From NCBI GenBank assembly GCA_027036135.1, contig JALVSY010000007.1:676880-740879 (forward strand): a stretch of DNA of 64,000 nt. The letters are read 5' to 3'. Position 1 is the stretch's first letter. Each line of letters starts with the position of its first letter. Source of the stretch: Pyrodictiaceae archaeon (GTDB lineage: Archaea > Thermoproteota > Thermoprotei_A > Sulfolobales > Pyrodictiaceae). Of the stretch, positions 1 through 64,000 are shown one piece after another. The notes under the pieces are model-generated. The model had not been told where the DNA came from. It saw only the letters and a list, made by a program, of their open reading frames with translations, and made no database searches. Both the position numbers and the translations under genes were made by a program.

Positions 1-479
1 TTGAGCCATGTGGGGGAGTGTTTCACCACTATGTTTCTCCAGGGCTCGAACCCGGACAGTAGGAGAGAGACACCGATGGGCCCCGCCTTGCTCGTCTCGA
101 GCGTCACTAGGCCATTACCGATCCTCATTGCCTTGTTGATGAAGTCTCTGAGTGCGCTCGCTGAGAGGAACGGGGTATCGCTTGGGAGCACGAGCAGAGG
201 CCTATGCGGGATGAGCCTAGCCACTAGCGCTACGTCCTCGGGGTAGCCGCTGCCACTAAGCACGACACAGGAGTCGATGAACCCCAGGCTGCAGGCGCTG
301 CGCACCTCATTAGCTGTGAACGGTGACGCCGCGACAACTATGCTCTGCGCCACGCTCATCGCTACACGGGCCACGCGTACAAGCATGGGCTCGCCGCACA
401 CGGGCAGCATTGGCTTAGCCACGCCACCCATACGGGTAGCCCTTCCACCAGCCATTATGACCGCAACGAGGCGAGGCAA
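1..479 (-). CDS. cobY: Adenosylcobinamide-phosphate guanylyltransferase (CobY/MobA-like NTP transferase), 3' end outside window
   Basis: Not in ORF track. Manual translation from TTG 479 gives LPRLVAVIMAGGRATRMGGVAKPMLPVCGEPML...SGSGYPED...LVLPSDTP, the AGGxxxR..K nucleotidyltransferase motif; lies in cobalamin operon. Confidence 0.85.
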   Translation of the reverse strand, partial: MPRLVAVIMAGGRATRMGGVAKPMLPVCGEPMLVRVARVAMSVAQSIVVAASPFTANEVRSACSLGFIDSCVVLSGSGYPEDVALVARLIPHRPLLVLPSDTPFLSASALRDFINKAMRIGNGLVTLETSKAGPIGVSLLLSGFEPWRNIVVKHSPTWL

Positions 480-502
480 TTCTCGTTCCCGCAGATAGGG
501 GG

Positions 503-1579
503 CTAGATACCAGTGCCCAGGAGCTCGTCGTAGAGCCTTGAGAGGAGAGAGCCTATCAGCGCAGCCGCTATATCGTCTTCGAATACGGGTAGCTCGGCTA
601 TCCTGAGTCCTATGCGGTGCTTCTCCCTATCAACCCAGTAGGAGGCGAGGAGGCCCCGGAACCCAGCAATATAGTTCGCCAGCGCTACCTCCAATGCCTC
701 ATCGGCCACTATCCTCTTCGTGTCCTCTAGGAACTCTTCCCTAGAGACACCCGGTATGAGGCCAGCAGCCCCGTAGAGGTCAAGCTCCCTTGCAGCCAGT
801 ATGAAGCTCCACACATTGGGGTCTCTCAGCACCCTCCCCAGCATGGAGCGCAGCTTGCTCCTCACAACCTGCTCCGATACCCCGGGGACAGGGGCTACAC
901 GGTAAACCCTCATAGCCTCCTCAACTAGCTCCTCTACGTCTAGTCCTAGGAAGCCCCGCAGCCTCTCCCCGAGGCTTCTATCATCCCCCCTTATCACAGC
1001 GTTATGTACTAGCCTCGCGACAGCGTTGCCGAGCCTAGTAGCCATCCCGGCCCAGCGGGGACCACCGGGACTAATCCTGGCAGCAACAGCTACCGCGTCG
1101 GTCACTGTGCCAGGGCTCCTTGAGCTGCACCGTAGCCCGAGCATGCTCGAGGCAAGGCACTTCGCCTCAGCGGCGACGCGGTATAGGTCTAGTAGTGCTG
1201 GCTCACTGACCTCCCTCTCTACAACGACTACTATGTTTATAGTGCCGGGCCTGGGTGCCTCGTAGAGTTCTTCCTGCTCTATGCACACGGGTGGACGCAG
1301 CCCCACGGTAGCATAGACCGTTGCATACTCGTCCTCAAGCTTAATGTACTTGCCCTTCTCCACGGCTGTGAGAAAAACAATGGTTCTTCCTGGGTCTAGG
1401 CCGAGGTCCTCAGCAACCCTAGCCGAGTACTCGTCGATATCATCTACTTGGAACCCTTTATCCACGTAGTGGAGCACAACATGCTCTGCATCCACGAGGC
1501 CATGCATGCTCGAGGCTATCCTCAGCACACCGCCTAGGCTGATTACCAGGGAGTCGTTAACGAGTTTCTCGCTAGCCAC
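503..1579 (-). CDS. cbiS: Bifunctional adenosylcobinamide amidohydrolase / alpha-ribazole-phosphate phosphatase (CbiZ-CobZ fusion)
   Basis: N-half has CbiZ motifs GTINI, EAK, GTVTDAV; C-half has archaeal CobZ motifs DPNV, IVADE, FEDD. Confidence 0.85.
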   Translation of the reverse strand: MASEKLVNDSLVISLGGVLRIASSMHGLVDAEHVVLHYVDKGFQVDDIDEYSARVAEDLGLDPGRTIVFLTAVEKGKYIKLEDEYATVYATVGLRPPVCIEQEELYEAPRPGTINIVVVVEREVSEPALLDLYRVAAEAKCLASSMLGLRCSSRSPGTVTDAVAVAARISPGGPRWAGMATRLGNAVARLVHNAVIRGDDRSLGERLRGFLGLDVEELVEEAMRVYRVAPVPGVSEQVVRSKLRSMLGRVLRDPNVWSFILAARELDLYGAAGLIPGVSREEFLEDTKRIVADEALEVALANYIAGFRGLLASYWVDREKHRIGLRIAELPVFEDDIAAALIGSLLSRLYDELLGTGI

Positions 1580-1581
1580 GA

Positions 1582-2685
1582 CTAGGTCTTCCCCTTGCCC
1601 AGGACTCTCTCGTACTCCTCCTCGATTAGTCTCCTTAGCTCCTCTAGCCCTAGGCCGCGAGCAACGCCTAGTACTAGGGCTCCCCCGGCCCCGACGCCCT
1701 CCTTGACGAAGCCCTCGTCGTACGCTCTTAGTCCTCGGTGCCTGGTTCCCTGGAACGAGAACTTTGTAGCTATTACTGGGACGCTTGGCGCTATGTCTCT
1801 CACGAGCCCAGCCATATCAGCGCTTGCATCATTTATTATCCATGGGGTAGTGAGCACACCAATACGTTCCAGGGTGCCTGGGCTGGTTCTCGCGAGAATC
1901 GCTAATACCGCTGCCATCTGTGTTCCGCCAGCGAGGCCCACTAGAGCGCCTGCCTCAGCCGCGCCCCGCGCAAGCCCAGCTATCGATACATGGACTGGGT
2001 CACCGACTTCATCAATTTTCTCGAAGACGTCGCCTAGGCCGTGTGCCCGCTCAAGTGCTCTCATCACAACCCTTGTACGTAGATCGTGGGGGTTCTCGGC
2101 AGAGCTACTACTAACCCTGCCCAGGCCCCGGTACCCAAGGGCCTCGACAACGGCAGCAGCCACAGTGGTCCCACCGGGAATGGTCTCGCCCACTACGAGG
2201 ACGTCTAGTCGGCGTGCTATCCTAGAGCCTAGGAGGCGTGCCTCCTCGTAGAGCCTCCTCGCCGTGCCCCGTGGAAGCGCTGGCTCCTCGTCAATCCTGC
2301 CACCCATGTGCCTCGAGGGAAGAGCTACATGAGGTACTCGGGGTTCATAGGCACAGCCAGCATTGATTACTAGGACTGGCTCCCCCAGTGCCTCGAGGAC
2401 TGCACGCGTTATTAGGGCAGGTGTTGGTAAGCCCTCCGGCGACACTGGTACAACGTCAAGGGTTACTGGCTTACCCGCAAGGAGATACTCGACGTCAAGC
2501 GTCGGCGTGTAGAGCGTTGCCTCGGGACTAGGCCCCGCGATACTGATCCCGGGTACAGTGGAGGTCTTCGTGCTCCCCGCTACTACGCTGAAGAGGGTTC
2601 TCGAAGAGAGTTTCTCGAGAAGTCTCCCCGCCTGCTCCTCAGGCCCTATCACAACGAGGTCCTTATTCAAGGAGAGCTGCACCAA
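1582..2685 (-). CDS. cobT: Archaeal nicotinate-mononucleotide-dependent phosphoribosyltransferase CobT
   Basis: PGISIAG, PTPALITRA, GETIPGGTT, LAGGTQM, VKEGVGAGG motifs. Confidence 0.88.
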   Translation of the reverse strand: MVQLSLNKDLVVIGPEEQAGRLLEKLSSRTLFSVVAGSTKTSTVPGISIAGPSPEATLYTPTLDVEYLLAGKPVTLDVVPVSPEGLPTPALITRAVLEALGEPVLVINAGCAYEPRVPHVALPSRHMGGRIDEEPALPRGTARRLYEEARLLGSRIARRLDVLVVGETIPGGTTVAAAVVEALGYRGLGRVSSSSAENPHDLRTRVVMRALERAHGLGDVFEKIDEVGDPVHVSIAGLARGAAEAGALVGLAGGTQMAAVLAILARTSPGTLERIGVLTTPWIINDASADMAGLVRDIAPSVPVIATKFSFQGTRHRGLRAYDEGFVKEGVGAGGALVLGVARGLGLEELRRLIEEEYERVLGKGKT

Positions 2686-2721
2686 GCAATGTGGCTGGAC
2701 CCCGGGTCCAGTATTTACTGG

Positions 2722-3498
2722 CTACGCTGGCTTAACCGGTATAGGCACGCTACGCCCATCTATATTAGCCATCGCCACCTCTACCCCAAAGACCCTGGAA
2801 AGCAAGTTGGGCTCCAATACCTTCTCCGGGCCTCCCTCGGCCACCTTCCTCCCACCGCTCAGCACTATGACATGGTCAGCGTACAGGGAGGCAAGCGTCA
2901 TATCATGAGTAGCTATAATGACTATCCTGCCCTTCGCTGCCTGTGCCTCGAGCAAGGTGTAGACGAGAAGCCTGCCCCTTAGGTCCTGGAAGCTTGTAGG
3001 CTCATCAACCACGAGTGCCCTGGCTCTGCGGAGAAGCACGTGGGCTAGCTGGGCTCGTTGCCTCTCACCACTACTCGTGGCACTGAGAGCACGCCAGGCA
3101 AGTCCCTCGACTTGTAGGAGGCGCAGCGCTCTATGAGCATCCCTTATGTCCTCCTTGCTAGGCCCCAGGGCTAGCCCGCTCCTAGCCGGGTAGCGGCTAG
3201 CAGCGACGTACTCAACAACGCTCTGGCCCAGGCCGGGTGCTGGCAGCTCCGGGGGCATATAGGCTATCAGTCTTGCCCGCTCCCGTGGGGAAAGGGAGTA
3301 GATGTCGCGCCCCCCTAGCAGTACTTTGCCCTCCTGGGGGGCTAGGAGCCCCGCTAGGACTCGGAGAAGCGTCGTCTTCCCAGCACCGTTGGGGCCTAGG
3401 ATAACCGTTACCTTGCCCGGCTCGGCCTCTAGGCTAACCCTGCTAAGGACCCGGTAGCCCCGGAGCTTCACTGTTACCCCGGTTGCTTGAAGCGTCAT
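2722..3498 (-). CDS. Cobalamin/Fe-siderophore ABC transporter ATPase (BtuD-like)
   Basis: GPNGAGKTT, SSGERQR, VVDEPT, H-loop THD. Confidence 0.9.
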   Translation of the reverse strand: MTLQATGVTVKLRGYRVLSRVSLEAEPGKVTVILGPNGAGKTTLLRVLAGLLAPQEGKVLLGGRDIYSLSPRERARLIAYMPPELPAPGLGQSVVEYVAASRYPARSGLALGPSKEDIRDAHRALRLLQVEGLAWRALSATSSGERQRAQLAHVLLRRARALVVDEPTSFQDLRGRLLVYTLLEAQAAKGRIVIIATHDMTLASLYADHVIVLSGGRKVAEGGPEKVLEPNLLSRVFGVEVAMANIDGRSVPIPVKPA

Positions 3499-4463
3499 TG
3501 CCCTAGCCCAGCCTCCATCCTGACCAAGAGATATGCGAGGAACACTCCCCCAGTTATGGCTGTGACAAGGCCGCCAGGGACCTCGCCCATGTGCAGCACC
3601 ATGCTTATTGAGCGGGCAACAATGTCTGCCCCGAGAGATATTATTGAGCCAAGGAGAATGGTTGCTGGTATGCTGCGGGCAGGGTGACCGCCGACAAGCA
3701 AACGAGCAGCATTGGGCGCGATGAGCGAGACGAAGTAGATTATGCCCGCGGCGTAAACGCTGACAGCGCTGAGAGCAGCTGCTGTAGCAGTCGCTACCAG
3801 TCTTACGAGGCCAGGGCTGTACCCGAGGCTCGCCGCCACATCGTCGCCGTAGGAGAGGGCGTCAAGCCCCCTTGAGAGAAACAGCGCTATGATTGTACCC
3901 GCTACTAGGCCCAGGAGGGAGAGCAACACGCTATCCCAAGTAGCATAGGCGAACGTGCCTAGGAGGAGTAGTGCCGCGCTTATCCCGGCCAGGGCCTCAG
4001 CGATTAGGGTTAGGAGACTAGAGAGACCTGCGAGAAGGCTAGCAACCGCGATACCTGCTAGTACGAGGCCGGTTCTCGTGAGCCCTATCCTTGCCGCGAG
4101 AGCTACGCTCGCTAAGTAAGCTAGGAGACCACCTACAACACCAGCTATGAGGGGGAGTCCAAGGGGAGGGGAGCCTTGATAAACTATTATGACCAGCATT
4201 GAGCCTACAAAGGCTCCCTGCAGAACTCCGAGGATATCCGGGGATGCGAGGGGATTAGAGACAGCGTACTGGGTAAATAGCCCAGCGATGCCAAGTACGC
4301 CCCCAACGCCTATCGCCAATAAGGCTCTCATTAATCGTATTCTTAGCACAAGGCCTCGGAGCCCGCTAGGAGGCGAGACGCCTAGGGGTCCTAGGAACAA
4401 GCTCAAGATCAATAGGCCTAGAAGGGAAAAAATAAGCATAAGCCACGCTGTGAGACTCTTCAA
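3495..4463 (-). CDS. FecCD-family ABC permease (BtuC-like)
   Basis: NPLASPDILG, GDDVAASLG, GLVTAITG; hydrophobic. Confidence 0.9.
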   Translation of the reverse strand: MKSLTAWLMLIFSLLGLLILSLFLGPLGVSPPSGLRGLVLRIRLMRALLAIGVGGVLGIAGLFTQYAVSNPLASPDILGVLQGAFVGSMLVIIVYQGSPPLGLPLIAGVVGGLLAYLASVALAARIGLTRTGLVLAGIAVASLLAGLSSLLTLIAEALAGISAALLLLGTFAYATWDSVLLSLLGLVAGTIIALFLSRGLDALSYGDDVAASLGYSPGLVRLVATATAAALSAVSVYAAGIIYFVSLIAPNAARLLVGGHPARSIPATILLGSIISLGADIVARSISMVLHMGEVPGGLVTAITGGVFLAYLLVRMEAGLGQ

Positions 4464-4482
4464 GGCCTATTGCACCGCTCAG

Positions 4483-5619
4483 CTAGCTACTGGGCTTTAT
4501 GCACGCATAATAGCCTTCTAGGCTTGTCGGTGGCTTCACCTTGTCGGGATGAAGTATCGCTGCTAGTAGGTAGGCTGCATCAACTATCCCTACCGAGGGT
4601 CTGTTAATCTTATTCGTGGCCTCGCCGTAGACTACGCAGACGTGTCCCTCCTTGTACGCCTTGAGGTTCCTGAGCACGGTTTTCCCGAAGAACTCCTTAG
4701 TCTTATTGTACACTGTCTTGCTCATGCCAGTTACGATTATGTAGTCTGGATTAGTTTTTATGAAGTCTTCGAAGCCGACCATCTGCCACCCGTAAAGGTA
4801 GTGGAAGGCGTTCTTGCCCCCTGCCAGTGTTATCAAGGTGTCTTGGAAGGTGCCGCCACCCGTTACCCAGGCGCCGTTCTTGCCGAGGTATACCACCAGG
4901 GCTACGCTCGGCTTCGTGGTGTTGACCAGGAGCTTCTCTAGCTCATTAATCCTTGCCTCCATGCTGTTTATCACCTTCTTTGCCGCATCCGGCTTCCCTA
5001 GGAGCGTCGCTATCGCTGTCAAGTCCCAGTAGATGTCGCTAAGGCCCCGCGCCTTGTCGCAGCGAAGGAAGAACACCTTTACTCCGGCACTCTCTAGTTG
5101 CTTAGCCATCGCCTCCTGCGCGGGTACGCCGCTACAGGCTAGCACTAGGTCTGGCTTAGCACTGAGTATTTTCTCCACACTTGGCTGCCAGTAGCCGCCC
5201 ACATCAACCACGTTGCTTGGCAGCCCTTTAATACCCTTGGAGAAGGAGTCTACACCGACTATCTTGTCGCAGAAGCCTAGGGCACAGACATCCTCTGTTA
5301 TTGAGGGTGCGAGTGAGACTATTCTCGAGGCTGGCTTTGTTAAGACAATCTTCCTTCCAAGAGCATCAACAAGCACTATCTCCTTGGCCGTGACCGTGCT
5401 CGTCACGGTACTCGTCGCTGTCTTCACAACCGTTACCGGCTTCGTGGTCACTGTGGAGGAAGTGGCGGTAACCGTTACAGTGGTAGTGCTAACACTCGGG
5501 CTCGTAACAGTCACTGTTCGCGTCGCCGCCTTGCCAGCATAGTAGCCTATGGCAAGTCCTATTATTATCGAGATTATGACAGCTACTGTCAATATAGCTG
5601 GGCCTGGTCCACGCGGCAT
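4483..5619 (-). CDS. Corrinoid ABC substrate-binding protein (BtuF-like) with N-terminal anchor and Thr/Ser/Val linker
   Basis: DALGR..RIVSLAPSITE, VGVD, EKILSAKPDLV; ATG 5619 follows GAGGAGGTG RBS. Confidence 0.85.
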   Translation of the reverse strand: MPRGPGPAILTVAVIISIIIGLAIGYYAGKAATRTVTVTSPSVSTTTVTVTATSSTVTTKPVTVVKTATSTVTSTVTAKEIVLVDALGRKIVLTKPASRIVSLAPSITEDVCALGFCDKIVGVDSFSKGIKGLPSNVVDVGGYWQPSVEKILSAKPDLVLACSGVPAQEAMAKQLESAGVKVFFLRCDKARGLSDIYWDLTAIATLLGKPDAAKKVINSMEARINELEKLLVNTTKPSVALVVYLGKNGAWVTGGGTFQDTLITLAGGKNAFHYLYGWQMVGFEDFIKTNPDYIIVTGMSKTVYNKTKEFFGKTVLRNLKAYKEGHVCVVYGEATNKINRPSVGIVDAAYLLAAILHPDKVKPPTSLEGYYACIKPSS

Positions 5620-5765
5620 AGGGACGCACCTCCTCACATGTCCTCGAGTAAGACTTACAAAATGGTCCCCGGGTCCAGGTTAAAAACATAGATGCGCAAA
5701 CGTTGACAAAAACGGTACACAATAATACCTAGTGCCAGTAGCTATGAGCCTAATTGGACGATGCT

Positions 5766-5843
5766 AGGTCTTGATGAAATGTAGCAAAGCAGAGACCCTC
5801 CCCCGGGGAGGGCTCGGTGAAGACGCCGGCGACGCTGAGCCCT
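5766..5843 (+). ncRNA. Box C/D methylation-guide sRNA
   Basis: C TGATGA 5772-5777, 12-nt guide, D' CAGA 5790-5793, GC hairpin, C' GTGAAGA 5817-5823, 11-nt guide, D CTGA 5835-5838; intergenic. Confidence 0.8.
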
Positions 5844-5850
5844 TGTTCCT

Positions 5851-6402
5851 CTACGTGTTGCCGCATACCTGGTTTGCTCGCAGGATTGCTTCTTGGTAGC
5901 CGGGGTCTCGGCGTGCCAGTTCCTCGTATATCCTCTTCATATTAGCTTGTAGTGGCTCGAGACTGTTCCCGGTTAGCCTAAAGACGGCGTAGCTCATGCC
6001 CCCTACTGGTTCTAGTTTCTTGAGCGCCTTGGCTAGGCCTACGGCTTGCATCTCCTCTGTTATCTCGAAGCCCTTTGCTTCTTCCTCGAAGATGTGCTTG
6101 AGCAATGAGAAGGGGAGGAAGAGCCAGGCTAGGCGTGCTCCTAGCTTTATCCTTGGCATCTTTGGCGGAGCTGGGCTTGTCTCTGCTATCCTCTTTATCT
6201 CCTCTAGTTGCTCGGTCACCGATACCCTTGCGTCTAGGCGGCAATCAGCTGCTTTCTGCACAGCCTCTATGTAGGACACGGGGTGCGCTAAGAGGACGAC
6301 GCGGTACCTCTTCTCTAGGAATGGCCACGAGAACGCATCCAAGCCTATGAGCTTGTCGCCTAGCCTAGCGAGGTTATAGGGGACGAGCACTAGTTTCTCC
6401 AT
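5851..6402 (-). CDS. Hypothetical protein
   Basis: ORF with genome-typical composition; probable start ATG 6402 (track start 6447); no motif recognised. Confidence 0.6.
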   Translation of the reverse strand: MEKLVLVPYNLARLGDKLIGLDAFSWPFLEKRYRVVLLAHPVSYIEAVQKAADCRLDARVSVTEQLEEIKRIAETSPAPPKMPRIKLGARLAWLFLPFSLLKHIFEEEAKGFEITEEMQAVGLAKALKKLEPVGGMSYAVFRLTGNSLEPLQANMKRIYEELARRDPGYQEAILRANQVCGNT

Positions 6403-6532
6403 GGCCCATGACCTTGCCCGGTACACGTACCCGGTAAATAACTGCATTGCTTACAAGTAGCCTGCTATATAGGACTCGGGCCCCCGGGGACCTCGCTGCG
6501 CGGGAAGCTGTATCTAGGCCCAGGGAGCCTAG

Positions 6533-7099
6533 ATGTATAGCTCAGGGCGGCTTGGTATGAGCAAGGAGGAGCCCCGAATACTCGGCGAGGAGGTTCTCTG
6601 CCAGGGGCGCAAACTCGCCCTAGGCCAGGTTGTGGCCGAGATACGTGGCCGCAGAGTAGTCTTTGATGCGCTTCTGCACCCAGGCGCTGTAGCCATACTC
6701 GCCGTGGATGAGAAAGGCCGCGTTCTCCTCGAGAGACAGTTTAGGCCAATAATCGGGGAATGGATATACGAGGTTCCCGCAGGCACTATTGAGGAAGGCG
6801 AGGATCCGCGCGAGACTGTGCGCCGCGAGCTAGTCGAGGAAACAGGGTACGAGCCTGGAGCCATAGAACACCTCGTAACAATGTACACTAGCCCAGGTAC
6901 ATCCAAGGAGAGGCTATACATCTACCTAGCCAAGGACCTACGCTACCGAGGCGCTAGACCCGAGCAAGACGAGTTAATCGAGACTCTGTGGATCTCATTG
7001 GACGAGGCACTAGAAATGATAAGGAGGGGCGAAATAAAAGATGCCAAGACAATAGTAGCCCTCCTCTACTACAAAGCACTCTACAAAGAACATAAATAA
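6533..7099 (+). CDS. NUDIX hydrolase (ADP-ribose pyrophosphatase family)
   Basis: Nudix box GTIEEGEDPRETVRRELVEETGY; HPGAV, QFR, SPG, IKDAKT. Confidence 0.92.
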   Translation: MYSSGRLGMSKEEPRILGEEVLCQGRKLALGQVVAEIRGRRVVFDALLHPGAVAILAVDEKGRVLLERQFRPIIGEWIYEVPAGTIEEGEDPRETVRRELVEETGYEPGAIEHLVTMYTSPGTSKERLYIYLAKDLRYRGARPEQDELIETLWISLDEALEMIRRGEIKDAKTIVALLYYKALYKEHK

Positions 7100-7209
7100 T
7101 CACCATAGTATTTTAACGCATAATTAATGACTTGGCTACTTCCCTGCAAAAATCCACTAGGGCCCTAGCCTAGGCACACAACACCCTTCTCCCTAAGCCT
7201 CTCCTTCAC

Positions 7210-8517
7210 CTATAGGGTTGACGTCTCAACGGCCTTTCTTGCGTTGCTTATTGCTATTCTGGCTATGTCTTCCGGAGAGAACATCTCTAGGCTGGCTGGA
7301 GGCTGGTCAACGGCTCCTCGTAGGCATATTATGCCTATTTTCTCCGCCCCCGTTTTCCTTGCTCTCTCTATGGTCTTTTGGTAGTCGCTGTGCGCGCATT
7401 TGCCCATTTTTACCTCGTATGCAGCTATTGGTTTCTTCGCGGCTTTGTCTAGGACTACTATGTCTACGTCGCCTTCTCCGTGGGGTAGTATCGTGTAGCT
7501 CGGTATACCTCCGTAGTGTTCTGCTAGTAGCTCTGCTAGGCTGAACTGTAGCTCTCTCGCGTAGAGCGCTAGTGCTGTCTCCCTTAGCGTGCCCGGGGCC
7601 TCGGGATACTCATCTATTGCGTGCTTCTCTGCCAGCCCATAGACGATGGCGAGGAGCGGGGAGGAGTGGCGATAATAGACTCTCTTCCCACGGGTTCGCC
7701 ACAGCCTTGTCTTGGCCACTAGCCCCATGTCCACTAGTTTCTCTAGTACACCTGTCACGGTTGACGGGCTCGGGGTTTCTATGAGGCCTCTATGGTGTAG
7801 AATTGTTGCCAGTGTCCGTGAGTCCCAAACACCTGCTCCGAGGAGGCGTAGGACTGCCTCATAGAGCCTGGTTAGTCTTCGCTCCTCCTCGCTGAATGCC
7901 TCCCCTACGAGGCTCTGTGCAACACTGTAGAGTATGTTAGCGCTGTCCGCTATCCATTCCCATGGCTTGGCTGAGAAGACTCCGGGCATCGCTGATAGCC
8001 ATGGTTCCCGGAGTAGTACTCCCCATAGAACAGAGTCCAGGGGACCTAGGCGCGGGGTAAGTGAGGTGATTGCATCGCCTAGGCTTATGAGGCCTATCCT
8101 TACCGGGGCCACTAGGCCTAGTAGGGGGCTCCTTGTCGAGAAGACCTTGCTTACGACGCCTAGGCTTGAAGCTACTAGCACCAAGGCCCCATCGGGGTGT
8201 GCGAGGGCCAGCATTTGCCAGTATCTCTCCGGGAGCCTCTGGAACTCATCGAGCACTACTACACCCTCGTCTCGGAGGATGCTGAGTATTTCTCTCGCCG
8301 CGTCCTCGACGCTAGCTGTTCTTGGCTCGTGGCCACGGTGCTCCACTATGACCGTGTTATCCCTCGTGACTGTGGCGTAGAGCTCCCAGTCTACGAGGAG
8401 CCTTGCCATGAAGGTCTTGCCTGTCTTCCTCCTGCCGTAGAGTAGGAGCCAGCTCTCCTCCTCGGCTAGCCTCTTTAGGTACTTGAACTCCCTGCGCCAC
8501 AGAGTTATTCTGGCCAG
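7210..8517 (-). CDS. Archaeal ATPase (AAA + wHTH + C-terminal PD-(D/E)xK-like domain)
   Basis: Walker [10 protein letters not shown] lies in frame upstream of the track start 8409; Walker B VVLDEFQ; C-terminal DVDIV..YEVK; probable CTG start 8517 after GGTGG. Confidence 0.85.
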
Positions 8518-8552
8518 AATATTCCACCCAGAATATTCCCGGGAGAATACTC
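8514..8552. repeat. 14-bp-period repeats of palindromic GAATATTC (candidate operator)
   Basis: CCAGAATATTCC at 8514-8525 and 8528-8539, AGAATACTC at 8544-8552. Confidence 0.55.
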
Positions 8553-8664
8553 GAGCTTAAGGGTTGTGTGCCGACTGGCTAGTAGTGGGAGCCAATTCTT
8601 AGGGAAAGGTTTAAATATACCACTCATCGAGGCTTTCTTTGTTCCTGGTGTAGCCGATGCGCCA

Positions 8665-10029
8665 ATGGCGTTAGACCCCATAAAAATCCGTGCACCCCAA
8701 GATGAGGAGATAGTGCCGAAACAGTGGTACAACATAGTGCCGGATCTACCTGAGCCTCTTTCCCCGCCACGCAAGCCGGACGGATCAATAGTTAAACCGG
8801 AGGAACTAGAAGCAATCTTCCCAAAGGAGCTCGTACGCCAAGAAATCAGCACAGAAAGGTTCATACCAGTACCAGAAGAGGTTAGGCAAGCCTACCTAGA
8901 AGTCGGTAGACCGACACCCCTCATAAGGGCTAGAAGGCTAGAGGAGCGACTAGGCACACCGGCCAAGATATACTTCAAGTACGAGGGAGTCCTCCCAACC
9001 GGGGCCCATAAGGCAAACACAGCTATAGCACAGGCTCACATGGCCGCCAAGGAGGGCATCGAGAGACTAACCACGGAGACCGGTGCCGGTCAATGGGGTA
9101 GCGCGCTCTCCTTAGCAGGTGCGCTCTTCGGCGTAAAGGTAAGAGTCTATATGGTCCGTATAAGCTACGAGCAGAAGCCCTACCGCCGAGTACTAATGCA
9201 GATCTATGGCGCCGAAGTGGTGCCTAGCCCGAGCAAGCTCACAGAGGTAGGTAGGAAGATACTCGAGGAGGACCCCGATAACCCTGGGAGCCTCGGCATT
9301 GCTATAAGCGAGGCAATAGAGGATGCCCTAACCCATCCTAATACGAAGTACTCGCTGGGCTCAGTTCTCAACAGCGTATTGCTGCACCAGACGGTGATAG
9401 GCCAGGAGGCAATGAAGCAACTAGAGCTACTAGGCGAGGAGCCGCCAACACACCTCGTGGGCTGCGTTGGAGGCGGGAGCAACTTCGCCGGGTTCACTTA
9501 CCCGTTCATAAGAGAGAAGCTGAGAGGAAAACTAGACGCCGAGATAATAGCCGTGGAGCCCAAGGCCGCTCCCTCGATGACGCGGGGCGAGTACCGCTAC
9601 GACTTCGGCGACACAGCTGGGCTAACACCGCTCATAAAGATGCATACGCTCGGGCACAGGTTCATACCGCCACCAATACACGCTGGCGGGCTAAGGTACC
9701 ACGGAGTAGCACCGAGCCTAAGCATACTAGTAAACCATGGAATCGTTAAGCCGGTAGCCTATAAGCAGACAGAGGTATTCGAGGCAGCAAGGATATTCGC
9801 TCAGGCAGAGGGCTTCGTAGCCGCGCCAGAAACAGCTCACGCCGTCAAGGCCGTGATAGACCTAGCACTCGAGGCTAAGAAGAAGAACGAGAAACGCATA
9901 ATAGTATTCAACTTCAGCGGCCACGGTCTACTAGACCTCAAGGGATACGAAGACTACCTAGCAGGCAGACTAGTAGATGTCGAGCCCGAGAGCTTCGACC
10001 TATCCTACCTACCACGCGTAGAGGGGTGA
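8665..10029 (+). CDS. trpB2: Tryptophan synthase beta chain type 2 (TrpB2)
   Basis: [15 protein letters not shown] (PLP Lys), [32 protein letters not shown]; ATG 8665. Confidence 0.93.
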
Positions 10030-10038
10030 CCGCCTATT

Positions 10039-10653
10039 GTGGAGCCCAGTATTTTTCTCATACCAGTCAAGGAACTCCTCGCCCACGAGGAGGCTAGGCA
10101 TAGCCGCGTACTCCGAGTAGCTAGGAGCATAAAACGCCTAGGCAGGGTAATGAGGCCCATAATCGTTGAGGAGCGCTCGTTAACGATAATAGATGGGCAC
10201 CACAGATACAACGCATTAAGACTACTAGGAGCCCGGTACGCCCCCGTGGTAATGGCTCGCTACGGAGCCGAGATAGCCGGGATCAAGCCCCCGATCAGAG
10301 TCATAAGGGTTAGGGCGGCATCGCCCCTAGACGCTCTGAGCACGGTAGAGAAGCATATCCAAGCGGTGGCTCCTAGGGGCCCGGGGAGACTAGTCCTCAG
10401 AGTCGGTAGGGACACTATTGTTCTTAGGAGGGACCTAGAGCAACTACACCGGGCAATAGGCCTTCTCGAGAAAAAGACCCTAGGCAAACACGGGAAAGTG
10501 CACCGCGTTATCGCGCTGCCGGATCCCCTAGAGCCGAGACTCGTTCTCAGAGCCGCGGAGAGGGGAGAGCCGTACCCGGAGAAAACGAGTATCCATGTCA
10601 CCGAGTTGAAGAAGCTAGTGGCTCCAAGAAGGCTCCAGAAATTACTGGGCTAG
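10039..10653 (+). CDS. ParB/Srx-domain protein, SerK/SbnI-like free serine kinase candidate
   Basis: HEE, PIIV..IIDGHHRYNAL..LG, C-terminal AERGEPYPEKTSIH. Confidence 0.65.
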   Translation: MEPSIFLIPVKELLAHEEARHSRVLRVARSIKRLGRVMRPIIVEERSLTIIDGHHRYNALRLLGARYAPVVMARYGAEIAGIKPPIRVIRVRAASPLDALSTVEKHIQAVAPRGPGRLVLRVGRDTIVLRRDLEQLHRAIGLLEKKTLGKHGKVHRVIALPDPLEPRLVLRAAERGEPYPEKTSIHVTELKKLVAPRRLQKLLG

Positions 10654-10674
10654 TCTTCTCCTCTTCTATCCTGC

Positions 10675-11151
10675 CTAGTTTTTCTCCACACAGCTTATTA
10701 TTGACTCCGTGACGCCTGCTACTATCTTGTTCACGAACTCATCAACGTTTATGAAGCGTGAGAGCAATTGTAATGCCTTGCCCAGCTCTACCTCTGCTCT
10801 CCATTTCACTCTTGTCTTGTTGGGTTCTTCCTCTTCTAGGTTGAGATGTATGACTCCGCTGTATCTCGCTCTTGCGATGCTGCCCTCGAACAAGTAGTCT
10901 ATGTTGTTCTCGTCTATCTCCCTTATCTCTATGTTTGCCTTAGCTGTCAGCCTAGAAAGGTACTCCACGACACCGCCTACGTCTACGCGGAAGGTGGCTG
11001 TGAATCCCTTTTCCCTTGGCTCCCAGGAGACTAGGTAGGGTAGGCACTTGGCCACCTTGCCTGGGTTAGTCAGTGTATCGCGGACAGTGCTCAGCGGCTT
11101 GTTTATCACGAGCCCTCCGCTAAGCTCCATGGCCATTCCTTGCCGCCCCAC
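10675..11151 (-). CDS. CoxG/SRPBCC-family protein
   Basis: LTNPGKVAKCLP, TRVKWRAEV; size; follows glpA. Confidence 0.8.
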   Translation of the reverse strand: MGRQGMAMELSGGLVINKPLSTVRDTLTNPGKVAKCLPYLVSWEPREKGFTATFRVDVGGVVEYLSRLTAKANIEIREIDENNIDYLFEGSIARARYSGVIHLNLEEEEPNKTRVKWRAEVELGKALQLLSRFINVDEFVNKIVAGVTESIISCVEKN

Positions 11152-11165
11152 TGGCTCTGTTGTGG

Positions 11166-12509
11166 TTAGAGGAGGCCTAGTTTCTTCCTACTATGAGCTG
11201 ATACCAGGTAGTGTATAGCGGTATAGGCTGCTGTTCTCCCCCTCTCCTCGTCCATGCTACCCGCTAGCCCCTTAATGGTCTCCTGGAACAGGTCTTGGCC
11301 CAGGCTTCTTAGCTCTCGCAGCTCCTGGTAGGGGTCTTGGCCTGCTAGCGGGGTCTCAGCGGTCTTCGAGGCCTTTTTCACGCCCAGGAACCCTGCTACC
11401 TCGTCTCCCAGTTTCTCCGCGACTAGCCGGGCCGTGGTGAACTTGCCGCCGAGGACCGTAAAGAACCCCCTTGGCTCTGGGTGGACTATCACCTGGAAGC
11501 TCCTTGTCGCCTCCCTCCCAGCCTTCTCCGTCTCCTTGCCCATCTTTATGAGGGGGCGTATACTTGTATATGCCCGGAGCACGGGGAGGCTCGCTATCCG
11601 TGGAAGCATCGCCGCTGCCTCCCTTGTTAGGAACTCTATCTCCTCCTCCATGGGCTCAACGTGGTCAAGGTCCTCCACGAGGAACGCCGTGGTACCAGCA
11701 ATCGAGTAGGCCTCATAGGGCACCACTATGTCGCCGTCCGATGGAGGCCTCATCCTGTTAACAACTCTCCGGGTAAGCCTACGGGCATAGACAACCATTG
11801 TCCCAGCGGTGGGCATTACCTCTGCCTCCACCCCTGCCCGCTTAGCGACCTCCCCGGCCCACGGCCCAGCAGCATTAACAACAGCCCTCGCGCTGAGCTC
11901 TAGGGGCTCTCCTCTCAGCTTGTCAAGCACCCTCACTACTAGGCCTTCGCTGCCGCGCCGGATCTCTAGGGCCTCTAGGTGCTCTAGGATGAGCGCGCCG
12001 TGATTAAAGGCTGTTAGGGCGACGCTCACAACCATGTCCTTGCCATAGACCACCTTGTCCGGGACCTCTACAACAATGCGCGCATCCCGGCTCAGCTCGG
12101 GCTCCTCACGCCGAGCCTCCTGCGGGGGAACCTCCTTGAAAGGTATCCCGTTTCTCCTCAAGCCCTCTACGAACTCGTCGTAGTACTCCTCGTCCTCCCG
12201 CGTAACCGCTACGAAGTAGCCACCAGTGTCCTCTATCACGTGGCTAGCTATGCGCGACAACACCTTGTTCTCAGCGATGCACTCTCTCGCCGACACGGGG
12301 TCGCGCACAGCATAGCGAGCACCACTATGGAGAAGGCCGTGGAACTTACCACTAGTCTCGCCACCGATAACGCTACGCTCAACAAGGGCTACGCTGAGAC
12401 CACGCATAGAGAGATCAAGAGCAGCCCAGAGACCAACAATCCCGCCACCAATAACAACGATGTCGAAATCGTAGCGACCCAAGACCCAAGACACCGAGAA
12501 AACAATCAT
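11166..12509 (-). CDS. glpA: FAD-dependent glycerol-3-phosphate dehydrogenase (GlpA-type)
   Basis: GGGIVG, HGLLHSGARYAV, VNAAGPWA, RPPSDGDI, GGKFTTAR; likely start TTG 12482. Confidence 0.88.
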   Translation of the reverse strand: MIVFSVSWVLGRYDFDIVVIGGGIVGLWAALDLSMRGLSVALVERSVIGGETSGKFHGLLHSGARYAVRDPVSARECIAENKVLSRIASHVIEDTGGYFVAVTREDEEYYDEFVEGLRRNGIPFKEVPPQEARREEPELSRDARIVVEVPDKVVYGKDMVVSVALTAFNHGALILEHLEALEIRRGSEGLVVRVLDKLRGEPLELSARAVVNAAGPWAGEVAKRAGVEAEVMPTAGTMVVYARRLTRRVVNRMRPPSDGDIVVPYEAYSIAGTTAFLVEDLDHVEPMEEEIEFLTREAAAMLPRIASLPVLRAYTSIRPLIKMGKETEKAGREATRSFQVIVHPEPRGFFTVLGGKFTTARLVAEKLGDEVAGFLGVKKASKTAETPLAGQDPYQELRELRSLGQDLFQETIKGLAGSMDEERGRTAAYTAIHYLVSAHSRKKLGLL

Positions 12510-12569
12510 TACCAGAAGGCTTGGTTAAGAATGCTGGCCCGGTCAAGTACCACGGCAACACATAGATCC

Positions 12570-13727
12570 CTAGGTACATAGCCTAGGACTCTTAACCGAC
12601 GAGACATAGGCTTCTCGTAGCCTCTTCTTAGCCTCAGCTAGCCTCGGGTGCCAAACATGGTCTAGGACGGTTCCACAAGCATCCATTATCATCATATGAT
12701 TAGCGACAGAAGCCGCTACTCCCCCGAGCACGCCGTCAACTACTAGGGCGTAGCCATGTGCTGCGTGCTTCGTCTCCCGAGCACCCTCGAGGGGCTCCAG
12801 TACATCAACTCTTATAGAGCCGGGGAGGCGCGAGGCCAAGTCATCTACTAGCTGTTTCATCCTCGTTAATCGCCCCGAGAGAACTAGGTGACTTATCCCC
12901 GTACGGACATGTATCCCAGCTATAATACTTGCTATACTCTCCATCATCGATTCATAGGCCTCTTTGCAGCCGCCCCGGCCCCGCTTAGCCCCCTCAACAG
13001 CCTCCTTGGGTTCAAGAGTCCCACAAGCCTCCATTACGCCTCCGTGGAAGACATCGCTTCTGTCCCAGCTACGCCCCATAACGACAACCTCTAGGTCAAG
13101 AGGCCCTGCCGTCAACATTCCTGTTGAGAGACTAGTACCGCCTAGGCCCCACGTTATTCTCCCCTTCTCCACAACCATCAGCGCATTATAGCCATAACCC
13201 ATCTCGAGAACCATCATGTTCGCTTTCCCGGGCTCCCTGCCATAGTACTGGTAAATAGCGAGAAGAGTCACAGCAAGCTTATCAGCGGTGCCAAGGTCTA
13301 CACGGTTATACTTCGCACCGGGCCTAAGAGTAGGTAGATGAATCACGCCGGGGATGAATACCGTTCGCGTCTCTCTATCCCTACAAAGCTCTACAACAGC
13401 CTCAGCAAGAGCCTTATACACCATGATACCAGGATCTCTTCTACGCACCCCCTCCTCGATGTCCTCCGGCCTAGACAATAAGAGAACCTCTACACCGAAA
13501 CGCCAAGGATCAATAACCTCATGAGAGAGCGTCACGGGGACACCATAGCCTGAAGGCCCTGCGACAGCATCGACTCTTCCAGCCTCGCGTATAGCCCTCA
13601 TCAAGGACTCCGGCTCCTGGGCAACCCTGCTAGTCTCAATACTATGCTCCCAAACCACGCGTCCATCCTCGACAACGACTAAGTCAAAGCTCCTAGTACC
13701 CGGATCTATGCCGAGAACCCTAACCAT
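12570..13727 (-). CDS. DUF1464-family ASKHA-fold (butyrate-kinase-related) protein
   Basis: GIDPGTRSFD, GPSGYG, PGVIHLPT, DLGTADK, EMGYGY. Confidence 0.82.
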   Translation of the reverse strand: MVRVLGIDPGTRSFDLVVVEDGRVVWEHSIETSRVAQEPESLMRAIREAGRVDAVAGPSGYGVPVTLSHEVIDPWRFGVEVLLLSRPEDIEEGVRRRDPGIMVYKALAEAVVELCRDRETRTVFIPGVIHLPTLRPGAKYNRVDLGTADKLAVTLLAIYQYYGREPGKANMMVLEMGYGYNALMVVEKGRITWGLGGTSLSTGMLTAGPLDLEVVVMGRSWDRSDVFHGGVMEACGTLEPKEAVEGAKRGRGGCKEAYESMMESIASIIAGIHVRTGISHLVLSGRLTRMKQLVDDLASRLPGSIRVDVLEPLEGARETKHAAHGYALVVDGVLGGVAASVANHMMIMDACGTVLDHVWHPRLAEAKKRLREAYVSSVKSPRLCT

Positions 13728-13808
13728 ACGTCTCCGCCTCTTGGTTGTATTTGCTTTCTCGGCGCCTAGACTAGTAGTAAAGCCCGGTTATGAGTTCCGC
13801 GACCAGTA

Positions 13809-14699
13809 CTATCCATTATAGTGCTTCTCTAGTTCCTCGTAGAGCTTCGTCCTCCACCTCGCTACTCCGAGGCGGCCATAGACATAGGCCATGGTCTGTA
13901 CGAGGCCAGCTGCTGCCCCGAATTCCTCGACGAGTACCCCGGAGAGGCAGCTTGTTCGGAGCGGGCACTCGGGGCAAGCCACGTATCTTAGACAAGTACT
14001 CTTGCTAGGTACACGTACGTTCTGCAAACCTAGCATCTCTGTAGCGAAGCGAGCCAAGTGGGTATCACATGGGGCTACGCGCGTTGTTAGCCCGGTGAAG
14101 AGGAGTATAGCGTCAGCTGTCTTTGGGCCAATGCCTGGTAGCTCTAGTAGCTTCTTTCTCGCCAGCCACGGGTCCCTTTCCTCGAGGACTATGTTGGCGA
14201 GCCGTGGCAGCACTTTGGCTAGGTGCCTTGGCTGTGGACTAGGAGGCTCCGCTGCACGGGCTGCGGCTTCGGCAAGGGAGCCGGGGTCTATGCTCTCTAT
14301 TCCTGCGAATATTTTCCTCATCCAGCGCCGGACATTTATCGCGTATCTAGTGCGCCTAGAGAGCACAACGGAGGCGGCTACAAGCACTTTATCAACTGGC
14401 TCAAGAGCCGTGGAGACTACTAGGCCTCGGTAGCGCCCAGCTATCCAGTGGCCCCGTAGGCCCTCTTGGCACTCCTCGAGGCACCATTCTCCGGAGACTC
14501 CTTTGAGGAGGACACGGCTACAGGCTAGGCCTTTGCAGCATAGCCTAGAATCATTCATGTACAACACGGTGCCGGCGCCTGGGCCGAGCACCTTGACCCA
14601 GTGCTGCCGGGCCTCGTAGCGGTAAAGGGATGAGAGGAAACTCGGGTACATTGAGAGATCTAGGTCTAGCCACGGGGCCTCGATGCACTCCACGGCCAA
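13809..14699 (-). CDS. HhH-GPD DNA glycosylase-like protein with FeS loop
   Basis: LLELPGIGPKTAD, PCDTH, CxxxxxCxxCxxxxxC. Confidence 0.8.
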   Translation of the reverse strand: MAVECIEAPWLDLDLSMYPSFLSSLYRYEARQHWVKVLGPGAGTVLYMNDSRLCCKGLACSRVLLKGVSGEWCLEECQEGLRGHWIAGRYRGLVVSTALEPVDKVLVAASVVLSRRTRYAINVRRWMRKIFAGIESIDPGSLAEAAARAAEPPSPQPRHLAKVLPRLANIVLEERDPWLARKKLLELPGIGPKTADAILLFTGLTTRVAPCDTHLARFATEMLGLQNVRVPSKSTCLRYVACPECPLRTSCLSGVLVEEFGAAAGLVQTMAYVYGRLGVARWRTKLYEELEKHYNG

Positions 14700-14722
14700 G
14701 CCCCGGGGGCGCCACGGCTTCT

Positions 14723-15511
14723 CTATATTAGCTCTCTTGGTATCTCTCCTGGACGGTAAGCTATTCTTGGCCGTAGCCCTGTCCTACGCAATAGTTCCTC
14801 GACGTGGCGGTAGAGGAATACGTACTCGGGGTCGATGCTTGATGCGAGCCGGGGATGGATACTGGCTAGTAGCTTCTTTATCCTCTTGTACCCCTTTTCG
14901 TCACTGAAACTAAGCATTACTGCTGGATAAACCTCTTCTCCTGGCTCTAGGCCGTAGCGGACAAGGCTCTCTAGCGCTCTTAGCTGGAGCCACCACGCCT
15001 CAGGCCTCGCCCTCGTTAGTTTCCAGAACTCCTCCGGGCTCGTGCCCTTGATCGATACCCTCACCTCGATGCCTGCTCCATGGAAGCTCGCTAAGCGCCT
15101 AGCATAGTCCTCCCGGGCACCTATGAGAATACCGTTGGTCTCTAGGATGAAGTGCAACCCGTAGCTAGTGACACGCTCAATTACTCTTACTAGGTGCTCG
15201 AACCCTATTGTCGGCTCACCACCAGATAACCTGGCCTGCTTAACCCTCGCCTTCTTCGCCAAGGCGAGCAGCTTACTAGCAGCCTCCTCTGCCGATAAGA
15301 GCCTTCCTTGCTCGTACCCGGTCCACGTAAAGCGCCAAGCCCAGCAAAAACCGCAGCGCAGATTACAGCCAACAACATCGCCAGTAACTATGCCGCCGTA
15401 CCAGCGGTCTCGGCGGAACCTGTAGTAGCGCCTAAGCAGCTCGCCACCCCTACGCGTAGTTACCTGCTTCTCAACGATCTCTGAGAGTTTTATGGGGTCG
15501 TAACCGGGCAT
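14723..15511 (-). CDS. Radical SAM protein
   Basis: CNLRCGFC, SGGEPT, LETNG. Confidence 0.88.
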   Translation of the reverse strand: MPGYDPIKLSEIVEKQVTTRRGGELLRRYYRFRRDRWYGGIVTGDVVGCNLRCGFCWAWRFTWTGYEQGRLLSAEEAASKLLALAKKARVKQARLSGGEPTIGFEHLVRVIERVTSYGLHFILETNGILIGAREDYARRLASFHGAGIEVRVSIKGTSPEEFWKLTRARPEAWWLQLRALESLVRYGLEPGEEVYPAVMLSFSDEKGYKRIKKLLASIHPRLASSIDPEYVFLYRHVEELLRRTGLRPRIAYRPGEIPRELI

Positions 15512-15582
15512 TTCTTTCTTCAGCCCCTGTTATCCAGAGAACTAGAGTGCTCCGCGAAAACCCGTAAATACTCCAACCCCTG

Positions 15583-15610
15583 GTGCACCACTTTACGGAT
15601 ACTGGTGCAC
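15583..15610. promoter_or_regulatory. Candidate NikR-type operator GTGCAC-N16-GTGCAC
   Basis: Half-sites 15583-15588 and 15605-15610 between TATA-like GTAAATA and the cbiM RBS. Confidence 0.55.
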
Positions 15611-15629
15611 AAGAGGAGGTCAAGGAACC

Positions 15630-16298
15630 GTGCACATACCAGATGGCTACCCCAGCCCAGCATAGTGCATAGCACTCTACATAGTAACCATAGCCTACGG
15701 CATCGTGGCCTGGAAGAAAGCCAAGAAGATAATCAATAGCGAAACCATAACAGCGCTATCAGTACTAGCAGCTGGCATCTTCGTAGCAATGATGTTCAAC
15801 TGGCCAATACCCGGCGGCACATCACTGCACTTCGTAGGAGGGGCTCTATCTGGCATAATCATTGGCCCATGGCTAGCATTCTTCGTCTACGTAATGGTGT
15901 TGACGACTCAAGCGATAGTGTTCCACGATGGAGGCATAACAACGCTTGGAGCAAACATCTTCAACATGGGAATAGTGGATGTAGTAGTCGGGTACGCAAT
16001 ATACAAGCTAGTAACAAGAGCCATGGGGAACACGAGAAGGGCTAGAATAATAGGAGCGTTCCTAGGGGGTTGGCTAGGCCTAGCAGTAGCTGGCACAATG
16101 GCTGGTATAGAGATAGGGCTCAGCCCTTCATTCCCCTACGGCATAAAGATAACAGTGCCAGCTATGGCCATATGGCATACACTACTCGGAGTCATAGAGG
16201 GAATAATAACGGCATTCGTCATCGACTATCTCTATGAGAGGAAGAGCCCGCTAATAGAGATAGCCATGAAAGTTGCACCCCTAGCTCAAAACACATAA
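15630..16298 (+). pseudogene. cbiM: Co/Ni ECF substrate component CbiM/NikM with in-frame TAG at codon 12
   Basis: GTG 15630 after GAGGAGGT: MHIPDGYPSPA*CIAL...; GGTSLH, HDGGITTLGAN, HTLLGVIEG; TAG 15663-15665. Confidence 0.85.
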
Positions 16299-16328
16299 AT
16301 ACGCTACGTAGAGGAGGTGGGGCCGTGT

Positions 16329-16616
16329 ATGTCGCTCTTCGAGAGATACAAGAACACTATAAAGATTCTAACCATACTAATAATTATTAGCCCCTTATTC
16401 GGCATAGTCTTGGCGGAGAAAGTGAACTACCATGAACCCGTTGACGTTGTTGCAGAGAAGCTTCATCTACACGAACTAGACATATACCATACACCTTTCG
16501 ATAACTATGAGGTACCGGGCTTGCCGCCAACCATAGGCTACATCGTGGCAGGCTTCATAGGGATTGGCGTAATACTTGGAGTAGGAGCCCTCTTAGCAAA
16601 GAGACTGAGCAAATGA
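16329..16616 (+). CDS. CbiN/NikN-like (PDGLE-type) ECF accessory subunit
   Basis: Two TM segments around HEPVDVVAE..PFDNYEVPG; operon position. Confidence 0.72.
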   Translation: MSLFERYKNTIKILTILIIISPLFGIVLAEKVNYHEPVDVVAEKLHLHELDIYHTPFDNYEVPGLPPTIGYIVAGFIGIGVILGVGALLAKRLSK

Positions 16617-17384
16617 CCCTACTCGATAAAGCGGCGAGGAAGTTCGTAGAAGAGGTAAGCGACTCGCTAACGGCACTATCATCTACTAGGACCGAGCCCC
16701 CACCATTACCTGTTCTTTTTACCCCAATGCTCCTCGTATCAATTCTTATTCTTTCACGGCCAGCAGTGAACACGTGCATCCTCCTCGCCGCCGCCACCTC
16801 GTCGGTACCGCTTCTCGTAGCCTTGATGAGGCATAGGGAGGAGTACTATCACCGCTCTCTAGCGAAAACCGGGGTAATGATTGCCGCGTTCTCCACTATA
16901 GTAGCTGCACCACTACTAGTAACTAGTCCGGGGAGCCTTTACCGGCTTCATCGAGCGCATATCCGTGCTAACGCTAGAGCTTATAGCAGTAACCAGGGTA
17001 ATTGGGTAGCCAGCACTACTAGCCTCCCTGGAGTGCATAGGTGTCCCAAGCGAGCTAGTCCAAGCAATAGAGTTAATGACTAGGCTCATCCCGCTCCTAT
17101 CGCTTGACGCGCTACGCTTCATAGAGGCTAGGCGTGCCCGGAGCCTAGGAGAACAAGGAGCGAGAAAGACGTGGCATGTACTAGCTACTGCCCTCTCAGT
17201 CCTCCTCGAGAAGAGCTATGAGCGAGGGCATCGTCTCTCCCTCGCGATAAGGGCTAGGCGGTTAGGCGCACAGAGCCCTACGAGGAATAGGCGTTGCTTA
17301 TCCGGAGGGAGCTTTCTCGGGGCCCTAGCCTATCTGCCATTGATAAGCACTATTGTCTCCTACGTGGTGGCCCGCTTTGCCTAG
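16613..17384 (+). pseudogene. cbiQ: ECF transmembrane T component CbiQ, frameshifted near 16938 with in-frame TAG at 17007
   Basis: Split over two ORFs; second frame TGFIERISV...VIG*PALL...; ARRAR and AIRAR T-component motifs. Confidence 0.75.
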
Positions 17385-18174
17385 CTTGGAGGCGCGTAGT
17401 ATCTGGTTTCGTTACTCTAGGGTAGATGGTTACGTGCTAAGGGGAGCCGAGCTATATGCATCACCGGGCGATGCAGTAGCTATAGTGGGCCCAATGGGCT
17501 CGGGTAAAACCACGCTATTAATGATACTTGCTGGGCTCCTTAACCCGGAGAAAGGCGTCGTAAGGCTCGGCGACACAGTAGTAACGGGAGGCGGGCCCGG
17601 GGCTAGGCAGATGGTGGGAATAGTATTCCAAGACCCCGACGAGCAGCTCTTCAACCCCACGGTTTACGACGAGTTGGCATACGCGCTACGGACAATGGGG
17701 CTAGGGGAGGACGAGATAAGGGAGAGGGTAAGAATGGTGGCTGAGAGCCTTGGTATTAAGGACCTGCTAGGGAGACCTCCTCACCGGCTTAGCTATGGCC
17801 AGAAGAAACTGGTCGCGCTAGCGTCGGTTCTTGTTTATGAGCCGTACCTATTGCTGCTTGATGAACCAACAACAAACCTTGACAAAGAGTCTTTCGAGAA
17901 GGTTCTCGGACTTATAAACAAGTACCGGAACGAGAACAGAATAGTAGTGATAACCACCCATGACATCGATACAGTCATCCGTGCCTCCACGAAGCTATGC
18001 GTGCTAAGTAACGGTGTACTTGAGTGCAGTAATACCTGGGAAGTACTTGGGAAGGGACTAGATGCTCTCCCAGTGCCAGTGCCTATCAGCCTAGAGGTAC
18101 TTCTTCAGAGAGAAGGCAGCTGGGAGAAAGTAGCAGTAATGCTTCGCCGCATCATAGAGGGCCAAAGCTATTGA
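17377..18174 (+). CDS. cbiO: ECF transporter ATPase CbiO
   Basis: GPMGSGKTT, VFQDPDEQLF, LSYGQKK, LLDEPT; TTG 17377. Confidence 0.88.
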   Translation: MPSLEARSIWFRYSRVDGYVLRGAELYASPGDAVAIVGPMGSGKTTLLMILAGLLNPEKGVVRLGDTVVTGGGPGARQMVGIVFQDPDEQLFNPTVYDELAYALRTMGLGEDEIRERVRMVAESLGIKDLLGRPPHRLSYGQKKLVALASVLVYEPYLLLLDEPTTNLDKESFEKVLGLINKYRNENRIVVITTHDIDTVIRASTKLCVLSNGVLECSNTWEVLGKGLDALPVPVPISLEVLLQREGSWEKVAVMLRRIIEGQSY

Positions 18175-18206
18175 AAGCCTAGGAACCGGTATACTCATTC
18201 CGGAGA

Positions 18207-18290
18207 AGCCGGGGAATGAAGACCGGGCTACCAGCCCGACAGAGGCCCCCAGTCCCTGATGGGGATGCAACCTCGGGGGCGACCCCGGCT
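18207..18290 (+). ncRNA. Candidate K-turn / box C/D-like structured RNA
   Basis: Terminal stem AGCCGGGG/CCCCGGCT, C-like ATGAAGA, internal CCGA and CTGA boxes, GC hairpins, T-rich tail. Confidence 0.5.
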
Positions 18291-18426
18291 CGCTTTCTCT
18301 TTCTGTTCCCGAGGGTTGTCTCGGGGATAGCTTAATTAGGGCCTTGTAGGGGCTTGGCTATTTTAGCACGTGGTAAAGAGGCTAGGAAAGGAAGGAGCAG
18401 TGACGTGGCGTAGTGGTGCTGTTGCC

Positions 18427-18771
18427 TTGGGGTTCCTTGTGAAGGCTTGTACGGAGTTCTCGGCTGCACACAGGATAGCTGGTCATCCCCGTTGTGGGAG
18501 GATCCATGGCCATAATTACCGTGTGTGTATCTGGCTTCGCGAGGACAAGCCAATGGGTATTGATCTCGATGACTTGGAGAAGTGGCTCCGCGTCAATGTG
18601 TTCGAGAAACTGGATCACAGGTTCCTTAACGAGGTTTTTGGGAAAGACACTGTTACTAGCGAGGACCTGGCTCTCTTCATCGCGGGCGAGCTAGAGAAGA
18701 GTTATGGGGGTAGGGTTGAGCGTGTCGAGGTCTGTGAGACAAGCAACCTCTGTGTCGAGTACACCAAGTAG
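18427..18771 (+). CDS. queD: 6-carboxy-5,6,7,8-tetrahydropterin synthase
   Basis: FSAAH, CGRIHGHNY, LDHRFLNE, TSE, VCET. Confidence 0.9.
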   Translation: MGFLVKACTEFSAAHRIAGHPRCGRIHGHNYRVCIWLREDKPMGIDLDDLEKWLRVNVFEKLDHRFLNEVFGKDTVTSEDLALFIAGELEKSYGGRVERVEVCETSNLCVEYTK

Positions 18772-19435
18772 CCTACGAGTAGTTGAGACGTTTGTCAGTA
18801 TTCAGGGCGAGGGCCCGTTCTGTTGCCGGCGTAGCCTCTTCATAAGACTGTCTGGGTGTAATCTTCGGTGCCCCTTCTGCGATACCAAGTACTCGTGGAG
18901 CGCCGAGAATGCACGGGAGATGAGCATCGAGGAGCTAGTAGTGCTCACCGGGAAGACCAATCCCTCGCTAGTAGTCGTTACTGGTGGCGAGCCGTTGCTG
19001 CAGAGAGCAGCATTGGAGGAGCTTGTCCGGATGCTCTACCGCCTCGGCTACGTCGTCCAGGTAGAGACTAATGGTACTCTTGAGGCCCCGGAGCCGGGGT
19101 CCCCTCTCTCCCAGGCATTCTTCGTCGTATCCCCAAAGGATGTCCCGGTGAAGGTCCCCGGGGCTAAGACTCATTGGTCGTGGTTCGACCTAGCCCGGCG
19201 CTATGGGCATGTCTGGTTCAAGTTCCTCGCCGCTACCCGGGAGCACGTAGAGGAGATAATGAGGTACGTGGAGGAGAACGGTATACCGCGTAGACTAGTC
19301 TACCTAATGCCCCTGACAGAGGAGGGTATGAGCCCAGAGCAAGTACTTGAGCTGCACAAGAGGGTAGCGAGAGAGGCACTGGAGCACGGCGTGAACTTTA
19401 GCCCAAGGATGCACCTCCTACTCGGGTTGAAGTAG
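18752..19435 (+). CDS. queE: 7-carboxy-7-deazaguanine synthase (radical SAM)
   Basis: ETFVSIQGEG, CNLRCPFCDTKY, TGGEPLLQ, ETNGT, SPK, SPRMH. Confidence 0.92.
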   Translation: MSSTPSSLRVVETFVSIQGEGPFCCRRSLFIRLSGCNLRCPFCDTKYSWSAENAREMSIEELVVLTGKTNPSLVVVTGGEPLLQRAALEELVRMLYRLGYVVQVETNGTLEAPEPGSPLSQAFFVVSPKDVPVKVPGAKTHWSWFDLARRYGHVWFKFLAATREHVEEIMRYVEENGIPRRLVYLMPLTEEGMSPEQVLELHKRVAREALEHGVNFSPRMHLLLGLK

Positions 19436-20194
19436 CTAGAGGCCTAGGAGCACCCGTGCCTTGTTCTCCAAGATCCAGCCACGACTAGGCCCCGCGTAAT
19501 AGACAAGGCCCTCGCTGCGCAAGAGGCGGAACAAGACACCATAGCGCCCAAGAGCAGCCTCCGCCTCGTACTCGTCGCTAGCCTTCAGGCTCCTAAGCTT
19601 CTCCCCGAACTCCCTGACAGCTTCACGAGTAGCTATTACTCTGCGACCAGCCAGGCTAGCAACAACGTAGCCACGGGCCTCTAGCACCCCGGTGTCAACT
19701 TCTTGGCGAAGCTCCGGCGGAAGCTCCTCGAGAAGAACCAGGCCCCCCTTCTCCCGGAGCCTCTCAGCCAGCAATCGGAGCCACTTGGGCTCCCTCCTCT
19801 CCTGGCCCTGCTCTCTACTAACAGCCACAGCCGCCGCGATAGCCCGGGCAAGCTCCTCTATATCGCGCCGCGATAACCCGGAGCTACGCTGCGCTAAGTC
19901 GCGGATCTCTCGACGGAGCCCTGCAAGCTCCTCTTCGAGCCGGCGAAGACTCTCCTCGATGCGCTCAAGCCTAGCAACAAGGGAGCCAAGCTCCTGGGCC
20001 CCGGTACCTCCCTGCGCCCTACTAACCGCCTCCGCGACTGCCTCTTCGGCAACCCTGCGAATAACCTCGTCGAGGCTAACAGTGCCGCCACGAACCATGC
20101 CGCTAAGCTGGCGAAGATACTCGTCAAGCCTCTTACTACCCCTGGGCACAGCTAACCAGCCACCCTCCCCACAAACCCAGACTATGAGGGACAA
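19436..20194 (-). CDS. Hypothetical coiled-coil protein, possible C-terminal winged helix
   Basis: Heptad-rich LERIEESLRRLEEELAGLRREI; start uncertain. Confidence 0.6.
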   Translation of the reverse strand: MSLIVWVCGEGGWLAVPRGSKRLDEYLRQLSGMVRGGTVSLDEVIRRVAEEAVAEAVSRAQGGTGAQELGSLVARLERIEESLRRLEEELAGLRREIRDLAQRSSGLSRRDIEELARAIAAAVAVSREQGQERREPKWLRLLAERLREKGGLVLLEELPPELRQEVDTGVLEARGYVVASLAGRRVIATREAVREFGEKLRSLKASDEYEAEAALGRYGVLFRLLRSEGLVYYAGPSRGWILENKARVLLGL

Positions 20195-20307
20195 GGTAAT
20201 CCTATATATGGAGACACGATGCCTTCCTATAACTACTCCGTGACTGAACCTTAATCCTCAAAAAGACCTCTAGCTAGATGATGTATGCTCTCCCGGTGTG
20301 CTATGGG

Positions 20308-21003
20308 ATGCGTAAGGGGCTTCGCATCGTACTTATTGATCTCGGGGGTACGCTTATGGTTGAGGAGGAGAGCAGCGAGGAGCTTAGCAAGGGGATTGCC
20401 GAGGAGCTGGGGCTCAGGCCCGCGCCTAGTTATAGTAGGGTTTATCGTGGCTATGGGCTTCGCTTCGCCTCTCTCTGCGAGGCTAGCTTGGAGGCTGTTG
20501 CCTACTACTATGCTGCGCGCAGCAACGAGGGCAGAGTTGATCCCAGGCAGGCTAGAAGGGTCTATGAGGACTTGGTGGAGGCGCTGGCTAGGAGTCTCCG
20601 CCCACTGCCTGGGGCGAGGGAGGCTCTTCGCGAGCTGAGCGGGCTTGTTGACCGCATCGTCGTGGTCTCTAATGCTTCCTCGCAGGAGGCTGTTGAGGAG
20701 GCTCTTAGGATGCAGGGCTTCATGGAGTACGTGGACGCAGTGGTTACTAGTAGGCTTGTCGGCGTCCGTAAGCCTGATCCAAGGATATTCCTCTACGCGC
20801 TAGGCCTCGTGGGTGCTAGGCCAGATGAAGCTGTCCACATAGGCGACCGGGGCTACGAGGACGTATTCGGCGCGAAAAACCTAGGTATAAGAGCAATCCA
20901 CATAGCCCGGGATGAGCCACCATCACCTATAGCGGATGCCGTGATAGCCTCAGTAGAGGAGGCCCCGGAGGCTGTTACCAGGCTAGTGGGGGAAAAGGAG
21001 TGA
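20308..21003 (+). CDS. HAD-superfamily hydrolase (subfamily IA)
   Basis: DLGGTL, VSN, KPDPRIF, HIGDRGYED. Confidence 0.88.
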   Translation: MRKGLRIVLIDLGGTLMVEEESSEELSKGIAEELGLRPAPSYSRVYRGYGLRFASLCEASLEAVAYYYAARSNEGRVDPRQARRVYEDLVEALARSLRPLPGAREALRELSGLVDRIVVVSNASSQEAVEEALRMQGFMEYVDAVVTSRLVGVRKPDPRIFLYALGLVGARPDEAVHIGDRGYEDVFGAKNLGIRAIHIARDEPPSPIADAVIASVEEAPEAVTRLVGEKE

Positions 21004-21026
21004 TTAGCAGGCCCAAAGGAAGTATT

Positions 21027-21106
21027 CTCGCGTGGAGGGGCTGCGCCAGCGACGGGGCCGAGGAATGGCCCGCTACTAGGGATGAGCTGGCGCGTCCCAC
21101 CCCGAG
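21027..21106 (+). ncRNA. Candidate structured RNA with K-turn
   Basis: Stem GCGCCAGC 21043-50/GCTGGCGC 21086-93 closed by GA...GATGA; outer CTCG/CGAG; between convergent genes; strand inferred. Confidence 0.35.
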
Positions 21107-21130
21107 CCTCTGAAGCCTTCTCGTGAGTGC

Positions 21131-22603
21131 TTACTCGTAGCCAGCTATTGTTACCCTGTATAGTTGCTTCCATGCAGCCACTCTGCTATTGACCCATTCC
21201 TGCACCTCGTGGGCGCTTACCCTGCTTCTCCGCCTCAGCCATATCCTCGCTACTGGGGCTTCTCCCAGATCGCCTAGGTCCACCGAGCCTAGCTCCACGC
21301 GGGCTACGTCGGGGTGGCTGAATAGTAGTTCCTCTAGGTCGCCGAGTAGCACTGGGTACGCCTTGTACTTGACCATTGGCTTTACTATACGGACGAAATA
21401 GTAGTGGCCCTGCTCGCTCAGCCTTATGATGTCCCCGGTTCGTAGCCACCCGGAGAGGAAGGCCTCGTTATTGGCCTCTGGGTCGCCGTAGCGCTTCATT
21501 ACCACGGGGCCACGCACTAGTAGCTCTCCCTCGGGGTATCCTGTTAGCCTCGCCTCTATACCCGGCAACGGCCTCCCCAATGAGCCCGGGGGGTCTCCCG
21601 GCTTACTAGCTATCAGTGGGAGCGCCTCCGTCATACCATACATCTGCAACAGCTCTGTGCCAGTCTTCCGTTTCCACTCCTCCTGTAGCTCTGGGCTGAG
21701 CGGGGCACCAGCGCTAACAGCAGCTACTAGTTCCCTGTGCCCACGGTAACCGGCTTTTAGGAGAGCCTTGTAGTACAGGGGGACGCCGAAGACTATGCTG
21801 GCCTTGCTCTCTGCGAGGCTCCTGGCCGCCTCGCTGGGGTCTAGTGGCCCCTTCTTGGTATAGAGTACTAGCTCTGAGCAGGTAGCTGTGGGCGAGAAAG
21901 CTCCGACGTGGAGCCCGAGCCCATGGCTTATCGGTACGGGGACGTAGATGCGCCAACCCGGCTCGTAGCCGTAGTGGCGAGCTATTAGCCACGCAGAGGA
22001 GGCCAGCGAGGCACCCGTGTGGATCACGGGGAGGGTTCTACCAGCTATGCCAGCGTAGAAGTAGGCCAGTATCTCGTCCCAGGGCCTAGGCCTCTCATAG
22101 TCCTCTCCAGGACTGCTCCCCGTGCTAGAGTAGAGCTTCTCCGCTACGAGGCACCCCGTGCCAAGCCTTCTGGCTATAGCGCAGTGGTTCTCAGCGAACC
22201 CGGAATGTGTTACGAGGAGCCCTGCTCCTACCTGGCCTAGCTGCTTCTCGAGGTCCCATGGCCCCGATAACGGGTCTATTATCGCTACCCGCTTCCCCGC
22301 GAGCCAAGCCGCGTAGATGGCCACGAGACCCGGGACAGAGTTTATCGGTGCAACCGCGACTGTGTCGCCACGGGCCCTGGTGCCAATGACACGGGAGACA
22401 CCTATAGCTTTCCCGAGGAATTCTTGGTAGCTGAGGCTCCGCGACTCAGTATCCCGTACAAAGACCCGGGTAGGATGGCTCGTGGCACAGCCTAGGAGCA
22501 TGTCTAGCGGGGTCCCGGGATACCAAGCACTACTCGCCAAGTACTGCTTCCCGATTAGTACTGTCACGTCCCTGGCTGGGCGGCAATAAACCCCGAGGGC
22601 CAC
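21131..22603 (-). CDS. ANL-family acyl-CoA synthetase-like protein with atypical P-loop
   Basis: SAGAPL, YGMTE, GELLVRGP, WLRTGD; P-loop reads YAGIAGRT. Confidence 0.82.
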   Translation of the reverse strand: MALGVYCRPARDVTVLIGKQYLASSAWYPGTPLDMLLGCATSHPTRVFVRDTESRSLSYQEFLGKAIGVSRVIGTRARGDTVAVAPINSVPGLVAIYAAWLAGKRVAIIDPLSGPWDLEKQLGQVGAGLLVTHSGFAENHCAIARRLGTGCLVAEKLYSSTGSSPGEDYERPRPWDEILAYFYAGIAGRTLPVIHTGASLASSAWLIARHYGYEPGWRIYVPVPISHGLGLHVGAFSPTATCSELVLYTKKGPLDPSEAARSLAESKASIVFGVPLYYKALLKAGYRGHRELVAAVSAGAPLSPELQEEWKRKTGTELLQMYGMTEALPLIASKPGDPPGSLGRPLPGIEARLTGYPEGELLVRGPVVMKRYGDPEANNEAFLSGWLRTGDIIRLSEQGHYYFVRIVKPMVKYKAYPVLLGDLEELLFSHPDVARVELGSVDLGDLGEAPVARIWLRRRSRVSAHEVQEWVNSRVAAWKQLYRVTIAGYE

Positions 22604-22718
22604 TAGCTACGCGCACCCATAGGAAACGAGTCCGGGGAGCCATGACGCCCTGCAAGAGCTAATAAGGGGAACGGGGACAGGTACTCCCCTCGAGAAGAGG
22701 GGCAAGGGAAGCATAGAC

Positions 22719-23372
22719 ATGGGCGAGGTACTCGCCGCGACCCCTACGCTGCCGAGGCTAATCCCCTACGCTGCTGCCGGGGACCTGGCCTACGGCGGTA
22801 AGCTCCACGGCCTACTAGCTGGCAGCCTCTACGCCGGGACACTAGAAGCGCCCGGGACCTGCGTATCGCTGTGCACAGAGTACAGGCTACCAGCAAGGTG
22901 CCGGGGCGCTGGCCGCGCCGAGCTCTACTACGTCGAGCCCCAATTGCTCCATGTGCTTGACCAGCGACTAGGCGGCCTAGGAGCCGAGCGGAGGACCATA
23001 ATCCTCCGACACGGCGAGCTAGTAATCCACGCCGAAGCCTACCTAGCCACAGGCTGCCGCATAGTAAACAACAATGATAACTGGGTGAGGCTACTCCTAG
23101 CCCTCCCACCACAAGCACCCCCACCCGCTACGCCAATGGCGGTCTACACAGCAGTCATAGAGGCCCTAGAGCCCTGCCAAGACCAGCAGGCATTCTGCAA
23201 AAACCCAGCAGCATCAACAGAGGCGGCGATAGCGGACATACTAGTATCAACAAGCATGCTCAACTCGTGGCTAGAAAGCCTAAACGCACAACTCCTACCA
23301 GCACCCGCGAGACTAAGCCCCAACAACCTAACAATCTACACACATGTACCCACAAGGAGAAAGGAACAATAG
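22719..23372 (+). CDS. Hypothetical protein, weak gamma-glutamylcyclotransferase-like N-domain
   Basis: GDLAYGGKLH..., ELYYVEPQLLHVLD pattern. Confidence 0.45.
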   Translation: MGEVLAATPTLPRLIPYAAAGDLAYGGKLHGLLAGSLYAGTLEAPGTCVSLCTEYRLPARCRGAGRAELYYVEPQLLHVLDQRLGGLGAERRTIILRHGELVIHAEAYLATGCRIVNNNDNWVRLLLALPPQAPPPATPMAVYTAVIEALEPCQDQQAFCKNPAASTEAAIADILVSTSMLNSWLESLNAQLLPAPARLSPNNLTIYTHVPTRRKEQ

Positions 23373-23490
23373 GTACCCAAGTACTGAGTCAACCTATTTA
23401 GTCCTGCTATCCAGTAGCGGCTGTTAATCGTTCATCGAGTCGCGAAGAGAACATTACATAGACTTAGTTCCCCGGTCATTACTAAGGCTG

Positions 23491-23937
23491 TTAAGGCATC
23501 ACCTTTAGCCATGGCACATGCTTAAAGTCATTATCAAAAGTCAAGATCACGTCTATACCGTAGTGTTTGCACGTTAATGCTATAATAGCATCGCTTGGCG
23601 GCAAGTTATAACGAGTCATTACTTCCAATAATTCCCGGGGATTGGCACGATCCGGGAGCACAACTATATCCAGGGCCTCGAGGAGCCTAACAAACCTCGC
23701 CAGCTCAGCTGACGCAAAGCCTACCCCGCTGGATCTAATATAGGAGCAAAGCCTAGCTATCTTTCGTATGCCAAGTCTCTTCTCGGCAAGCCTTCGAATA
23801 ATAACAAACATTACTTCATCCAAGACGCCCGTAGATGTTACAAGGTCACTATATTGTTTAAGCAATGTAGCCGCTTGCTCAGTATACTTGCTCCTAAACA
23901 TATAATAGTGGAACACATTTGCATCGACGAACTTCAT
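23491..23937 (-). CDS. vapC: VapC PIN-domain toxin
   Basis: FVDANVF, E, LPPSDAII, TFDNDF. Confidence 0.9.
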   Translation of the reverse strand: MKFVDANVFHYYMFRSKYTEQAATLLKQYSDLVTSTGVLDEVMFVIIRRLAEKRLGIRKIARLCSYIRSSGVGFASAELARFVRLLEALDIVVLPDRANPRELLEVMTRYNLPPSDAIIALTCKHYGIDVILTFDNDFKHVPWLKVMP

Positions 23938-23960
23938 GCAACAATCCCTTACTTGAGCCC

Positions 23961-24182
23961 CTAGAGTTTCTCTAACTCAGCTTCCTCAATAAGCTCCTCT
24001 AACTCATCCTCACTAATCTCTCCCAAGAATCCCTTAAACCTATCAACTATCCTCGCACGATCACTGGGCTTCTCAATCCTAATTAGCACCACCTCACCCT
24101 CCCTGAAATCAACTCTCTCCAACGGCTTTAGTACACCATTCTCGTATCTTACCCTTATAACCCTAGATACGGCCCTAGACAC
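23961..24182 (-). CDS. vapB: AF2212-like (DUF104) antitoxin
   Basis: IRVRYENGVLKPLE..EGEVV; upstream of vapC. Confidence 0.88.
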   Translation of the reverse strand: MSRAVSRVIRVRYENGVLKPLERVDFREGEVVLIRIEKPSDRARIVDRFKGFLGEISEDELEELIEEAELEKL

Positions 24183-24457
24183 GCCTCCTCTCCACCTGGT
24201 AACCGGGAGGCGAGTTTCCTCAAAGCTCTTGCCCATACATTACCAAATAGGATCTTGCAAGCTACCAATTATATATTCAATACGATGCCTATCTAGTCAT
24301 CTTATTAAGTCTAGTTAGTACACTCAATTAACTCGACGCATCTAACTAAGTCACTAATCTCGCTTAGTATGTATTATGGAGCTTCCATGTAGGCTACTTG
24401 TGGCCGGAAACAATGAATGTTTATGCCGGGATCCTATGATGGTTTTGTCGGCATCTT

Positions 24458-24931
24458 TTAGAGTTCGTCTAGCTCTTTAAGGAATTCTTCGAGTATGTTC
24501 CTTGATATCCAGAAACCGCTCTCTATGAGCCTGTCTATTATCGGCTTTGCCTTAGGGACTAACCCCTCGTACTTAGCTAATGCTATTACACCTAGTGTAC
24601 CCATTACCTGTAATCCTAGCCTCTTAGCTAAGTTCCTTGCATCACGGTCGTCAACGAGTAGCAAGTCTGCGCCACGCTCTAGTGCTAGAGCTATTGCCTC
24701 CGCTTCTCCCGTATCAATGAATTCCTCGAGAAGGGCTACTAGCCTCGTGTCTCCCACCTTCTTTAGAGATATGAATTTGGCTCTTACTATCTTCTCGTAG
24801 CCAGGCTTACCCTCAACAGTTATTTCCTTCCAGACAGCTTCCGGGACGAGGATTTCCCCGAAGAGCTTCTCCAAGAGATATAAGTAACATATCTTGGCTA
24901 ATGCGATTATAACACTTGAGTTAGAGACCAC
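24458..24931 (-). CDS. DUF3368 PIN-domain protein
   Basis: VSNSS, PEAVWKE, GEAEAIALA, DDRDAR, GTLGVI. Confidence 0.88.
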   Translation of the reverse strand: MVSNSSVIIALAKICYLYLLEKLFGEILVPEAVWKEITVEGKPGYEKIVRAKFISLKKVGDTRLVALLEEFIDTGEAEAIALALERGADLLLVDDRDARNLAKRLGLQVMGTLGVIALAKYEGLVPKAKPIIDRLIESGFWISRNILEEFLKELDEL

Positions 24932-24953
24932 GAGAACCCATTTCCTTGCCTCG

Positions 24954-25232
24954 TCACTTTCCTGGCTTCTTTGCAAGCTTCTTAGCAACCTCCAAGTCTT
25001 CCCTTAGCTCCTCTTCACCGTAGTGCAAAGGTATGCCCTCACTAGCTAACAGTTCTAGGAAATCCCATTTTGAAACCCCAGCTATCCTCCGAGCCTGACC
25101 CAGACTAGCTATACCCTTCTCATAAAGCCTCAACGCCAGCTCTATCCTAATCCTCTTCTCAAGCTCGCCAGGAGGAACCCTAAGGCTCTCCGGAACCTCA
25201 ATAACAACTCGCTTAACACTAGCCTTAGCCAC
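24954..25232 (-). CDS. UPF0175-family antitoxin
   Basis: LALRLYEKGIASLGQARRIAGVSKWDF. Confidence 0.88.
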   Translation of the reverse strand: MAKASVKRVVIEVPESLRVPPGELEKRIRIELALRLYEKGIASLGQARRIAGVSKWDFLELLASEGIPLHYGEEELREDLEVAKKLAKKPGK

Positions 25233-25636
25233 CTAAACCCCCTCTATCAAAAATACCTAATGGAAGATATTAATCCTAGCTATTCTAAGACGAGCCAGGC
25301 TTTTAACAATGCTAAAGCCCTAAAGCCAACTATCAAGTATATAGAATAACTGGTTATGAACCCCTTATTAGCCAACCTAGATCATTATCGGTTTTAGAGT
25401 GTCTCCTTTTAAGCCCCAAGGCTTCAAAACATCTCAGTCCTAACTAACTCGTCACCAGGCCCTTCAAGCCATTGTTAACCTATACAAGAGAACGTACCGC
25501 TCCCGTAGGTCACAGAACCATGCAAGAAGCCTTCTTGGACACAATAACCCAGCATGTAAACATGATACCAACATCCAAGGCTAAGCACATAACTAGCCAA
25601 TCCTATATTATCTTCACACAGTAACCTCACAAAGCC

Positions 25637-25909
25637 TTAGCCCTTGAGCATTGCTAGTACACGCTTCTTTCGCCCTTCTAGTTCCCTAAGCCTTTTCTTC
25701 AAATAGACGTACTCTGGCCAAAGCAAGTCAACTTCTGGATTATCAATACCTGTCTCTGTGAATAACTTCTCTAGTTCCTCCCAGTTGCTAGCACCAAGCC
25801 TCACAGCTATTCTCTGAAGCCTTGCCTCGACCAAGGCGATTTCCCTATTGATTTTCCTTAGCATAACCTCTAGGCTTTCACGAACAATAGGCTCCAAGCA
25901 GCACCCCAC
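25637..25909 (-). CDS. Small coiled-coil hypothetical protein, possibly TA-associated
   Basis: WEELEKL..D..WPEY pattern next to TA pairs; start uncertain. Confidence 0.5.
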   Translation of the reverse strand: MGCCLEPIVRESLEVMLRKINREIALVEARLQRIAVRLGASNWEELEKLFTETGIDNPEVDLLWPEYVYLKKRLRELEGRKKRVLAMLKG

Positions 25910-26210
25910 AGTATAGAACTGCTTAGACCGAGCTAATTAAGGGACAAAGATACTGGTTAAAAGCCAAGTCCAAGGCACTAACTATGGCACAGATTATAAA
26001 CGGAGCCGGAATAAATGGACAAGGAACGGCTATGGAACTCCTTTCTTTTCTAGGACGTAGCGTAGGTATATCGCGGCTACGGCTATAGCAATCATTGCTA
26101 GGATTACTCCTAGGATGGAGAGCTCCATGGGTAGGTCTACTCTGTAGGGTTTATGGCTCTGCGGAAGGCATAATGGTTTCTTCTCGACGGGTTTCGGGAC
26201 TTGGTAGGGT

Positions 26211-27299
26211 TTGTGTATGGGCTTAGAGGGTATTAGGCCCCGGGTTAGTGTCGAGCTTGTGGCTAGTAACGGTGTTGTTGTACTTGATGAGGTTAGTGGT
26301 AAGCTTCTCTTGCTTATTGAGCGGTGCGGCTCTATTCTTTGTGCTGCTCGTAGCCTAGGTATTGCTTATTCCCGTGCATGGGACCGGATTAGTAGGGCTG
26401 AGAGGCTGCTTGATGCGAGGATTGTTGAGGCTCGGAGGGGTGGTAGGGGTGGCGGCGGTGCAAGGCTCACCGAGGCGGGCCGCGAGTTGTTGATGCTTTT
26501 CCTTGAGGCTTATCGCAGGGTTCACGGCGCTGACCCGGTCGTTGATATTGCTCCTGGCCGCGGAATGGATGCAGGGTTTTTGCTATATGCTGGTAGTAAT
26601 GATCCGTTGCTGCAACGTGTTATCGGTGTTCTCCGCGAGGAAGGTATACTCATCGAGGCTCACTGGATTGGCTCCCTTAATGGCCTTGCCTCTGTATTGC
26701 TCGGGGAAGCCGATATTGCTGGTATTCACCTCGTTGATAGGGAGACTGGTGAGTATAATGTCCATGTTGTTGGGGCCCTGGCTAGGAGTACTGATATAGT
26801 GCTTGTTAGGGGTTATAGGAGGCTCCAGGGCTTCGTTACTCGTCGCCCAATGAGCCTAGAGGAGATTGTTGAGGGTCTTCTGCGCAGCAGGCTCCGCCTA
26901 GTTAACCGCGAGGAGGGTACTGGTAGCCGTGTCCTCCTCGAGCACGTCCTAAGCGAGTGGGCCGGGAGGCTGGGGATTAGTGGAGAGCTATCCAGGATTG
27001 TGAAGGGATGGAACAATGTCGCTAAGACACATGTCGAGGTTGCTGAGCGCGTAGCGAGGGGAGAGGCAGACGTAGGGCTTGCGGTTAAGGCTGCTGCTAG
27101 TCTCTACGGTCTCGAGTTCACCCCAGTCACGTGGGAGAGCTTCGACTTCGTTGCAAGGAGGCAAAGCCTCTCAAAGAAGCCGCTACGGGAGTTCATCGAG
27201 TATCTCTGTAGCGAGGAGTTCCGGGAGCTTCTGGAGAGCATTCCTGGGTACGAGTATTGCAACGAAACATGCAGAGTCATACAAGGTGCAGATAAATGA
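26211..27299 (+). CDS. ModE-type HTH regulator fused to molybdate/tungstate-binding PBP domain
   Basis: GSILCAARSLGIAYSRAW, RGGRGGGGARLT; GSND, GSLNGL, NREEGTGSR. Confidence 0.88.
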   Translation: MCMGLEGIRPRVSVELVASNGVVVLDEVSGKLLLLIERCGSILCAARSLGIAYSRAWDRISRAERLLDARIVEARRGGRGGGGARLTEAGRELLMLFLEAYRRVHGADPVVDIAPGRGMDAGFLLYAGSNDPLLQRVIGVLREEGILIEAHWIGSLNGLASVLLGEADIAGIHLVDRETGEYNVHVVGALARSTDIVLVRGYRRLQGFVTRRPMSLEEIVEGLLRSRLRLVNREEGTGSRVLLEHVLSEWAGRLGISGELSRIVKGWNNVAKTHVEVAERVARGEADVGLAVKAAASLYGLEFTPVTWESFDFVARRQSLSKKPLREFIEYLCSEEFRELLESIPGYEYCNETCRVIQGADK

Positions 27300-27327
27300 C
27301 TACTAGTAGTTGACATCACTGAACTGA

Positions 27328-27343
27328 TATCCGGTACCGGATA
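27328..27343. promoter_or_regulatory. Perfect 16-bp palindrome TATCCGGTACCGGATA, candidate operator
   Basis: Directly upstream of TATA-like CTTAAAA of wtpA. Confidence 0.6.
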
Positions 27344-27387
27344 ACGCTTAAAATATCGTCTTGTAATACTTTACACCGGCGATATAG

Positions 27388-28461
27388 ATGAACAAGATCG
27401 TATACATCGCCCTCGGGATTATTCTCATAGCCCTCTTGGTAACTGGGCTACATACATACCTAGGTCATTCCCAAAGCAACAAAGAGAAAACAACTACTAT
27501 AACGGTTTGCAATGCCGGCTCCCTAACTATACCATTACAAGAGCTTGCAAAGAATTTTGAAAATAAGTATGGAATAAGAGTACTGATAGAGCCTAGTGGC
27601 AGCGTCGAAGCAGTTAGGAAGGTGACAGATTTCGGCATAAATTGCGATGTTGTAGCGGTCTCTGATTATAGGCTCATACCACGCTTCATGGTTCCTAAGT
27701 ATGCTAAATGGTATATAGCTTTTGCAAGTAACAGCATAGTAGTGGCTTACACGAGCCATTCAAAATACGCAGACGTTATTTCTAGACTAAAAAACCCTCT
27801 TGCTATATTTAGCATACTATCCAAAACTACTAGTATAAGATATGGCTTTTCGAATCCCAACATGGATCCATGTGGCTACAGGGCGGTTGGTGTAATAGGT
27901 CTCGCTTCTCTCTTATTACACAACATCAGTATATTGAAAGACCTCGTCATAGACAAGATCCCCGGATCGAGCTATAAGATAATCAACGGTACCCTTCATA
28001 TATATATACCAGCCAACATAGAGCCACAAGGAAACCTCGTTATGAGGCCAAAGGAGGTTGACCTTGTCTCATTGCTTGAGAGCGGGGCAGTTGATTATGC
28101 CTTCGAATACCAGAGTATTGCTATACAACACGGGTTAAGGTACATAAAGCTACCTCCTGCAATAAATCTTGCAGACCCAGATATGGCGTCGGAGTACTCC
28201 AAGGTTATAGTCCACATACTTGTTGGCACAAACGATGAGAAAGCTATAAGAATGGCCCCAATAATATACGGAGTTACCGTTCCTCTTAACGCTAAACACA
28301 GAGTAGCTGCCCTACTTTTCGTTAAATACTTGTTAGAGTACGGCAGAGAGGTGTTTAGCAAGAATGGGCAACCCTTCCTCCTCAATCCAATAGGCTACGG
28401 AAAAGTACCGGAGGAGCTAAGGGGACTTGTCAAGCCTGCAAAGGAGTCTACGAAGAGCTGA
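27388..28461 (+). CDS. wtpA: Tungstate/molybdate ABC substrate-binding protein
   Basis: AGSL, GSVEAVRK, SNPNMDPCGYR, RPKEVDL, FEYQS, PIIYGVT. Confidence 0.92.
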   Translation: MNKIVYIALGIILIALLVTGLHTYLGHSQSNKEKTTTITVCNAGSLTIPLQELAKNFENKYGIRVLIEPSGSVEAVRKVTDFGINCDVVAVSDYRLIPRFMVPKYAKWYIAFASNSIVVAYTSHSKYADVISRLKNPLAIFSILSKTTSIRYGFSNPNMDPCGYRAVGVIGLASLLLHNISILKDLVIDKIPGSSYKIINGTLHIYIPANIEPQGNLVMRPKEVDLVSLLESGAVDYAFEYQSIAIQHGLRYIKLPPAINLADPDMASEYSKVIVHILVGTNDEKAIRMAPIIYGVTVPLNAKHRVAALLFVKYLLEYGREVFSKNGQPFLLNPIGYGKVPEELRGLVKPAKESTKS

Positions 28462-29230
28462 GCCGTCTCTTATCTCTCTCTATGCTATATCGTCTTTTCT
28501 TATCTTATTTCTAGTCCTACCACTTATTTCCCTCTATATGATGTTTAGCCCAAGGGTTGCTGAGAAAATCTTCTCCTCACCTGAAATGACAAAGCAGGTT
28601 AGGGATGCATTCATAACATCTATCACAGCATCCCTAATAGCTGTCGCTATACTGACACTCCTAGGCGTCCCACTTGCCTATATTCTTGCACGCCACGATT
28701 TCCGAGGCAAGGGCCTCATAGAGACCATCATAGATGTACCGTTCGTAATGCCCCATGCTGTAGCCGGAATAATGATATTAGCAGCTTATAGTCATAGGGG
28801 CGTGTTTGGCTCACTTACATCCTCTATCGGGCTACGGATACAAGACGCTTTTGCCGGGATAGTCGCCGTCATGATATTTGTCTCGGCACCTATTCTCGTG
28901 GATACCGTCAAGGCAGGCATAGCTTCTATTGACCCAATGCTGGAGGCTGTAGCAAGATCTCTTGGAGCTAGCCCTTTACGGGCATTTATAGACATTATTG
29001 TCCCCATGACGTTACGCCACATAATAGCTGGTATTATTCTAGCATGGGCTAGGGCGTTAAGCGAGGTCGGTGCGCTACTCATAGTAGCATATTATCCTAT
29101 GACCATAAACATCCTTATAATAGAGTATATGAATATCTATGGACTTAGCTATGCCGTAGTATTATCAGTACTCTTTGCCTCGCTCGCCATAGCGTTATTC
29201 GCCTCCCTCCGAGCGGTGATAAAGAAATGA
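28427..29230 (+). CDS. wtpB: Tungstate ABC permease
   Basis: DVPFVMPHAVAG, EAVARSLGA, WARALSEVGA. Confidence 0.9.
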   Translation: MSSLQRSLRRAEPSLISLYAISSFLILFLVLPLISLYMMFSPRVAEKIFSSPEMTKQVRDAFITSITASLIAVAILTLLGVPLAYILARHDFRGKGLIETIIDVPFVMPHAVAGIMILAAYSHRGVFGSLTSSIGLRIQDAFAGIVAVMIFVSAPILVDTVKAGIASIDPMLEAVARSLGASPLRAFIDIIVPMTLRHIIAGIILAWARALSEVGALLIVAYYPMTINILIIEYMNIYGLSYAVVLSVLFASLAIALFASLRAVIKK

Positions 29231-29946
29231 TAGAGATCCGAGGCCTACTGGTAAGGCTAGGGGACTTCACGCTCAGCATAGAGAAGTTATTAGTGAAGCA
29301 AGGCGAATACATGGTTGTTCTAGGCCCTAGCGGTGTCGGGAAAACTATTCTCCTACTAACACTGGCCGGGCTCATCACGCCCGAGAAGGGAAGCGTACTC
29401 ATCAACGGCGTAGACGTGACCCATGATCCCCCAGAGAGGCGGGGAGTAGCACTCGTACCCCAAGGCTACGCGTTGTTCCCCCACATGAATGTCTATGACA
29501 ACATTGCTTACGGGCTACGTGTCCGCGGAGCCCCGGAACAGGAGGTTAGAGAAAAAGTCAGAGAGATAGCGGAGAGGCTCGGCATAACCCACCTGCTCAG
29601 CAGAAAACCACGTACCCTCAGCGGGGGTGAACAGCAAAGAGTAGCACTCGCAAGAGCCCTGGTCGTTGAGCCAGAGCTTCTCCTACTAGACGAGCCCTTA
29701 AGCGCACTCGATCCCCGGCTCAGAATCAGCGCAATAAAGCTACTAAAGAGGCTCCACCGCGAGCTAGGCTTCACCGCGATACACGTGACACATAACCTAG
29801 CCGAGGCCCTCTCGCTCGCAACCCGAATAGCATATATGGAGAAGGGTCGCCTAATCGGGGTCTACGAGCCACGCGAATTCGTAGAGACAAAACATGCTAC
29901 CCCGTACCTAGAGGAGTACCGTGCTCTGAGACAATTCCTGGAATAA
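29227..29946 (+). CDS. wtpC: Tungstate ABC ATPase
   Basis: GPSGVGKT, LSGGEQQR, LLDEP. Confidence 0.88.
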   Translation: MIEIRGLLVRLGDFTLSIEKLLVKQGEYMVVLGPSGVGKTILLLTLAGLITPEKGSVLINGVDVTHDPPERRGVALVPQGYALFPHMNVYDNIAYGLRVRGAPEQEVREKVREIAERLGITHLLSRKPRTLSGGEQQRVALARALVVEPELLLLDEPLSALDPRLRISAIKLLKRLHRELGFTAIHVTHNLAEALSLATRIAYMEKGRLIGVYEPREFVETKHATPYLEEYRALRQFLE

Positions 29947-30282
29947 CTCTCGCCTATCCAGGGGACTAAAGAACAGGATAATTAACCCATTAGACACTAA
30001 TAACCAAGAATCCGGGAAGGGCCTCCACTCATAAGGGGCATATTTATCGAGAAGAACGTTTCGGCGAGAAAATAATTAGGAATAATCATGACTATGTGTT
30101 CAGGGCCGAGAAACAATGAATCTATTGAGGAATTCGAGAAGGCTAGTCATAGATGAATATATTAGGTTAATGGAGGAGCTGGGAGAGCCTAGTGTAGAGG
30201 AAGTAGAAGAGGCTACTAGGGAGGCTTCTTGGGCAAAGCTAGAGAAGGCCCGGCAACACAGCGATAGAACCCGGATGATTGA

Positions 30283-30843
30283 TTAGGCTCGGTAGACGTA
30301 GATTCCTCGGTGCATTATTCTTAGCTCTGCTGTGGCTAGGTGGCCTTTGTCTCCTTCTGCTGGGTAGTCTAGACTAAGCACTATTAATCCGAGCCCCTTG
30401 AGCGCTTCTAGGAGCTTGGCCACTGCTCTTGGTAGGAGGTAGGCGTAGGCGACGCTTGCCCGGCGGGGCCTAAAGCTCGCGAGGTCTCCTTGCACCACGT
30501 CGACTAGGAGGCTCTTGGTGTTCTTGTGCGCCATTTTTGCGAGGTCAGCATCTAGTTCTAGGCAGATAGCGTAGTACCCCTTCCCCGCGACCCTCCTCGT
30601 TATGCGGGCTGTGCCGCACCCAGGCTCGTAGAAGACCACATAGCGGTTGCTTACTCGGCTTCTCTCGAGAAAGGTTTCTAGGAGCTGGCTCAAGGGCTCC
30701 TCTATGTACTCCTGCGTAGGCACAAAAGGAGATAGGGAGCCGCCAACGCTCTCAACAGTATAGAAAGCGTCGTAGAGAAGCTGGATAGTTCTACCAAGCT
30801 CCTCTGCGTCAAGCTTTTCACCTCTTAGATCCCTACCGCGCAT
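30283..30843 (-). CDS. Class I SAM-dependent methyltransferase (aKMT/FAM173-like)
   Basis: PFVPT, FYEPGCGTAR, YAYLLP. Confidence 0.65.
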   Translation of the reverse strand: MRGRDLRGEKLDAEELGRTIQLLYDAFYTVESVGGSLSPFVPTQEYIEEPLSQLLETFLERSRVSNRYVVFYEPGCGTARITRRVAGKGYYAICLELDADLAKMAHKNTKSLLVDVVQGDLASFRPRRASVAYAYLLPRAVAKLLEALKGLGLIVLSLDYPAEGDKGHLATAELRIMHRGIYVYRA

Positions 30844-30876
30844 ATTGCCCCTTGTATTATCTATTTGCTGGTTAAT

Positions 30877-31779
30877 CTAGGTTATTTTTAAATGCTCTAT
30901 ACCAAATGTGTGGCCAAGCACTTGACCGAAGAGAAAACTAGCAGCAGCAGTGCCTATCAATAATGATGTGCTTTCCGCGAATTCTCTAACAAAGTTCTTT
31001 CCCTGAATCACGGCGCTATAGAACGTAAAGAGACCTGCGAGCACAAGAGCACCGGACAGCGATGTAGTAAAAGCTATAAGCATTGAATTGATGAGGAAAT
31101 AGGGCAATGCCAGAATTACTACGGACGCGATATATGATATTCCTGTTATTAGTGCGCTCGTCGACGGCTTGACTTGAGAACCATGCTTAGCCTGCAAATA
31201 TGCTGCCCCAGCCATGGATAGTGCAGCGGAGAGCCCTACGACTAAGCCAGCTATACCAGCCATTATTGTATCGCTGGTTGCCCCGAGAAACCCGGCGTGT
31301 ACACCAGTTATTTCAACAATGGCGTCAGCAAGGCCTAAGGCTATATATCCCATATATTCCATTCTTACATCGCTTAGTCGATTCAGCAGGTAGCGCTCCT
31401 GTTTTTCTTCCTCTCTGATAATTTTTTCTAGAACCTCCCTATCCTTACCATCTAGGTGGCGAAGAACTTCCTTATATAAACTTACTAATTTTTCCTTTTC
31501 CCTCTCTATTATAGCTAGTATAAACGCGGGCCCAAATATTTTGTACAAAAGCTTGAGCAGGAGAAGCTTAGCATCATATGAGCCACATTTATCGCCTAGA
31601 AACCTAGACCAAAACTCAATATATTTCCTCTCCTGTTCTGCTAGCTTTTTTAACATCGTTTTTAACTCTTCATCAGCGATACGTTCCGATAGGAATTTAT
31701 AAGCCTCATAGGCTATAGTCTCCTTGCTACAAAAATCCCTAACCATATGTATCCAAGCCTTGGAAGGCATATTTTGCAC
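30877..31779 (-). CDS. Ferritin-like domain + VIT1/CCC1 iron transporter
   Basis: N-terminal ExxY/ExxQ helices; GLADAIVE, SMAGAAYL. Confidence 0.85.
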   Translation of the reverse strand: MQNMPSKAWIHMVRDFCSKETIAYEAYKFLSERIADEELKTMLKKLAEQERKYIEFWSRFLGDKCGSYDAKLLLLKLLYKIFGPAFILAIIEREKEKLVSLYKEVLRHLDGKDREVLEKIIREEEKQERYLLNRLSDVRMEYMGYIALGLADAIVEITGVHAGFLGATSDTIMAGIAGLVVGLSAALSMAGAAYLQAKHGSQVKPSTSALITGISYIASVVILALPYFLINSMLIAFTTSLSGALVLAGLFTFYSAVIQGKNFVREFAESTSLLIGTAAASFLFGQVLGHTFGIEHLKIT

Positions 31780-31922
31780 CCCTATAGCATTACCCTTACT
31801 AACTAGAAATAATTTCTAATCGAAATCATATCTATTTTAATAAATGAACCCGTTGACAATAGATTGCCTAGTCACTTAAAAATCTCCGCTCCTAGAGAAG
31901 GACTCGCGAGGAAAGAGTAGCT

Positions 31923-32642
31923 ATGCGTATTCCTCTTTGGCTCGAGATGAGTAATAGGAGAGTGCTAGTAGTTGGCGGAGGAAACGTTGGTACACGTAGA
32001 GCCCTCATGTTCCGGAGAGCGGGGGCTGAGGTACGCGTAGTAGCAAAGTGGTTCAGTGACAAGCTAGCCGAGGCGGCTAAGAAGGACAATGGGATAAGAC
32101 TAATCGAGGCAGATGCGGGCAACGAGGAGGAGCTCGAGCCCCATGTAGAGTGGGCAGACATAGTAGTTATCGCTACCGATAACGAGGGGGTCAATAACCT
32201 CGTCTGGAGGCTCGCTGAGAAGCACCGACGATTGGTAAACGACGCTACGAACGCTGAGCGGACACAAGTCGTGGTACCATATATGGGCGAGGCCTATAAC
32301 GGTGGACTAAAGGTAGCTGTCACAAGTGAGGGCAGAACAGGGGTAGCTGCTCGTAACGCTCTGCAAAGGATATTGAAGTGCCTAGAGAGGGATGAGGAGC
32401 TAAGACTCCTCTACGACGTCATGGCCCGGCTTAAACCGGTTCTCAAAAAACACGTACCCATAGCTAAGCAACGTATACCATTGTACTACGAGGTCGAGGA
32501 CCTAGTTAAGCCCCTTATAACCAAGTTAGAACCCATGGATGAAATACTCGGAAGAATCGCTGATTATCTTTCAAATAGGTTTAAGGAAATGGGGTTAAGA
32601 GTTGATAGGGATCAGCTTATCCAAGAGCTCCTAAGAGAGTAA
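31923..32642 (+). CDS. Precorrin-2 dehydrogenase / sirohydrochlorin ferrochelatase (CysG-N/Met8p-like)
   Basis: IPLWL, VVGGGNVGTRR, IATDN..VN, VAVTSEG. Confidence 0.88.
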   Translation: MRIPLWLEMSNRRVLVVGGGNVGTRRALMFRRAGAEVRVVAKWFSDKLAEAAKKDNGIRLIEADAGNEEELEPHVEWADIVVIATDNEGVNNLVWRLAEKHRRLVNDATNAERTQVVVPYMGEAYNGGLKVAVTSEGRTGVAARNALQRILKCLERDEELRLLYDVMARLKPVLKKHVPIAKQRIPLYYEVEDLVKPLITKLEPMDEILGRIADYLSNRFKEMGLRVDRDQLIQELLRE

Positions 32643-32766
32643 CTAGGCAAGTAGTGTGTTGCTTTATCCTTGCATATAATTGTTTTATATTCTATGCGTG
32701 GATAGAATTTTGTACTTCTTCGCTCCAACGACCTACATAGAGCTGATTATTTTTAGGCGATAGATA

Positions 32767-34392
32767 TTGGAAGCCGTGATTCGTGTTCCTCGTGGAGGAC
32801 GTGTTGATGAGATCGCGTTAGCTAGGCTCGGCGGATTCGCTGGAATTTATCGTAGTCCCAGGCTGCATAGACCGCGCTGGCCCTATTGCTCGAGGCCTTG
32901 GTGCCCGGGTAACCGGGCATACAACGGGAGATACTATGTTAAGGCAACCGAGCCTCTCAAGAAGGACGAGGAGGTAATCCTCTACCAGGTAACAGAGCTT
33001 ACGAAGCTCATGTCGTCTCTCTGGGTGCTTGCAGCCTCCGAGTCTCTCCACGGCTGGCCAGCTAGGACAGTGCCACTCTCATCGACTATGCTAGCTACTA
33101 GAATCCTTGGTCTAGAACCCTACCTAGGAGGCAGGGACTCCGGGACCGGGGTGCTGCGATTAGAGAACATTAGCGATGAAAGAGTTGTGATTGTCGGCGC
33201 TGGGCTTGGAGGCCTCATTGCCGCCGAGGAGCTTCGTAGAGCTGGGGTGAAGACCGTTATAATGGACTACTCTGGGGGCACTAGCCATATCCACTATCTC
33301 CTAGGCGACGACGAGGCTAGGCGACTCCTCGGCAAGCTCGGCAACGAGATAGTCCCTGCGCGCTACATAGGCTACTACGACGAGGGACACGCGCTCCTAT
33401 CTAGCGACGCGCTCTACGTCACCAAGGGCCCCGTGGTCTACGCTATGGGAGGAGAAGCGCCGCCACCAATCACGGTTAATAATGATCTCCCCGGAGTGGT
33501 CTCGGCTAGCTATGGGCTCGAGCTAGTAGAGATGCTTGGATACAAGCCACGCAGAGTCGTCGTGCTCGGCTATGGCTACCTGGCTCCAAGGATTGCTGAC
33601 TGGTTCGCAGAGAGAGGCATAGAGACAAGGCTTGTTGCCCTCAAGGGCTCGCTGCCCGAGAAGCCGGAACGAGCTGAGCTCGTCGAGGCTGAGCGCGTAG
33701 AGGGCCTCCTCGGAGCCGAGTGCGTAGGGGCAGTCATCGTTGACGGGGAACGGTTTGGCGCCGATATGGTTGTCTCTGCCCTAGGCGTCTACCCCGACTC
33801 GCTACCCGTCTACGCTGCCGGGTATAAGCCCGTCTATCTCAGCGCTTGTTACCGATTCGTACCAGAGATCCCGGAGCCGAGCACCTCTCTTGATAAGCAT
33901 GGAGGCCTCGTGGCAGCCGGCATTGTTGCTGGCTACGAGTGGCCAGGGGCTGTGAAGGCTAGTGCCCGGTACGCTGCAGCCCTAGTAGCGCACTCTATGG
34001 GCAAGGTATCGGAGAACGATGTGGAGCACTACTACCAGGAGCTACGAAGCGCCATTGACGAGCAGACAAGGTACTGTCCCAAGGCCATTAGGCCACCAGT
34101 GTGGCTAAGCGGCGAGATAACGGGGCTACAACTAATAGACCTTGACGAGGATCTAGCACTCTACCACATTTACTCTGCTTGGAGCAAGGGCTACAAGAGA
34201 ATGGAGATGCTAAAGAGAGTCACTGGGCTAGGAACGGGCTCCGATCAGGGAAGATTCTCGGCTACCACGGCTGCAATAATCCTTGCAGCGATAAGCGGCA
34301 CCGACCCAGGCGAGATAGGCGTCTTCCGGCCAAGGCCTCCATATTTTGTTCCAGATGCCTCACTCTTAGCAAAAGCACCAACCGAGTGGTGA
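32767..34392 (+). CDS. Dye-linked L-proline dehydrogenase / sarcosine oxidase alpha-subunit-like protein
   Basis: RSPRLHRPR, VGAGLGG, NNDLPGV, LKRVTGLGTGSDQGR, RPP. Confidence 0.75.
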   Translation: MEAVIRVPRGGRVDEIALARLGGFAGIYRSPRLHRPRWPYCSRPWCPGNRAYNGRYYVKATEPLKKDEEVILYQVTELTKLMSSLWVLAASESLHGWPARTVPLSSTMLATRILGLEPYLGGRDSGTGVLRLENISDERVVIVGAGLGGLIAAEELRRAGVKTVIMDYSGGTSHIHYLLGDDEARRLLGKLGNEIVPARYIGYYDEGHALLSSDALYVTKGPVVYAMGGEAPPPITVNNDLPGVVSASYGLELVEMLGYKPRRVVVLGYGYLAPRIADWFAERGIETRLVALKGSLPEKPERAELVEAERVEGLLGAECVGAVIVDGERFGADMVVSALGVYPDSLPVYAAGYKPVYLSACYRFVPEIPEPSTSLDKHGGLVAAGIVAGYEWPGAVKASARYAAALVAHSMGKVSENDVEHYYQELRSAIDEQTRYCPKAIRPPVWLSGEITGLQLIDLDEDLALYHIYSAWSKGYKRMEMLKRVTGLGTGSDQGRFSATTAAIILAAISGTDPGEIGVFRPRPPYFVPDASLLAKAPTEW

Positions 34393-34398
34393 CAAGAC

Positions 34399-35619
34399 TT
34401 GACGAGAAGCTCTAGCGTAATGGGCTTGCCTAGGGCACCCTTTAGCGAGAAGCTACCCGATAAGGCAGACATAGTCATTATAGGTGGTGGGGCCGCTGGC
34501 ATAGCCGCCGCGTATGCTATGGCTAGGCTCGGCTACGCTGAGAGCCACCAAGTAGTACTATTGGAGAGGGGTTACCTTGGCCGAGGCTCAGCCACGCGGA
34601 ATGCTGGACGGTTCCGTGTACACTTCTTCTCCAAGGAGAATGCAAGGTTCGCCATAGAGTCTAGGAAGAGGATACTAGAGATACCCTACGTTACCGGTGT
34701 TAACCCCGTCATAGTTCTTGGCGGCTACCTGTGGCTCTTCGAGAAAGAGGAGACCTTCAAGGCTTTCAAGAGAACCAATGAAGAGCTATGGCGGCCACTC
34801 GGAGTACCAGTAGAGATAATGAGTATAGACGAGGCGGCAAAGAGATTCCCACATATAAGAATGAATAACTTCATCGGCGCGGCCTTCGGGCCACAGGATG
34901 GAAGCGTGCACCACGACTACATGATGATCGCCATGGCTTCCTACGCTGCCCGCAAAGGGGTCACGATAGCGCCTTACCGGGAAGCCGAGGAGATAGTTAC
35001 TGAGAACCACCGGGTCAAAGGAGTAAGGGTAAAGGGCCATGGAGTGATAGAGGTGGGCAAAGTCCTTGTCGCGGCAGGGGTGTGGACGGGGCCACTCCTA
35101 GAGAGGCTCGGGGTAAGGCTCCCGCTGAAACCTGTTAGGAAGAGCCTCCTTGTCACCGAGCCTTATCGGTTCTTCCTCAAAGAGTTCGTCGTGGTCTTCG
35201 AGACCGGGAGCTATGTGGCCCAGACAGCCAAGGGCGAGATAATAGCTACTGAGAAGTATCCTGCAGGAGAACCGGAGACCATAAATTGTAAGAACGTATC
35301 ACTGCGATGGCTCATAGCCACCATGAAGCTAGTAAAGAGGCTAATAGGAGATAAGGGCATCCACGTTATGAGGACGTGGAGCGGTCACTACTACGTAAGC
35401 CCAGACCATAGCCACGTGCTTGGAAGGGATCCAGACTGGCCAGACGGGCTCTACGTCGCAACGGGCTTTAGCGGCCACGGGCTAATGATGTCGCCTTATG
35501 CTGGCGAGCTAGTAGCCATAAATATTGTTGAGGACAAGATACCGGATGATATGAAGCCCTACCTGCCAACAAGGTTCCATGAAGGGAAACTAATACACGA
35601 AGGACTCGTAATAGGATAG
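34399..35619 (+). CDS. FAD-dependent oxidoreductase, proline dehydrogenase / sarcosine oxidase beta-like
   Basis: IGGGAAG, GSATRNAG, AAGVW, WSGHY..SPD, GFSGHGLM. Confidence 0.85.
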   Translation: MTRSSSVMGLPRAPFSEKLPDKADIVIIGGGAAGIAAAYAMARLGYAESHQVVLLERGYLGRGSATRNAGRFRVHFFSKENARFAIESRKRILEIPYVTGVNPVIVLGGYLWLFEKEETFKAFKRTNEELWRPLGVPVEIMSIDEAAKRFPHIRMNNFIGAAFGPQDGSVHHDYMMIAMASYAARKGVTIAPYREAEEIVTENHRVKGVRVKGHGVIEVGKVLVAAGVWTGPLLERLGVRLPLKPVRKSLLVTEPYRFFLKEFVVVFETGSYVAQTAKGEIIATEKYPAGEPETINCKNVSLRWLIATMKLVKRLIGDKGIHVMRTWSGHYYVSPDHSHVLGRDPDWPDGLYVATGFSGHGLMMSPYAGELVAINIVEDKIPDDMKPYLPTRFHEGKLIHEGLVIG

Positions 35620-35679
35620 GGCTGCATCCCCAGCATAGGTTTTTAGAGGGGCCGGTACCCGCCTCCCTTCTACAAGGAA

Positions 35680-36351
35680 GTGTCCGCTTTGAGAAAAAGA
35701 CTTGGTCTCATAGGCTCCTTGCTCGTATTAGCGATACTCTTAGCGCCCATAGCTGTAGCGGAGAAGCCCTTCTGGGCAAAGGAGGGTAACTGGGTAAAGT
35801 ATGAGACAGAGCTAACAATGGAGGGCCAGGCTCTACAACTAGTATTCGGGACAACAAGGCTCACAGTGAAGGAGATAGTTGAACTCAAAATAGTCTCCGT
35901 GAACGATACCGGGTTCCAAGCTCTCGCAAAGATACTAGAATACCACGTTGAGCCGAAGGAGTTAGAAAAGAAAATGGAGAATGCTGCTCTCAAGACAAAG
36001 ACCATCTATGTAAGGTTCAATAACAAGCCCGGCTCAGAGCCCCTCTTCTATGCCGACCCTAAGCAACTCCCACCAAACGGCGTCGTAAAGGCAGGGCTAG
36101 AAGAGTCACCAATAACAGCAATATATGACACGAAAACCGGCTGGTTATTAGAGGCACACGCGAACACAACGAAGCAAGGGGTAACCACCACACTTCACAT
36201 GGTCCTACTCGACAGCAACTTCGTCAAGAAGAACAGCAAGAACCTAGGCGGTGCGGAGAGTAAAGCGAACATGGCACTCATACTAAGCTTAGCTGGCGTC
36301 GCAGCAACAATAGCTATCATAGCTATGCTTATTACTCGAAAACACCGCTAA
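35680..36351 (+). CDS. Secreted, C-terminally anchored hypothetical protein
   Basis: Signal peptide ending AVA, PFWAKEGNWVKY, YDTKTGWLL, C-terminal TM plus basic tail. Confidence 0.7.
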   Translation: MSALRKRLGLIGSLLVLAILLAPIAVAEKPFWAKEGNWVKYETELTMEGQALQLVFGTTRLTVKEIVELKIVSVNDTGFQALAKILEYHVEPKELEKKMENAALKTKTIYVRFNNKPGSEPLFYADPKQLPPNGVVKAGLEESPITAIYDTKTGWLLEAHANTTKQGVTTTLHMVLLDSNFVKKNSKNLGGAESKANMALILSLAGVAATIAIIAMLITRKHR

Positions 36352-36701
36352 TACGGATAAAGAGAGGCATGGGGCAGCAATTCCCTGTTTCTTCTCAAGG
36401 AATAGAATAGATCTATTATCCTACCCCTCCTCCCTATGAGGTTCTTTTGTCTCTTCTTGTCGTTACCCACTACTCTATGAGATCCGGTTTAGCCTAGAGA
36501 CAAGGACTCTATGCCTCGACACGGCTAACTAAGACGTGAAAAGGATAACTGTTTTAGTACTTCTCGCCTTATTCCGTTCTCCTATTACCCTAGTAGTGGA
36601 CTACGCACAGCTAAGAATAGCTAGCTAGAATGCGATAATTAATTAAAACAATAATGTTCTCTTTGCTCTGTGTAACTAGTTCCTACCTAGGGTAGAGAGA
36701 G

Positions 36702-38123
36702 GTGCGCACCGAAGCTGTTGAGGCTCTTGCTAAGAGTGTTTGGGAGTATATTGAGGAGGAGCGGGCAAGGAGACCGAAGCTCTCAGTGCCGGCTCATGGT
36801 CTGAGGATACTCGTTGAGGCTCTTAAGCTGGCTGAGGAGTTTAAGCCTAGCCAGCACGCTAAGAGAGTAGTCTTTAGCAAACACGGTGTACTAGGTACTG
36901 GGCTTGACCGGTTACTGACCTCGGTCTTCTATGACGTGTTGAAGAAGCAGGGTTTACTCGATCGCGTTATCGTTGAGCTTACTGGCGCCGAGAGCGCATT
37001 GATTCTTGATCCTTGGCTGCGTGCTGCTCTCCGCGCGGCTATCGATATTGTTCTCTTCTATCGCCCAGACAGGGATACTCTTCGGAGGCTACGATGGAGT
37101 ATTGCCGACTACTTATCAGCTAGGACTCATCCCTTTGTGGGCATGTATTATTGGCAACTCTTCGACAAGATACTCTCCTATAGGCCTAGGCCGAGGAGCA
37201 TTGAGGAGGCACTAGAGTGGCGCTACTTCCTCCCAGCCTGGTTTATACGTAGGATGCGGGAGCTTCTTGGCCCCGAGGAGGCCGAGGAACTGTTCAAGGC
37301 CCTTAACGAGAAGCCGTTGATAAGCGTGAGGGTGAATACTCTGAAGGCTCGTGTCGAGGAGATTGTTGAGGAGCTTAGGAGGGAGGGCAAAGAGCCGATA
37401 ATTAGTGAACGGGTCCCCGTGATACTGAAGTTCGAGGGCCCCTATGACTTCGATAATAGTAGGCTCTATCGCGAGGGCAAGATAATTATCCAGGAAGAGG
37501 CTAGTGCTGTAGCATCCCTAGTCCTAGCACCGAGGCCCGGGATGACTGTTGTAGACCTAGCCGCTGCGCCTGGGGGCAAGACGAGCCACATGGCTGAGCT
37601 TATGAGGAACCGTGGCATCATCTACGCCTTTGACATAGATAGGACTAGGATCAAGAGGATGAGGATGCTTCTCCACAGAATGGGGATAACTATAGTCAAG
37701 ATATTCGAGAAGGACGCTAGGAAGGCCCCGAAGATACTCGGGGAGGAGATAGCTGATAGAGTTATGCTCGACGCACCCTGCACGAGCACGGGCACGATAG
37801 CTAAGAACCCTGAGCTAAGGTGGCGTGTCCGCGAGGAAGGCCTCGAAGAGATAATCAAGTTGCAGCGCGAGCTACTCGAAGCAGCTGCTAGGCTCCTAAA
37901 GCCTGGCGGCAGGATGCTTTACTCTACTTGTAGCTTGTTACCCGAGGAGAACGAGGAGAACGTGAAATGGTTCCTCGAGAAGCACCCAGAGTTTAGGCTC
38001 GTAGAGCTGACTGGTCCCTATGACCCGTCGCCCTGGCTCCCGGGGGCTATGAGGGCGTGGCCGCATAGACATAAGACGATTGGGTTCTTCTACGCCCTCC
38101 TGGAGAAAAAGGAGAAGCGATGA
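36702..38123 (+). CDS. RsmB/NOP2-family RNA m5C methyltransferase
   Basis: RVNTLK, QEEAS, DLAAAPGGKT, DAPC, YSTCS, EENE. Confidence 0.93.
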   Translation: MRTEAVEALAKSVWEYIEEERARRPKLSVPAHGLRILVEALKLAEEFKPSQHAKRVVFSKHGVLGTGLDRLLTSVFYDVLKKQGLLDRVIVELTGAESALILDPWLRAALRAAIDIVLFYRPDRDTLRRLRWSIADYLSARTHPFVGMYYWQLFDKILSYRPRPRSIEEALEWRYFLPAWFIRRMRELLGPEEAEELFKALNEKPLISVRVNTLKARVEEIVEELRREGKEPIISERVPVILKFEGPYDFDNSRLYREGKIIIQEEASAVASLVLAPRPGMTVVDLAAAPGGKTSHMAELMRNRGIIYAFDIDRTRIKRMRMLLHRMGITIVKIFEKDARKAPKILGEEIADRVMLDAPCTSTGTIAKNPELRWRVREEGLEEIIKLQRELLEAAARLLKPGGRMLYSTCSLLPEENEENVKWFLEKHPEFRLVELTGPYDPSPWLPGAMRAWPHRHKTIGFFYALLEKKEKR

Positions 38124-38147
38124 TAGTAGAGTGGTGCACTGGCCGCC

Positions 38148-38816
38148 TTGGCAAAGGCTAGGCTAGTGGCACTAGTAGCTACCAGGGGGGCGCTTGACTC
38201 GGTTGCTGAGACTCTACGCTTACTAGGCCCCGAGGAGTCCTTCTTAGCGCTCGTTAGTGGTAGTAATCGATTCGTAGCCATGGGTGCCTCGGTTAGCGAT
38301 GCACGGGACATACTCCTAGGCGGTGCTAGCCGCGGCGACATCGTCGCACTGATTGCACAGGGTGCTGTGTGTAGTGATTCGCACTTCTTCCTAAAGAGCG
38401 GCGAGTATAGTTATTTACTTGTTTGTAGCTTATATCCACTCGCTAAACAAGCCATAGTTACTGGCCAACCGCCCATTCCCTCGCGTAGGATCCCCGAGGC
38501 AGTACTCTACGCCTATACTGCTCGCCTCGTAAGGGACGGAGCGAGCGCGGAGAGACTAGTCACCAAGATAGCCTATAGCGCTGAGGGGCTCGGAGCCGGG
38601 GCGCTCGTATGGGAGAAGCGGGGGAAGAGCCCCCGCGTATACCTAGCCACCAGTGGCAATACCAGGATATGTACCAGGCACCTCGGCCCCGCAGCCCTAG
38701 CCTGGCTCACGAGAGGAGACAGCGAGTGCTTCCAGAGAGCTGTGCTCCGACTAGAGCTACTACGCCGTAGCCCGAGGATAATTATCCGCGAACTCGAGAA
38801 AGTACTCTACGACTAG
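38148..38816 (+). CDS. Hypothetical protein
   Basis: ORF co-oriented after methyltransferase, GGTG RBS; no motif recognised. Confidence 0.55.
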   Translation: MAKARLVALVATRGALDSVAETLRLLGPEESFLALVSGSNRFVAMGASVSDARDILLGGASRGDIVALIAQGAVCSDSHFFLKSGEYSYLLVCSLYPLAKQAIVTGQPPIPSRRIPEAVLYAYTARLVRDGASAERLVTKIAYSAEGLGAGALVWEKRGKSPRVYLATSGNTRICTRHLGPAALAWLTRGDSECFQRAVLRLELLRRSPRIIIRELEKVLYD

Positions 38817-38913
38817 CGCAACAACTACCCGGGGGCTAGAAGGCGGTGTTACTAGCTCCTCTTTCTCTAGAAGCAACCGCCTAGCAGATAAGACTAGTCA
38901 CGGGGTACGGGCT

Positions 38914-39228
38914 TTGAGCCAAACTGCTAGGGAACGTCTCAAAGAGGTACTCGAGGTCATAGTCTCGAAAGAACTGGTATCTCCAGGAGACGCCGTAGTT
39001 GAGACCGGACTGCCACGCTACCTGGTCCTGGCAGCGTTTCAGTGCCTAGAAGCGCTCGGCATCATAGAGCCAGCCTTCGTCAAGGGCAGCTACAAGGTCT
39101 ACACTCCAACCATCTATGCTAAGAAACTCCTCAAGGCCCTCGAGTCTGGAGAAAAGCCAATACTGGCTCTACTCTCCGAACCAGCCAGTAGTGTGAGTAC
39201 TACATTGTCTAGCGAAGCCACCACATAG
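38914..39228 (+). CDS. Small winged-helix protein
   Basis: SPGDAVVETGLPRYLVLAAFQCLEALGII..KVY. Confidence 0.6.
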   Translation: MSQTARERLKEVLEVIVSKELVSPGDAVVETGLPRYLVLAAFQCLEALGIIEPAFVKGSYKVYTPTIYAKKLLKALESGEKPILALLSEPASSVSTTLSSEATT

Positions 39229-39323
39229 AGCAGTATAGGGCAGGAGTATGGGCATGATCCTCTCCATCGGTATCTTTTAGCCTAGCGCTTCACCCTATGT
39301 ATGTATATAATGCTCCCTGGTGC

Positions 39324-40788
39324 TTACCGATACTTCATTATCCTTTTCGTTGCCTCGATGGCGTAGAAGAAGCCTATTACTTCTAGACGCCCAAGCAACA
39401 TCAGTATCATGAGTATCGCTTTAGCCGAGAACGAGGCTGTAGCTGAGGTTATTCCCACGCTTAGCCCTACAGTGCCCAGGGCACTGGCTGCCTCAAAGGC
39501 CGCGTCTATGGCTTTGTACTCGGGATTGAAGGCTAGGAGGGCTATTGTACCAACCATCCATGCTAGGAAGAAGAACGATATTACGGCAAAGGCGTTTAGT
39601 AGCTCGTTTTGGGATGTCTTGTAGCCGCCTACACACCTTGTTATTATTACGCCCCCGTATACGGTCTCTTTTATGCTCCACCAGAGGTTCTTGAAGAGTA
39701 TCATGAGGCGGTACTGCTTTATACCACCGGTTGTTGAGAGCACTGAGCCGCCTACGAGCATTAGTAGGGAGAGAATTAGCTTCCAGACCGGGTGCGCCTT
39801 GGATAAGTCGCTTATGCTGAATCCGGTTCCGGTTACCGCGCTTATCGCATGAAACGCAGCTTCTCTTAACGGGTTGTAGGGGCTCCACGTTATCCCTATG
39901 TGCCAGAGTATGAGCGCGGATAGCGACACCGACACTATTATTGTTACTAGTAGCGAGTTTATTTCCCCGCTTAGTCGCCTCCGCTTACCAACCAATAGCG
40001 CATAGATATCGGCGAAGTTGGATGCACCCATAATCATGCCCGCGAGCGCTGCCAGCTCCACCTTGACTGCGTGGTAGAACGCTATACTAGCGCTATGCGT
40101 GGAGAACCCGCCAGTTGCCAGGGCCGTCATCGAGTGATAGACTGCATCGCTGAGCGTCATACCGGCCCAGTAGAGGAGTGCAGCATCTATATAATAGGAA
40201 GTAGGTGGCCATCAAGGCTCTTAGGCTTTTGGCTATGCTTGGTTCTAGTCTCTCGTATCTGCCCTCTGCTAGGCCTACGAGGTGAGCTGGGAGCCCGCCT
40301 AGCCGGGCGAACACGAAGAACATAACCACTATGCCGAAGCCTCCTAGCCACTGGCAATAAGCCCTCCACCACAAAATACTCGGAGGAAGCTGCTCCACGC
40401 TGGGTACATAGCGGTGGAAAAACGGGTCAACACCACCAGTGAACACAGAGAGACCAGTAGTAGTATAGCCACTAATACTCTCAAACCAAGAATCAACCAA
40501 GGGTATATGGAGAACAACACTAACCGGAACAGCAGAGAAAAAAGGAGTCAAAACCCAAGCAAGAGCAACAAGTATGAATGCCTCGTTTTTGCTAAGGCTT
40601 CTGGACGGCTTTACGAACATGAACCATATGCCGGAGAATGCTAGGTACGCGGTAGCCCAGACTAGTAGTTGAAGCGAGTAGGTGACGTCACCCGATAAGA
40701 GCCCTGTTAAGCCAGATAGGAGATGGGTTATTCCCGCGGCAGCAACAGAGACCATGACGTGGCGAAGCAAGGGAAAAACACGGATCAC
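39324..40788 (-). pseudogene. trkH: TrkH potassium uptake protein, frameshifted near 40185
   Basis: Four pore loops FESISGYTTTG, ALATGGFS, AVTGTGFS, SALGTVGLS split over two frames; GRLE at end. Confidence 0.85.
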
Positions 40789-41103
40789 TCTTCGTTCTCG
40801 ATGATGGATTTCTATTGGTTGATGCCGGGGCTTCTTGATTCTCAAGGTTTTGAGACACCTAGTACACGATGCCCCTTGAACAACGCTGCGGTTATCTTCA
40901 CGGGAAGCAGAGCTGCTTGCCGAGGCGTCCCTCGAATGCTCCCTCATTGCTGCAAGAAGCGCTACGCTAGGGTAAAAGTCGTTGCTCCTGCCTCATCCCG
41001 GATCACGATATGTACATTACTACAGAGAAGCTTTGTCCACGGCAACGCGGATAAAACCTGGGTACAAGCCTTTCCTTGTTTCTTCTTGGGTGCGTTAGGT
41101 TCC

Positions 41104-43065
41104 TTGCGAAAAGAGCTTGTTAAGCCCGAGAGCCTTGATGGACTAGTCCTCGTCTCTAGCCCTGCTGTACCACCTAGGTGCAGTGACCACATCTACTACG
41201 TTGCTACGAGGGTTTCTGTTCAGCAAGACCGCTATGAATCCGCTATAATGCTCTACGATACTGGTAGTGGCGAGCACCGCGTCCTCCAAGGCGGGCCTAG
41301 TGATACGTGCCCGCTTCCCTCACCCGACGGTTCACGCTACTTGTTCATTCATCGCCCCGAGCAACGTAGCCAAAGGGATAGGAAGCAGCCGGGGCTCGAG
41401 CTTAGACTAGCTAGCCCTGGCTCAACAGGTAGTGTGGTTGTGGCTAGGATTCGTGGACTCGTCTCAGCAGCGTGGAGCCCCGACTCTCGGAGAGTTGTTG
41501 CTGCTATCCCGGTTGGGGAGCCAGATGAGGATATTAAGCTTGTTACTCGCCTACCTGTCTGGTTTAACGGCAAGGGCTATGTCTATAATACCCAGGTCAA
41601 GCCCTTCATAATCGACGTTGACTCCGGCGACATGACCGAGATCGATATCGGGCTTGAATGGGTACAAGTGGGTAGTGTTGATTGGAGCCCTGATGGAAGG
41701 TACATAGTGATACTGGCCTCCTATGACGAGAAGAAGCCCTTCCTCTACCGGCTATACGTCTACGACAGTGTTAGGGAGGAATACTGGGTAGCTGCCGAGG
41801 GACTCAGCGGGTACGGGGAGCTAGCATGGAGTCCCGACTCTAAGAGGGTAGCTTATCTGGGCCACCGGCTTGAGCGGGGTTTCGCTACGCACAACCGAGT
41901 AATAGTTATTGATCCGTGGGGCGGAGAGGAGTGCCTCACGTGCAGTCTTGGGCGAAACGCTAGTAACACAGTTAATAGTGATGTCCGTGGCCCGAACTGC
42001 TCTAAGCGACTAGCATGGACGCGTAGGGGCATACTCTTCCTCATGAGTGACGGCGGCGAGGTTAAGCTCTATAGCGTCTTGCCGGGCAAGGAGCCTCGGC
42101 CCGTGATCGCTCCAAGAGGAGGAGTAGTTGACGAGTTTGCCACCGATATTAGTGGCGAGCTGGTAGCCTATACCTTTATGACCCCGACGAGCCCCAAGGA
42201 GCTATACCTTTACCTCGATAACAAGGCAATCAGGATAACGCGGCATACCGAGGCATGGGTTAACAAGCACCTTCTCTCCTCCCCGGAGAGGATAGCGTTC
42301 AGGGCAAGTGATGGAGCCCTTGTTGAGGGCTGGGTACTGAGACCACCTCGTGGCGTGGAGGAGAGGGGCTGGGTACTCTACATCCACGGCGGTCCCAAGA
42401 CCATGTGGGGCTACGGCTTCATGCACGAGTTCCATGTACTGACTTCAGCTGGGTACACAGTTCTTTATGTTAACCCGCGGGGAAGCGATGGCTACTCAGA
42501 GGAGTTTGCTGACATAAGGTGCCGTTACGGTGAGAGAGACTACGAGGACCTAATGGAGGCAGCTAAGTACGCGGTAACAGAACTAGGCCTCGCCGAGGAC
42601 CGAGCAGCTGTTATGGGCGGGAGCTACGGCGGCTTCATGACGAACTGGGTAATAGGGCACACCGGCTTCTTCAAGGCGGCGGTGACGATGAGGAATATAT
42701 CTAACTGGATAAGCATGTACGGTACCACCGACATAGGCTGGTACTTCGTCGAGGACCAGATATGCTGCACGCCCTGGAAGAACCCGGAGCGGTGCTGGGA
42801 GAAGAGCCCACTACGCTACATCGACAAGGCCAAGACACCCACGCTCATAATCCATAGTGACCAGGATTATCGGTGCTGGCTAGACCAGGCCTTGCAGCTC
42901 TACACAGCGCTAAGGCTACACGGCGTGGATACGAAGCTAGCAATATTCCCTGGCGAGAACCACGACCTATCGCGCAGCGGGAAGCCGAAGCACAGGGTAA
43001 AACGACTACAACTAGTACTAGAGTGGCTAGACAAACACATAGGTGAGAAAAAGGGGCTAGCTTAG
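41104..43065 (+). CDS. S9-family acylaminoacyl peptidase (beta-propeller + alpha/beta hydrolase)
   Basis: WSPD repeats, IHGGP, GGSYGG, DQDYRC, GENH; TTG 41104. Confidence 0.92.
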   Translation: MRKELVKPESLDGLVLVSSPAVPPRCSDHIYYVATRVSVQQDRYESAIMLYDTGSGEHRVLQGGPSDTCPLPSPDGSRYLFIHRPEQRSQRDRKQPGLELRLASPGSTGSVVVARIRGLVSAAWSPDSRRVVAAIPVGEPDEDIKLVTRLPVWFNGKGYVYNTQVKPFIIDVDSGDMTEIDIGLEWVQVGSVDWSPDGRYIVILASYDEKKPFLYRLYVYDSVREEYWVAAEGLSGYGELAWSPDSKRVAYLGHRLERGFATHNRVIVIDPWGGEECLTCSLGRNASNTVNSDVRGPNCSKRLAWTRRGILFLMSDGGEVKLYSVLPGKEPRPVIAPRGGVVDEFATDISGELVAYTFMTPTSPKELYLYLDNKAIRITRHTEAWVNKHLLSSPERIAFRASDGALVEGWVLRPPRGVEERGWVLYIHGGPKTMWGYGFMHEFHVLTSAGYTVLYVNPRGSDGYSEEFADIRCRYGERDYEDLMEAAKYAVTELGLAEDRAAVMGGSYGGFMTNWVIGHTGFFKAAVTMRNISNWISMYGTTDIGWYFVEDQICCTPWKNPERCWEKSPLRYIDKAKTPTLIIHSDQDYRCWLDQALQLYTALRLHGVDTKLAIFPGENHDLSRSGKPKHRVKRLQLVLEWLDKHIGEKKGLA

Positions 43066-43873
43066 TAGCTTCTTCTCTATCTCCCTCTCTATCTCGCCAG
43101 CTCTCCTCGTGGCCACTCTTACTGCCTCTATGACTGCTGACTTGAAGCCCCGGCCCTCTAGGATGCCTATCGCGGCTATCGTCGTGCCCGCGGGGGTCGT
43201 TACCTCGTCCCTTAGCTCTGCTGGGTGAAGGTCACTGTGCTCTGATAGATACCTAGTAGTAGTCTCTAGTAACTTGGTCACGAGGCTCCTAGCAGTGCTC
43301 CTGGGCAGCCCCACTGCTAGGGACGCTAGGAAGAACGCGTCAAGGAACTCGGCGACAATAGCTGGCCCCGAGCCCGCTACTGCTGTCCAAGCATCCATGA
43401 GTTCCTCGGATATCTCGTAGACCTCGCCGAAGCAGTTAAGCATTCTCCTCACCTCCTCGGCATGCTCGGAGCCCGGTGGAGAATATAGCCCGGTGAGGCT
43501 CTTCCGGATCCTTATGTTGAGGTTCGGCATTGCGCGGTGAATCTCGGCCCCTGGTAGGGCTTCGCGGAGTACTCGGGTAGAGATAGCAGCCATAACTGAG
43601 ACGACCACCTTGCCCGCAACGTCTCCCCGGATGTCCCTCGCTACTGCTGGGAACTGGTAGGGCTTCACAGCCAGGAACACATAGTCGGACTCCCGGACAG
43701 CGCACCTATTACAATTAGTTGCATCGAGCCCCGTCGAGCGGAGACGATTAAGGGTCCCGGGGCTACGCGCCGTCACTTTTACCTCTGCGCCGCACTCCTT
43801 CAGGGAGAGGGCTATCACCGAGCCTACCTTACCGCCACCAATAACAGCTACTCTAGTACCCTGGAAGACTCAT
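43057..43873 (-). CDS. proC: Pyrroline-5-carboxylate reductase; start codon one base out of frame
   Basis: VAVIGGGKVG upstream of track start, LAVKP, RAMPN, GSGPA, VTTPAGTT; ATG 43873 is off-frame. Confidence 0.85.
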
Positions 43874-43927
43874 CCCACGATACACCAAGGCACCGAGAGT
43901 GGGGAGAAGGGAGGTATAAAAACATTA

Positions 43928-44953
43928 TTACTCTCTCACATGGATTAGGCCGAGCTTCTTTAAGAGCAATGCGTATTCGAGCCTTGGTCTCGTGTGCCAC
44001 CTGTCCTCAAAGGGATCGTAGAGCTCATACGGGAAGGGGAACACCATTGTCCGGTAGCGCACGTATATGTCTAGGTCACAGCCTTCCCGGATCAATATAT
44101 CCGAGAGGGAACCGCTCATCGTTACCCCAGCCATTGCTCCCAGCTTTGAGTAATAGAGGTATGTTGACTCACCAGTAGCTGCTAACGCGCCGTAGAGAGT
44201 ATCGGTGCAGCGCTTATCCGTGCCAATAAGGGCCTTTACGCCGCTAAGGCCGCTCGAGACGTATACTCTGCCAAGAACATAGGCCTCACTTAGCCTGCGA
44301 TAATAGCGATTAATGTACTTAGGCTTAATACTACCCTGCAATGGCGCTGGCAAGTCCCTTGAGGCAGCTATGTTGATAATATCGCCTATCTTCTTAAGTG
44401 TCAACAAGGGGTCGTGGTCGAGCACTGCTATGAGTACGTGCGCTAGTACTGGTGTACGGAGTTCTAGCTTCTCTATACTAACGAGTTCGTGGAGGTGTTT
44501 ACCCAGCTTGTTAACTAGCTTAGGCTCACGCCTACCGAGACAGTTCTGTACTGGTATCTTCCACCCATAGTAGCCCTCATCGAGCCACTCAACGGGACTA
44601 CCCGGGTCTATCCCGGGCGGTATGAACCATGATATGAAGAGCTGCTTGGAGTTAAGCAGAGAAATAGTATGAATATACCATGGCAGGGGGAGCCCCTGCT
44701 TCTCAAGGAACTCGTTTGAGACTGTTCTCAGACGATGCAATCGTCTCCAGAGGCCTGGGTCGACGCGTTTTACTCCATAGACTACGCCTATGCCCATAGG
44801 CTTGAGGTGCTTGAGGTGGAAACTGCGGAGAGAGGAGCTCTTCTTAATTGTCTCTATGTAGCGGTAGCGAGTAGCAGGTGCAAGGCCCAGGTCGTCTAAG
44901 CGGAAATCATAGCAGCTCAGCTTCACAATGAATTCCTCGAAGCCTGTGCTCAT
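43928..44953 (-). CDS. Putative tandem-HTH (Lrp/AsnC-like duplicated) transcriptional regulator
   Basis: HTH-like LGLAPATRYRYIETIK then LKPMGI; second LDHDPLLTLKKIG...YINRYYRRLSEAYVLG; C-terminal FPYELYDP..W. Confidence 0.55.
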   Translation of the reverse strand: MSTGFEEFIVKLSCYDFRLDDLGLAPATRYRYIETIKKSSSLRSFHLKHLKPMGIGVVYGVKRVDPGLWRRLHRLRTVSNEFLEKQGLPLPWYIHTISLLNSKQLFISWFIPPGIDPGSPVEWLDEGYYGWKIPVQNCLGRREPKLVNKLGKHLHELVSIEKLELRTPVLAHVLIAVLDHDPLLTLKKIGDIINIAASRDLPAPLQGSIKPKYINRYYRRLSEAYVLGRVYVSSGLSGVKALIGTDKRCTDTLYGALAATGESTYLYYSKLGAMAGVTMSGSLSDILIREGCDLDIYVRYRTMVFPFPYELYDPFEDRWHTRPRLEYALLLKKLGLIHVRE

Positions 44954-45059
44954 TATTCTGTTAACCCTTGTTTGTTCCTGTTATTCCGCCTCATACATGT
45001 TTTGTGAAAATAGCATTGAAAACAGAAAACAATTACTTAACAATAAAGTGGTGAAACAC

Positions 45060-45209
45060 ATGAACACCAAGAAGATAAAGCTCGTACTAGCCCAGCTAGT
45101 ATCAAGGAAAGAGGTACGCATAGCAATACTCGTAGCAGCCTTGCTCCTAGCCAAGAACCTACTACCAAATGCAAAGGCCCGGGACATAGGCGACATACCC
45201 GACGCCTAA
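45060..45209 (+). CDS. 49-aa secreted-type micropeptide
   Basis: GGTGA RBS, ATG 45060, MNTKKIKLVLAQLVSRKEVRIAILVAALLLAKNLLPNAKARDIGDIPDA, then T-rich terminator. Confidence 0.7.
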   Translation: MNTKKIKLVLAQLVSRKEVRIAILVAALLLAKNLLPNAKARDIGDIPDA

Positions 45210-45216
45210 GAACCTG

Positions 45217-45233
45217 CTTTTAAGTTTTTCTCT
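45217..45233 (+). terminator. Oligo-T terminator after micropeptide
   Basis: CTTTTAAGTTTTTCTCT directly after TAA 45209. Confidence 0.5.
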
Positions 45234-45260
45234 AAGCCTCTTCATTAAATTCTTTAACAC

Positions 45261-45620
45261 ACCCTATACGCTGGTAACACCCACTACTCCTACCGGGTGT
45301 AAACTATACCCGCATTCCGGGACAAAGCCCTCGGCCTAAGAGCAATACTCAGGGCACACGCTCGCAAAATGTACGGGAAAGAGCTTGAGCAACTCACACG
45401 CCAAGAACTCCACAACCTAGTCTCAACAGTAATGCCTGGCCGAGAGAAACTAGTTGAGAAAATCTACTGGAGCAGCAGAGAAGAGGAAACACTAGCCGAG
45501 CAAATCGAGCCAGGTTCGCTAAAAAATCGAGTACCCTACCCAGCAATAGAGCGGAGAAATAACAAGGCTACACTCTTCATGTAGCTAGATATAGCCATAG
45601 CCTCTATTCTACCAGTTAGC
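45261..45620 (+). pseudogene. Probable gene remnant of unknown family
   Basis: Frame of ORF 45369-45584 continues through stops on both sides (...YSYRV*TIPAFRDK...TLFM*LDIA...). Confidence 0.3.
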
Positions 45621-45738
45621 TAGCACCTTCTCATCCATGCCCAGAGTTGCTTCCTTAATTATTTCATGTCCTCGAAATATAGTTTTGGTGCTTCAAGGAC
45701 TCGGTAGAGGCTTCAATAACCAGCCTATGTTGTTATCG

Positions 45739-46869
45739 TTAAAGGCTAGGAGGAATGCGCTTGAACAGGCCCCGGGGCCAAGCTATGAAGACGGTTACGA
45801 GTAGCGCTAGTACAAGTAATACTAGTGAGGCTGTGCCGCTTATAGGGAAGCTTATGGCTGCTAGGAATAGGAGGATGTAGTTTAGTGCTGTGTAGCGCCT
45901 TGCTGTCGGTATCCCGAGGATTATCGGAACCATCATTGGCGCGTGTATCAGTATGTGCTGGGTTACGAATCCTATCGTGGTCATGTGTATGAAGATGTAG
46001 AGTAGCTTGTATATATTCGGTGACTTGGAGTACATGAGGCTAGAGGCCAGCACCATTATGACATAGATCGCCGCGAATACGTGGCCTACTAGGAAGTATA
46101 GGTGGCTGCTCCTCGCAGGCCCCCTCTTCATCGCTCTCGTCTTCTCTAGGAAGACTAGGAGCTTATCCATCCTTGCCGCTGGTATGTAGAGGAGCATGGT
46201 TAATGCCAGGGCTAGCGCTCCGAGCGGTGGCCGCCAAGCGTATAGTGCTAGGCTTGCTCCCTGCGCCGCGTAGAGAGCGTAGACCAAGGAGGTTCTTGGC
46301 TTCTCACCGTAAGTGGATGGAAATGAGTGAATAGTTACAGCATAGATACTGGTAACCGCTAGGGCATAGACAAGGCCTAGGTAGTAGGTAAAGAAGCCCC
46401 TAGCCGGGTTAGAAGCCAGCGCATAGATCGCTGAGAGCGTGTAGGCATAGGCGAGCCCAGCTATGCTTAAGCCAACGCTTCCCCGAGGCGCCTCAGCAAC
46501 CGCTATCCATAGGGCTACTGCATACAATGCATAAATCGTTGCAAGAAGAGACCTGGGAGGAAGCCTATCTAGGAGCACAAGTCCCCCGAGGCCTAGACCC
46601 GCTAAGGCAACGATATAGGTAGCAATAACAAGTACTAAGGCTACCTTCTCTGCTCTCTTTGAGCGACGAGTACCCGAGGCCGCATAACTAGTAGCTATAC
46701 CAGCAACAAAGACAGCTAGTACAGTACTGGCCATTAGTGCTGCGTGAAACGCTGTATAGCCGCGAAGGGCCTCCCATAGAGCCTCCGCGAGTAGGAAGAA
46801 GCTGATGTACACTGCGAACGCACTGCTACGATGAACCAGCTTAATCCACGAGGCCAAGATACTCCCCAT
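45739..46869 (-). CDS. Polytopic membrane protein, NnrS-like (NO response) candidate
   Basis: About 12 TM segments with His in TM positions (HAALM, HSFP, HMTTIGF, HAPMM). Confidence 0.5.
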   Translation of the reverse strand: MGSILASWIKLVHRSSAFAVYISFFLLAEALWEALRGYTAFHAALMASTVLAVFVAGIATSYAASGTRRSKRAEKVALVLVIATYIVALAGLGLGGLVLLDRLPPRSLLATIYALYAVALWIAVAEAPRGSVGLSIAGLAYAYTLSAIYALASNPARGFFTYYLGLVYALAVTSIYAVTIHSFPSTYGEKPRTSLVYALYAAQGASLALYAWRPPLGALALALTMLLYIPAARMDKLLVFLEKTRAMKRGPARSSHLYFLVGHVFAAIYVIMVLASSLMYSKSPNIYKLLYIFIHMTTIGFVTQHILIHAPMMVPIILGIPTARRYTALNYILLFLAAISFPISGTASLVLLVLALLVTVFIAWPRGLFKRIPPSL

Positions 46870-46943
46870 GATAAAGTATACGTGTCTATACCTAGGGCAT
46901 TATCAAGGCTTCCACATATGCTCCGCGGGGAACCGAAAAAGAC

Positions 46944-47510
46944 CTACATAATATACACCACTATCCTGTCCCGGTACTCAACAACACCTCCCTCCACTAC
47001 ACCGTCCCAGCGATAAAGCAGATAGAACCTCTCAGCATCACCATGGACTAGCCAGAAGTAGAGAGCATTAACCACGTCGGGCGCGCCACCAGCAAGGTTC
47101 GCAGCAGCCATGACGCAGGCTATGCCGCCTAGGATAGAGTACTGGGTGGCTAGGTAGAGTAGGAGAGGCGTTAGTATCTGTGGCGCGAGAGTCACTAAGA
47201 GGTATTGGCTCGGTGTCATGTAATCATAGTCTAGCATGAGGGCTACCAGCTTCCTGTTGAAGAGGAGCCTAGCGCCAGGAACCCGGAGAGCAACCGCTAC
47301 CGCGTAGTGAGTCGCCTCATGCACCGCGACAAGGAGCAGCGCCGCAGCAATGTAGACAAGGAGACTAGCTGGGCACCCGGTAGCCCTATTGAGCAGGTAG
47401 AGCGACTCACAATGATTCGCGAACACGAGAGGCATAGAGACGAGCACTAGTATTGCTAGGAATAACCCGGCGTAGAGGGGCTTAAACCTCGCTATCTCTA
47501 CTCTTTGCAC
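46944..47510 (-). CDS. Membrane zincin metallopeptidase (DUF3267/M50-like)
   Basis: VHEATH, TLAP, NLAGGAPD in hydrophobic context. Confidence 0.72.
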   Translation of the reverse strand: MQRVEIARFKPLYAGLFLAILVLVSMPLVFANHCESLYLLNRATGCPASLLVYIAAALLLVAVHEATHYAVAVALRVPGARLLFNRKLVALMLDYDYMTPSQYLLVTLAPQILTPLLLYLATQYSILGGIACVMAAANLAGGAPDVVNALYFWLVHGDAERFYLLYRWDGVVEGGVVEYRDRIVVYIM

Positions 47511-48184
47511 CTTCTCAGCATCTCCTCTTGCTTACTGAGCACCTCCTCGGCACTAGCTACTGGGTCTCCGGCTCCTGTTATTAGTCTACCAACTATCTCG
47601 TAGTCAGCTCCGGCGCAGAGGGCCTCGCCTGGCCTTGCTCCCTGGGCACCTATGCCGGGTGATAGTATCTTCACGCCTTGTCCAAGGGTCTTCCTCGTCT
47701 CTCGTATTATTGCTGGCCTCGTAGCTGGGGCGACGACGCCCCATGGTCTCAGCTTGGCTGCTACGCTGAGTATGCTGGGTAGCGCTTTGTCGTAGACCTC
47801 CTCGGCTCCCGGATGACTCATAGAGACTACTATTATCAGTTTCTTGCCCAGGCTGTCCAAGTATTCTTTGAGCTCGTCGAGCGCGCCCCGTACGCCAACG
47901 AAGCCATGGGCTATCACGGCATCAACGCTGCTAGCTACACTTGACGCTACTAGCTTCATCACATGGCCTATATCCGCTAGCTTGAGGTCGGCAATCCATA
48001 GTTTCTCTGGGCAGGCTCCGCGAAGCTCGCTAAGAGACTGTACACCGTTTGCTAAGAGGAATGGGAGACCCACCTTGAACCCAGCTACCCGGGTACATAG
48101 ACTCCTAGTCAGCCCCCTAGCCTCCTCTACGCCGAGACCATCTATCGCAACTATCAGCGTCAATACGAGAGCCCCGCAGCACAC
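47498..48184 (-). CDS. pyrF: Orotidine-5'-phosphate decarboxylase
   Basis: FKVG, DLKLADIG, SMSHPG, PATRP, SPGIGAQG, IVGR. Confidence 0.95.
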   Translation of the reverse strand: MCCGALVLTLIVAIDGLGVEEARGLTRSLCTRVAGFKVGLPFLLANGVQSLSELRGACPEKLWIADLKLADIGHVMKLVASSVASSVDAVIAHGFVGVRGALDELKEYLDSLGKKLIIVVSMSHPGAEEVYDKALPSILSVAAKLRPWGVVAPATRPAIIRETRKTLGQGVKILSPGIGAQGARPGEALCAGADYEIVGRLITGAGDPVASAEEVLSKQEEMLRRCKE

Positions 48185-48377
48185 TAAAGCCCAGTACCAG
48201 GATTAAATGATGACCGTCCACAACGCTTCTTCATAGTAATTATTAATAAAATTATCAACATGTGAATGGCGTATGGGGGAAAGTTTCTTGCTGGACTACG
48301 TAATGGAAAAATATTACCCTTAATAGTTGCTTTAATTCGGTCCCTACTTATGCTCGTTACCGGAGGATAGCTGCGCT

Positions 48378-49289
48378 GTGTCTCCTAGCCTGGAGACGAA
48401 GATTGGGGGACTTGTGCTTCGGCACCCAGTTATGAACGCTAGTGGTATTCTCGGCTCCAGTACTGAAGGGTTTGAGAGACTGGTAAGGGCTGGGGTAGCG
48501 GCGCTTGTTACTAAGTCTTTTACACGACTGCCCCGCCGAGGCTACCCTACTCCTATAGCTGTGCCGCTTCCCTATGGGTTGCTGAACGCTGTTGGCCTTA
48601 GCAATCCGGGTGCAGAGGCTCTGCCAGAGCTGTTACGCTATGCTCGGGGGCTCGGTGTCCCGGTTGTAGTAAGTATTGCTGGTAGCGACGAGGAGGAGTT
48701 CGCGGAGGTAGCGGTTGTTGCCGAGGAGAGCGGTGCTAGCGCTGTTGAGCTTAATCTTAGCTGTCCTCATGCGCGGGGAAGGGGCCTAGAGCTAGGCATG
48801 GATCCTGGGAAGGTGAAGAGCATTGTCTCGGCAGTAGCCTCCACGGTAAAGGTGCCGGTGTGGGCCAAGCTGGGTATGAGTGACCGCTTATTGGACTCGG
48901 CAAGCGCCGCGCTAGAGGCTGGTGCAAGAGCCTTGGTACTCATCAATACTATCCGGGCTATGAGGATAGACGTGTGGGCTAAGAAACCAGTGCTTGGTAA
49001 TAGAATTGGAAGTTTATCTGGGCCAGCTATTCACCCCGTGGCTGTACGCGCTGTCTACGAGGTCTATGGCGAGACGGGGGCCGATATAGTAGGAGTTGGT
49101 GGAGTTGAGGACTGGGAGACCGCGGTCGAGTTAGTGCTTGCGGGTGCACGCGCCGTGCAAGTGGGAACAGCCATAGTGACCCGGGGGGAGCAGGTGATAG
49201 CAGAAATCCTTGAGGGTATCAAGAGGTACTTAGAGCTAGTGGGTGCTAGGAGCCTAGAGGAGCTGGTAGGGGCTGCGCACCGAGCCTAG
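48378..49289 (+). CDS. pyrD: Dihydroorotate dehydrogenase (family 1B catalytic subunit)
   Basis: NASG, TKS, NAVGLSNPG, ELNLSCPH, INT, LSGPAI. Confidence 0.95.
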   Translation: MSPSLETKIGGLVLRHPVMNASGILGSSTEGFERLVRAGVAALVTKSFTRLPRRGYPTPIAVPLPYGLLNAVGLSNPGAEALPELLRYARGLGVPVVVSIAGSDEEEFAEVAVVAEESGASAVELNLSCPHARGRGLELGMDPGKVKSIVSAVASTVKVPVWAKLGMSDRLLDSASAALEAGARALVLINTIRAMRIDVWAKKPVLGNRIGSLSGPAIHPVAVRAVYEVYGETGADIVGVGGVEDWETAVELVLAGARAVQVGTAIVTRGEQVIAEILEGIKRYLELVGARSLEELVGAAHRA

Positions 49290-49317
49290 AGAGACCACGG
49301 AATAGGTTTCTGCGGGG

Positions 49318-50376
49318 ATGGATGAAGTAGTGGCTTTGCCAGCTATCATAGAGGTTCTCAAAGAGATACGAGATGCACTAGCATCTACTGCCTTTCGCAA
49401 AGTAATGCGGAACAGGTTTACCCTGGTGGCGCTCTTCTTTGCCTCGATGTGGCTTCTCTCAGCCCTCTTCTTCTACTACGCTGAGCACGTGCACGGCGGC
49501 AGGGATATAGACTTACCTACTTGTCTCTATTGGAGCCTCATAACCATGGCCACTGTTGGCTACGGCGACGTTGTGCCAGAGACGGGGCTCGGTAGACTAG
49601 TTGCCAGTATCACTGCTATCCTCGGCATAGTGGCTTACACGTTAACGGTATCGGTTATAGCTGACGCTTTCCTCGAGAAGGGGATGAGGAGGGCAATGGG
49701 CCTAGCACCGCTTAAGCGGAAAGAAATAATCGTTATAGACAGCGACGAGACCTGCTGGGACCTAGTGGACGAGCTAGTAGCTAACGGGCTAGCAGAGAAG
49801 GTAGGCTGGTTCACCGATAAGCAGCCAGCCACGGAGCCTCCCGTGGACTTCTTCGTCGGAGACCCCATGAGGGCAGAAGATATGAGGAAGGCCGGCGTAG
49901 ACAAGGCGAGACACATAGTCCTATGCCTAAGCGATGACTCGAAAGCCCTACACGTAGCACTATTGGCCAAGAAGCTTAACCATGGAGCCAAGATACACGC
50001 GATAGTGAGGAGCAGCGAGCTAGCCGAGCTCCTACGAGAAGCAGGGGTAGAGACAGTTCTCTCGATAAGGCTCCTAGGCAGGGCACTAGCCTCAGCAATA
50101 TTCGAGCCAAGCGTGGTCAAGTTCATTGATGAAGCGGTCTCGGTTAGGGGGGTCGCGGACGTAACCGAGACCGAGGCCAAGAACCTAGCAGGACTAACGG
50201 TGGCTGAGGCACAGGACAAGCTAAGCAGGCAGGACAAAACCTACCGGTACCAAGTCATAGGCATAATAAGGGAAAGAAAACTAATCCTAGCACCAAGCCT
50301 AAGAGAGAAAATAATGTCAAGCGATAGGCTACTAGTGCTCAGGGTGAGGAAGGACCCGGGTATTGTGGAGCTTTAA
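49318..50376 (+). CDS. Two-TM potassium channel with RCK domain (MthK-like)
   Basis: Filter TMATVGYGD; C-terminal RCK/TrkA domain. Confidence 0.92.
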   Translation: MDEVVALPAIIEVLKEIRDALASTAFRKVMRNRFTLVALFFASMWLLSALFFYYAEHVHGGRDIDLPTCLYWSLITMATVGYGDVVPETGLGRLVASITAILGIVAYTLTVSVIADAFLEKGMRRAMGLAPLKRKEIIVIDSDETCWDLVDELVANGLAEKVGWFTDKQPATEPPVDFFVGDPMRAEDMRKAGVDKARHIVLCLSDDSKALHVALLAKKLNHGAKIHAIVRSSELAELLREAGVETVLSIRLLGRALASAIFEPSVVKFIDEAVSVRGVADVTETEAKNLAGLTVAEAQDKLSRQDKTYRYQVIGIIRERKLILAPSLREKIMSSDRLLVLRVRKDPGIVEL

Positions 50377-50566
50377 GCCCAGCTAAAAAGCCTTGAACAA
50401 TCAAACCAGGTACCACAATCACTTTATCGCGAGAACCAAGGGCGAAGCAACTAAGCTATCCACGCAAGATATTGGGCGGAAACCCCCGGATAGCGTAACA
50501 TCCTTTAAGAGTCTTCTCTTGATTTGGATAAGAAATTAACTTGGCTAGCTATAGTACGAGGATAAT

Positions 50567-50781
50567 TTGGGGAAGCTATTGGCTCGAGTTATAAGGGCTA
50601 GATACATGAGGGGAGTTCTAGAGCTCCTAGATAAAGTTGATTTAGGTGAAGGAGAGATAGTATCCGTAATAATTGAGGAGAAAAAATTATCGAACGGAAT
50701 AGCAGACATAGTTAACAAGATTAGGAAGAACACCCAAAGATTGATGACCCCGTAAAGGTTCTAGAGGAGTTAAGAAAATGA
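50567..50781 (+). pseudogene. vapB: AF2212-like antitoxin, probable frameshift near 50735
   Basis: IRARYMRGVLELL..GEGE; alternative frame KIDDPVKVLEELRK* overlaps vapC ATG. Confidence 0.65.
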
Positions 50782-51206
50782 TCGTTGTCGATGTTAGCGT
50801 ATTCGTAGACTCTTTATTTAGCAGCAATCCGGACAGGTATCAGAAGGCAATAGGATTCCTTAAGGCCGTTGATGGCATGCCATTATACGCGCCAAGGATA
50901 TTCAGAGTAGAATTGATTGCTGTGGCACGTAGACTAGGATTTAAAGGTAAACGCCAAGAACTACTAGGCATTGTAGAGAAGCTAAACCTTGTCGAAGAAC
51001 ACGGCATCATCAGCGTCACGGAATATGTGGCTGACCAAATACATCCAAGAGCTGTTGATGCATACTATATAGCCACCGCAATAATAACGAATAGTATCCT
51101 AGTCGCAAATGATAAGCTTATGGTCAAAAATGCGAGAAAGGCGGGAATAGAAGCCTCTTACTTACTTGAGGAATACGACGTCCTATTAAATAGAGTAAAA
51201 GGCTGA
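50778..51206 (+). CDS. vapC: VapC PIN-domain toxin
   Basis: VVDVSV, E, RAVDAYYIA, AND. Confidence 0.88.
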   Translation: MIVVDVSVFVDSLFSSNPDRYQKAIGFLKAVDGMPLYAPRIFRVELIAVARRLGFKGKRQELLGIVEKLNLVEEHGIISVTEYVADQIHPRAVDAYYIATAIITNSILVANDKLMVKNARKAGIEASYLLEEYDVLLNRVKG

Positions 51207-51351
51207 AACACGGAAGCTAATCGATTTCATCTATTCCAATCATGTTTGTCACTAGTGAATTTATTTTCCAAGGTCCGGTCTGTATTCATTTAGTATAATT
51301 TTCGTGGCCCCCTGTCAGGCACTAGGATGTTGCAATAGTCCGATGATTTCG

Positions 51352-51744
51352 TTAGGGGTCTATTCCTTTTCGGGAAGCCTTTTCGAGCAATCTTGAAGCT
51401 AGGAGAGCGGCATCACGGTATTTTCTGTTCCTAATTATGTCTCTCACTAGATCCATGTCCACGGCGGCGTATTCATGTACAACAATGTTGCGAAACCCTG
51501 CTATGCGGCGTATAAGCTCGTAGTCCTGCTCTGAGACAAGCCCCTCAATGCGCAGTGACTCCGCTGCCTCTCTAGGCGTTGTCGGCGTGTAGCCTAGCTC
51601 AGCAGCAATCCTCATCACCATATCTAGCAAGGCCTGTGACTGTATCTGGAGCGCGTGAAGCGCTGCCAACTCCTCTACCCAGTTCCTTATCCCATGCTCG
51701 GCAAACCAGTCAAGCCTCGCCGTCATCTCGGCGATAGTGTTCAT
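51352..51744 (-). CDS. hepT: HepT-like HEPN RNase toxin (DUF86)
   Basis: GFRNIVVHEY (R-X4-H-X-Y); frame extends to possible CTG 51765. Confidence 0.88.
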   Translation of the reverse strand: MNTIAEMTARLDWFAEHGIRNWVEELAALHALQIQSQALLDMVMRIAAELGYTPTTPREAAESLRIEGLVSEQDYELIRRIAGFRNIVVHEYAAVDMDLVRDIIRNRKYRDAALLASRLLEKASRKGIDP

Positions 51745-51748
51745 GAGC

Positions 51749-52195
51749 CTAGCTAGGACTCCCAGGGCCCCATCTCCTCCTAGCAGCCATTACACCGGTC
51801 TCAATTACGTGGAGCCTCTTTATAACCAACTCGTAGTCACTACAAACCATTACGCGGAGCAACAGCCATCTCCTAGCCCGCCCCCTCTCCTCCTCGTAGA
51901 CTAGGATCCCGTGCCTCCAGGCACTATGTATTATCGGGCACGGCGTATCATTGCTCGCCTCCACTACATCAACCCTGGCCCAATCAACACCAAGAACTTC
52001 TCCCACCTCGATACTTATCCTCAGCCTCCACTCAGCACCACCTCTTCCTCGAGGCTTAACAAGCAGATCAACATCCTCTCCAACACCCCTATAAGCAAGA
52101 CTACCAAACAACACAACCCATTCAACACCAAGCTTAGCCCAGTTAACCCTCCTTAGAGCACTCATTACCTCCTCGCGCCCAAGCATACCAGTCAC
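51749..52195 (-). CDS. mntA: MntA-like minimal nucleotidyltransferase antitoxin
   Basis: LFGSLAYRGVGEDVD, VDVV. Confidence 0.85.
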   Translation of the reverse strand: MTGMLGREEVMSALRRVNWAKLGVEWVVLFGSLAYRGVGEDVDLLVKPRGRGGAEWRLRISIEVGEVLGVDWARVDVVEASNDTPCPIIHSAWRHGILVYEEERGRARRWLLLRVMVCSDYELVIKRLHVIETGVMAARRRWGPGSPS

Positions 52196-52514
52196 AAACC
52201 GTTACCTCCCCAACAACTTGCCATTACGTATATACTCCCATTAACAGAGGCACGAGCAATAGTCCACGCCAGGAATAGATAGACAAAAACGAGAACTAGT
52301 AAACACCTTTTCTACGCACCTTCAAGGAACCATCATCCCCTTGTGCCTGCTTCTTAGCCCTCTAGCAAGCTTTCGGCATTAAGGCCCTTGAGCCTACTAC
52401 ATAGAGTCCCGAAGCTCGTTACTGATCCGACAAATCTAGGCCTAAGCTCCATGATGCTAGGGGTAGGATTCTCGCAGCGATCATGATGGCAACGAGGCAC
52501 GACAATATGAGGTT

Positions 52515-52835
52515 TCAACCGAGATTGGGAGATAGGTAGTACCACTTATCCTTCTCCTCTACTAGCTCTATGTGTACGTCTTCGTAGTCCGGTATTCCTG
52601 CTTTCTCTAGTATCCATGCCTTTATTTTCCCTCTCTCGAGCATGGATCTTGGCAGCTTCTTGCATACGACCAGTATATCTACATCGCTTGCAGGCACCGC
52701 CCTACCTTTAGCCCAACTACCGGTGAGATATGCTCTGCAGCCTAGAGACTCTACAACATTCCTTACGCGCTCGAAAACCTCGAGAGGATCAAGCTTTCTA
52801 GCCAGAAGCTTTACGACTCTTTCTGGCTTCAACAA
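52515..52835 (-). CDS. Minimal nucleotidyltransferase (MNT)
   Basis: YLTGSWAKGRAVPASDVDIL. Confidence 0.85.
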   Translation of the reverse strand: MLKPERVVKLLARKLDPLEVFERVRNVVESLGCRAYLTGSWAKGRAVPASDVDILVVCKKLPRSMLERGKIKAWILEKAGIPDYEDVHIELVEEKDKWYYLSPNLG

Positions 52836-53250
52836 AATTTATCACCTCTTCAGCGAACGATACAAGCTCTTCTGCATCCTCTTTACTGAATTCCTTGGGA
52901 AGATACCTTGCCGAGTAATACGCGTCTTCAAGTGTATGAAACTTGTACCTATTCCTCTTTATGAACTCGCTCACTTCATTAGCGAAGCCTAGCAATTCTC
53001 CCACAATATAGAGGAGCCTCCTAAGATTATGACTACGTGGAGCAACATCCGTGTACTCAAGTATTACCGACTTTAAATACAGCTGAACAGCCTGCTCGGC
53101 TTCAAAGACCGCTCCATCATAATCCCTGGCCTGCAGACTCATCTTAGCCCTGGCTAAGGCGTTCCTAGCCCTTCTAGCTAAGAGCCTCACAACATACTCG
53201 TGACTCTCCTCATCCACATTGCCTTTTCCTTTATCACGCTCAATGGACAT
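52798..53250 (-). CDS. HEPN-domain protein
   Basis: AEQAVQLYLK, HNLRRL, YYSARY. Confidence 0.88.
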   Translation of the reverse strand: MSIERDKGKGNVDEESHEYVVRLLARRARNALARAKMSLQARDYDGAVFEAEQAVQLYLKSVILEYTDVAPRSHNLRRLLYIVGELLGFANEVSEFIKRNRYKFHTLEDAYYSARYLPKEFSKEDAEELVSFAEEVINFVEARKSRKASG

Positions 53251-53293
53251 GCATTACCTCCTCGTATATACCGGAGAGCAGAGGACTAAAGAA

Positions 53294-53560
53294 TTACAGC
53301 CCCTCATAGTCCGACACCAATAACATGAGGCCCAAAGAGATAATGATACCCGGTCTCAGCGAGCCTATCATCACCCCAAGGCACTCATGCCACGACAAAG
53401 GGTCCAGGACTTCGGCAACAATGTCCTCTTCGCAGCCTAAACTAAAAGCCTCTAAAGTAGTTCTACTCGAACCAACAACACACGGCTTCTTACACTCGCC
53501 ACGGAGATCAATGCACACGAATCTCTCTATAGATAGCGAGTCCCCGTATCCGCTAGACAT
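53294..53560 (-). CDS. Small hypothetical protein
   Basis: ATG overlaps end of upstream PIN gene; no motif. Confidence 0.3.
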   Translation of the reverse strand: MSSGYGDSLSIERFVCIDLRGECKKPCVVGSSRTTLEAFSLGCEEDIVAEVLDPLSWHECLGVMIGSLRPGIIISLGLMLLVSDYEGL

Positions 53561-54002
53561 TATGGTGAAGAAGATCCCGAACCCTCTCCATGTCTCTCAA
53601 TAAGTAGTAGGCCTCTACACCAAGCTTCTTAGCACTTTGTGCTTGCCTCTTATCATTAGTCGATAAGATGCCATTAACTATAATTGCTACTGCTATGTAG
53701 TATGCATCCGCAGCTCGTGACCCTGTTTTCCGTGCTACTTTAACAGCTTTCTCGTAAATAGCTTCCTCCGGTATCAGCTTAATCGCGGGAAGGGTGTCGA
53801 GAACCAGGTCTAGCTCTTCCTCAGATAAGTAACGTGACAGAACGCCAACGATCTCAACAACCAATAGTTTTGGTTCATAAGCCTCTACGGTGCCTTGTGC
53901 AACAAGCCTAGCTATTTTAAGCTATGGCGGCGTGATCCTCGTTAGGGGCTGCATAGAGATTTATAAGCAATGAAGCGTCTAAAACGACTTTTTCTAGGCA
54001 AA
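53553..54002 (-). pseudogene. vapC: Disrupted VapC PIN toxin
   Basis: VVLDAS N-terminus near 53985 in another frame with stop/frameshift; C-part RAADAYYIA, TND. Confidence 0.78.
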
Positions 54003-54205
54003 ACGCTCACGCTCCTTAATAAGATCCTCGACGAGGTCCCTGCCACCAAGACGTCCTCTTAGCTTATTCCTTATCTCACGGGCAACCTGGGTAACATCTT
54101 TCTTAATTATTCTAATCCTGACACGCTGTCCTTCCCTGGGATTAAGCTTCTCAAGTGGCTTTAAAAAACACCATTTTCGTATACGGCCTCAAAATCCTTA
54201 GCCAT
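53994..54205 (-). pseudogene. vapB: AF2212-like antitoxin frameshifted in a T6 run
   Basis: MAKDFEAVYENGVF* then KPLEKL..REGQRVRI in shifted frame. Confidence 0.75.
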
Positions 54206-54485
54206 AACCTCCAACCCACTATATCTTCTAGCTACGACTCGTTTCCAATAAAAAACGAATAAAACGCTACTGGAGACTTACCTGTGTCTAAGTATGCCCG
54301 GGTTAGGAGCCACCAGCGAGGAATCAAGGAAATCAGTGAATATTACTGATTGGCTATTAAATGAAAAGCTTGAAGTATGTATGGATATCTTGTGCCACCT
54401 TTATACTATCTGGTGCCTGCCTTGGTGCTGGGAGAAAAGTTGTGATACGTATAAAAACATGTATCAGACTTATATCCGTACTTGG

Positions 54486-55697
54486 TTACTCGCTATAAGC
54501 TATTTCGCCCAGTTCCTCTATATCGAGTCCCTTAATTTGTTCCTCTTCTGGAACTCTAAGTTGCATTGTTTTATCAAGTATCCAGAGGATAATGTATGTT
54601 AAGATGAATGGATAGACGGCTCCTATTGTTGCAGCTGCTACTTCTTTGCCGAAGAAGGCTATGTTTCCATAAACTAGGCCATTGCTTCCCAGAACGGCTG
54701 ATGACCCGAATATTCCTAGTAGTATGACTCCGGTTAGACCTCCCATGCCGTGGACTCCCCAGACGTCTAAGACGTCGTCCCATCCCTTCTTGTTCTTGTA
54801 AGAGACTGCAGCGTACGCAACTAGCGCAGCTACGATACCAACCACCATGGCGGCTTGCGGAGGTATAAAGCCAGCGGTAGGAGTTACTGTTGCTAGGCCG
54901 GCTATGGCCCCGGTACAGAAGCCCACAGTACTTATTTTCTTCCCCATTGCAGTATCCAGGAGAACCCATGTGATTGCCGCAAACGCTGCCGCTATCTGGG
55001 TGTTCGCGAATGCTATGCTAGCATCTCCTCCGGCTCTTAAGGCGCTACCAGCATTGAACCCAAACCACCCGAACCATAGTAAAGCCGTCCCGAGAGCGAC
55101 TAGCATAAGGTTGTGTGGGCGATCCTTAACCTTCCTGGCCCCAAGGTAGAGCGCTGTTGCTAAGGCCGAGAAGCCTGCTGCTTCATGCACCACTATTCCT
55201 CCAGCGAAGTCCTCAACGCCCCAAGACTGGAGGAAGCCTCCTCCCCATACCCAGTGCGCTATAGGGAAGTAGACAAGGAATAGCCAGAGAGTTAGGAACA
55301 CGATATATGCCTTAAACTTCATCTTGTTAGCAAAGGCGCCAGTGATCAACGCAGGCGTGATTATAGCGAACATTAGCTGGAACATTACATAGGCTAATAA
55401 TGGTATCTTGTAAGCAGTCAGTGTCGTGTACTCGTTCATATGCATCAATAATGCATACTTAAGACCACCTATTAAGCCGCCGACATCTGGGCCGAAAGCC
55501 AGGGTGAAGCCAATCAACACCCAGATAATTGTTGTCCATCCCAGAGAGAACAACGATTCCATTAGTATTGTTAATGCGTTCTTTTTACCAACCAAGCCAC
55601 CGTAAAAGAGACCTAGACCCGGCGTCATTATCATTACTAGAGCAGCAGAGATCAAAACAAAGGCAGTATTACCACTACTAATCAGCGCCGGATTCAC
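54486..55697 (-). CDS. amt: Ammonium transporter Amt
   Basis: MTPGLGLFYGG, FQLMFA, DFAGGIVVH, WFGWFGFNAGS, DDVLDVWGVHG. Confidence 0.95.
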   Translation of the reverse strand: MNPALISSGNTAFVLISAALVMIMTPGLGLFYGGLVGKKNALTILMESLFSLGWTTIIWVLIGFTLAFGPDVGGLIGGLKYALLMHMNEYTTLTAYKIPLLAYVMFQLMFAIITPALITGAFANKMKFKAYIVFLTLWLFLVYFPIAHWVWGGGFLQSWGVEDFAGGIVVHEAAGFSALATALYLGARKVKDRPHNLMLVALGTALLWFGWFGFNAGSALRAGGDASIAFANTQIAAAFAAITWVLLDTAMGKKISTVGFCTGAIAGLATVTPTAGFIPPQAAMVVGIVAALVAYAAVSYKNKKGWDDVLDVWGVHGMGGLTGVILLGIFGSSAVLGSNGLVYGNIAFFGKEVAAATIGAVYPFILTYIILWILDKTMQLRVPEEEQIKGLDIEELGEIAYSE

Positions 55698-55975
55698 ACC
55701 ATAGCCGCCTCAAATCAGTAGATTCTTAATACTATTTAATAAACTCCGTCCAAGCCATGACAGTTAATCATTTATTAAAATAAAATTAAAAGATTAAAAT
55801 ATTAATAATTATATTAATTTTCTCTAAATAATTATATATTTCTATTCTTCTATTCTATATCTAATTAAGATTCTTATTTTAATTTATTAAATAGAAATAT
55901 TATAATTGTAAATTTTCGTAAATTTTATAACCTATTATAAGGGGAAACTAGAATAATACTATAAAATAAGTAAAA

Positions 55976-56452
55976 TTATGCATATAGATTAACTACTTTT
56001 CTAATGCCTTTCTTAATGAGCTTCCAAGCAGCAGGTTTAGAAACGTTAAGAGCTTTAGCAACGCTAGATACATTATTGTATTGCAAAGCAAAGAGAACCA
56101 AGGCCCTTCTCTGCCTTGGCGTTAGAGCCAGGGATCTTATATCATACTCGTTAGTATCAAGCACTCTTTGCTCATATTTTCTTAAAATCTTTCTCACATT
56201 AACGGAGTCAACTAATACAAAGCGCACAAACCCGTCATGTGTAATAATCGGAGATGTTAATGTATAGCCACGCCTTATTAGCTGAGCAAACATGCATTCT
56301 TCGTTTCTCTTCCTTATCCTAATGATACTGCCCCCGCTTAGCAATATGTGCTCTATTCTATCACAGCCTAGTAGTCGGTATCCTATGTAGACCGCTGGTT
56401 CTGCTTCTTTGACCTCTCTACAAGGCTCCATAGATACGAGTAGAGTTTTCAT
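55976..56452 (-). CDS. Transcriptional regulator with C-terminal HTH (bacterio-opsin-activator HTH_10-like)
   Basis: LTPRQRRAL..SSVAKALNVSKPAAWKLIKKG; divergent from qNOR. Confidence 0.72.
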   Translation of the reverse strand: MKTLLVSMEPCREVKEAEPAVYIGYRLLGCDRIEHILLSGGSIIRIRKRNEECMFAQLIRRGYTLTSPIITHDGFVRFVLVDSVNVRKILRKYEQRVLDTNEYDIRSLALTPRQRRALVLFALQYNNVSSVAKALNVSKPAAWKLIKKGIRKVVNLYA

Positions 56453-56527
56453 ATCTTAAATCACAGCCCCCGTGAAGCTAATTATATCATCACTACTTAA
56501 TATGATTAACGCGTGCTTATTTAACAC

Positions 56528-56547
56528 TGGTTAATAAAAGTTAACCA
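56528..56547. promoter_or_regulatory. Inverted repeat TGGTTAA-N6-TTAACCA, candidate operator
   Basis: In divergent regulator/qNOR spacer. Confidence 0.55.
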
Positions 56548-56603
56548 CGAAGCCTATCAAGAAACCATACTCTAAGGTATACACGCGTGAAAGGTGAAGC
56601 CCT

Positions 56604-58790
56604 ATGGCTAATGATAATGGCAAGAAAGTTAACGGTTGGAGCCTCCTAGTACTAATAGCGACCATTGCTGTATACGCAGGTTACTTAGCTGGCGCATTGT
56701 ATACATATGAACATTTACCACCAATTCCTGCCGAAGTTCGTACAGCTAGCGGTAAAGTACTCTTCACGGGCAAGGATATCGTAGAGGGTAAGTGGCTTGT
56801 CCAGCGCTATGGTTTACAAGACTATGGCAGCATACTTGGCTTTGGGGGCTATTTTGGACCAGATTACACGGCATACGTTTCCAAGATGATAGCCGATGCA
56901 GCGATTCATAACAGTCCAGGAGTTCACGTGAAGCCGTCCAGTCTAGTAAAGATAGTCAAGGATGGAGATAAGACAGTATTTATTGTAGCAAAGCCAGTGG
57001 CCGAGGCGTATGAGAGAGCTGTCAAGTTCTTCGAGAACTTCTTCGCAGGAAAATACGGCTCCACGAGGCTAGCCAGTGGTCTTTTCACAAATAGCGACAT
57101 AAAGAAAATGGTTTCGTACTTCACATGGACAGCACTAATAGCGCTAAAGGGCTATACGCATGGCTTTCCATACACGAAGGGCTTGCTTAAGCCCAATATA
57201 AACGCTATGCGGGCCACTTGGGTCACATTAATAATCTTCATGGCTGCCGTGATGCCACTAACGGCATATATAATAATAAAGTTCATTGACTACTGGAAGG
57301 ATGAGAGAATAAGCATTAATTTACCAAGACCAAACAAGGCACAGAGGCTAACGCTTCTAGGTATGGCTCTCGCGATGATAGGGCTTGGCGTACAAGGCCT
57401 CCTAGGCGGCTATATGATGCATCTCTACGCTGATCCAACGCTTTACGGGCTCGATCTACACAATATATTGCCATTTAATGTAGCAAGGGGCCTACACTAT
57501 AACCTCGCAATATTATGGATAGCTATAACCTGGGTCAGCTTCGCGCTCTTTACGCTGCCCTACTTCGGCGTGAAGCTGGACGAGAAGAAGGTACTAATGA
57601 TACTCATAGCGGCTACTGTGGTATCTCTGGGAGCACTCCTAGGACTATGGGCCTCATACCTAGGCAAGATACCAGCCACAGACAATCTATGGTTCATAAT
57701 AGGAAGCCAGGGACGCCCCGTTGTAAGCGCTGGCACTCTTTGGCTCCTCCTAATAGCAGCGCTGCTTGGATATATGTCCTACACGGTGTACCAGGCCTCT
57801 AAGATAAACCAGTACCCGCTTAATACCCTCTTAAAGATACTCGCCATAGGCCTCGGAGGCACAGCATTTGGTACCTTCGTAGGCGCTTTACCGATAGTAA
57901 GGCCCTTCAAGAACTTCACGCTGGACGAGTACTTCAGATGGATAACAATCCATGCCTTCGTTGAGGGCTTCTGGCCAGGAATAGTGTCATCTATACTAAT
58001 AATACTGCTCGTTATAGCTGGCATGGTGCCTCCTAGGCTTGCCGTGGCAGCGGCGGGCACTGATGCAAGCCTAGAAATAATTAGCGGAATGATAGGCACT
58101 GCTCACCACTACTACTGGGGCGGACAGCCAACGTTCTGGATGTACGTCGGCGCTGCCCTAAGCACTCTCGAGGTCATACCAATAGGGTTCCTAATGGCGT
58201 ACTCAATAGTCCTATGGCGTAGAGGGGAGATAAAGACAGAGCTACAGAAGACGCTGCTCACATTCATCCTAGTAGCAGGCATAGGCGGCGGTCTCGGAGT
58301 AGTAGCGTTTGGAGCAGGATTACTGAACATGCCGATACTGAACTATTATCTTCACGGCACACAGGCAACGATGCTTCACGCGCATCTAGCAATGCCCCTA
58401 GCCTACGGCATACCATCGATGCTGATGTGGGTTGTAGCCTTCTACCTAGCTGGTGCCCTAACGGATAGGCATCTATCTATTGCGCGGAAAGCTGCAGTAA
58501 TAATAGCGATAGGTTTCTATCTCCAAGCACTTGTCCTAGGAATAATGGCGTATAGACAGTTCCAGGCAGAGACGAATCTAGGGTACTGGGCTGTTAAGGG
58601 AATCGTGACTCCAAGCGGTAAACCAGGCATATGGACCACGATGACTGGCGTAATATGGAGCAGACTGGTAGGCGACTTAGTGGCTGCCGCTGGGATGTTA
58701 ATGCTGATGGTGCCCATGTTGTTTAACCTGCCAAAAGCGCTGCATGAACCAGTACTAGTAGAGACCAAGGAGGCTATAAGAAGAAAATAA
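56604..58790 (+). CDS. Quinol-dependent nitric oxide reductase (qNOR)
   Basis: PPIP, YGSILGFGGYFGPDYTA, RGLH, HAFVEG, GTAHHYYW, HAHLA, RLVGD. Confidence 0.9.
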   Translation: MANDNGKKVNGWSLLVLIATIAVYAGYLAGALYTYEHLPPIPAEVRTASGKVLFTGKDIVEGKWLVQRYGLQDYGSILGFGGYFGPDYTAYVSKMIADAAIHNSPGVHVKPSSLVKIVKDGDKTVFIVAKPVAEAYERAVKFFENFFAGKYGSTRLASGLFTNSDIKKMVSYFTWTALIALKGYTHGFPYTKGLLKPNINAMRATWVTLIIFMAAVMPLTAYIIIKFIDYWKDERISINLPRPNKAQRLTLLGMALAMIGLGVQGLLGGYMMHLYADPTLYGLDLHNILPFNVARGLHYNLAILWIAITWVSFALFTLPYFGVKLDEKKVLMILIAATVVSLGALLGLWASYLGKIPATDNLWFIIGSQGRPVVSAGTLWLLLIAALLGYMSYTVYQASKINQYPLNTLLKILAIGLGGTAFGTFVGALPIVRPFKNFTLDEYFRWITIHAFVEGFWPGIVSSILIILLVIAGMVPPRLAVAAAGTDASLEIISGMIGTAHHYYWGGQPTFWMYVGAALSTLEVIPIGFLMAYSIVLWRRGEIKTELQKTLLTFILVAGIGGGLGVVAFGAGLLNMPILNYYLHGTQATMLHAHLAMPLAYGIPSMLMWVVAFYLAGALTDRHLSIARKAAVIIAIGFYLQALVLGIMAYRQFQAETNLGYWAVKGIVTPSGKPGIWTTMTGVIWSRLVGDLVAAAGMLMLMVPMLFNLPKALHEPVLVETKEAIRRK

Positions 58791-58999
58791 TACAAAAACC
58801 CTTTAACTACTAACGATATCTAGATACTTGTTTAAAAGTTACTAACTAAGTTTTTTATATAAATTATGTATTGAGGCATCTATATCTGATTCTAGAGTGT
58901 GCTAAAGCGTCTAATTATATTATTTCATATCCGCTCAGATATTGAAGGATAGCGAAAAAGCAGACAAGTGGTCTCTCTTTGAAGAGGGGCTAATAGTTC

Positions 59000-60016
59000 T
59001 TGCACAGAGCTATTGAGGCTCGTGGTCTTGTTAAGCGCTATGTTACTTGGGAGCGTCGGGGCCTGTTTCGTAGGCGTAGGAGGAGTGTTGAGGCTCTTCG
59101 GGGTGTTAGTTTCTCTACTCGTTGGGGTGAGGTGTTTGGGCTTCTTGGGCCTAATGGGGCTGGTAAGACTACTACTGTGAAGATTCTCTCTACGCTTCTC
59201 CTCCCCGATGAGGGGGGTGCGCGGGTAGCTGGCTACGATGTCGTCAGCGAGGCTGTCATGGTTAGGGATAGTATTGGTGTTGTGCTGAGTGTTGAGAGGG
59301 GTTTCTTTTGGAAGCTTACTGGCCGCGAGAACCTGAGATACTTTGGTATGCTGCGGGGGCTGCGTGGCGGTGAGCTGGAGGAGAGGGTTTCGCGTGTTCT
59401 TCGCCTCGTTGGGCTCGAGGAGCTTGGCGCTGCTGATAAATTGTACGAGGAGTACTCTCTCGGCATGAAGGCCCGGCTTGCTCTTGCCCGAGCACTTCTC
59501 CACGACCCCAGAGTGCTTATCCTCGACGAGCCCACGCTCGGCCTGGACCCTGTCTCTGCTAGGCGTATCCGCGAGCTAGTTGTACGGCTTGCCCACGAGG
59601 AGCAGAGGGCTGTGCTCATAACTACACATAACATGTTCGAGGCCGAGATGATATGTGACCGTGTAGCAATAATAGACGAGGGCGTCATAAAGGCTATTGG
59701 CTCCCCCGAGGAGCTTAAGGCGAAGATAGCTCACAGCGTCCCCATTGTCATAAGGTTCCGAGGCGATAGGGGCCCCGGGGAGGCCGAGAAGGCTCTCCGA
59801 GCAGGGCTAGAGGTCCTGGGTCTCAGTGTTAAGCCTGTTGAGGATGGCTATGTGGCTCGTATCCTTGTTAGGAGTGGCGAGGACGAAGAGGTGCTCGCTA
59901 GAGCTATCGCTGTCTTGGCGAAGCTAGGCTTCTCTATTAGGAGCGTTGAAGTCTCCAAGCCCAGCCTCGAGGACGTATTCGTAGCTCTAACAACCCGGGA
60001 AAAGAGTGGGGCTTGA
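59000..60016 (+). CDS. ABC-2 exporter ATPase
   Basis: GPNGAGKTT, YSLGMK, LDEPTLGLD, PSLEDVF. Confidence 0.92.
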   Translation: MHRAIEARGLVKRYVTWERRGLFRRRRRSVEALRGVSFSTRWGEVFGLLGPNGAGKTTTVKILSTLLLPDEGGARVAGYDVVSEAVMVRDSIGVVLSVERGFFWKLTGRENLRYFGMLRGLRGGELEERVSRVLRLVGLEELGAADKLYEEYSLGMKARLALARALLHDPRVLILDEPTLGLDPVSARRIRELVVRLAHEEQRAVLITTHNMFEAEMICDRVAIIDEGVIKAIGSPEELKAKIAHSVPIVIRFRGDRGPGEAEKALRAGLEVLGLSVKPVEDGYVARILVRSGEDEEVLARAIAVLAKLGFSIRSVEVSKPSLEDVFVALTTREKSGA

Positions 60017-60833
60017 TGCTGCTATGCCGAGTTCTTTCCTCGACGTGGTTGCCGCGGAGTTCTACGCGTATACGAGGTTCTATAAGAATAACCGGGCGAT
60101 GATGATTGCTGCCTTTATCTGGCCCTACCTAATGGTCTTGATACTTCTTGGGCTTGGCTACCTCTTTGGCAGTCTTAGCCAGTACGCTGCCCGCATGGGT
60201 GTCAGGAACCCAGTGTTCTTCATAGTGTCGGCGAGCACCGTTGCGATGAGCTCAACGTTCATAATTGACGAGGTTGCTAACTATACGCTCTATAATCGCT
60301 GGAACGGCACTCTCCCCTACATCCTATTGACCCCTATGAGGCTTCCTAAGCAACTACTAGCAGCTAGCATACCCTCGACACTAGTATCGCCAGCTATTAG
60401 TGTTACATCTGCGCTCCCAGTAGCAATTTACTTCGAGGGACTGAGGGGAGCAATTATCATTGCTGCTTTGTATACTGTTATTGTTCTCGGGATGGTGCCG
60501 CTCGCTGGCCTCTCCGTCCTCATAGCTGGGCTGGTCCTCACTGTGAGGGAGGAGACAAACATAGCTAATAGTATTACGCCCTTCCTCCTCTTGGTCTCCG
60601 GCGTCTTCTACCCAGTAACGATACTGCCTAAGGCATTACAGCTCATAGCCGTGGCTGTGCCCGTGAAGTATGTTGTGGATATAGCCCGGGCCATAGCCTC
60701 TACGGGTACGTTTAGCCACGAGGTCTTCCTAGCAGTCTATGTACTCACATTGATGGCGTTTGCGTATAACTCTCTCGTCGCGCCGCTACTCGGTGCTATA
60801 GAGGAGCGGGTGAAGCGCTATGCACCATTCTAG
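60006..60833 (+). CDS. ABC-2 exporter permease
   Basis: RWNGTLPYILLTP, SGVFYPVTILP; 6 TM. Confidence 0.88.
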   Translation: MGLDAAMPSSFLDVVAAEFYAYTRFYKNNRAMMIAAFIWPYLMVLILLGLGYLFGSLSQYAARMGVRNPVFFIVSASTVAMSSTFIIDEVANYTLYNRWNGTLPYILLTPMRLPKQLLAASIPSTLVSPAISVTSALPVAIYFEGLRGAIIIAALYTVIVLGMVPLAGLSVLIAGLVLTVREETNIANSITPFLLLVSGVFYPVTILPKALQLIAVAVPVKYVVDIARAIASTGTFSHEVFLAVYVLTLMAFAYNSLVAPLLGAIEERVKRYAPF

Positions 60834-61638
60834 CAGGGGCCTAGCCAAGTTATTGGCAGTGATATACCTGCACGGTGTGAGGACTTGGCGCTATAAGTAC
60901 AGCTTCATAAATTCCTCGATAAACACTATGCTTTGGATAACCATATTCCTCCTAGGCGTGATAATGTTCGTCCCCGCCAAGGAGCTGCCAGTAGTAGCGC
61001 CACAGGTGTTCTGGGGAATAACTGTCTGGAACCTGATAACCTATACCGTTATATACATCTCTGGCTGGACAACATGGTTCCTCGTATCAATGGGGCTAGT
61101 AGAGGAGCACATACTCCACGGCCTAGGCCTACCCCTACTCCTCGCTGGGCGCCTCGTAACAGTCCTAGCTGAGTCAGCTATAGCCGTCCCCCTAGTCTAC
61201 TTCGTGCTAAGAGGAGTAGCTGGCCCCATGAGGCTCGTGGAGAACCCGTGGCTACTCCTCTACGGCCTAGTAGCGGCGGAGGCAATGGCTATAGGCTACG
61301 CATTAGTATTAGCGACACTGGCGCTTCGGCTAAGCATACCGGGGCCCATGCTTGACATAACTAACTTTATACTCTTCGTAGTGGGCGGGATAGCTGCCCC
61401 GGTTGCGAAGCTCCCTGCCCAGCTACGGGTAGTCGCACTCCTCACCCCGTATTCTCATGCAGCCGAGCTAGTGAGGTACGCCGCGACCGGGACGAGGCCC
61501 TACCTAGGCCTCTTAACCGAGACATTTATCAGCGGAGCACTAGCCGTAGCCATGCCGCTAGCCGCCTACGCGTTCTACCGCTTCGTTGAGAAGCATTATC
61601 TCCGGCGCTACGGTGTACGCGGCGTTGGCAGAATGTAG
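60820..61638 (+). CDS. ABC-2 exporter permease
   Basis: GGIAAPVAKLP..TPYSHAAELVR; 6 TM. Confidence 0.85.
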   Translation: MHHSSRGLAKLLAVIYLHGVRTWRYKYSFINSSINTMLWITIFLLGVIMFVPAKELPVVAPQVFWGITVWNLITYTVIYISGWTTWFLVSMGLVEEHILHGLGLPLLLAGRLVTVLAESAIAVPLVYFVLRGVAGPMRLVENPWLLLYGLVAAEAMAIGYALVLATLALRLSIPGPMLDITNFILFVVGGIAAPVAKLPAQLRVVALLTPYSHAAELVRYAATGTRPYLGLLTETFISGALAVAMPLAAYAFYRFVEKHYLRRYGVRGVGRM

Positions 61639-61677
61639 ACCGTAACAAAAATACCTGGTCAATACACGTTTCTTAAT

Positions 61678-61757
61678 CCCGGCCTCCTCGCCGGGGGACA
61701 CCGCCGCGTAACGGCGCCTACAAGGGGGATGAGACCCGGCTGCGCACCGGAACATCT
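61678..61757 (+). ncRNA. Candidate H/ACA pseudouridylation guide sRNA
   Basis: GC hairpin with GATGA K-turn/K-loop and 3' ACA at 61752-61754 after CCGG stem; between convergent genes. Confidence 0.55.
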
Positions 61758-61760
61758 TCT

Positions 61761-62564
61761 TCATGGTTTCTGGAACTGTAGCTCCGCTAGGCTCCTAACG
61801 GTATAAGTGGCGTCGCATAGCTCGCCTCGCTCACCAGCAACCCCTGTCAACACCAATACGCTGTCCATGCCAGCTCTCTTTGCTGCTTCTATGTCTGTGT
61901 CGCAGCGATCACCTATGACGAGCGCCTCTACTGCGTGGACTCCATGTAGCTTGAGAGCTAGCTCAAACATGTATGTCTCTGGCTTGCCCGCAACAAAGAC
62001 TGGTCTAGCACCCGTGGATCTCTCTAGGAAGGCTAGTATCGCGCCAGCACCAGGCGCATCGCCACCCTCAACGGGGACAACGTTATCCGTGTTAGTAGCT
62101 ATCAAGGGGACACCGCACTTCCTTATTGCTTGGTGGGCTCTCCAGAGCTTATGGTAGCTAACAAGCCTATCGAGGCCAACCACTACGTAGTCCACAAGGC
62201 AGCTACCCGGGTCCATGGAGGTATAGACGAGGTGACCCTGCTCCACTAGCTCCTCTATGAGGCCCTCCTCCCCTATCACTAGGACGCGGGCCCTGCCACA
62301 CATATCTACGAGGCGGGCGGCGACAGCGTAGCCGCTCGTGATTATCTCGTCGGGGCCAACGTCCCAGCCCATTACCGCTGAGAGCCTCTCCATGTAGAGC
62401 CTCCGACTCCTCGTAGAATTATTTGTGACGAAGACTATCTTGATCCCAGAGTCGTGTGCCTTGCGTAGCCACTCAACATTCTCCTCGATAATCTCCTTGC
62501 CTCTCCACACAACACCGTCAAGATCCACTAGGAAGAGGCGATAAGCCTTCTCGAGTATTTGCAA
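61761..62564 (-). CDS. HAD subfamily IIA phosphatase (NagD-like)
   Basis: DLDGV, TNNS, ATNTD, GKP, IGDRCDTDI, VLTG. Confidence 0.92.
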   Translation of the reverse strand: MQILEKAYRLFLVDLDGVVWRGKEIIEENVEWLRKAHDSGIKIVFVTNNSTRSRRLYMERLSAVMGWDVGPDEIITSGYAVAARLVDMCGRARVLVIGEEGLIEELVEQGHLVYTSMDPGSCLVDYVVVGLDRLVSYHKLWRAHQAIRKCGVPLIATNTDNVVPVEGGDAPGAGAILAFLERSTGARPVFVAGKPETYMFELALKLHGVHAVEALVIGDRCDTDIEAAKRAGMDSVLVLTGVAGERGELCDATYTVRSLAELQFQKP

Positions 62565-62690
62565 CCCTTACTCACTCCCCTATACAAGAGCCCCTATGGC
62601 TCCTCCCGGGGCGTCGCCGGGCGGGGCGCGTGGAGGCCGCATCCTTTATGAGTATCTATCGTGGCTATATAGTCTCGGTGAAGCAGGGCC

Positions 62691-63572
62691 TTGATCCTCT
62701 TTGACTGGGGCACCTATAACGGGCTCACCACCTTGGTGAAGGCTGCTACTCTCGGCATGAAGCTCACCGAGATACCGCCCTACGACTTCTCTAGGCGTAG
62801 TAGGAGGCTCGAGTACTTCCAGCAATACCGCGAGCTAGCAACTAAGGCGTTTACCACTATAACTGCTCACGCGCCCTACTATAACGTTGTCTCAACGGTC
62901 CCCGAGGTCTATGAGAGGAGTAAGAAGGCCCTAGTAGCTGCTGCGAAGAAGGCTAGGGAAGCTGGCGCCGAGATATTCAACCTGCACCTTGGCTGGAGAG
63001 CGTGGATGGATAACCGCGATATAGAGCAGGCAGCTGAGGTCGTGAAAGCTATCCTGGACGAGGTACCCGACATAGTTGTTACGCTCGAGACTATGTATTC
63101 TAGGAGAATGCTGGGCACCTTCGATGATATCAAGGCGATAATAGAGACAGTGGGTAGTGACAGGATACAGATATCGACTCAGCTAGAGAACGTGTTTATG
63201 CTGGAGACTGGTGCTGCTGAGCACGGTAACTTCGAGGCAGCTAATAGGAGCGTTGATGAGACCTTCTGGAGAAACGTTCTCCAAAAGACGCTGAGCCTTA
63301 GCACGAAGTACCTATCGCTTAGGTTCTCCCAGGTGGTGGGCTTCGCCCTTGGGAGAAGAGTGCTGAAGAAAAGGGTGCCGCTTGGCAAGGGCTATCCAGA
63401 CCTAGAGCCCTTGGCGAGAGCACTGGCGGATTTCATGGTGCACGAGATAAGGGAGAAGAACCTTGAGATGAGGATGCACCTAATCTACACGGGGCCCCCG
63501 GAGACTAAGTACCGCGACACAATAATGCTCTACGCAAAGGTGATGAGCGAGGTAGTGCCTCATCTCCACTAA
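62691..63572 (+). CDS. AP endonuclease 2 / xylose-isomerase-like TIM-barrel protein
   Basis: TAHAPYYN, NLHLG, TLETM, PLGKGYPD. Confidence 0.65.
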   Translation: MILFDWGTYNGLTTLVKAATLGMKLTEIPPYDFSRRSRRLEYFQQYRELATKAFTTITAHAPYYNVVSTVPEVYERSKKALVAAAKKAREAGAEIFNLHLGWRAWMDNRDIEQAAEVVKAILDEVPDIVVTLETMYSRRMLGTFDDIKAIIETVGSDRIQISTQLENVFMLETGAAEHGNFEAANRSVDETFWRNVLQKTLSLSTKYLSLRFSQVVGFALGRRVLKKRVPLGKGYPDLEPLARALADFMVHEIREKNLEMRMHLIYTGPPETKYRDTIMLYAKVMSEVVPHLH

Positions 63573-63735
63573 CATAGCCTTTTCCCCGATACCATTCCCT
63601 GCCTCTGCAGCTAAACCACGGGGTACATAGGGAGCCACTCTATCCCGAGCCTAGTCAGGGAATTATTCAGGATACTTGATTCCTTGTAAAGAAGACCAAA
63701 ACATGGCTAGCTAGTGAGGGGAGCCCAGAGGAGCC

Positions 63736-64000
63736 TTGGCAAAGCCTCCTAGTACTAGGCTTCGGCCCCGTAAGTATCAGTTAGAGGCCTATGAGTGGGC
63801 TCTGCGTGTTCGTCGTGGAGTAGTGGTGCTGCCTACCGGTACTGGTAAGACGCTTGTCGCTGTGCTCTGGGCGAAGAAGCTCCTAGAGAGCGGTGGCGCT
63901 AAGAGGGTATTGTTCCTCGAGCCTACGAGGTTCCTTGTGGAGCAGGTTGCTAGGTATATTCGCTGGGTCTCGGGCCTAGAGGCCGAGGCTGTTCACGGTG
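63736..64000 (+). CDS. Superfamily 2 DEAD/DEAH helicase (Hef/XPB-like), 5' part
   Basis: Not in track. TTG 63736 after GAGGAG: RPRKYQLEA..VVLPTGTGKT..LFLEPTRFLVEQ. Confidence 0.85.
   Translation, partial: MAKPPSTRLRPRKYQLEAYEWALRVRRGVVVLPTGTGKTLVAVLWAKKLLESGGAKRVLFLEPTRFLVEQVARYIRWVSGLEAEAVHG

Follow-up and report, generated by a model that had tools for sequence, protein, structure and literature searches.

A putative three-gene regulatory module built around a single-chain Lrp-like protein in Pyrodictiaceae

Proteins of the Lrp/AsnC family (FFRP), such as LrpA of P. furiosus (1i1g) and AsnC of E. coli (2cg4), are homodimers. In siroheme decarboxylase NirDL and AhbA-AhbB (PDB 4ch7, 4czc, 4czd) two Lrp/AsnC-like units instead form a pseudo-dimer within one chain of approximately 330–340 residues. 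In the RRNPP pairs of Bacillota (Rap-Phr, PlcR-PapR and Rgg-SHP) a small ORF lies beside the gene of a cytoplasmic HTH protein, and its product combines a hydrophobic leader with a short polar stretch at the C-terminus. NitrOD5 (PF11537), an output domain of thaumarchaeal two-component systems, is described in the accessible portion of one report (PMC5847659) as small, helical, often stand-alone and multi-copy, and as occurring fused to receiver domains.

The locus considered here lies in a 64,000-nt window (the whole stretch of DNA analysed) from a Pyrodictiaceae archaeon (GCA_027036135.1, contig JALVSY010000007.1, positions 676,880 to 740,879 of the forward strand). To our knowledge, small proteins are almost unexplored in Thermoproteota.

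Layout of the locus and the small gene P

Gene X (43928..44953, minus strand; 341 aa) and gene P (45060..45209, plus strand; 49 codons, TAA at 45207–45209) stand head-to-head across a spacer of 106 bp (44954..45059). The GC content of the spacer is 0.32, compared with 0.52 for the window; the divergent, AT-rich arrangement described in a first-pass annotation of this DNA is therefore correct. A third gene, Y (45369..45584, plus strand), encodes a helical protein of 71 aa and was absent from that annotation's account of the locus. Neighbouring genes in the window include proC, an S9 peptidase, membrane proteins and pyrF.

The ribosome-binding site and the T-rich run previously assigned to P are both present in the sequence. 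The Shine-Dalgarno-like GGTGA (45050..45054, plus strand) is located 5 nt upstream of the ATG of P and is complementary to the 3′ end of the 16S rRNA of the same genome (...GGAUCACCUCCU); comparable matches were found, on our own reading of the sequences, upstream of six of the eight P homologues. The T-rich stretch 3′ of the P stop codon (45218..45233, plus strand), with TTTT at 45218–45221 and TTTTT at 45225–45229, is a possible archaeal oligo-T terminator. It was not picked up by a bacterial-type terminator scan, which seeks hairpins. Additionally, an Rfam search of positions 43500–46000 returned two matches, both far below gathering scores.

Both promoters, and any operator, presumably lie in the spacer. 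Aligned with the spacers of the two closest relatives (L006 and L007), it shows invariant columns in a block at approximately 44993–45040. An imperfect inverted repeat, TGTTTTGTG/CAGAAAACA, is located at 44998–45006 and 45023–45031; it is absent from the spacers of both relatives and was for this reason rejected as operator evidence. The DNA of close relatives consists of one fragment among genome contigs and one metagenome contig lacking the upstream side, thus no close-orthologue DNA covers the spacer or P.

The mechanical ORF list gives P solely as a 93-aa version starting at 44928. Conservation bears out the shorter reading from ATG 45060 that the first-pass annotation had preferred. Between L006 and L007, the closest pair, 20 of 29 nucleotide differences within P fall at third codon positions. 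Synonymous codon changes number 18 and amino-acid changes 7, with a dN/dS of 0.07; for a second pair the ratio is 0.16. Likewise, the strain variants inside the window's P, at 45141 and 45164, are both synonymous. Judged by these codon-level comparisons, P is under purifying selection and is a real coding gene.

Searched with a P profile, the complete set of 46,697 six-frame ORFs of this genome yields two copies only (E 1.6e-17 and 5.8e-16; the third-best ORF has E 0.095), and both are divergent neighbours of X copies. The same profile matches 25 clusters in a collection of 5.8 billion proteins. P homologues are found beside 8 of the 29 X relatives placed on the tree, all within one clade of 11 rows, and one additional P-X pair occurs in a different GTDB family. 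The expectation that X homologues carry a divergent ORF of 40–60 aa thus holds for this clade (8 of 11 rows) and the outlying pair, but not for the remaining loci on the tree. Because P is conserved next to X homologues under purifying selection, its position beside X is more than chance.

Two other ORFs, P-like in layout only, were left uncounted because the P profile fails to detect them (E 7.8 and 1.8). One, at L064 9051–9206, is convergent with the C2 paralogue; the other lies upstream of X in L011/L069. P itself has no match in PADLOC or PHROGs, a chance-level match in NCBIfam (VPEID-CTERM, E 0.46) and no score above 0.76 in the ESM Atlas.

The P product (MNTKK...IAILVAALLLA...AKA RDIGDIPDA) has a basic amphipathic N-terminus and an 11-residue apolar core between R and K, followed by a conserved LLP, a Lys and the acidic tail RDIGDIPDA. 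The layout of a Sec signal peptide or signal anchor (positive n, apolar h and polar c regions) is present in 8/8 P sequences; in each, the N side has a net charge between +3 and +5 and the C side one between −2 and +1. Apolar runs span 10–18 residues (10–14 in most members), and the Kyte-Doolittle maximum over 19 residues is 1.39–1.96. This core is short for a membrane span, and a cleavable signal peptide would fit equally well. A Pro after the apolar core is nearly invariant among the homologues. The A-K-A signal-peptidase-like site proposed earlier is present in the window's P, but a small-x-small site at the aligned position is kept in just 7 of 21 homologues, this one included; in 14 of 21 the −1 position is E, D, L, M or V.

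P tails share a family-wide [DE]-x-[PG] pattern and do not diverge freely. The two modules within this genome have different tails (RDIGDIPDA and EFDVGVVA). In an orthologue of 82% identity the tail LPDAKARDIGDIPDA is retained exactly, and it is the best-kept part of P between the two.

Fold of X and affinities of Y

The AF2 model of X (pLDDT 95.4, pTM 0.92) consists of two Lrp/AsnC-like units in one chain, each a winged HTH followed by a ferredoxin-like beta-alpha-beta-beta-alpha-beta (RAM) domain. Together with the family alignment it confirms the duplicated Lrp/AsnC-like layout with two HTH-like segments that was first suggested from the sequence. The first HTH-like region is degenerate and lacks one helix in the model, and the second has an insertion between helices 2 and 3. 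Conserved motifs of the family are LSCYDFRL, PVxNC, RYYRxLSxxxVxGRV and PFPYELYDPxxxxW. The third of these falls on the second HTH, at its recognition helix and wing, and contains the most conserved residues of the family; the fourth, C-terminal motif is the family mark that had been anticipated as FPYELYDP..W. C14, H46 and C138 are nearly invariant, and Y218 is invariant. The pI of X is 9.37, with a net charge of +7 over residues 141–235; this basic second-HTH region and the conserved recognition helix are indirect signs of DNA binding.

NirDL is the top structural match of X (Foldseek E 4.4e-8, probability 1.00, TM 0.50–0.54; VIA Z 9.8 over 257 residues, model range 1–325, 11% identity). Residues ~162–313 align with about 13 Lrp/AsnC-family structures at VIA Z 3.3–4.6 over 119–131 residues, values under 8 being such as can come from a common arrangement. 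A TPR-type helical repeat is absent from the secondary structure of X and from its structural matches. Among the viral structures of BFVD, Foldseek gave X no match with E of 0.001 or better. Predicted complexes of X and P scored 0.05, which speaks neither for nor against contact.

At the sequence level, X matches no Pfam or NCBIfam family at E up to 1, including the HTH_AsnC-type, HTH_24 and AsnC_trans_reg profiles, and the Pfam search gave no PF17805, PF22451 or NirdL-like_HTH signal. PADLOC and PHROGs returned nothing for X. Among PDB sequences its profile finds nothing beyond short chance matches of the PYELYDP motif to Kelch repeats, and the comparison of its two halves by hhalign is not significant (E 0.36). 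In the ESM Atlas all scores are under 0.9 and are leads only; they point to archaeal clusters of 355–415 aa, some of which carry HTH_24 or HTH_AsnC. Three points were counted against reading X as a regulator: its sequence matches none of the HTH or Lrp families, its first HTH-like region is short of a helix, and the structure closest to it is that of an enzyme.

In the window Y is N-terminally shortened and is without the first conserved helix; the frame that is conserved runs open from 45303 but offers no ATG, GTG or TTG ahead of 45369. Within ±6 kb, Y is found beside X at 11 of 18 loci, with the genes ordered in three or more ways. One Y homologue (P0077) scores 27.2 bits against Pfam NitrOD5, for which the gathering cut-off is 27, and 2 of the 14 members of the Y alignment match this family at E up to 1 (best E 4.4e-6). 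The window's own Y has no Pfam match, and PADLOC and PHROGs likewise returned nothing for it. Structural searches give PH0832 at E 0.54 as the best Foldseek match and generic helical domains by VIA (best Z 5.5). The profile matches suggest a remote relationship between the Y family and NitrOD5, which in archaea serves as an output domain in signalling.

Genomic distribution and competing explanations

The module is centred on Pyrodictiaceae, with homologues annotated in named species. There are up to 5–6 X copies per genome, presence is patchy, and the genomic surroundings of X differ at nearly every locus. Only X and Y are common to the window and the six P loci compared with it. No integrase or mobile-element gene is common to the loci. 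Pfam searches of 150 neighbouring ORFs found no recurrent modifying enzyme (radical SAM, YcaO, LanM and the like), and no processing, export or import gene is conserved beside the X-P pair among the loci compared. This absence argues against P being a RiPP precursor, and contradicts the first-pass proposal to that effect.

In an X clade that lacks P and Y, an EamA-type transporter gene is located within about 1 kb downstream of X at 4/4 loci examined. Additionally, one X paralogue directly follows a Dpp/Opp-type ABC operon. Proximity of paralogues to these two kinds of transporter gene was counted as regulator-like. At two orthologous loci the module adjoins a CcmF-like cytochrome c assembly gene and thioredoxin-like genes; among 18 loci, heme-related neighbours are confined to this pair. 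X is outside any heme or heme d1 biosynthesis cluster in the window. The genome encodes a fused AhbA/B elsewhere (330 aa, two PF17805 domains), in an ahb cluster with radical-SAM genes, and hhalign detects no profile similarity between it and the X family (probability 0.2).

Decay of the module is evident. A contig of a sister species is missing 1,062 bp spanning the X N-terminus and P, the X of the genome's second module copy is split over two frames, and Y is shortened in the window. Strain variants in X comprise 9 non-synonymous and 4 synonymous changes, which suggests weak constraint on X. Both this and the decay were counted against the regulatory reading.

The reading favoured here, tentatively and with a probability of roughly 0.45, is that the three genes form a Pyrodictiaceae-centred regulatory module in which X is a DNA binder of a single-chain, Lrp-like type, the small protein P is associated with the membrane and Y serves as an adaptor. 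X, a pseudo-dimer of two Lrp/AsnC-like units, would most likely bind DNA in the shared AT-rich spacer and control the divergent genes, with its paired ferredoxin-like (RAM-like) domains most likely acting as the sensor. P (40–50 residues, positive-inside, signal-anchor-like) would most likely reside in or on the membrane with its acidic tail outside, and Y, as a small helical NitrOD5-related adaptor, would most likely link P and X. P and Y may modulate X, or may be its regulated output.

An exported propeptide, whose C-terminal 6–9 residues are released, build up outside and act as a quorum signal that X detects either directly once re-imported or at the surface, is an unlikely alternative reading of P. 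The n/h/c layout with its nearly invariant Pro, the small-x-small site ahead of the acidic tail in a third of homologues, the close retention of the tail in the 82% orthologue and the unlike tails of the two modules in one genome are all consistent with it, as is the oligopeptide-type importer operon ahead of one X paralogue; RAM-type domains, moreover, are known sensors of small ligands. However, the residues at −1 in two-thirds of homologues, an n-region of ~20 residues that is unusual for a Sec signal peptide, tails held to a common pattern, no protease, exporter or importer conserved with the pair, and an X fold unlike every RRNPP receptor speak against it. That P is a peptide signal made on ribosomes, the first such in archaea, with its conserved acidic C-terminal 6–9 residues displayed outside or released and read via Y by X, is quite improbable; here X would have a fold unrelated to the TPR receptors. 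Peptide signalling as originally advanced is unsupported, given the low frequency of the A-K-A site and the lack of a TPR receptor fold in X.

It is equally improbable that X, though derived from the Lrp fold, works as an enzyme or handles a tetrapyrrole or cofactor, with P and Y as accessory subunits, for example a membrane anchor. NirDL is the only strong structural match and covers the whole chain, C14, H46, C138 and Y218 could form a ligand or metal site, and the CcmF-like and thioredoxin-like neighbours would suit such a role; yet those neighbours belong to a single orthologous pair, a canonical AhbA/B without profile similarity to X is already present in the ahb cluster, and the most conserved block of X is an HTH recognition helix. 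Less probable again is a selfish or accessory element, akin to toxin-antitoxin or defence modules, in which a membrane-damaging P is repressed transcriptionally by X with Y as helper. The multiple, patchy copies, their changing surroundings and their frequent decay by deletion, frameshift and truncation of Y would be expected of such an element, and type I toxins are comparable to P in size and hydrophobicity. The absence of PADLOC and PHROGs matches and of any shared integrase or mobile-element gene, the polar C-terminal motif and low dN/dS of P across genera, and the stable synteny of one X clade with a transporter all point away from it.

Comparison with known systems

Two of the three families, X and P, are without a profile in Pfam, NCBIfam, PHROGs or PADLOC, and on comparative sequence evidence the recurrent X-P-Y combination in hyperthermophilic Pyrodictiaceae looks like a new regulatory module. 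For Thermoproteota it is a candidate case of regulation that depends on a small protein, or even of signalling by peptides.

The module shows that fusion of the Lrp fold into one chain took place on at least two occasions, once in siroheme decarboxylase and once in X. X resembles NirDL and AhbA-AhbB in its length and in its tandem architecture, but differs at 11% identity, in lacking a PF17805 or PF22451 signal, in being multi-copy and paired with P and Y, and in having no heme-synthesis neighbours in the window. Nearly whole chains of many Lrp/AsnC proteins superpose on X ~162–313 (Z 3.9–4.6); as in that family, X is a divergent gene with an AT-rich spacer and has paralogues beside EamA-type and peptide-type transporters. 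In contrast to these homodimeric proteins, X joins its two units covalently and has no Pfam match; its first HTH is degenerate, its second has an insertion, and a conserved C-terminal segment (PFPYELYDP..W) is extra.

Y is small and helical as NitrOD5 is in the accessible account of that domain; it differs in that the window's copy lacks a Pfam match and the first helix, and in that it occurs in Pyrodictiaceae, paired with an Lrp-like protein rather than a receiver domain. With the RRNPP systems the P-X pair shares the small ORF next to an HTH protein gene, and P the hydrophobic leader and short polar end. The first-pass statement that the arrangement is exactly that of Rap-Phr, PlcR-PapR and Rgg-SHP fails on the receptor, since X combines HTH and ferredoxin-like domains and has no TPR. 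Processing or Opp genes are not conserved with the pair, the cleavage motif of P is found in 7/21 homologues, Y is a third partner and the host is archaeal. If P were nevertheless a signal read by X, peptide sensing would here have been built on a fold unrelated to that of the bacterial TPR receptors.

The small gene P and its start

The small gene P is real. Homologues occur in 8 distinct loci bearing X relatives (jackhmmer seeded with P). In the closest pair, L006 and L007, third codon positions take 20 of the 29 nucleotide differences, with 18 synonymous codon changes, 7 amino-acid changes and a dN/dS of 0.07; a more distant pair gives 0.16. Other metagenome contigs carry two strain variants within P, each a synonymous change in a Leu codon. 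Run over all 46,697 six-frame ORFs in the genome, the P profile has two matches (E 1.6e-17 and 5.8e-16; next best 0.095), each the divergent neighbour of an X copy. A large protein collection yields 25 clusters at E ≤0.01.

The 49 codons of P (ATG 45060, stop 45207–45209, forward strand) face the 341-aa X (43928–44953, reverse strand) across a 106 bp spacer of 32 % GC, compared with 52 % for the window. A Shine-Dalgarno-like GGTGA (45050–45054, forward strand) is complementary to the genome's own 16S rRNA at its 3′ end, and two T-tracts lie downstream of the stop codon; the layout described in the first-pass annotation is all present. By our own reading of the upstream 16 nt, a Shine-Dalgarno consensus match of at least 5 nt precedes P in 6/8 loci. 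The mechanical ORF list displays P only as a 93-aa extension from 44928, which would run into the start of X. The short reading is favoured, as the full stop-to-stop frame is just 42–59 codons in 7 of 8 homologous loci (98 in the window). Closely related sequences have GTG where the window has the ATG, so a start codon is retained there.

The 21-sequence alignment gives P a common plan: a basic amphipathic N-terminus and helix break; K or R, 10–14 apolar residues (maximum 18) and usually K; then x-[LIV]-x-P with a nearly invariant Pro, Lys, and an acidic tail with [DE]-x-[PG]. Separately, an X paralogue without upstream P has a convergent 52-aa ORF 8 nt past its stop (L064 9051–9206, contig G000:C2), laid out like P with basic N-terminus, apolar core, LP and acidic tail; the P profile fails to detect it (E 7.8).

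The fold of X and the third partner Y

X has no family match in Pfam, NCBIfam, PHROGs or PADLOC, and only 42 relatives emerge when 1.84 billion representatives are scanned exhaustively with HMMER. Its AlphaFold2 model (33-sequence alignment, pLDDT 95.4, pTM 0.92) predicts two units in a row; in each, a helical, DNA-binding-like head leads into a ferredoxin-like domain, and one helix of the first head is missing in the model. In the PDB, Foldseek gives significant matches only to the two entries for NirDL, a siroheme decarboxylase (E 4.4e-8 and 6.5e-8, probability 1.00, TM 0.49–0.54). NirDL is again top in an independent structure search (Z 9.8, 257 residues, model range 1–325), in which the second unit (about 162–313) also aligns with nearly full chains of many Lrp/AsnC regulators (Z 3.9–4.6). 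These matches bear out, at the level of fold, the duplicated Lrp/AsnC layout first guessed from sequence. Compared by sequence, the halves of X have no detectable similarity. The best-conserved block of the family, RYYRxLSxxxVxGRV, maps in the model to the second head, on its recognition helix and wing; this region has net charge +7.

The same genome has an ordinary fused AhbA/B within a heme cluster; it has no profile similarity to X. This canonical alternative heme synthesis cluster (L055, G000:C30:176012–179272) encodes a 330-aa AhbA/B with two PF17805 domains, flanked by two ORFs that resemble AhbC/AhbD radical-SAM enzymes as judged by eye.

The 71-aa Y (45369–45584, forward strand) lies downstream of P in a frame open from 45303, with its first canonical start at ATG 45369, and its product is conserved beside X. 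It occurs within ±1.5 kb of X in 15/34 distinct rows and within ±6 kb in 11 of 18 loci plus the window. Its position varies: it may follow P, follow X immediately on the same strand, or lie upstream of X. This recurrence in different gene orders is good evidence of functional linkage. Y is N-terminally short in the window's lineage, relatives at 81–83 % identity having 80–82 aa. In the Y model a core of three helices is confident and the tail is disordered; fold searches with it were uninformative. Among Y homologues, one attains Pfam's gathering score for NitrOD5, and a match to that family is seen in 2 of the 14 aligned members. PMC5847659 describes NitrOD5 as a domain of roughly 100 residues, found in Thaumarchaeota by itself or joined to receiver domains, and places it in an archaeal ‘Death domain-like’ family.

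A distant Y-like gene (L076 2468–5366, G000:C7:182967–185865; 112 aa, matching the Y profile at E 2.7e-4) stands tail-to-tail with the gene of a 259-aa protein that has an HTH_10 (Bat-type) domain at its end; neighbouring ORFs look KaiC/RecA-like by eye. Y-like proteins may pair with other regulator types. The proC-like (pyrroline-5-carboxylate reductase) gene at 43057–43818 (reverse strand) appears, like Y, to be without a canonical start for a conserved N-terminus: in the region 43786–43875 its Rossmann motif VAVIGGGKVGS is in frame but precedes the first canonical start, and the stretch from the previous stop to the motif contains no ATG, GTG or TTG. This could reflect a non-canonical start, a frameshift or an assembly error.

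Distribution, neighbourhood and possible decay

In the window's GTDB family, 18 of 29 genomes, and 10 of the 12 high-quality ones, have matches to the X profile, with up to 5–6 matches per genome. In the order sample the profile matches 11/13 genomes of this family; among the 137 genomes of other families there is one strong match, in family f8, and there are three weak ones, in family f2. In a maximum-likelihood tree of 29 X sequences all 8 P-bearing loci fall within one 11-row clade (support 90/80), and a well-supported 10-row clade has neither P nor Y nearby. Beside the strong match outside the family there is again a divergent P-like ORF (E 7e-5). The proposal that homologues of the regulator carry a divergent small ORF holds for 8 rows of the 11-row clade and for this one outlier.

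P-bearing loci share no gene besides X, P and Y. At the 18 loci annotated with Pfam (150 neighbouring ORFs) the surroundings are varied and largely housekeeping, and no modifying enzyme, protease or transporter is common to all the P-bearing ones, which speaks against a RiPP cluster and the earlier suggestion that P is a RiPP precursor. Adjoining the module in the window (45739–47510, reverse strand) are genes for a polytopic membrane protein of 376 aa without a Pfam match and for a putative zincin membrane peptidase (DUF3267, 188 aa) that has a HEATH motif, neither conserved at other P loci.

Associations with EamA, Dpp/Opp, transglutaminase-like and CcmF-like genes are recurrent but partial. 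In the P-less clade, 4/4 loci have an EamA-type transporter downstream of X, no more than about 1 kb away; in bacteria, Lrp/AsnC regulators are known to pair with EamA exporters, according to an excerpt of PMC8707732. One X paralogue (L067 181–7067) lies 115 nt downstream of, and co-directional with, Dpp/Opp-type ABC permease and ATPase genes; the transporter set is complete, with the solute-binding protein gene on the opposite strand and a classical Lrp/AsnC regulator gene 2 kb further on. Three P-bearing modules have transglutaminase-like (DUF553/Transglut_core) genes no more than about 2.5 kb away (L060 4035–5117; L057 4910–6490; L061 2461–4479), and two of these loci are orthologous. In the orthologous L057 (8245–13354) and L058 (7991–13088) the module is followed by genes for a 135–138-aa protein with no Pfam match, a CcmF-like cytochrome c assembly protein of 1,010 aa and a protein of 518 aa with a thioredoxin domain.

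Dispensability of the module is indicated by three observations. On a sister-species MAG contig (L008, genome G002), window 43346–44229 is followed directly by 45292–45585; the 1,062 bp deletion takes 241 codons of X (its N-terminus), the spacer and P, and Y too is split over two frames. Either real decay or faulty assembly of the MAG could explain this gap. The second module of the window's genome (G000:C7:154371–156220; L061 6372–8221, L003), ordered P(−), X(+), Y(+), has X split into two overlapping frames of about 122–132 and 261–288 aa; the orthologue is intact in another genome of the genus. Likewise, strain variants in X are 9 non-synonymous to 4 synonymous.

A tentative regulatory module and its relatives

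From the genes, their linkage, the selection on P and the fold of X, we tentatively read X–P–Y as a regulatory module (probability about 0.45). X would bind the shared spacer via its second winged helix, and its paired ferredoxin-like domains may sense a ligand or partner. P would be a membrane-associated small protein with N-in, C-out topology, and Y might serve as an adaptor between X and P.

That P is instead a secreted-peptide signal, as the first-pass annotation proposed partly from an A-K-A signal-peptidase-like site, is unlikely: small-x-small occurs at the aligned position in just 7/21 homologues, which disfavours a conserved cleavage site. The bacterial TPR-receptor peptide-signalling (RRNPP) systems invoked as precedent share gene layout alone with the X–P pair. 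Among the matches listed for archaeal peptide signalling there is no archaeal system, their excerpts treating bacteria, phages and bacterial quorum sensing in general. Ranking lower, and improbable, is that X is an enzyme or cofactor-handling protein like NirDL, its top structural match. A toxin–antitoxin-like accessory module ranks lowest and is likewise unlikely.

Compared with known systems, X most resembles NirDL in its predicted appearance and Lrp/AsnC regulators in its putative mode of action; it fails the sequence-signature tests for both families. What sets the proposed module apart is the combination of a family of single-chain Lrp-fold proteins, a small protein dedicated to it and a putative NitrOD5-like adaptor.
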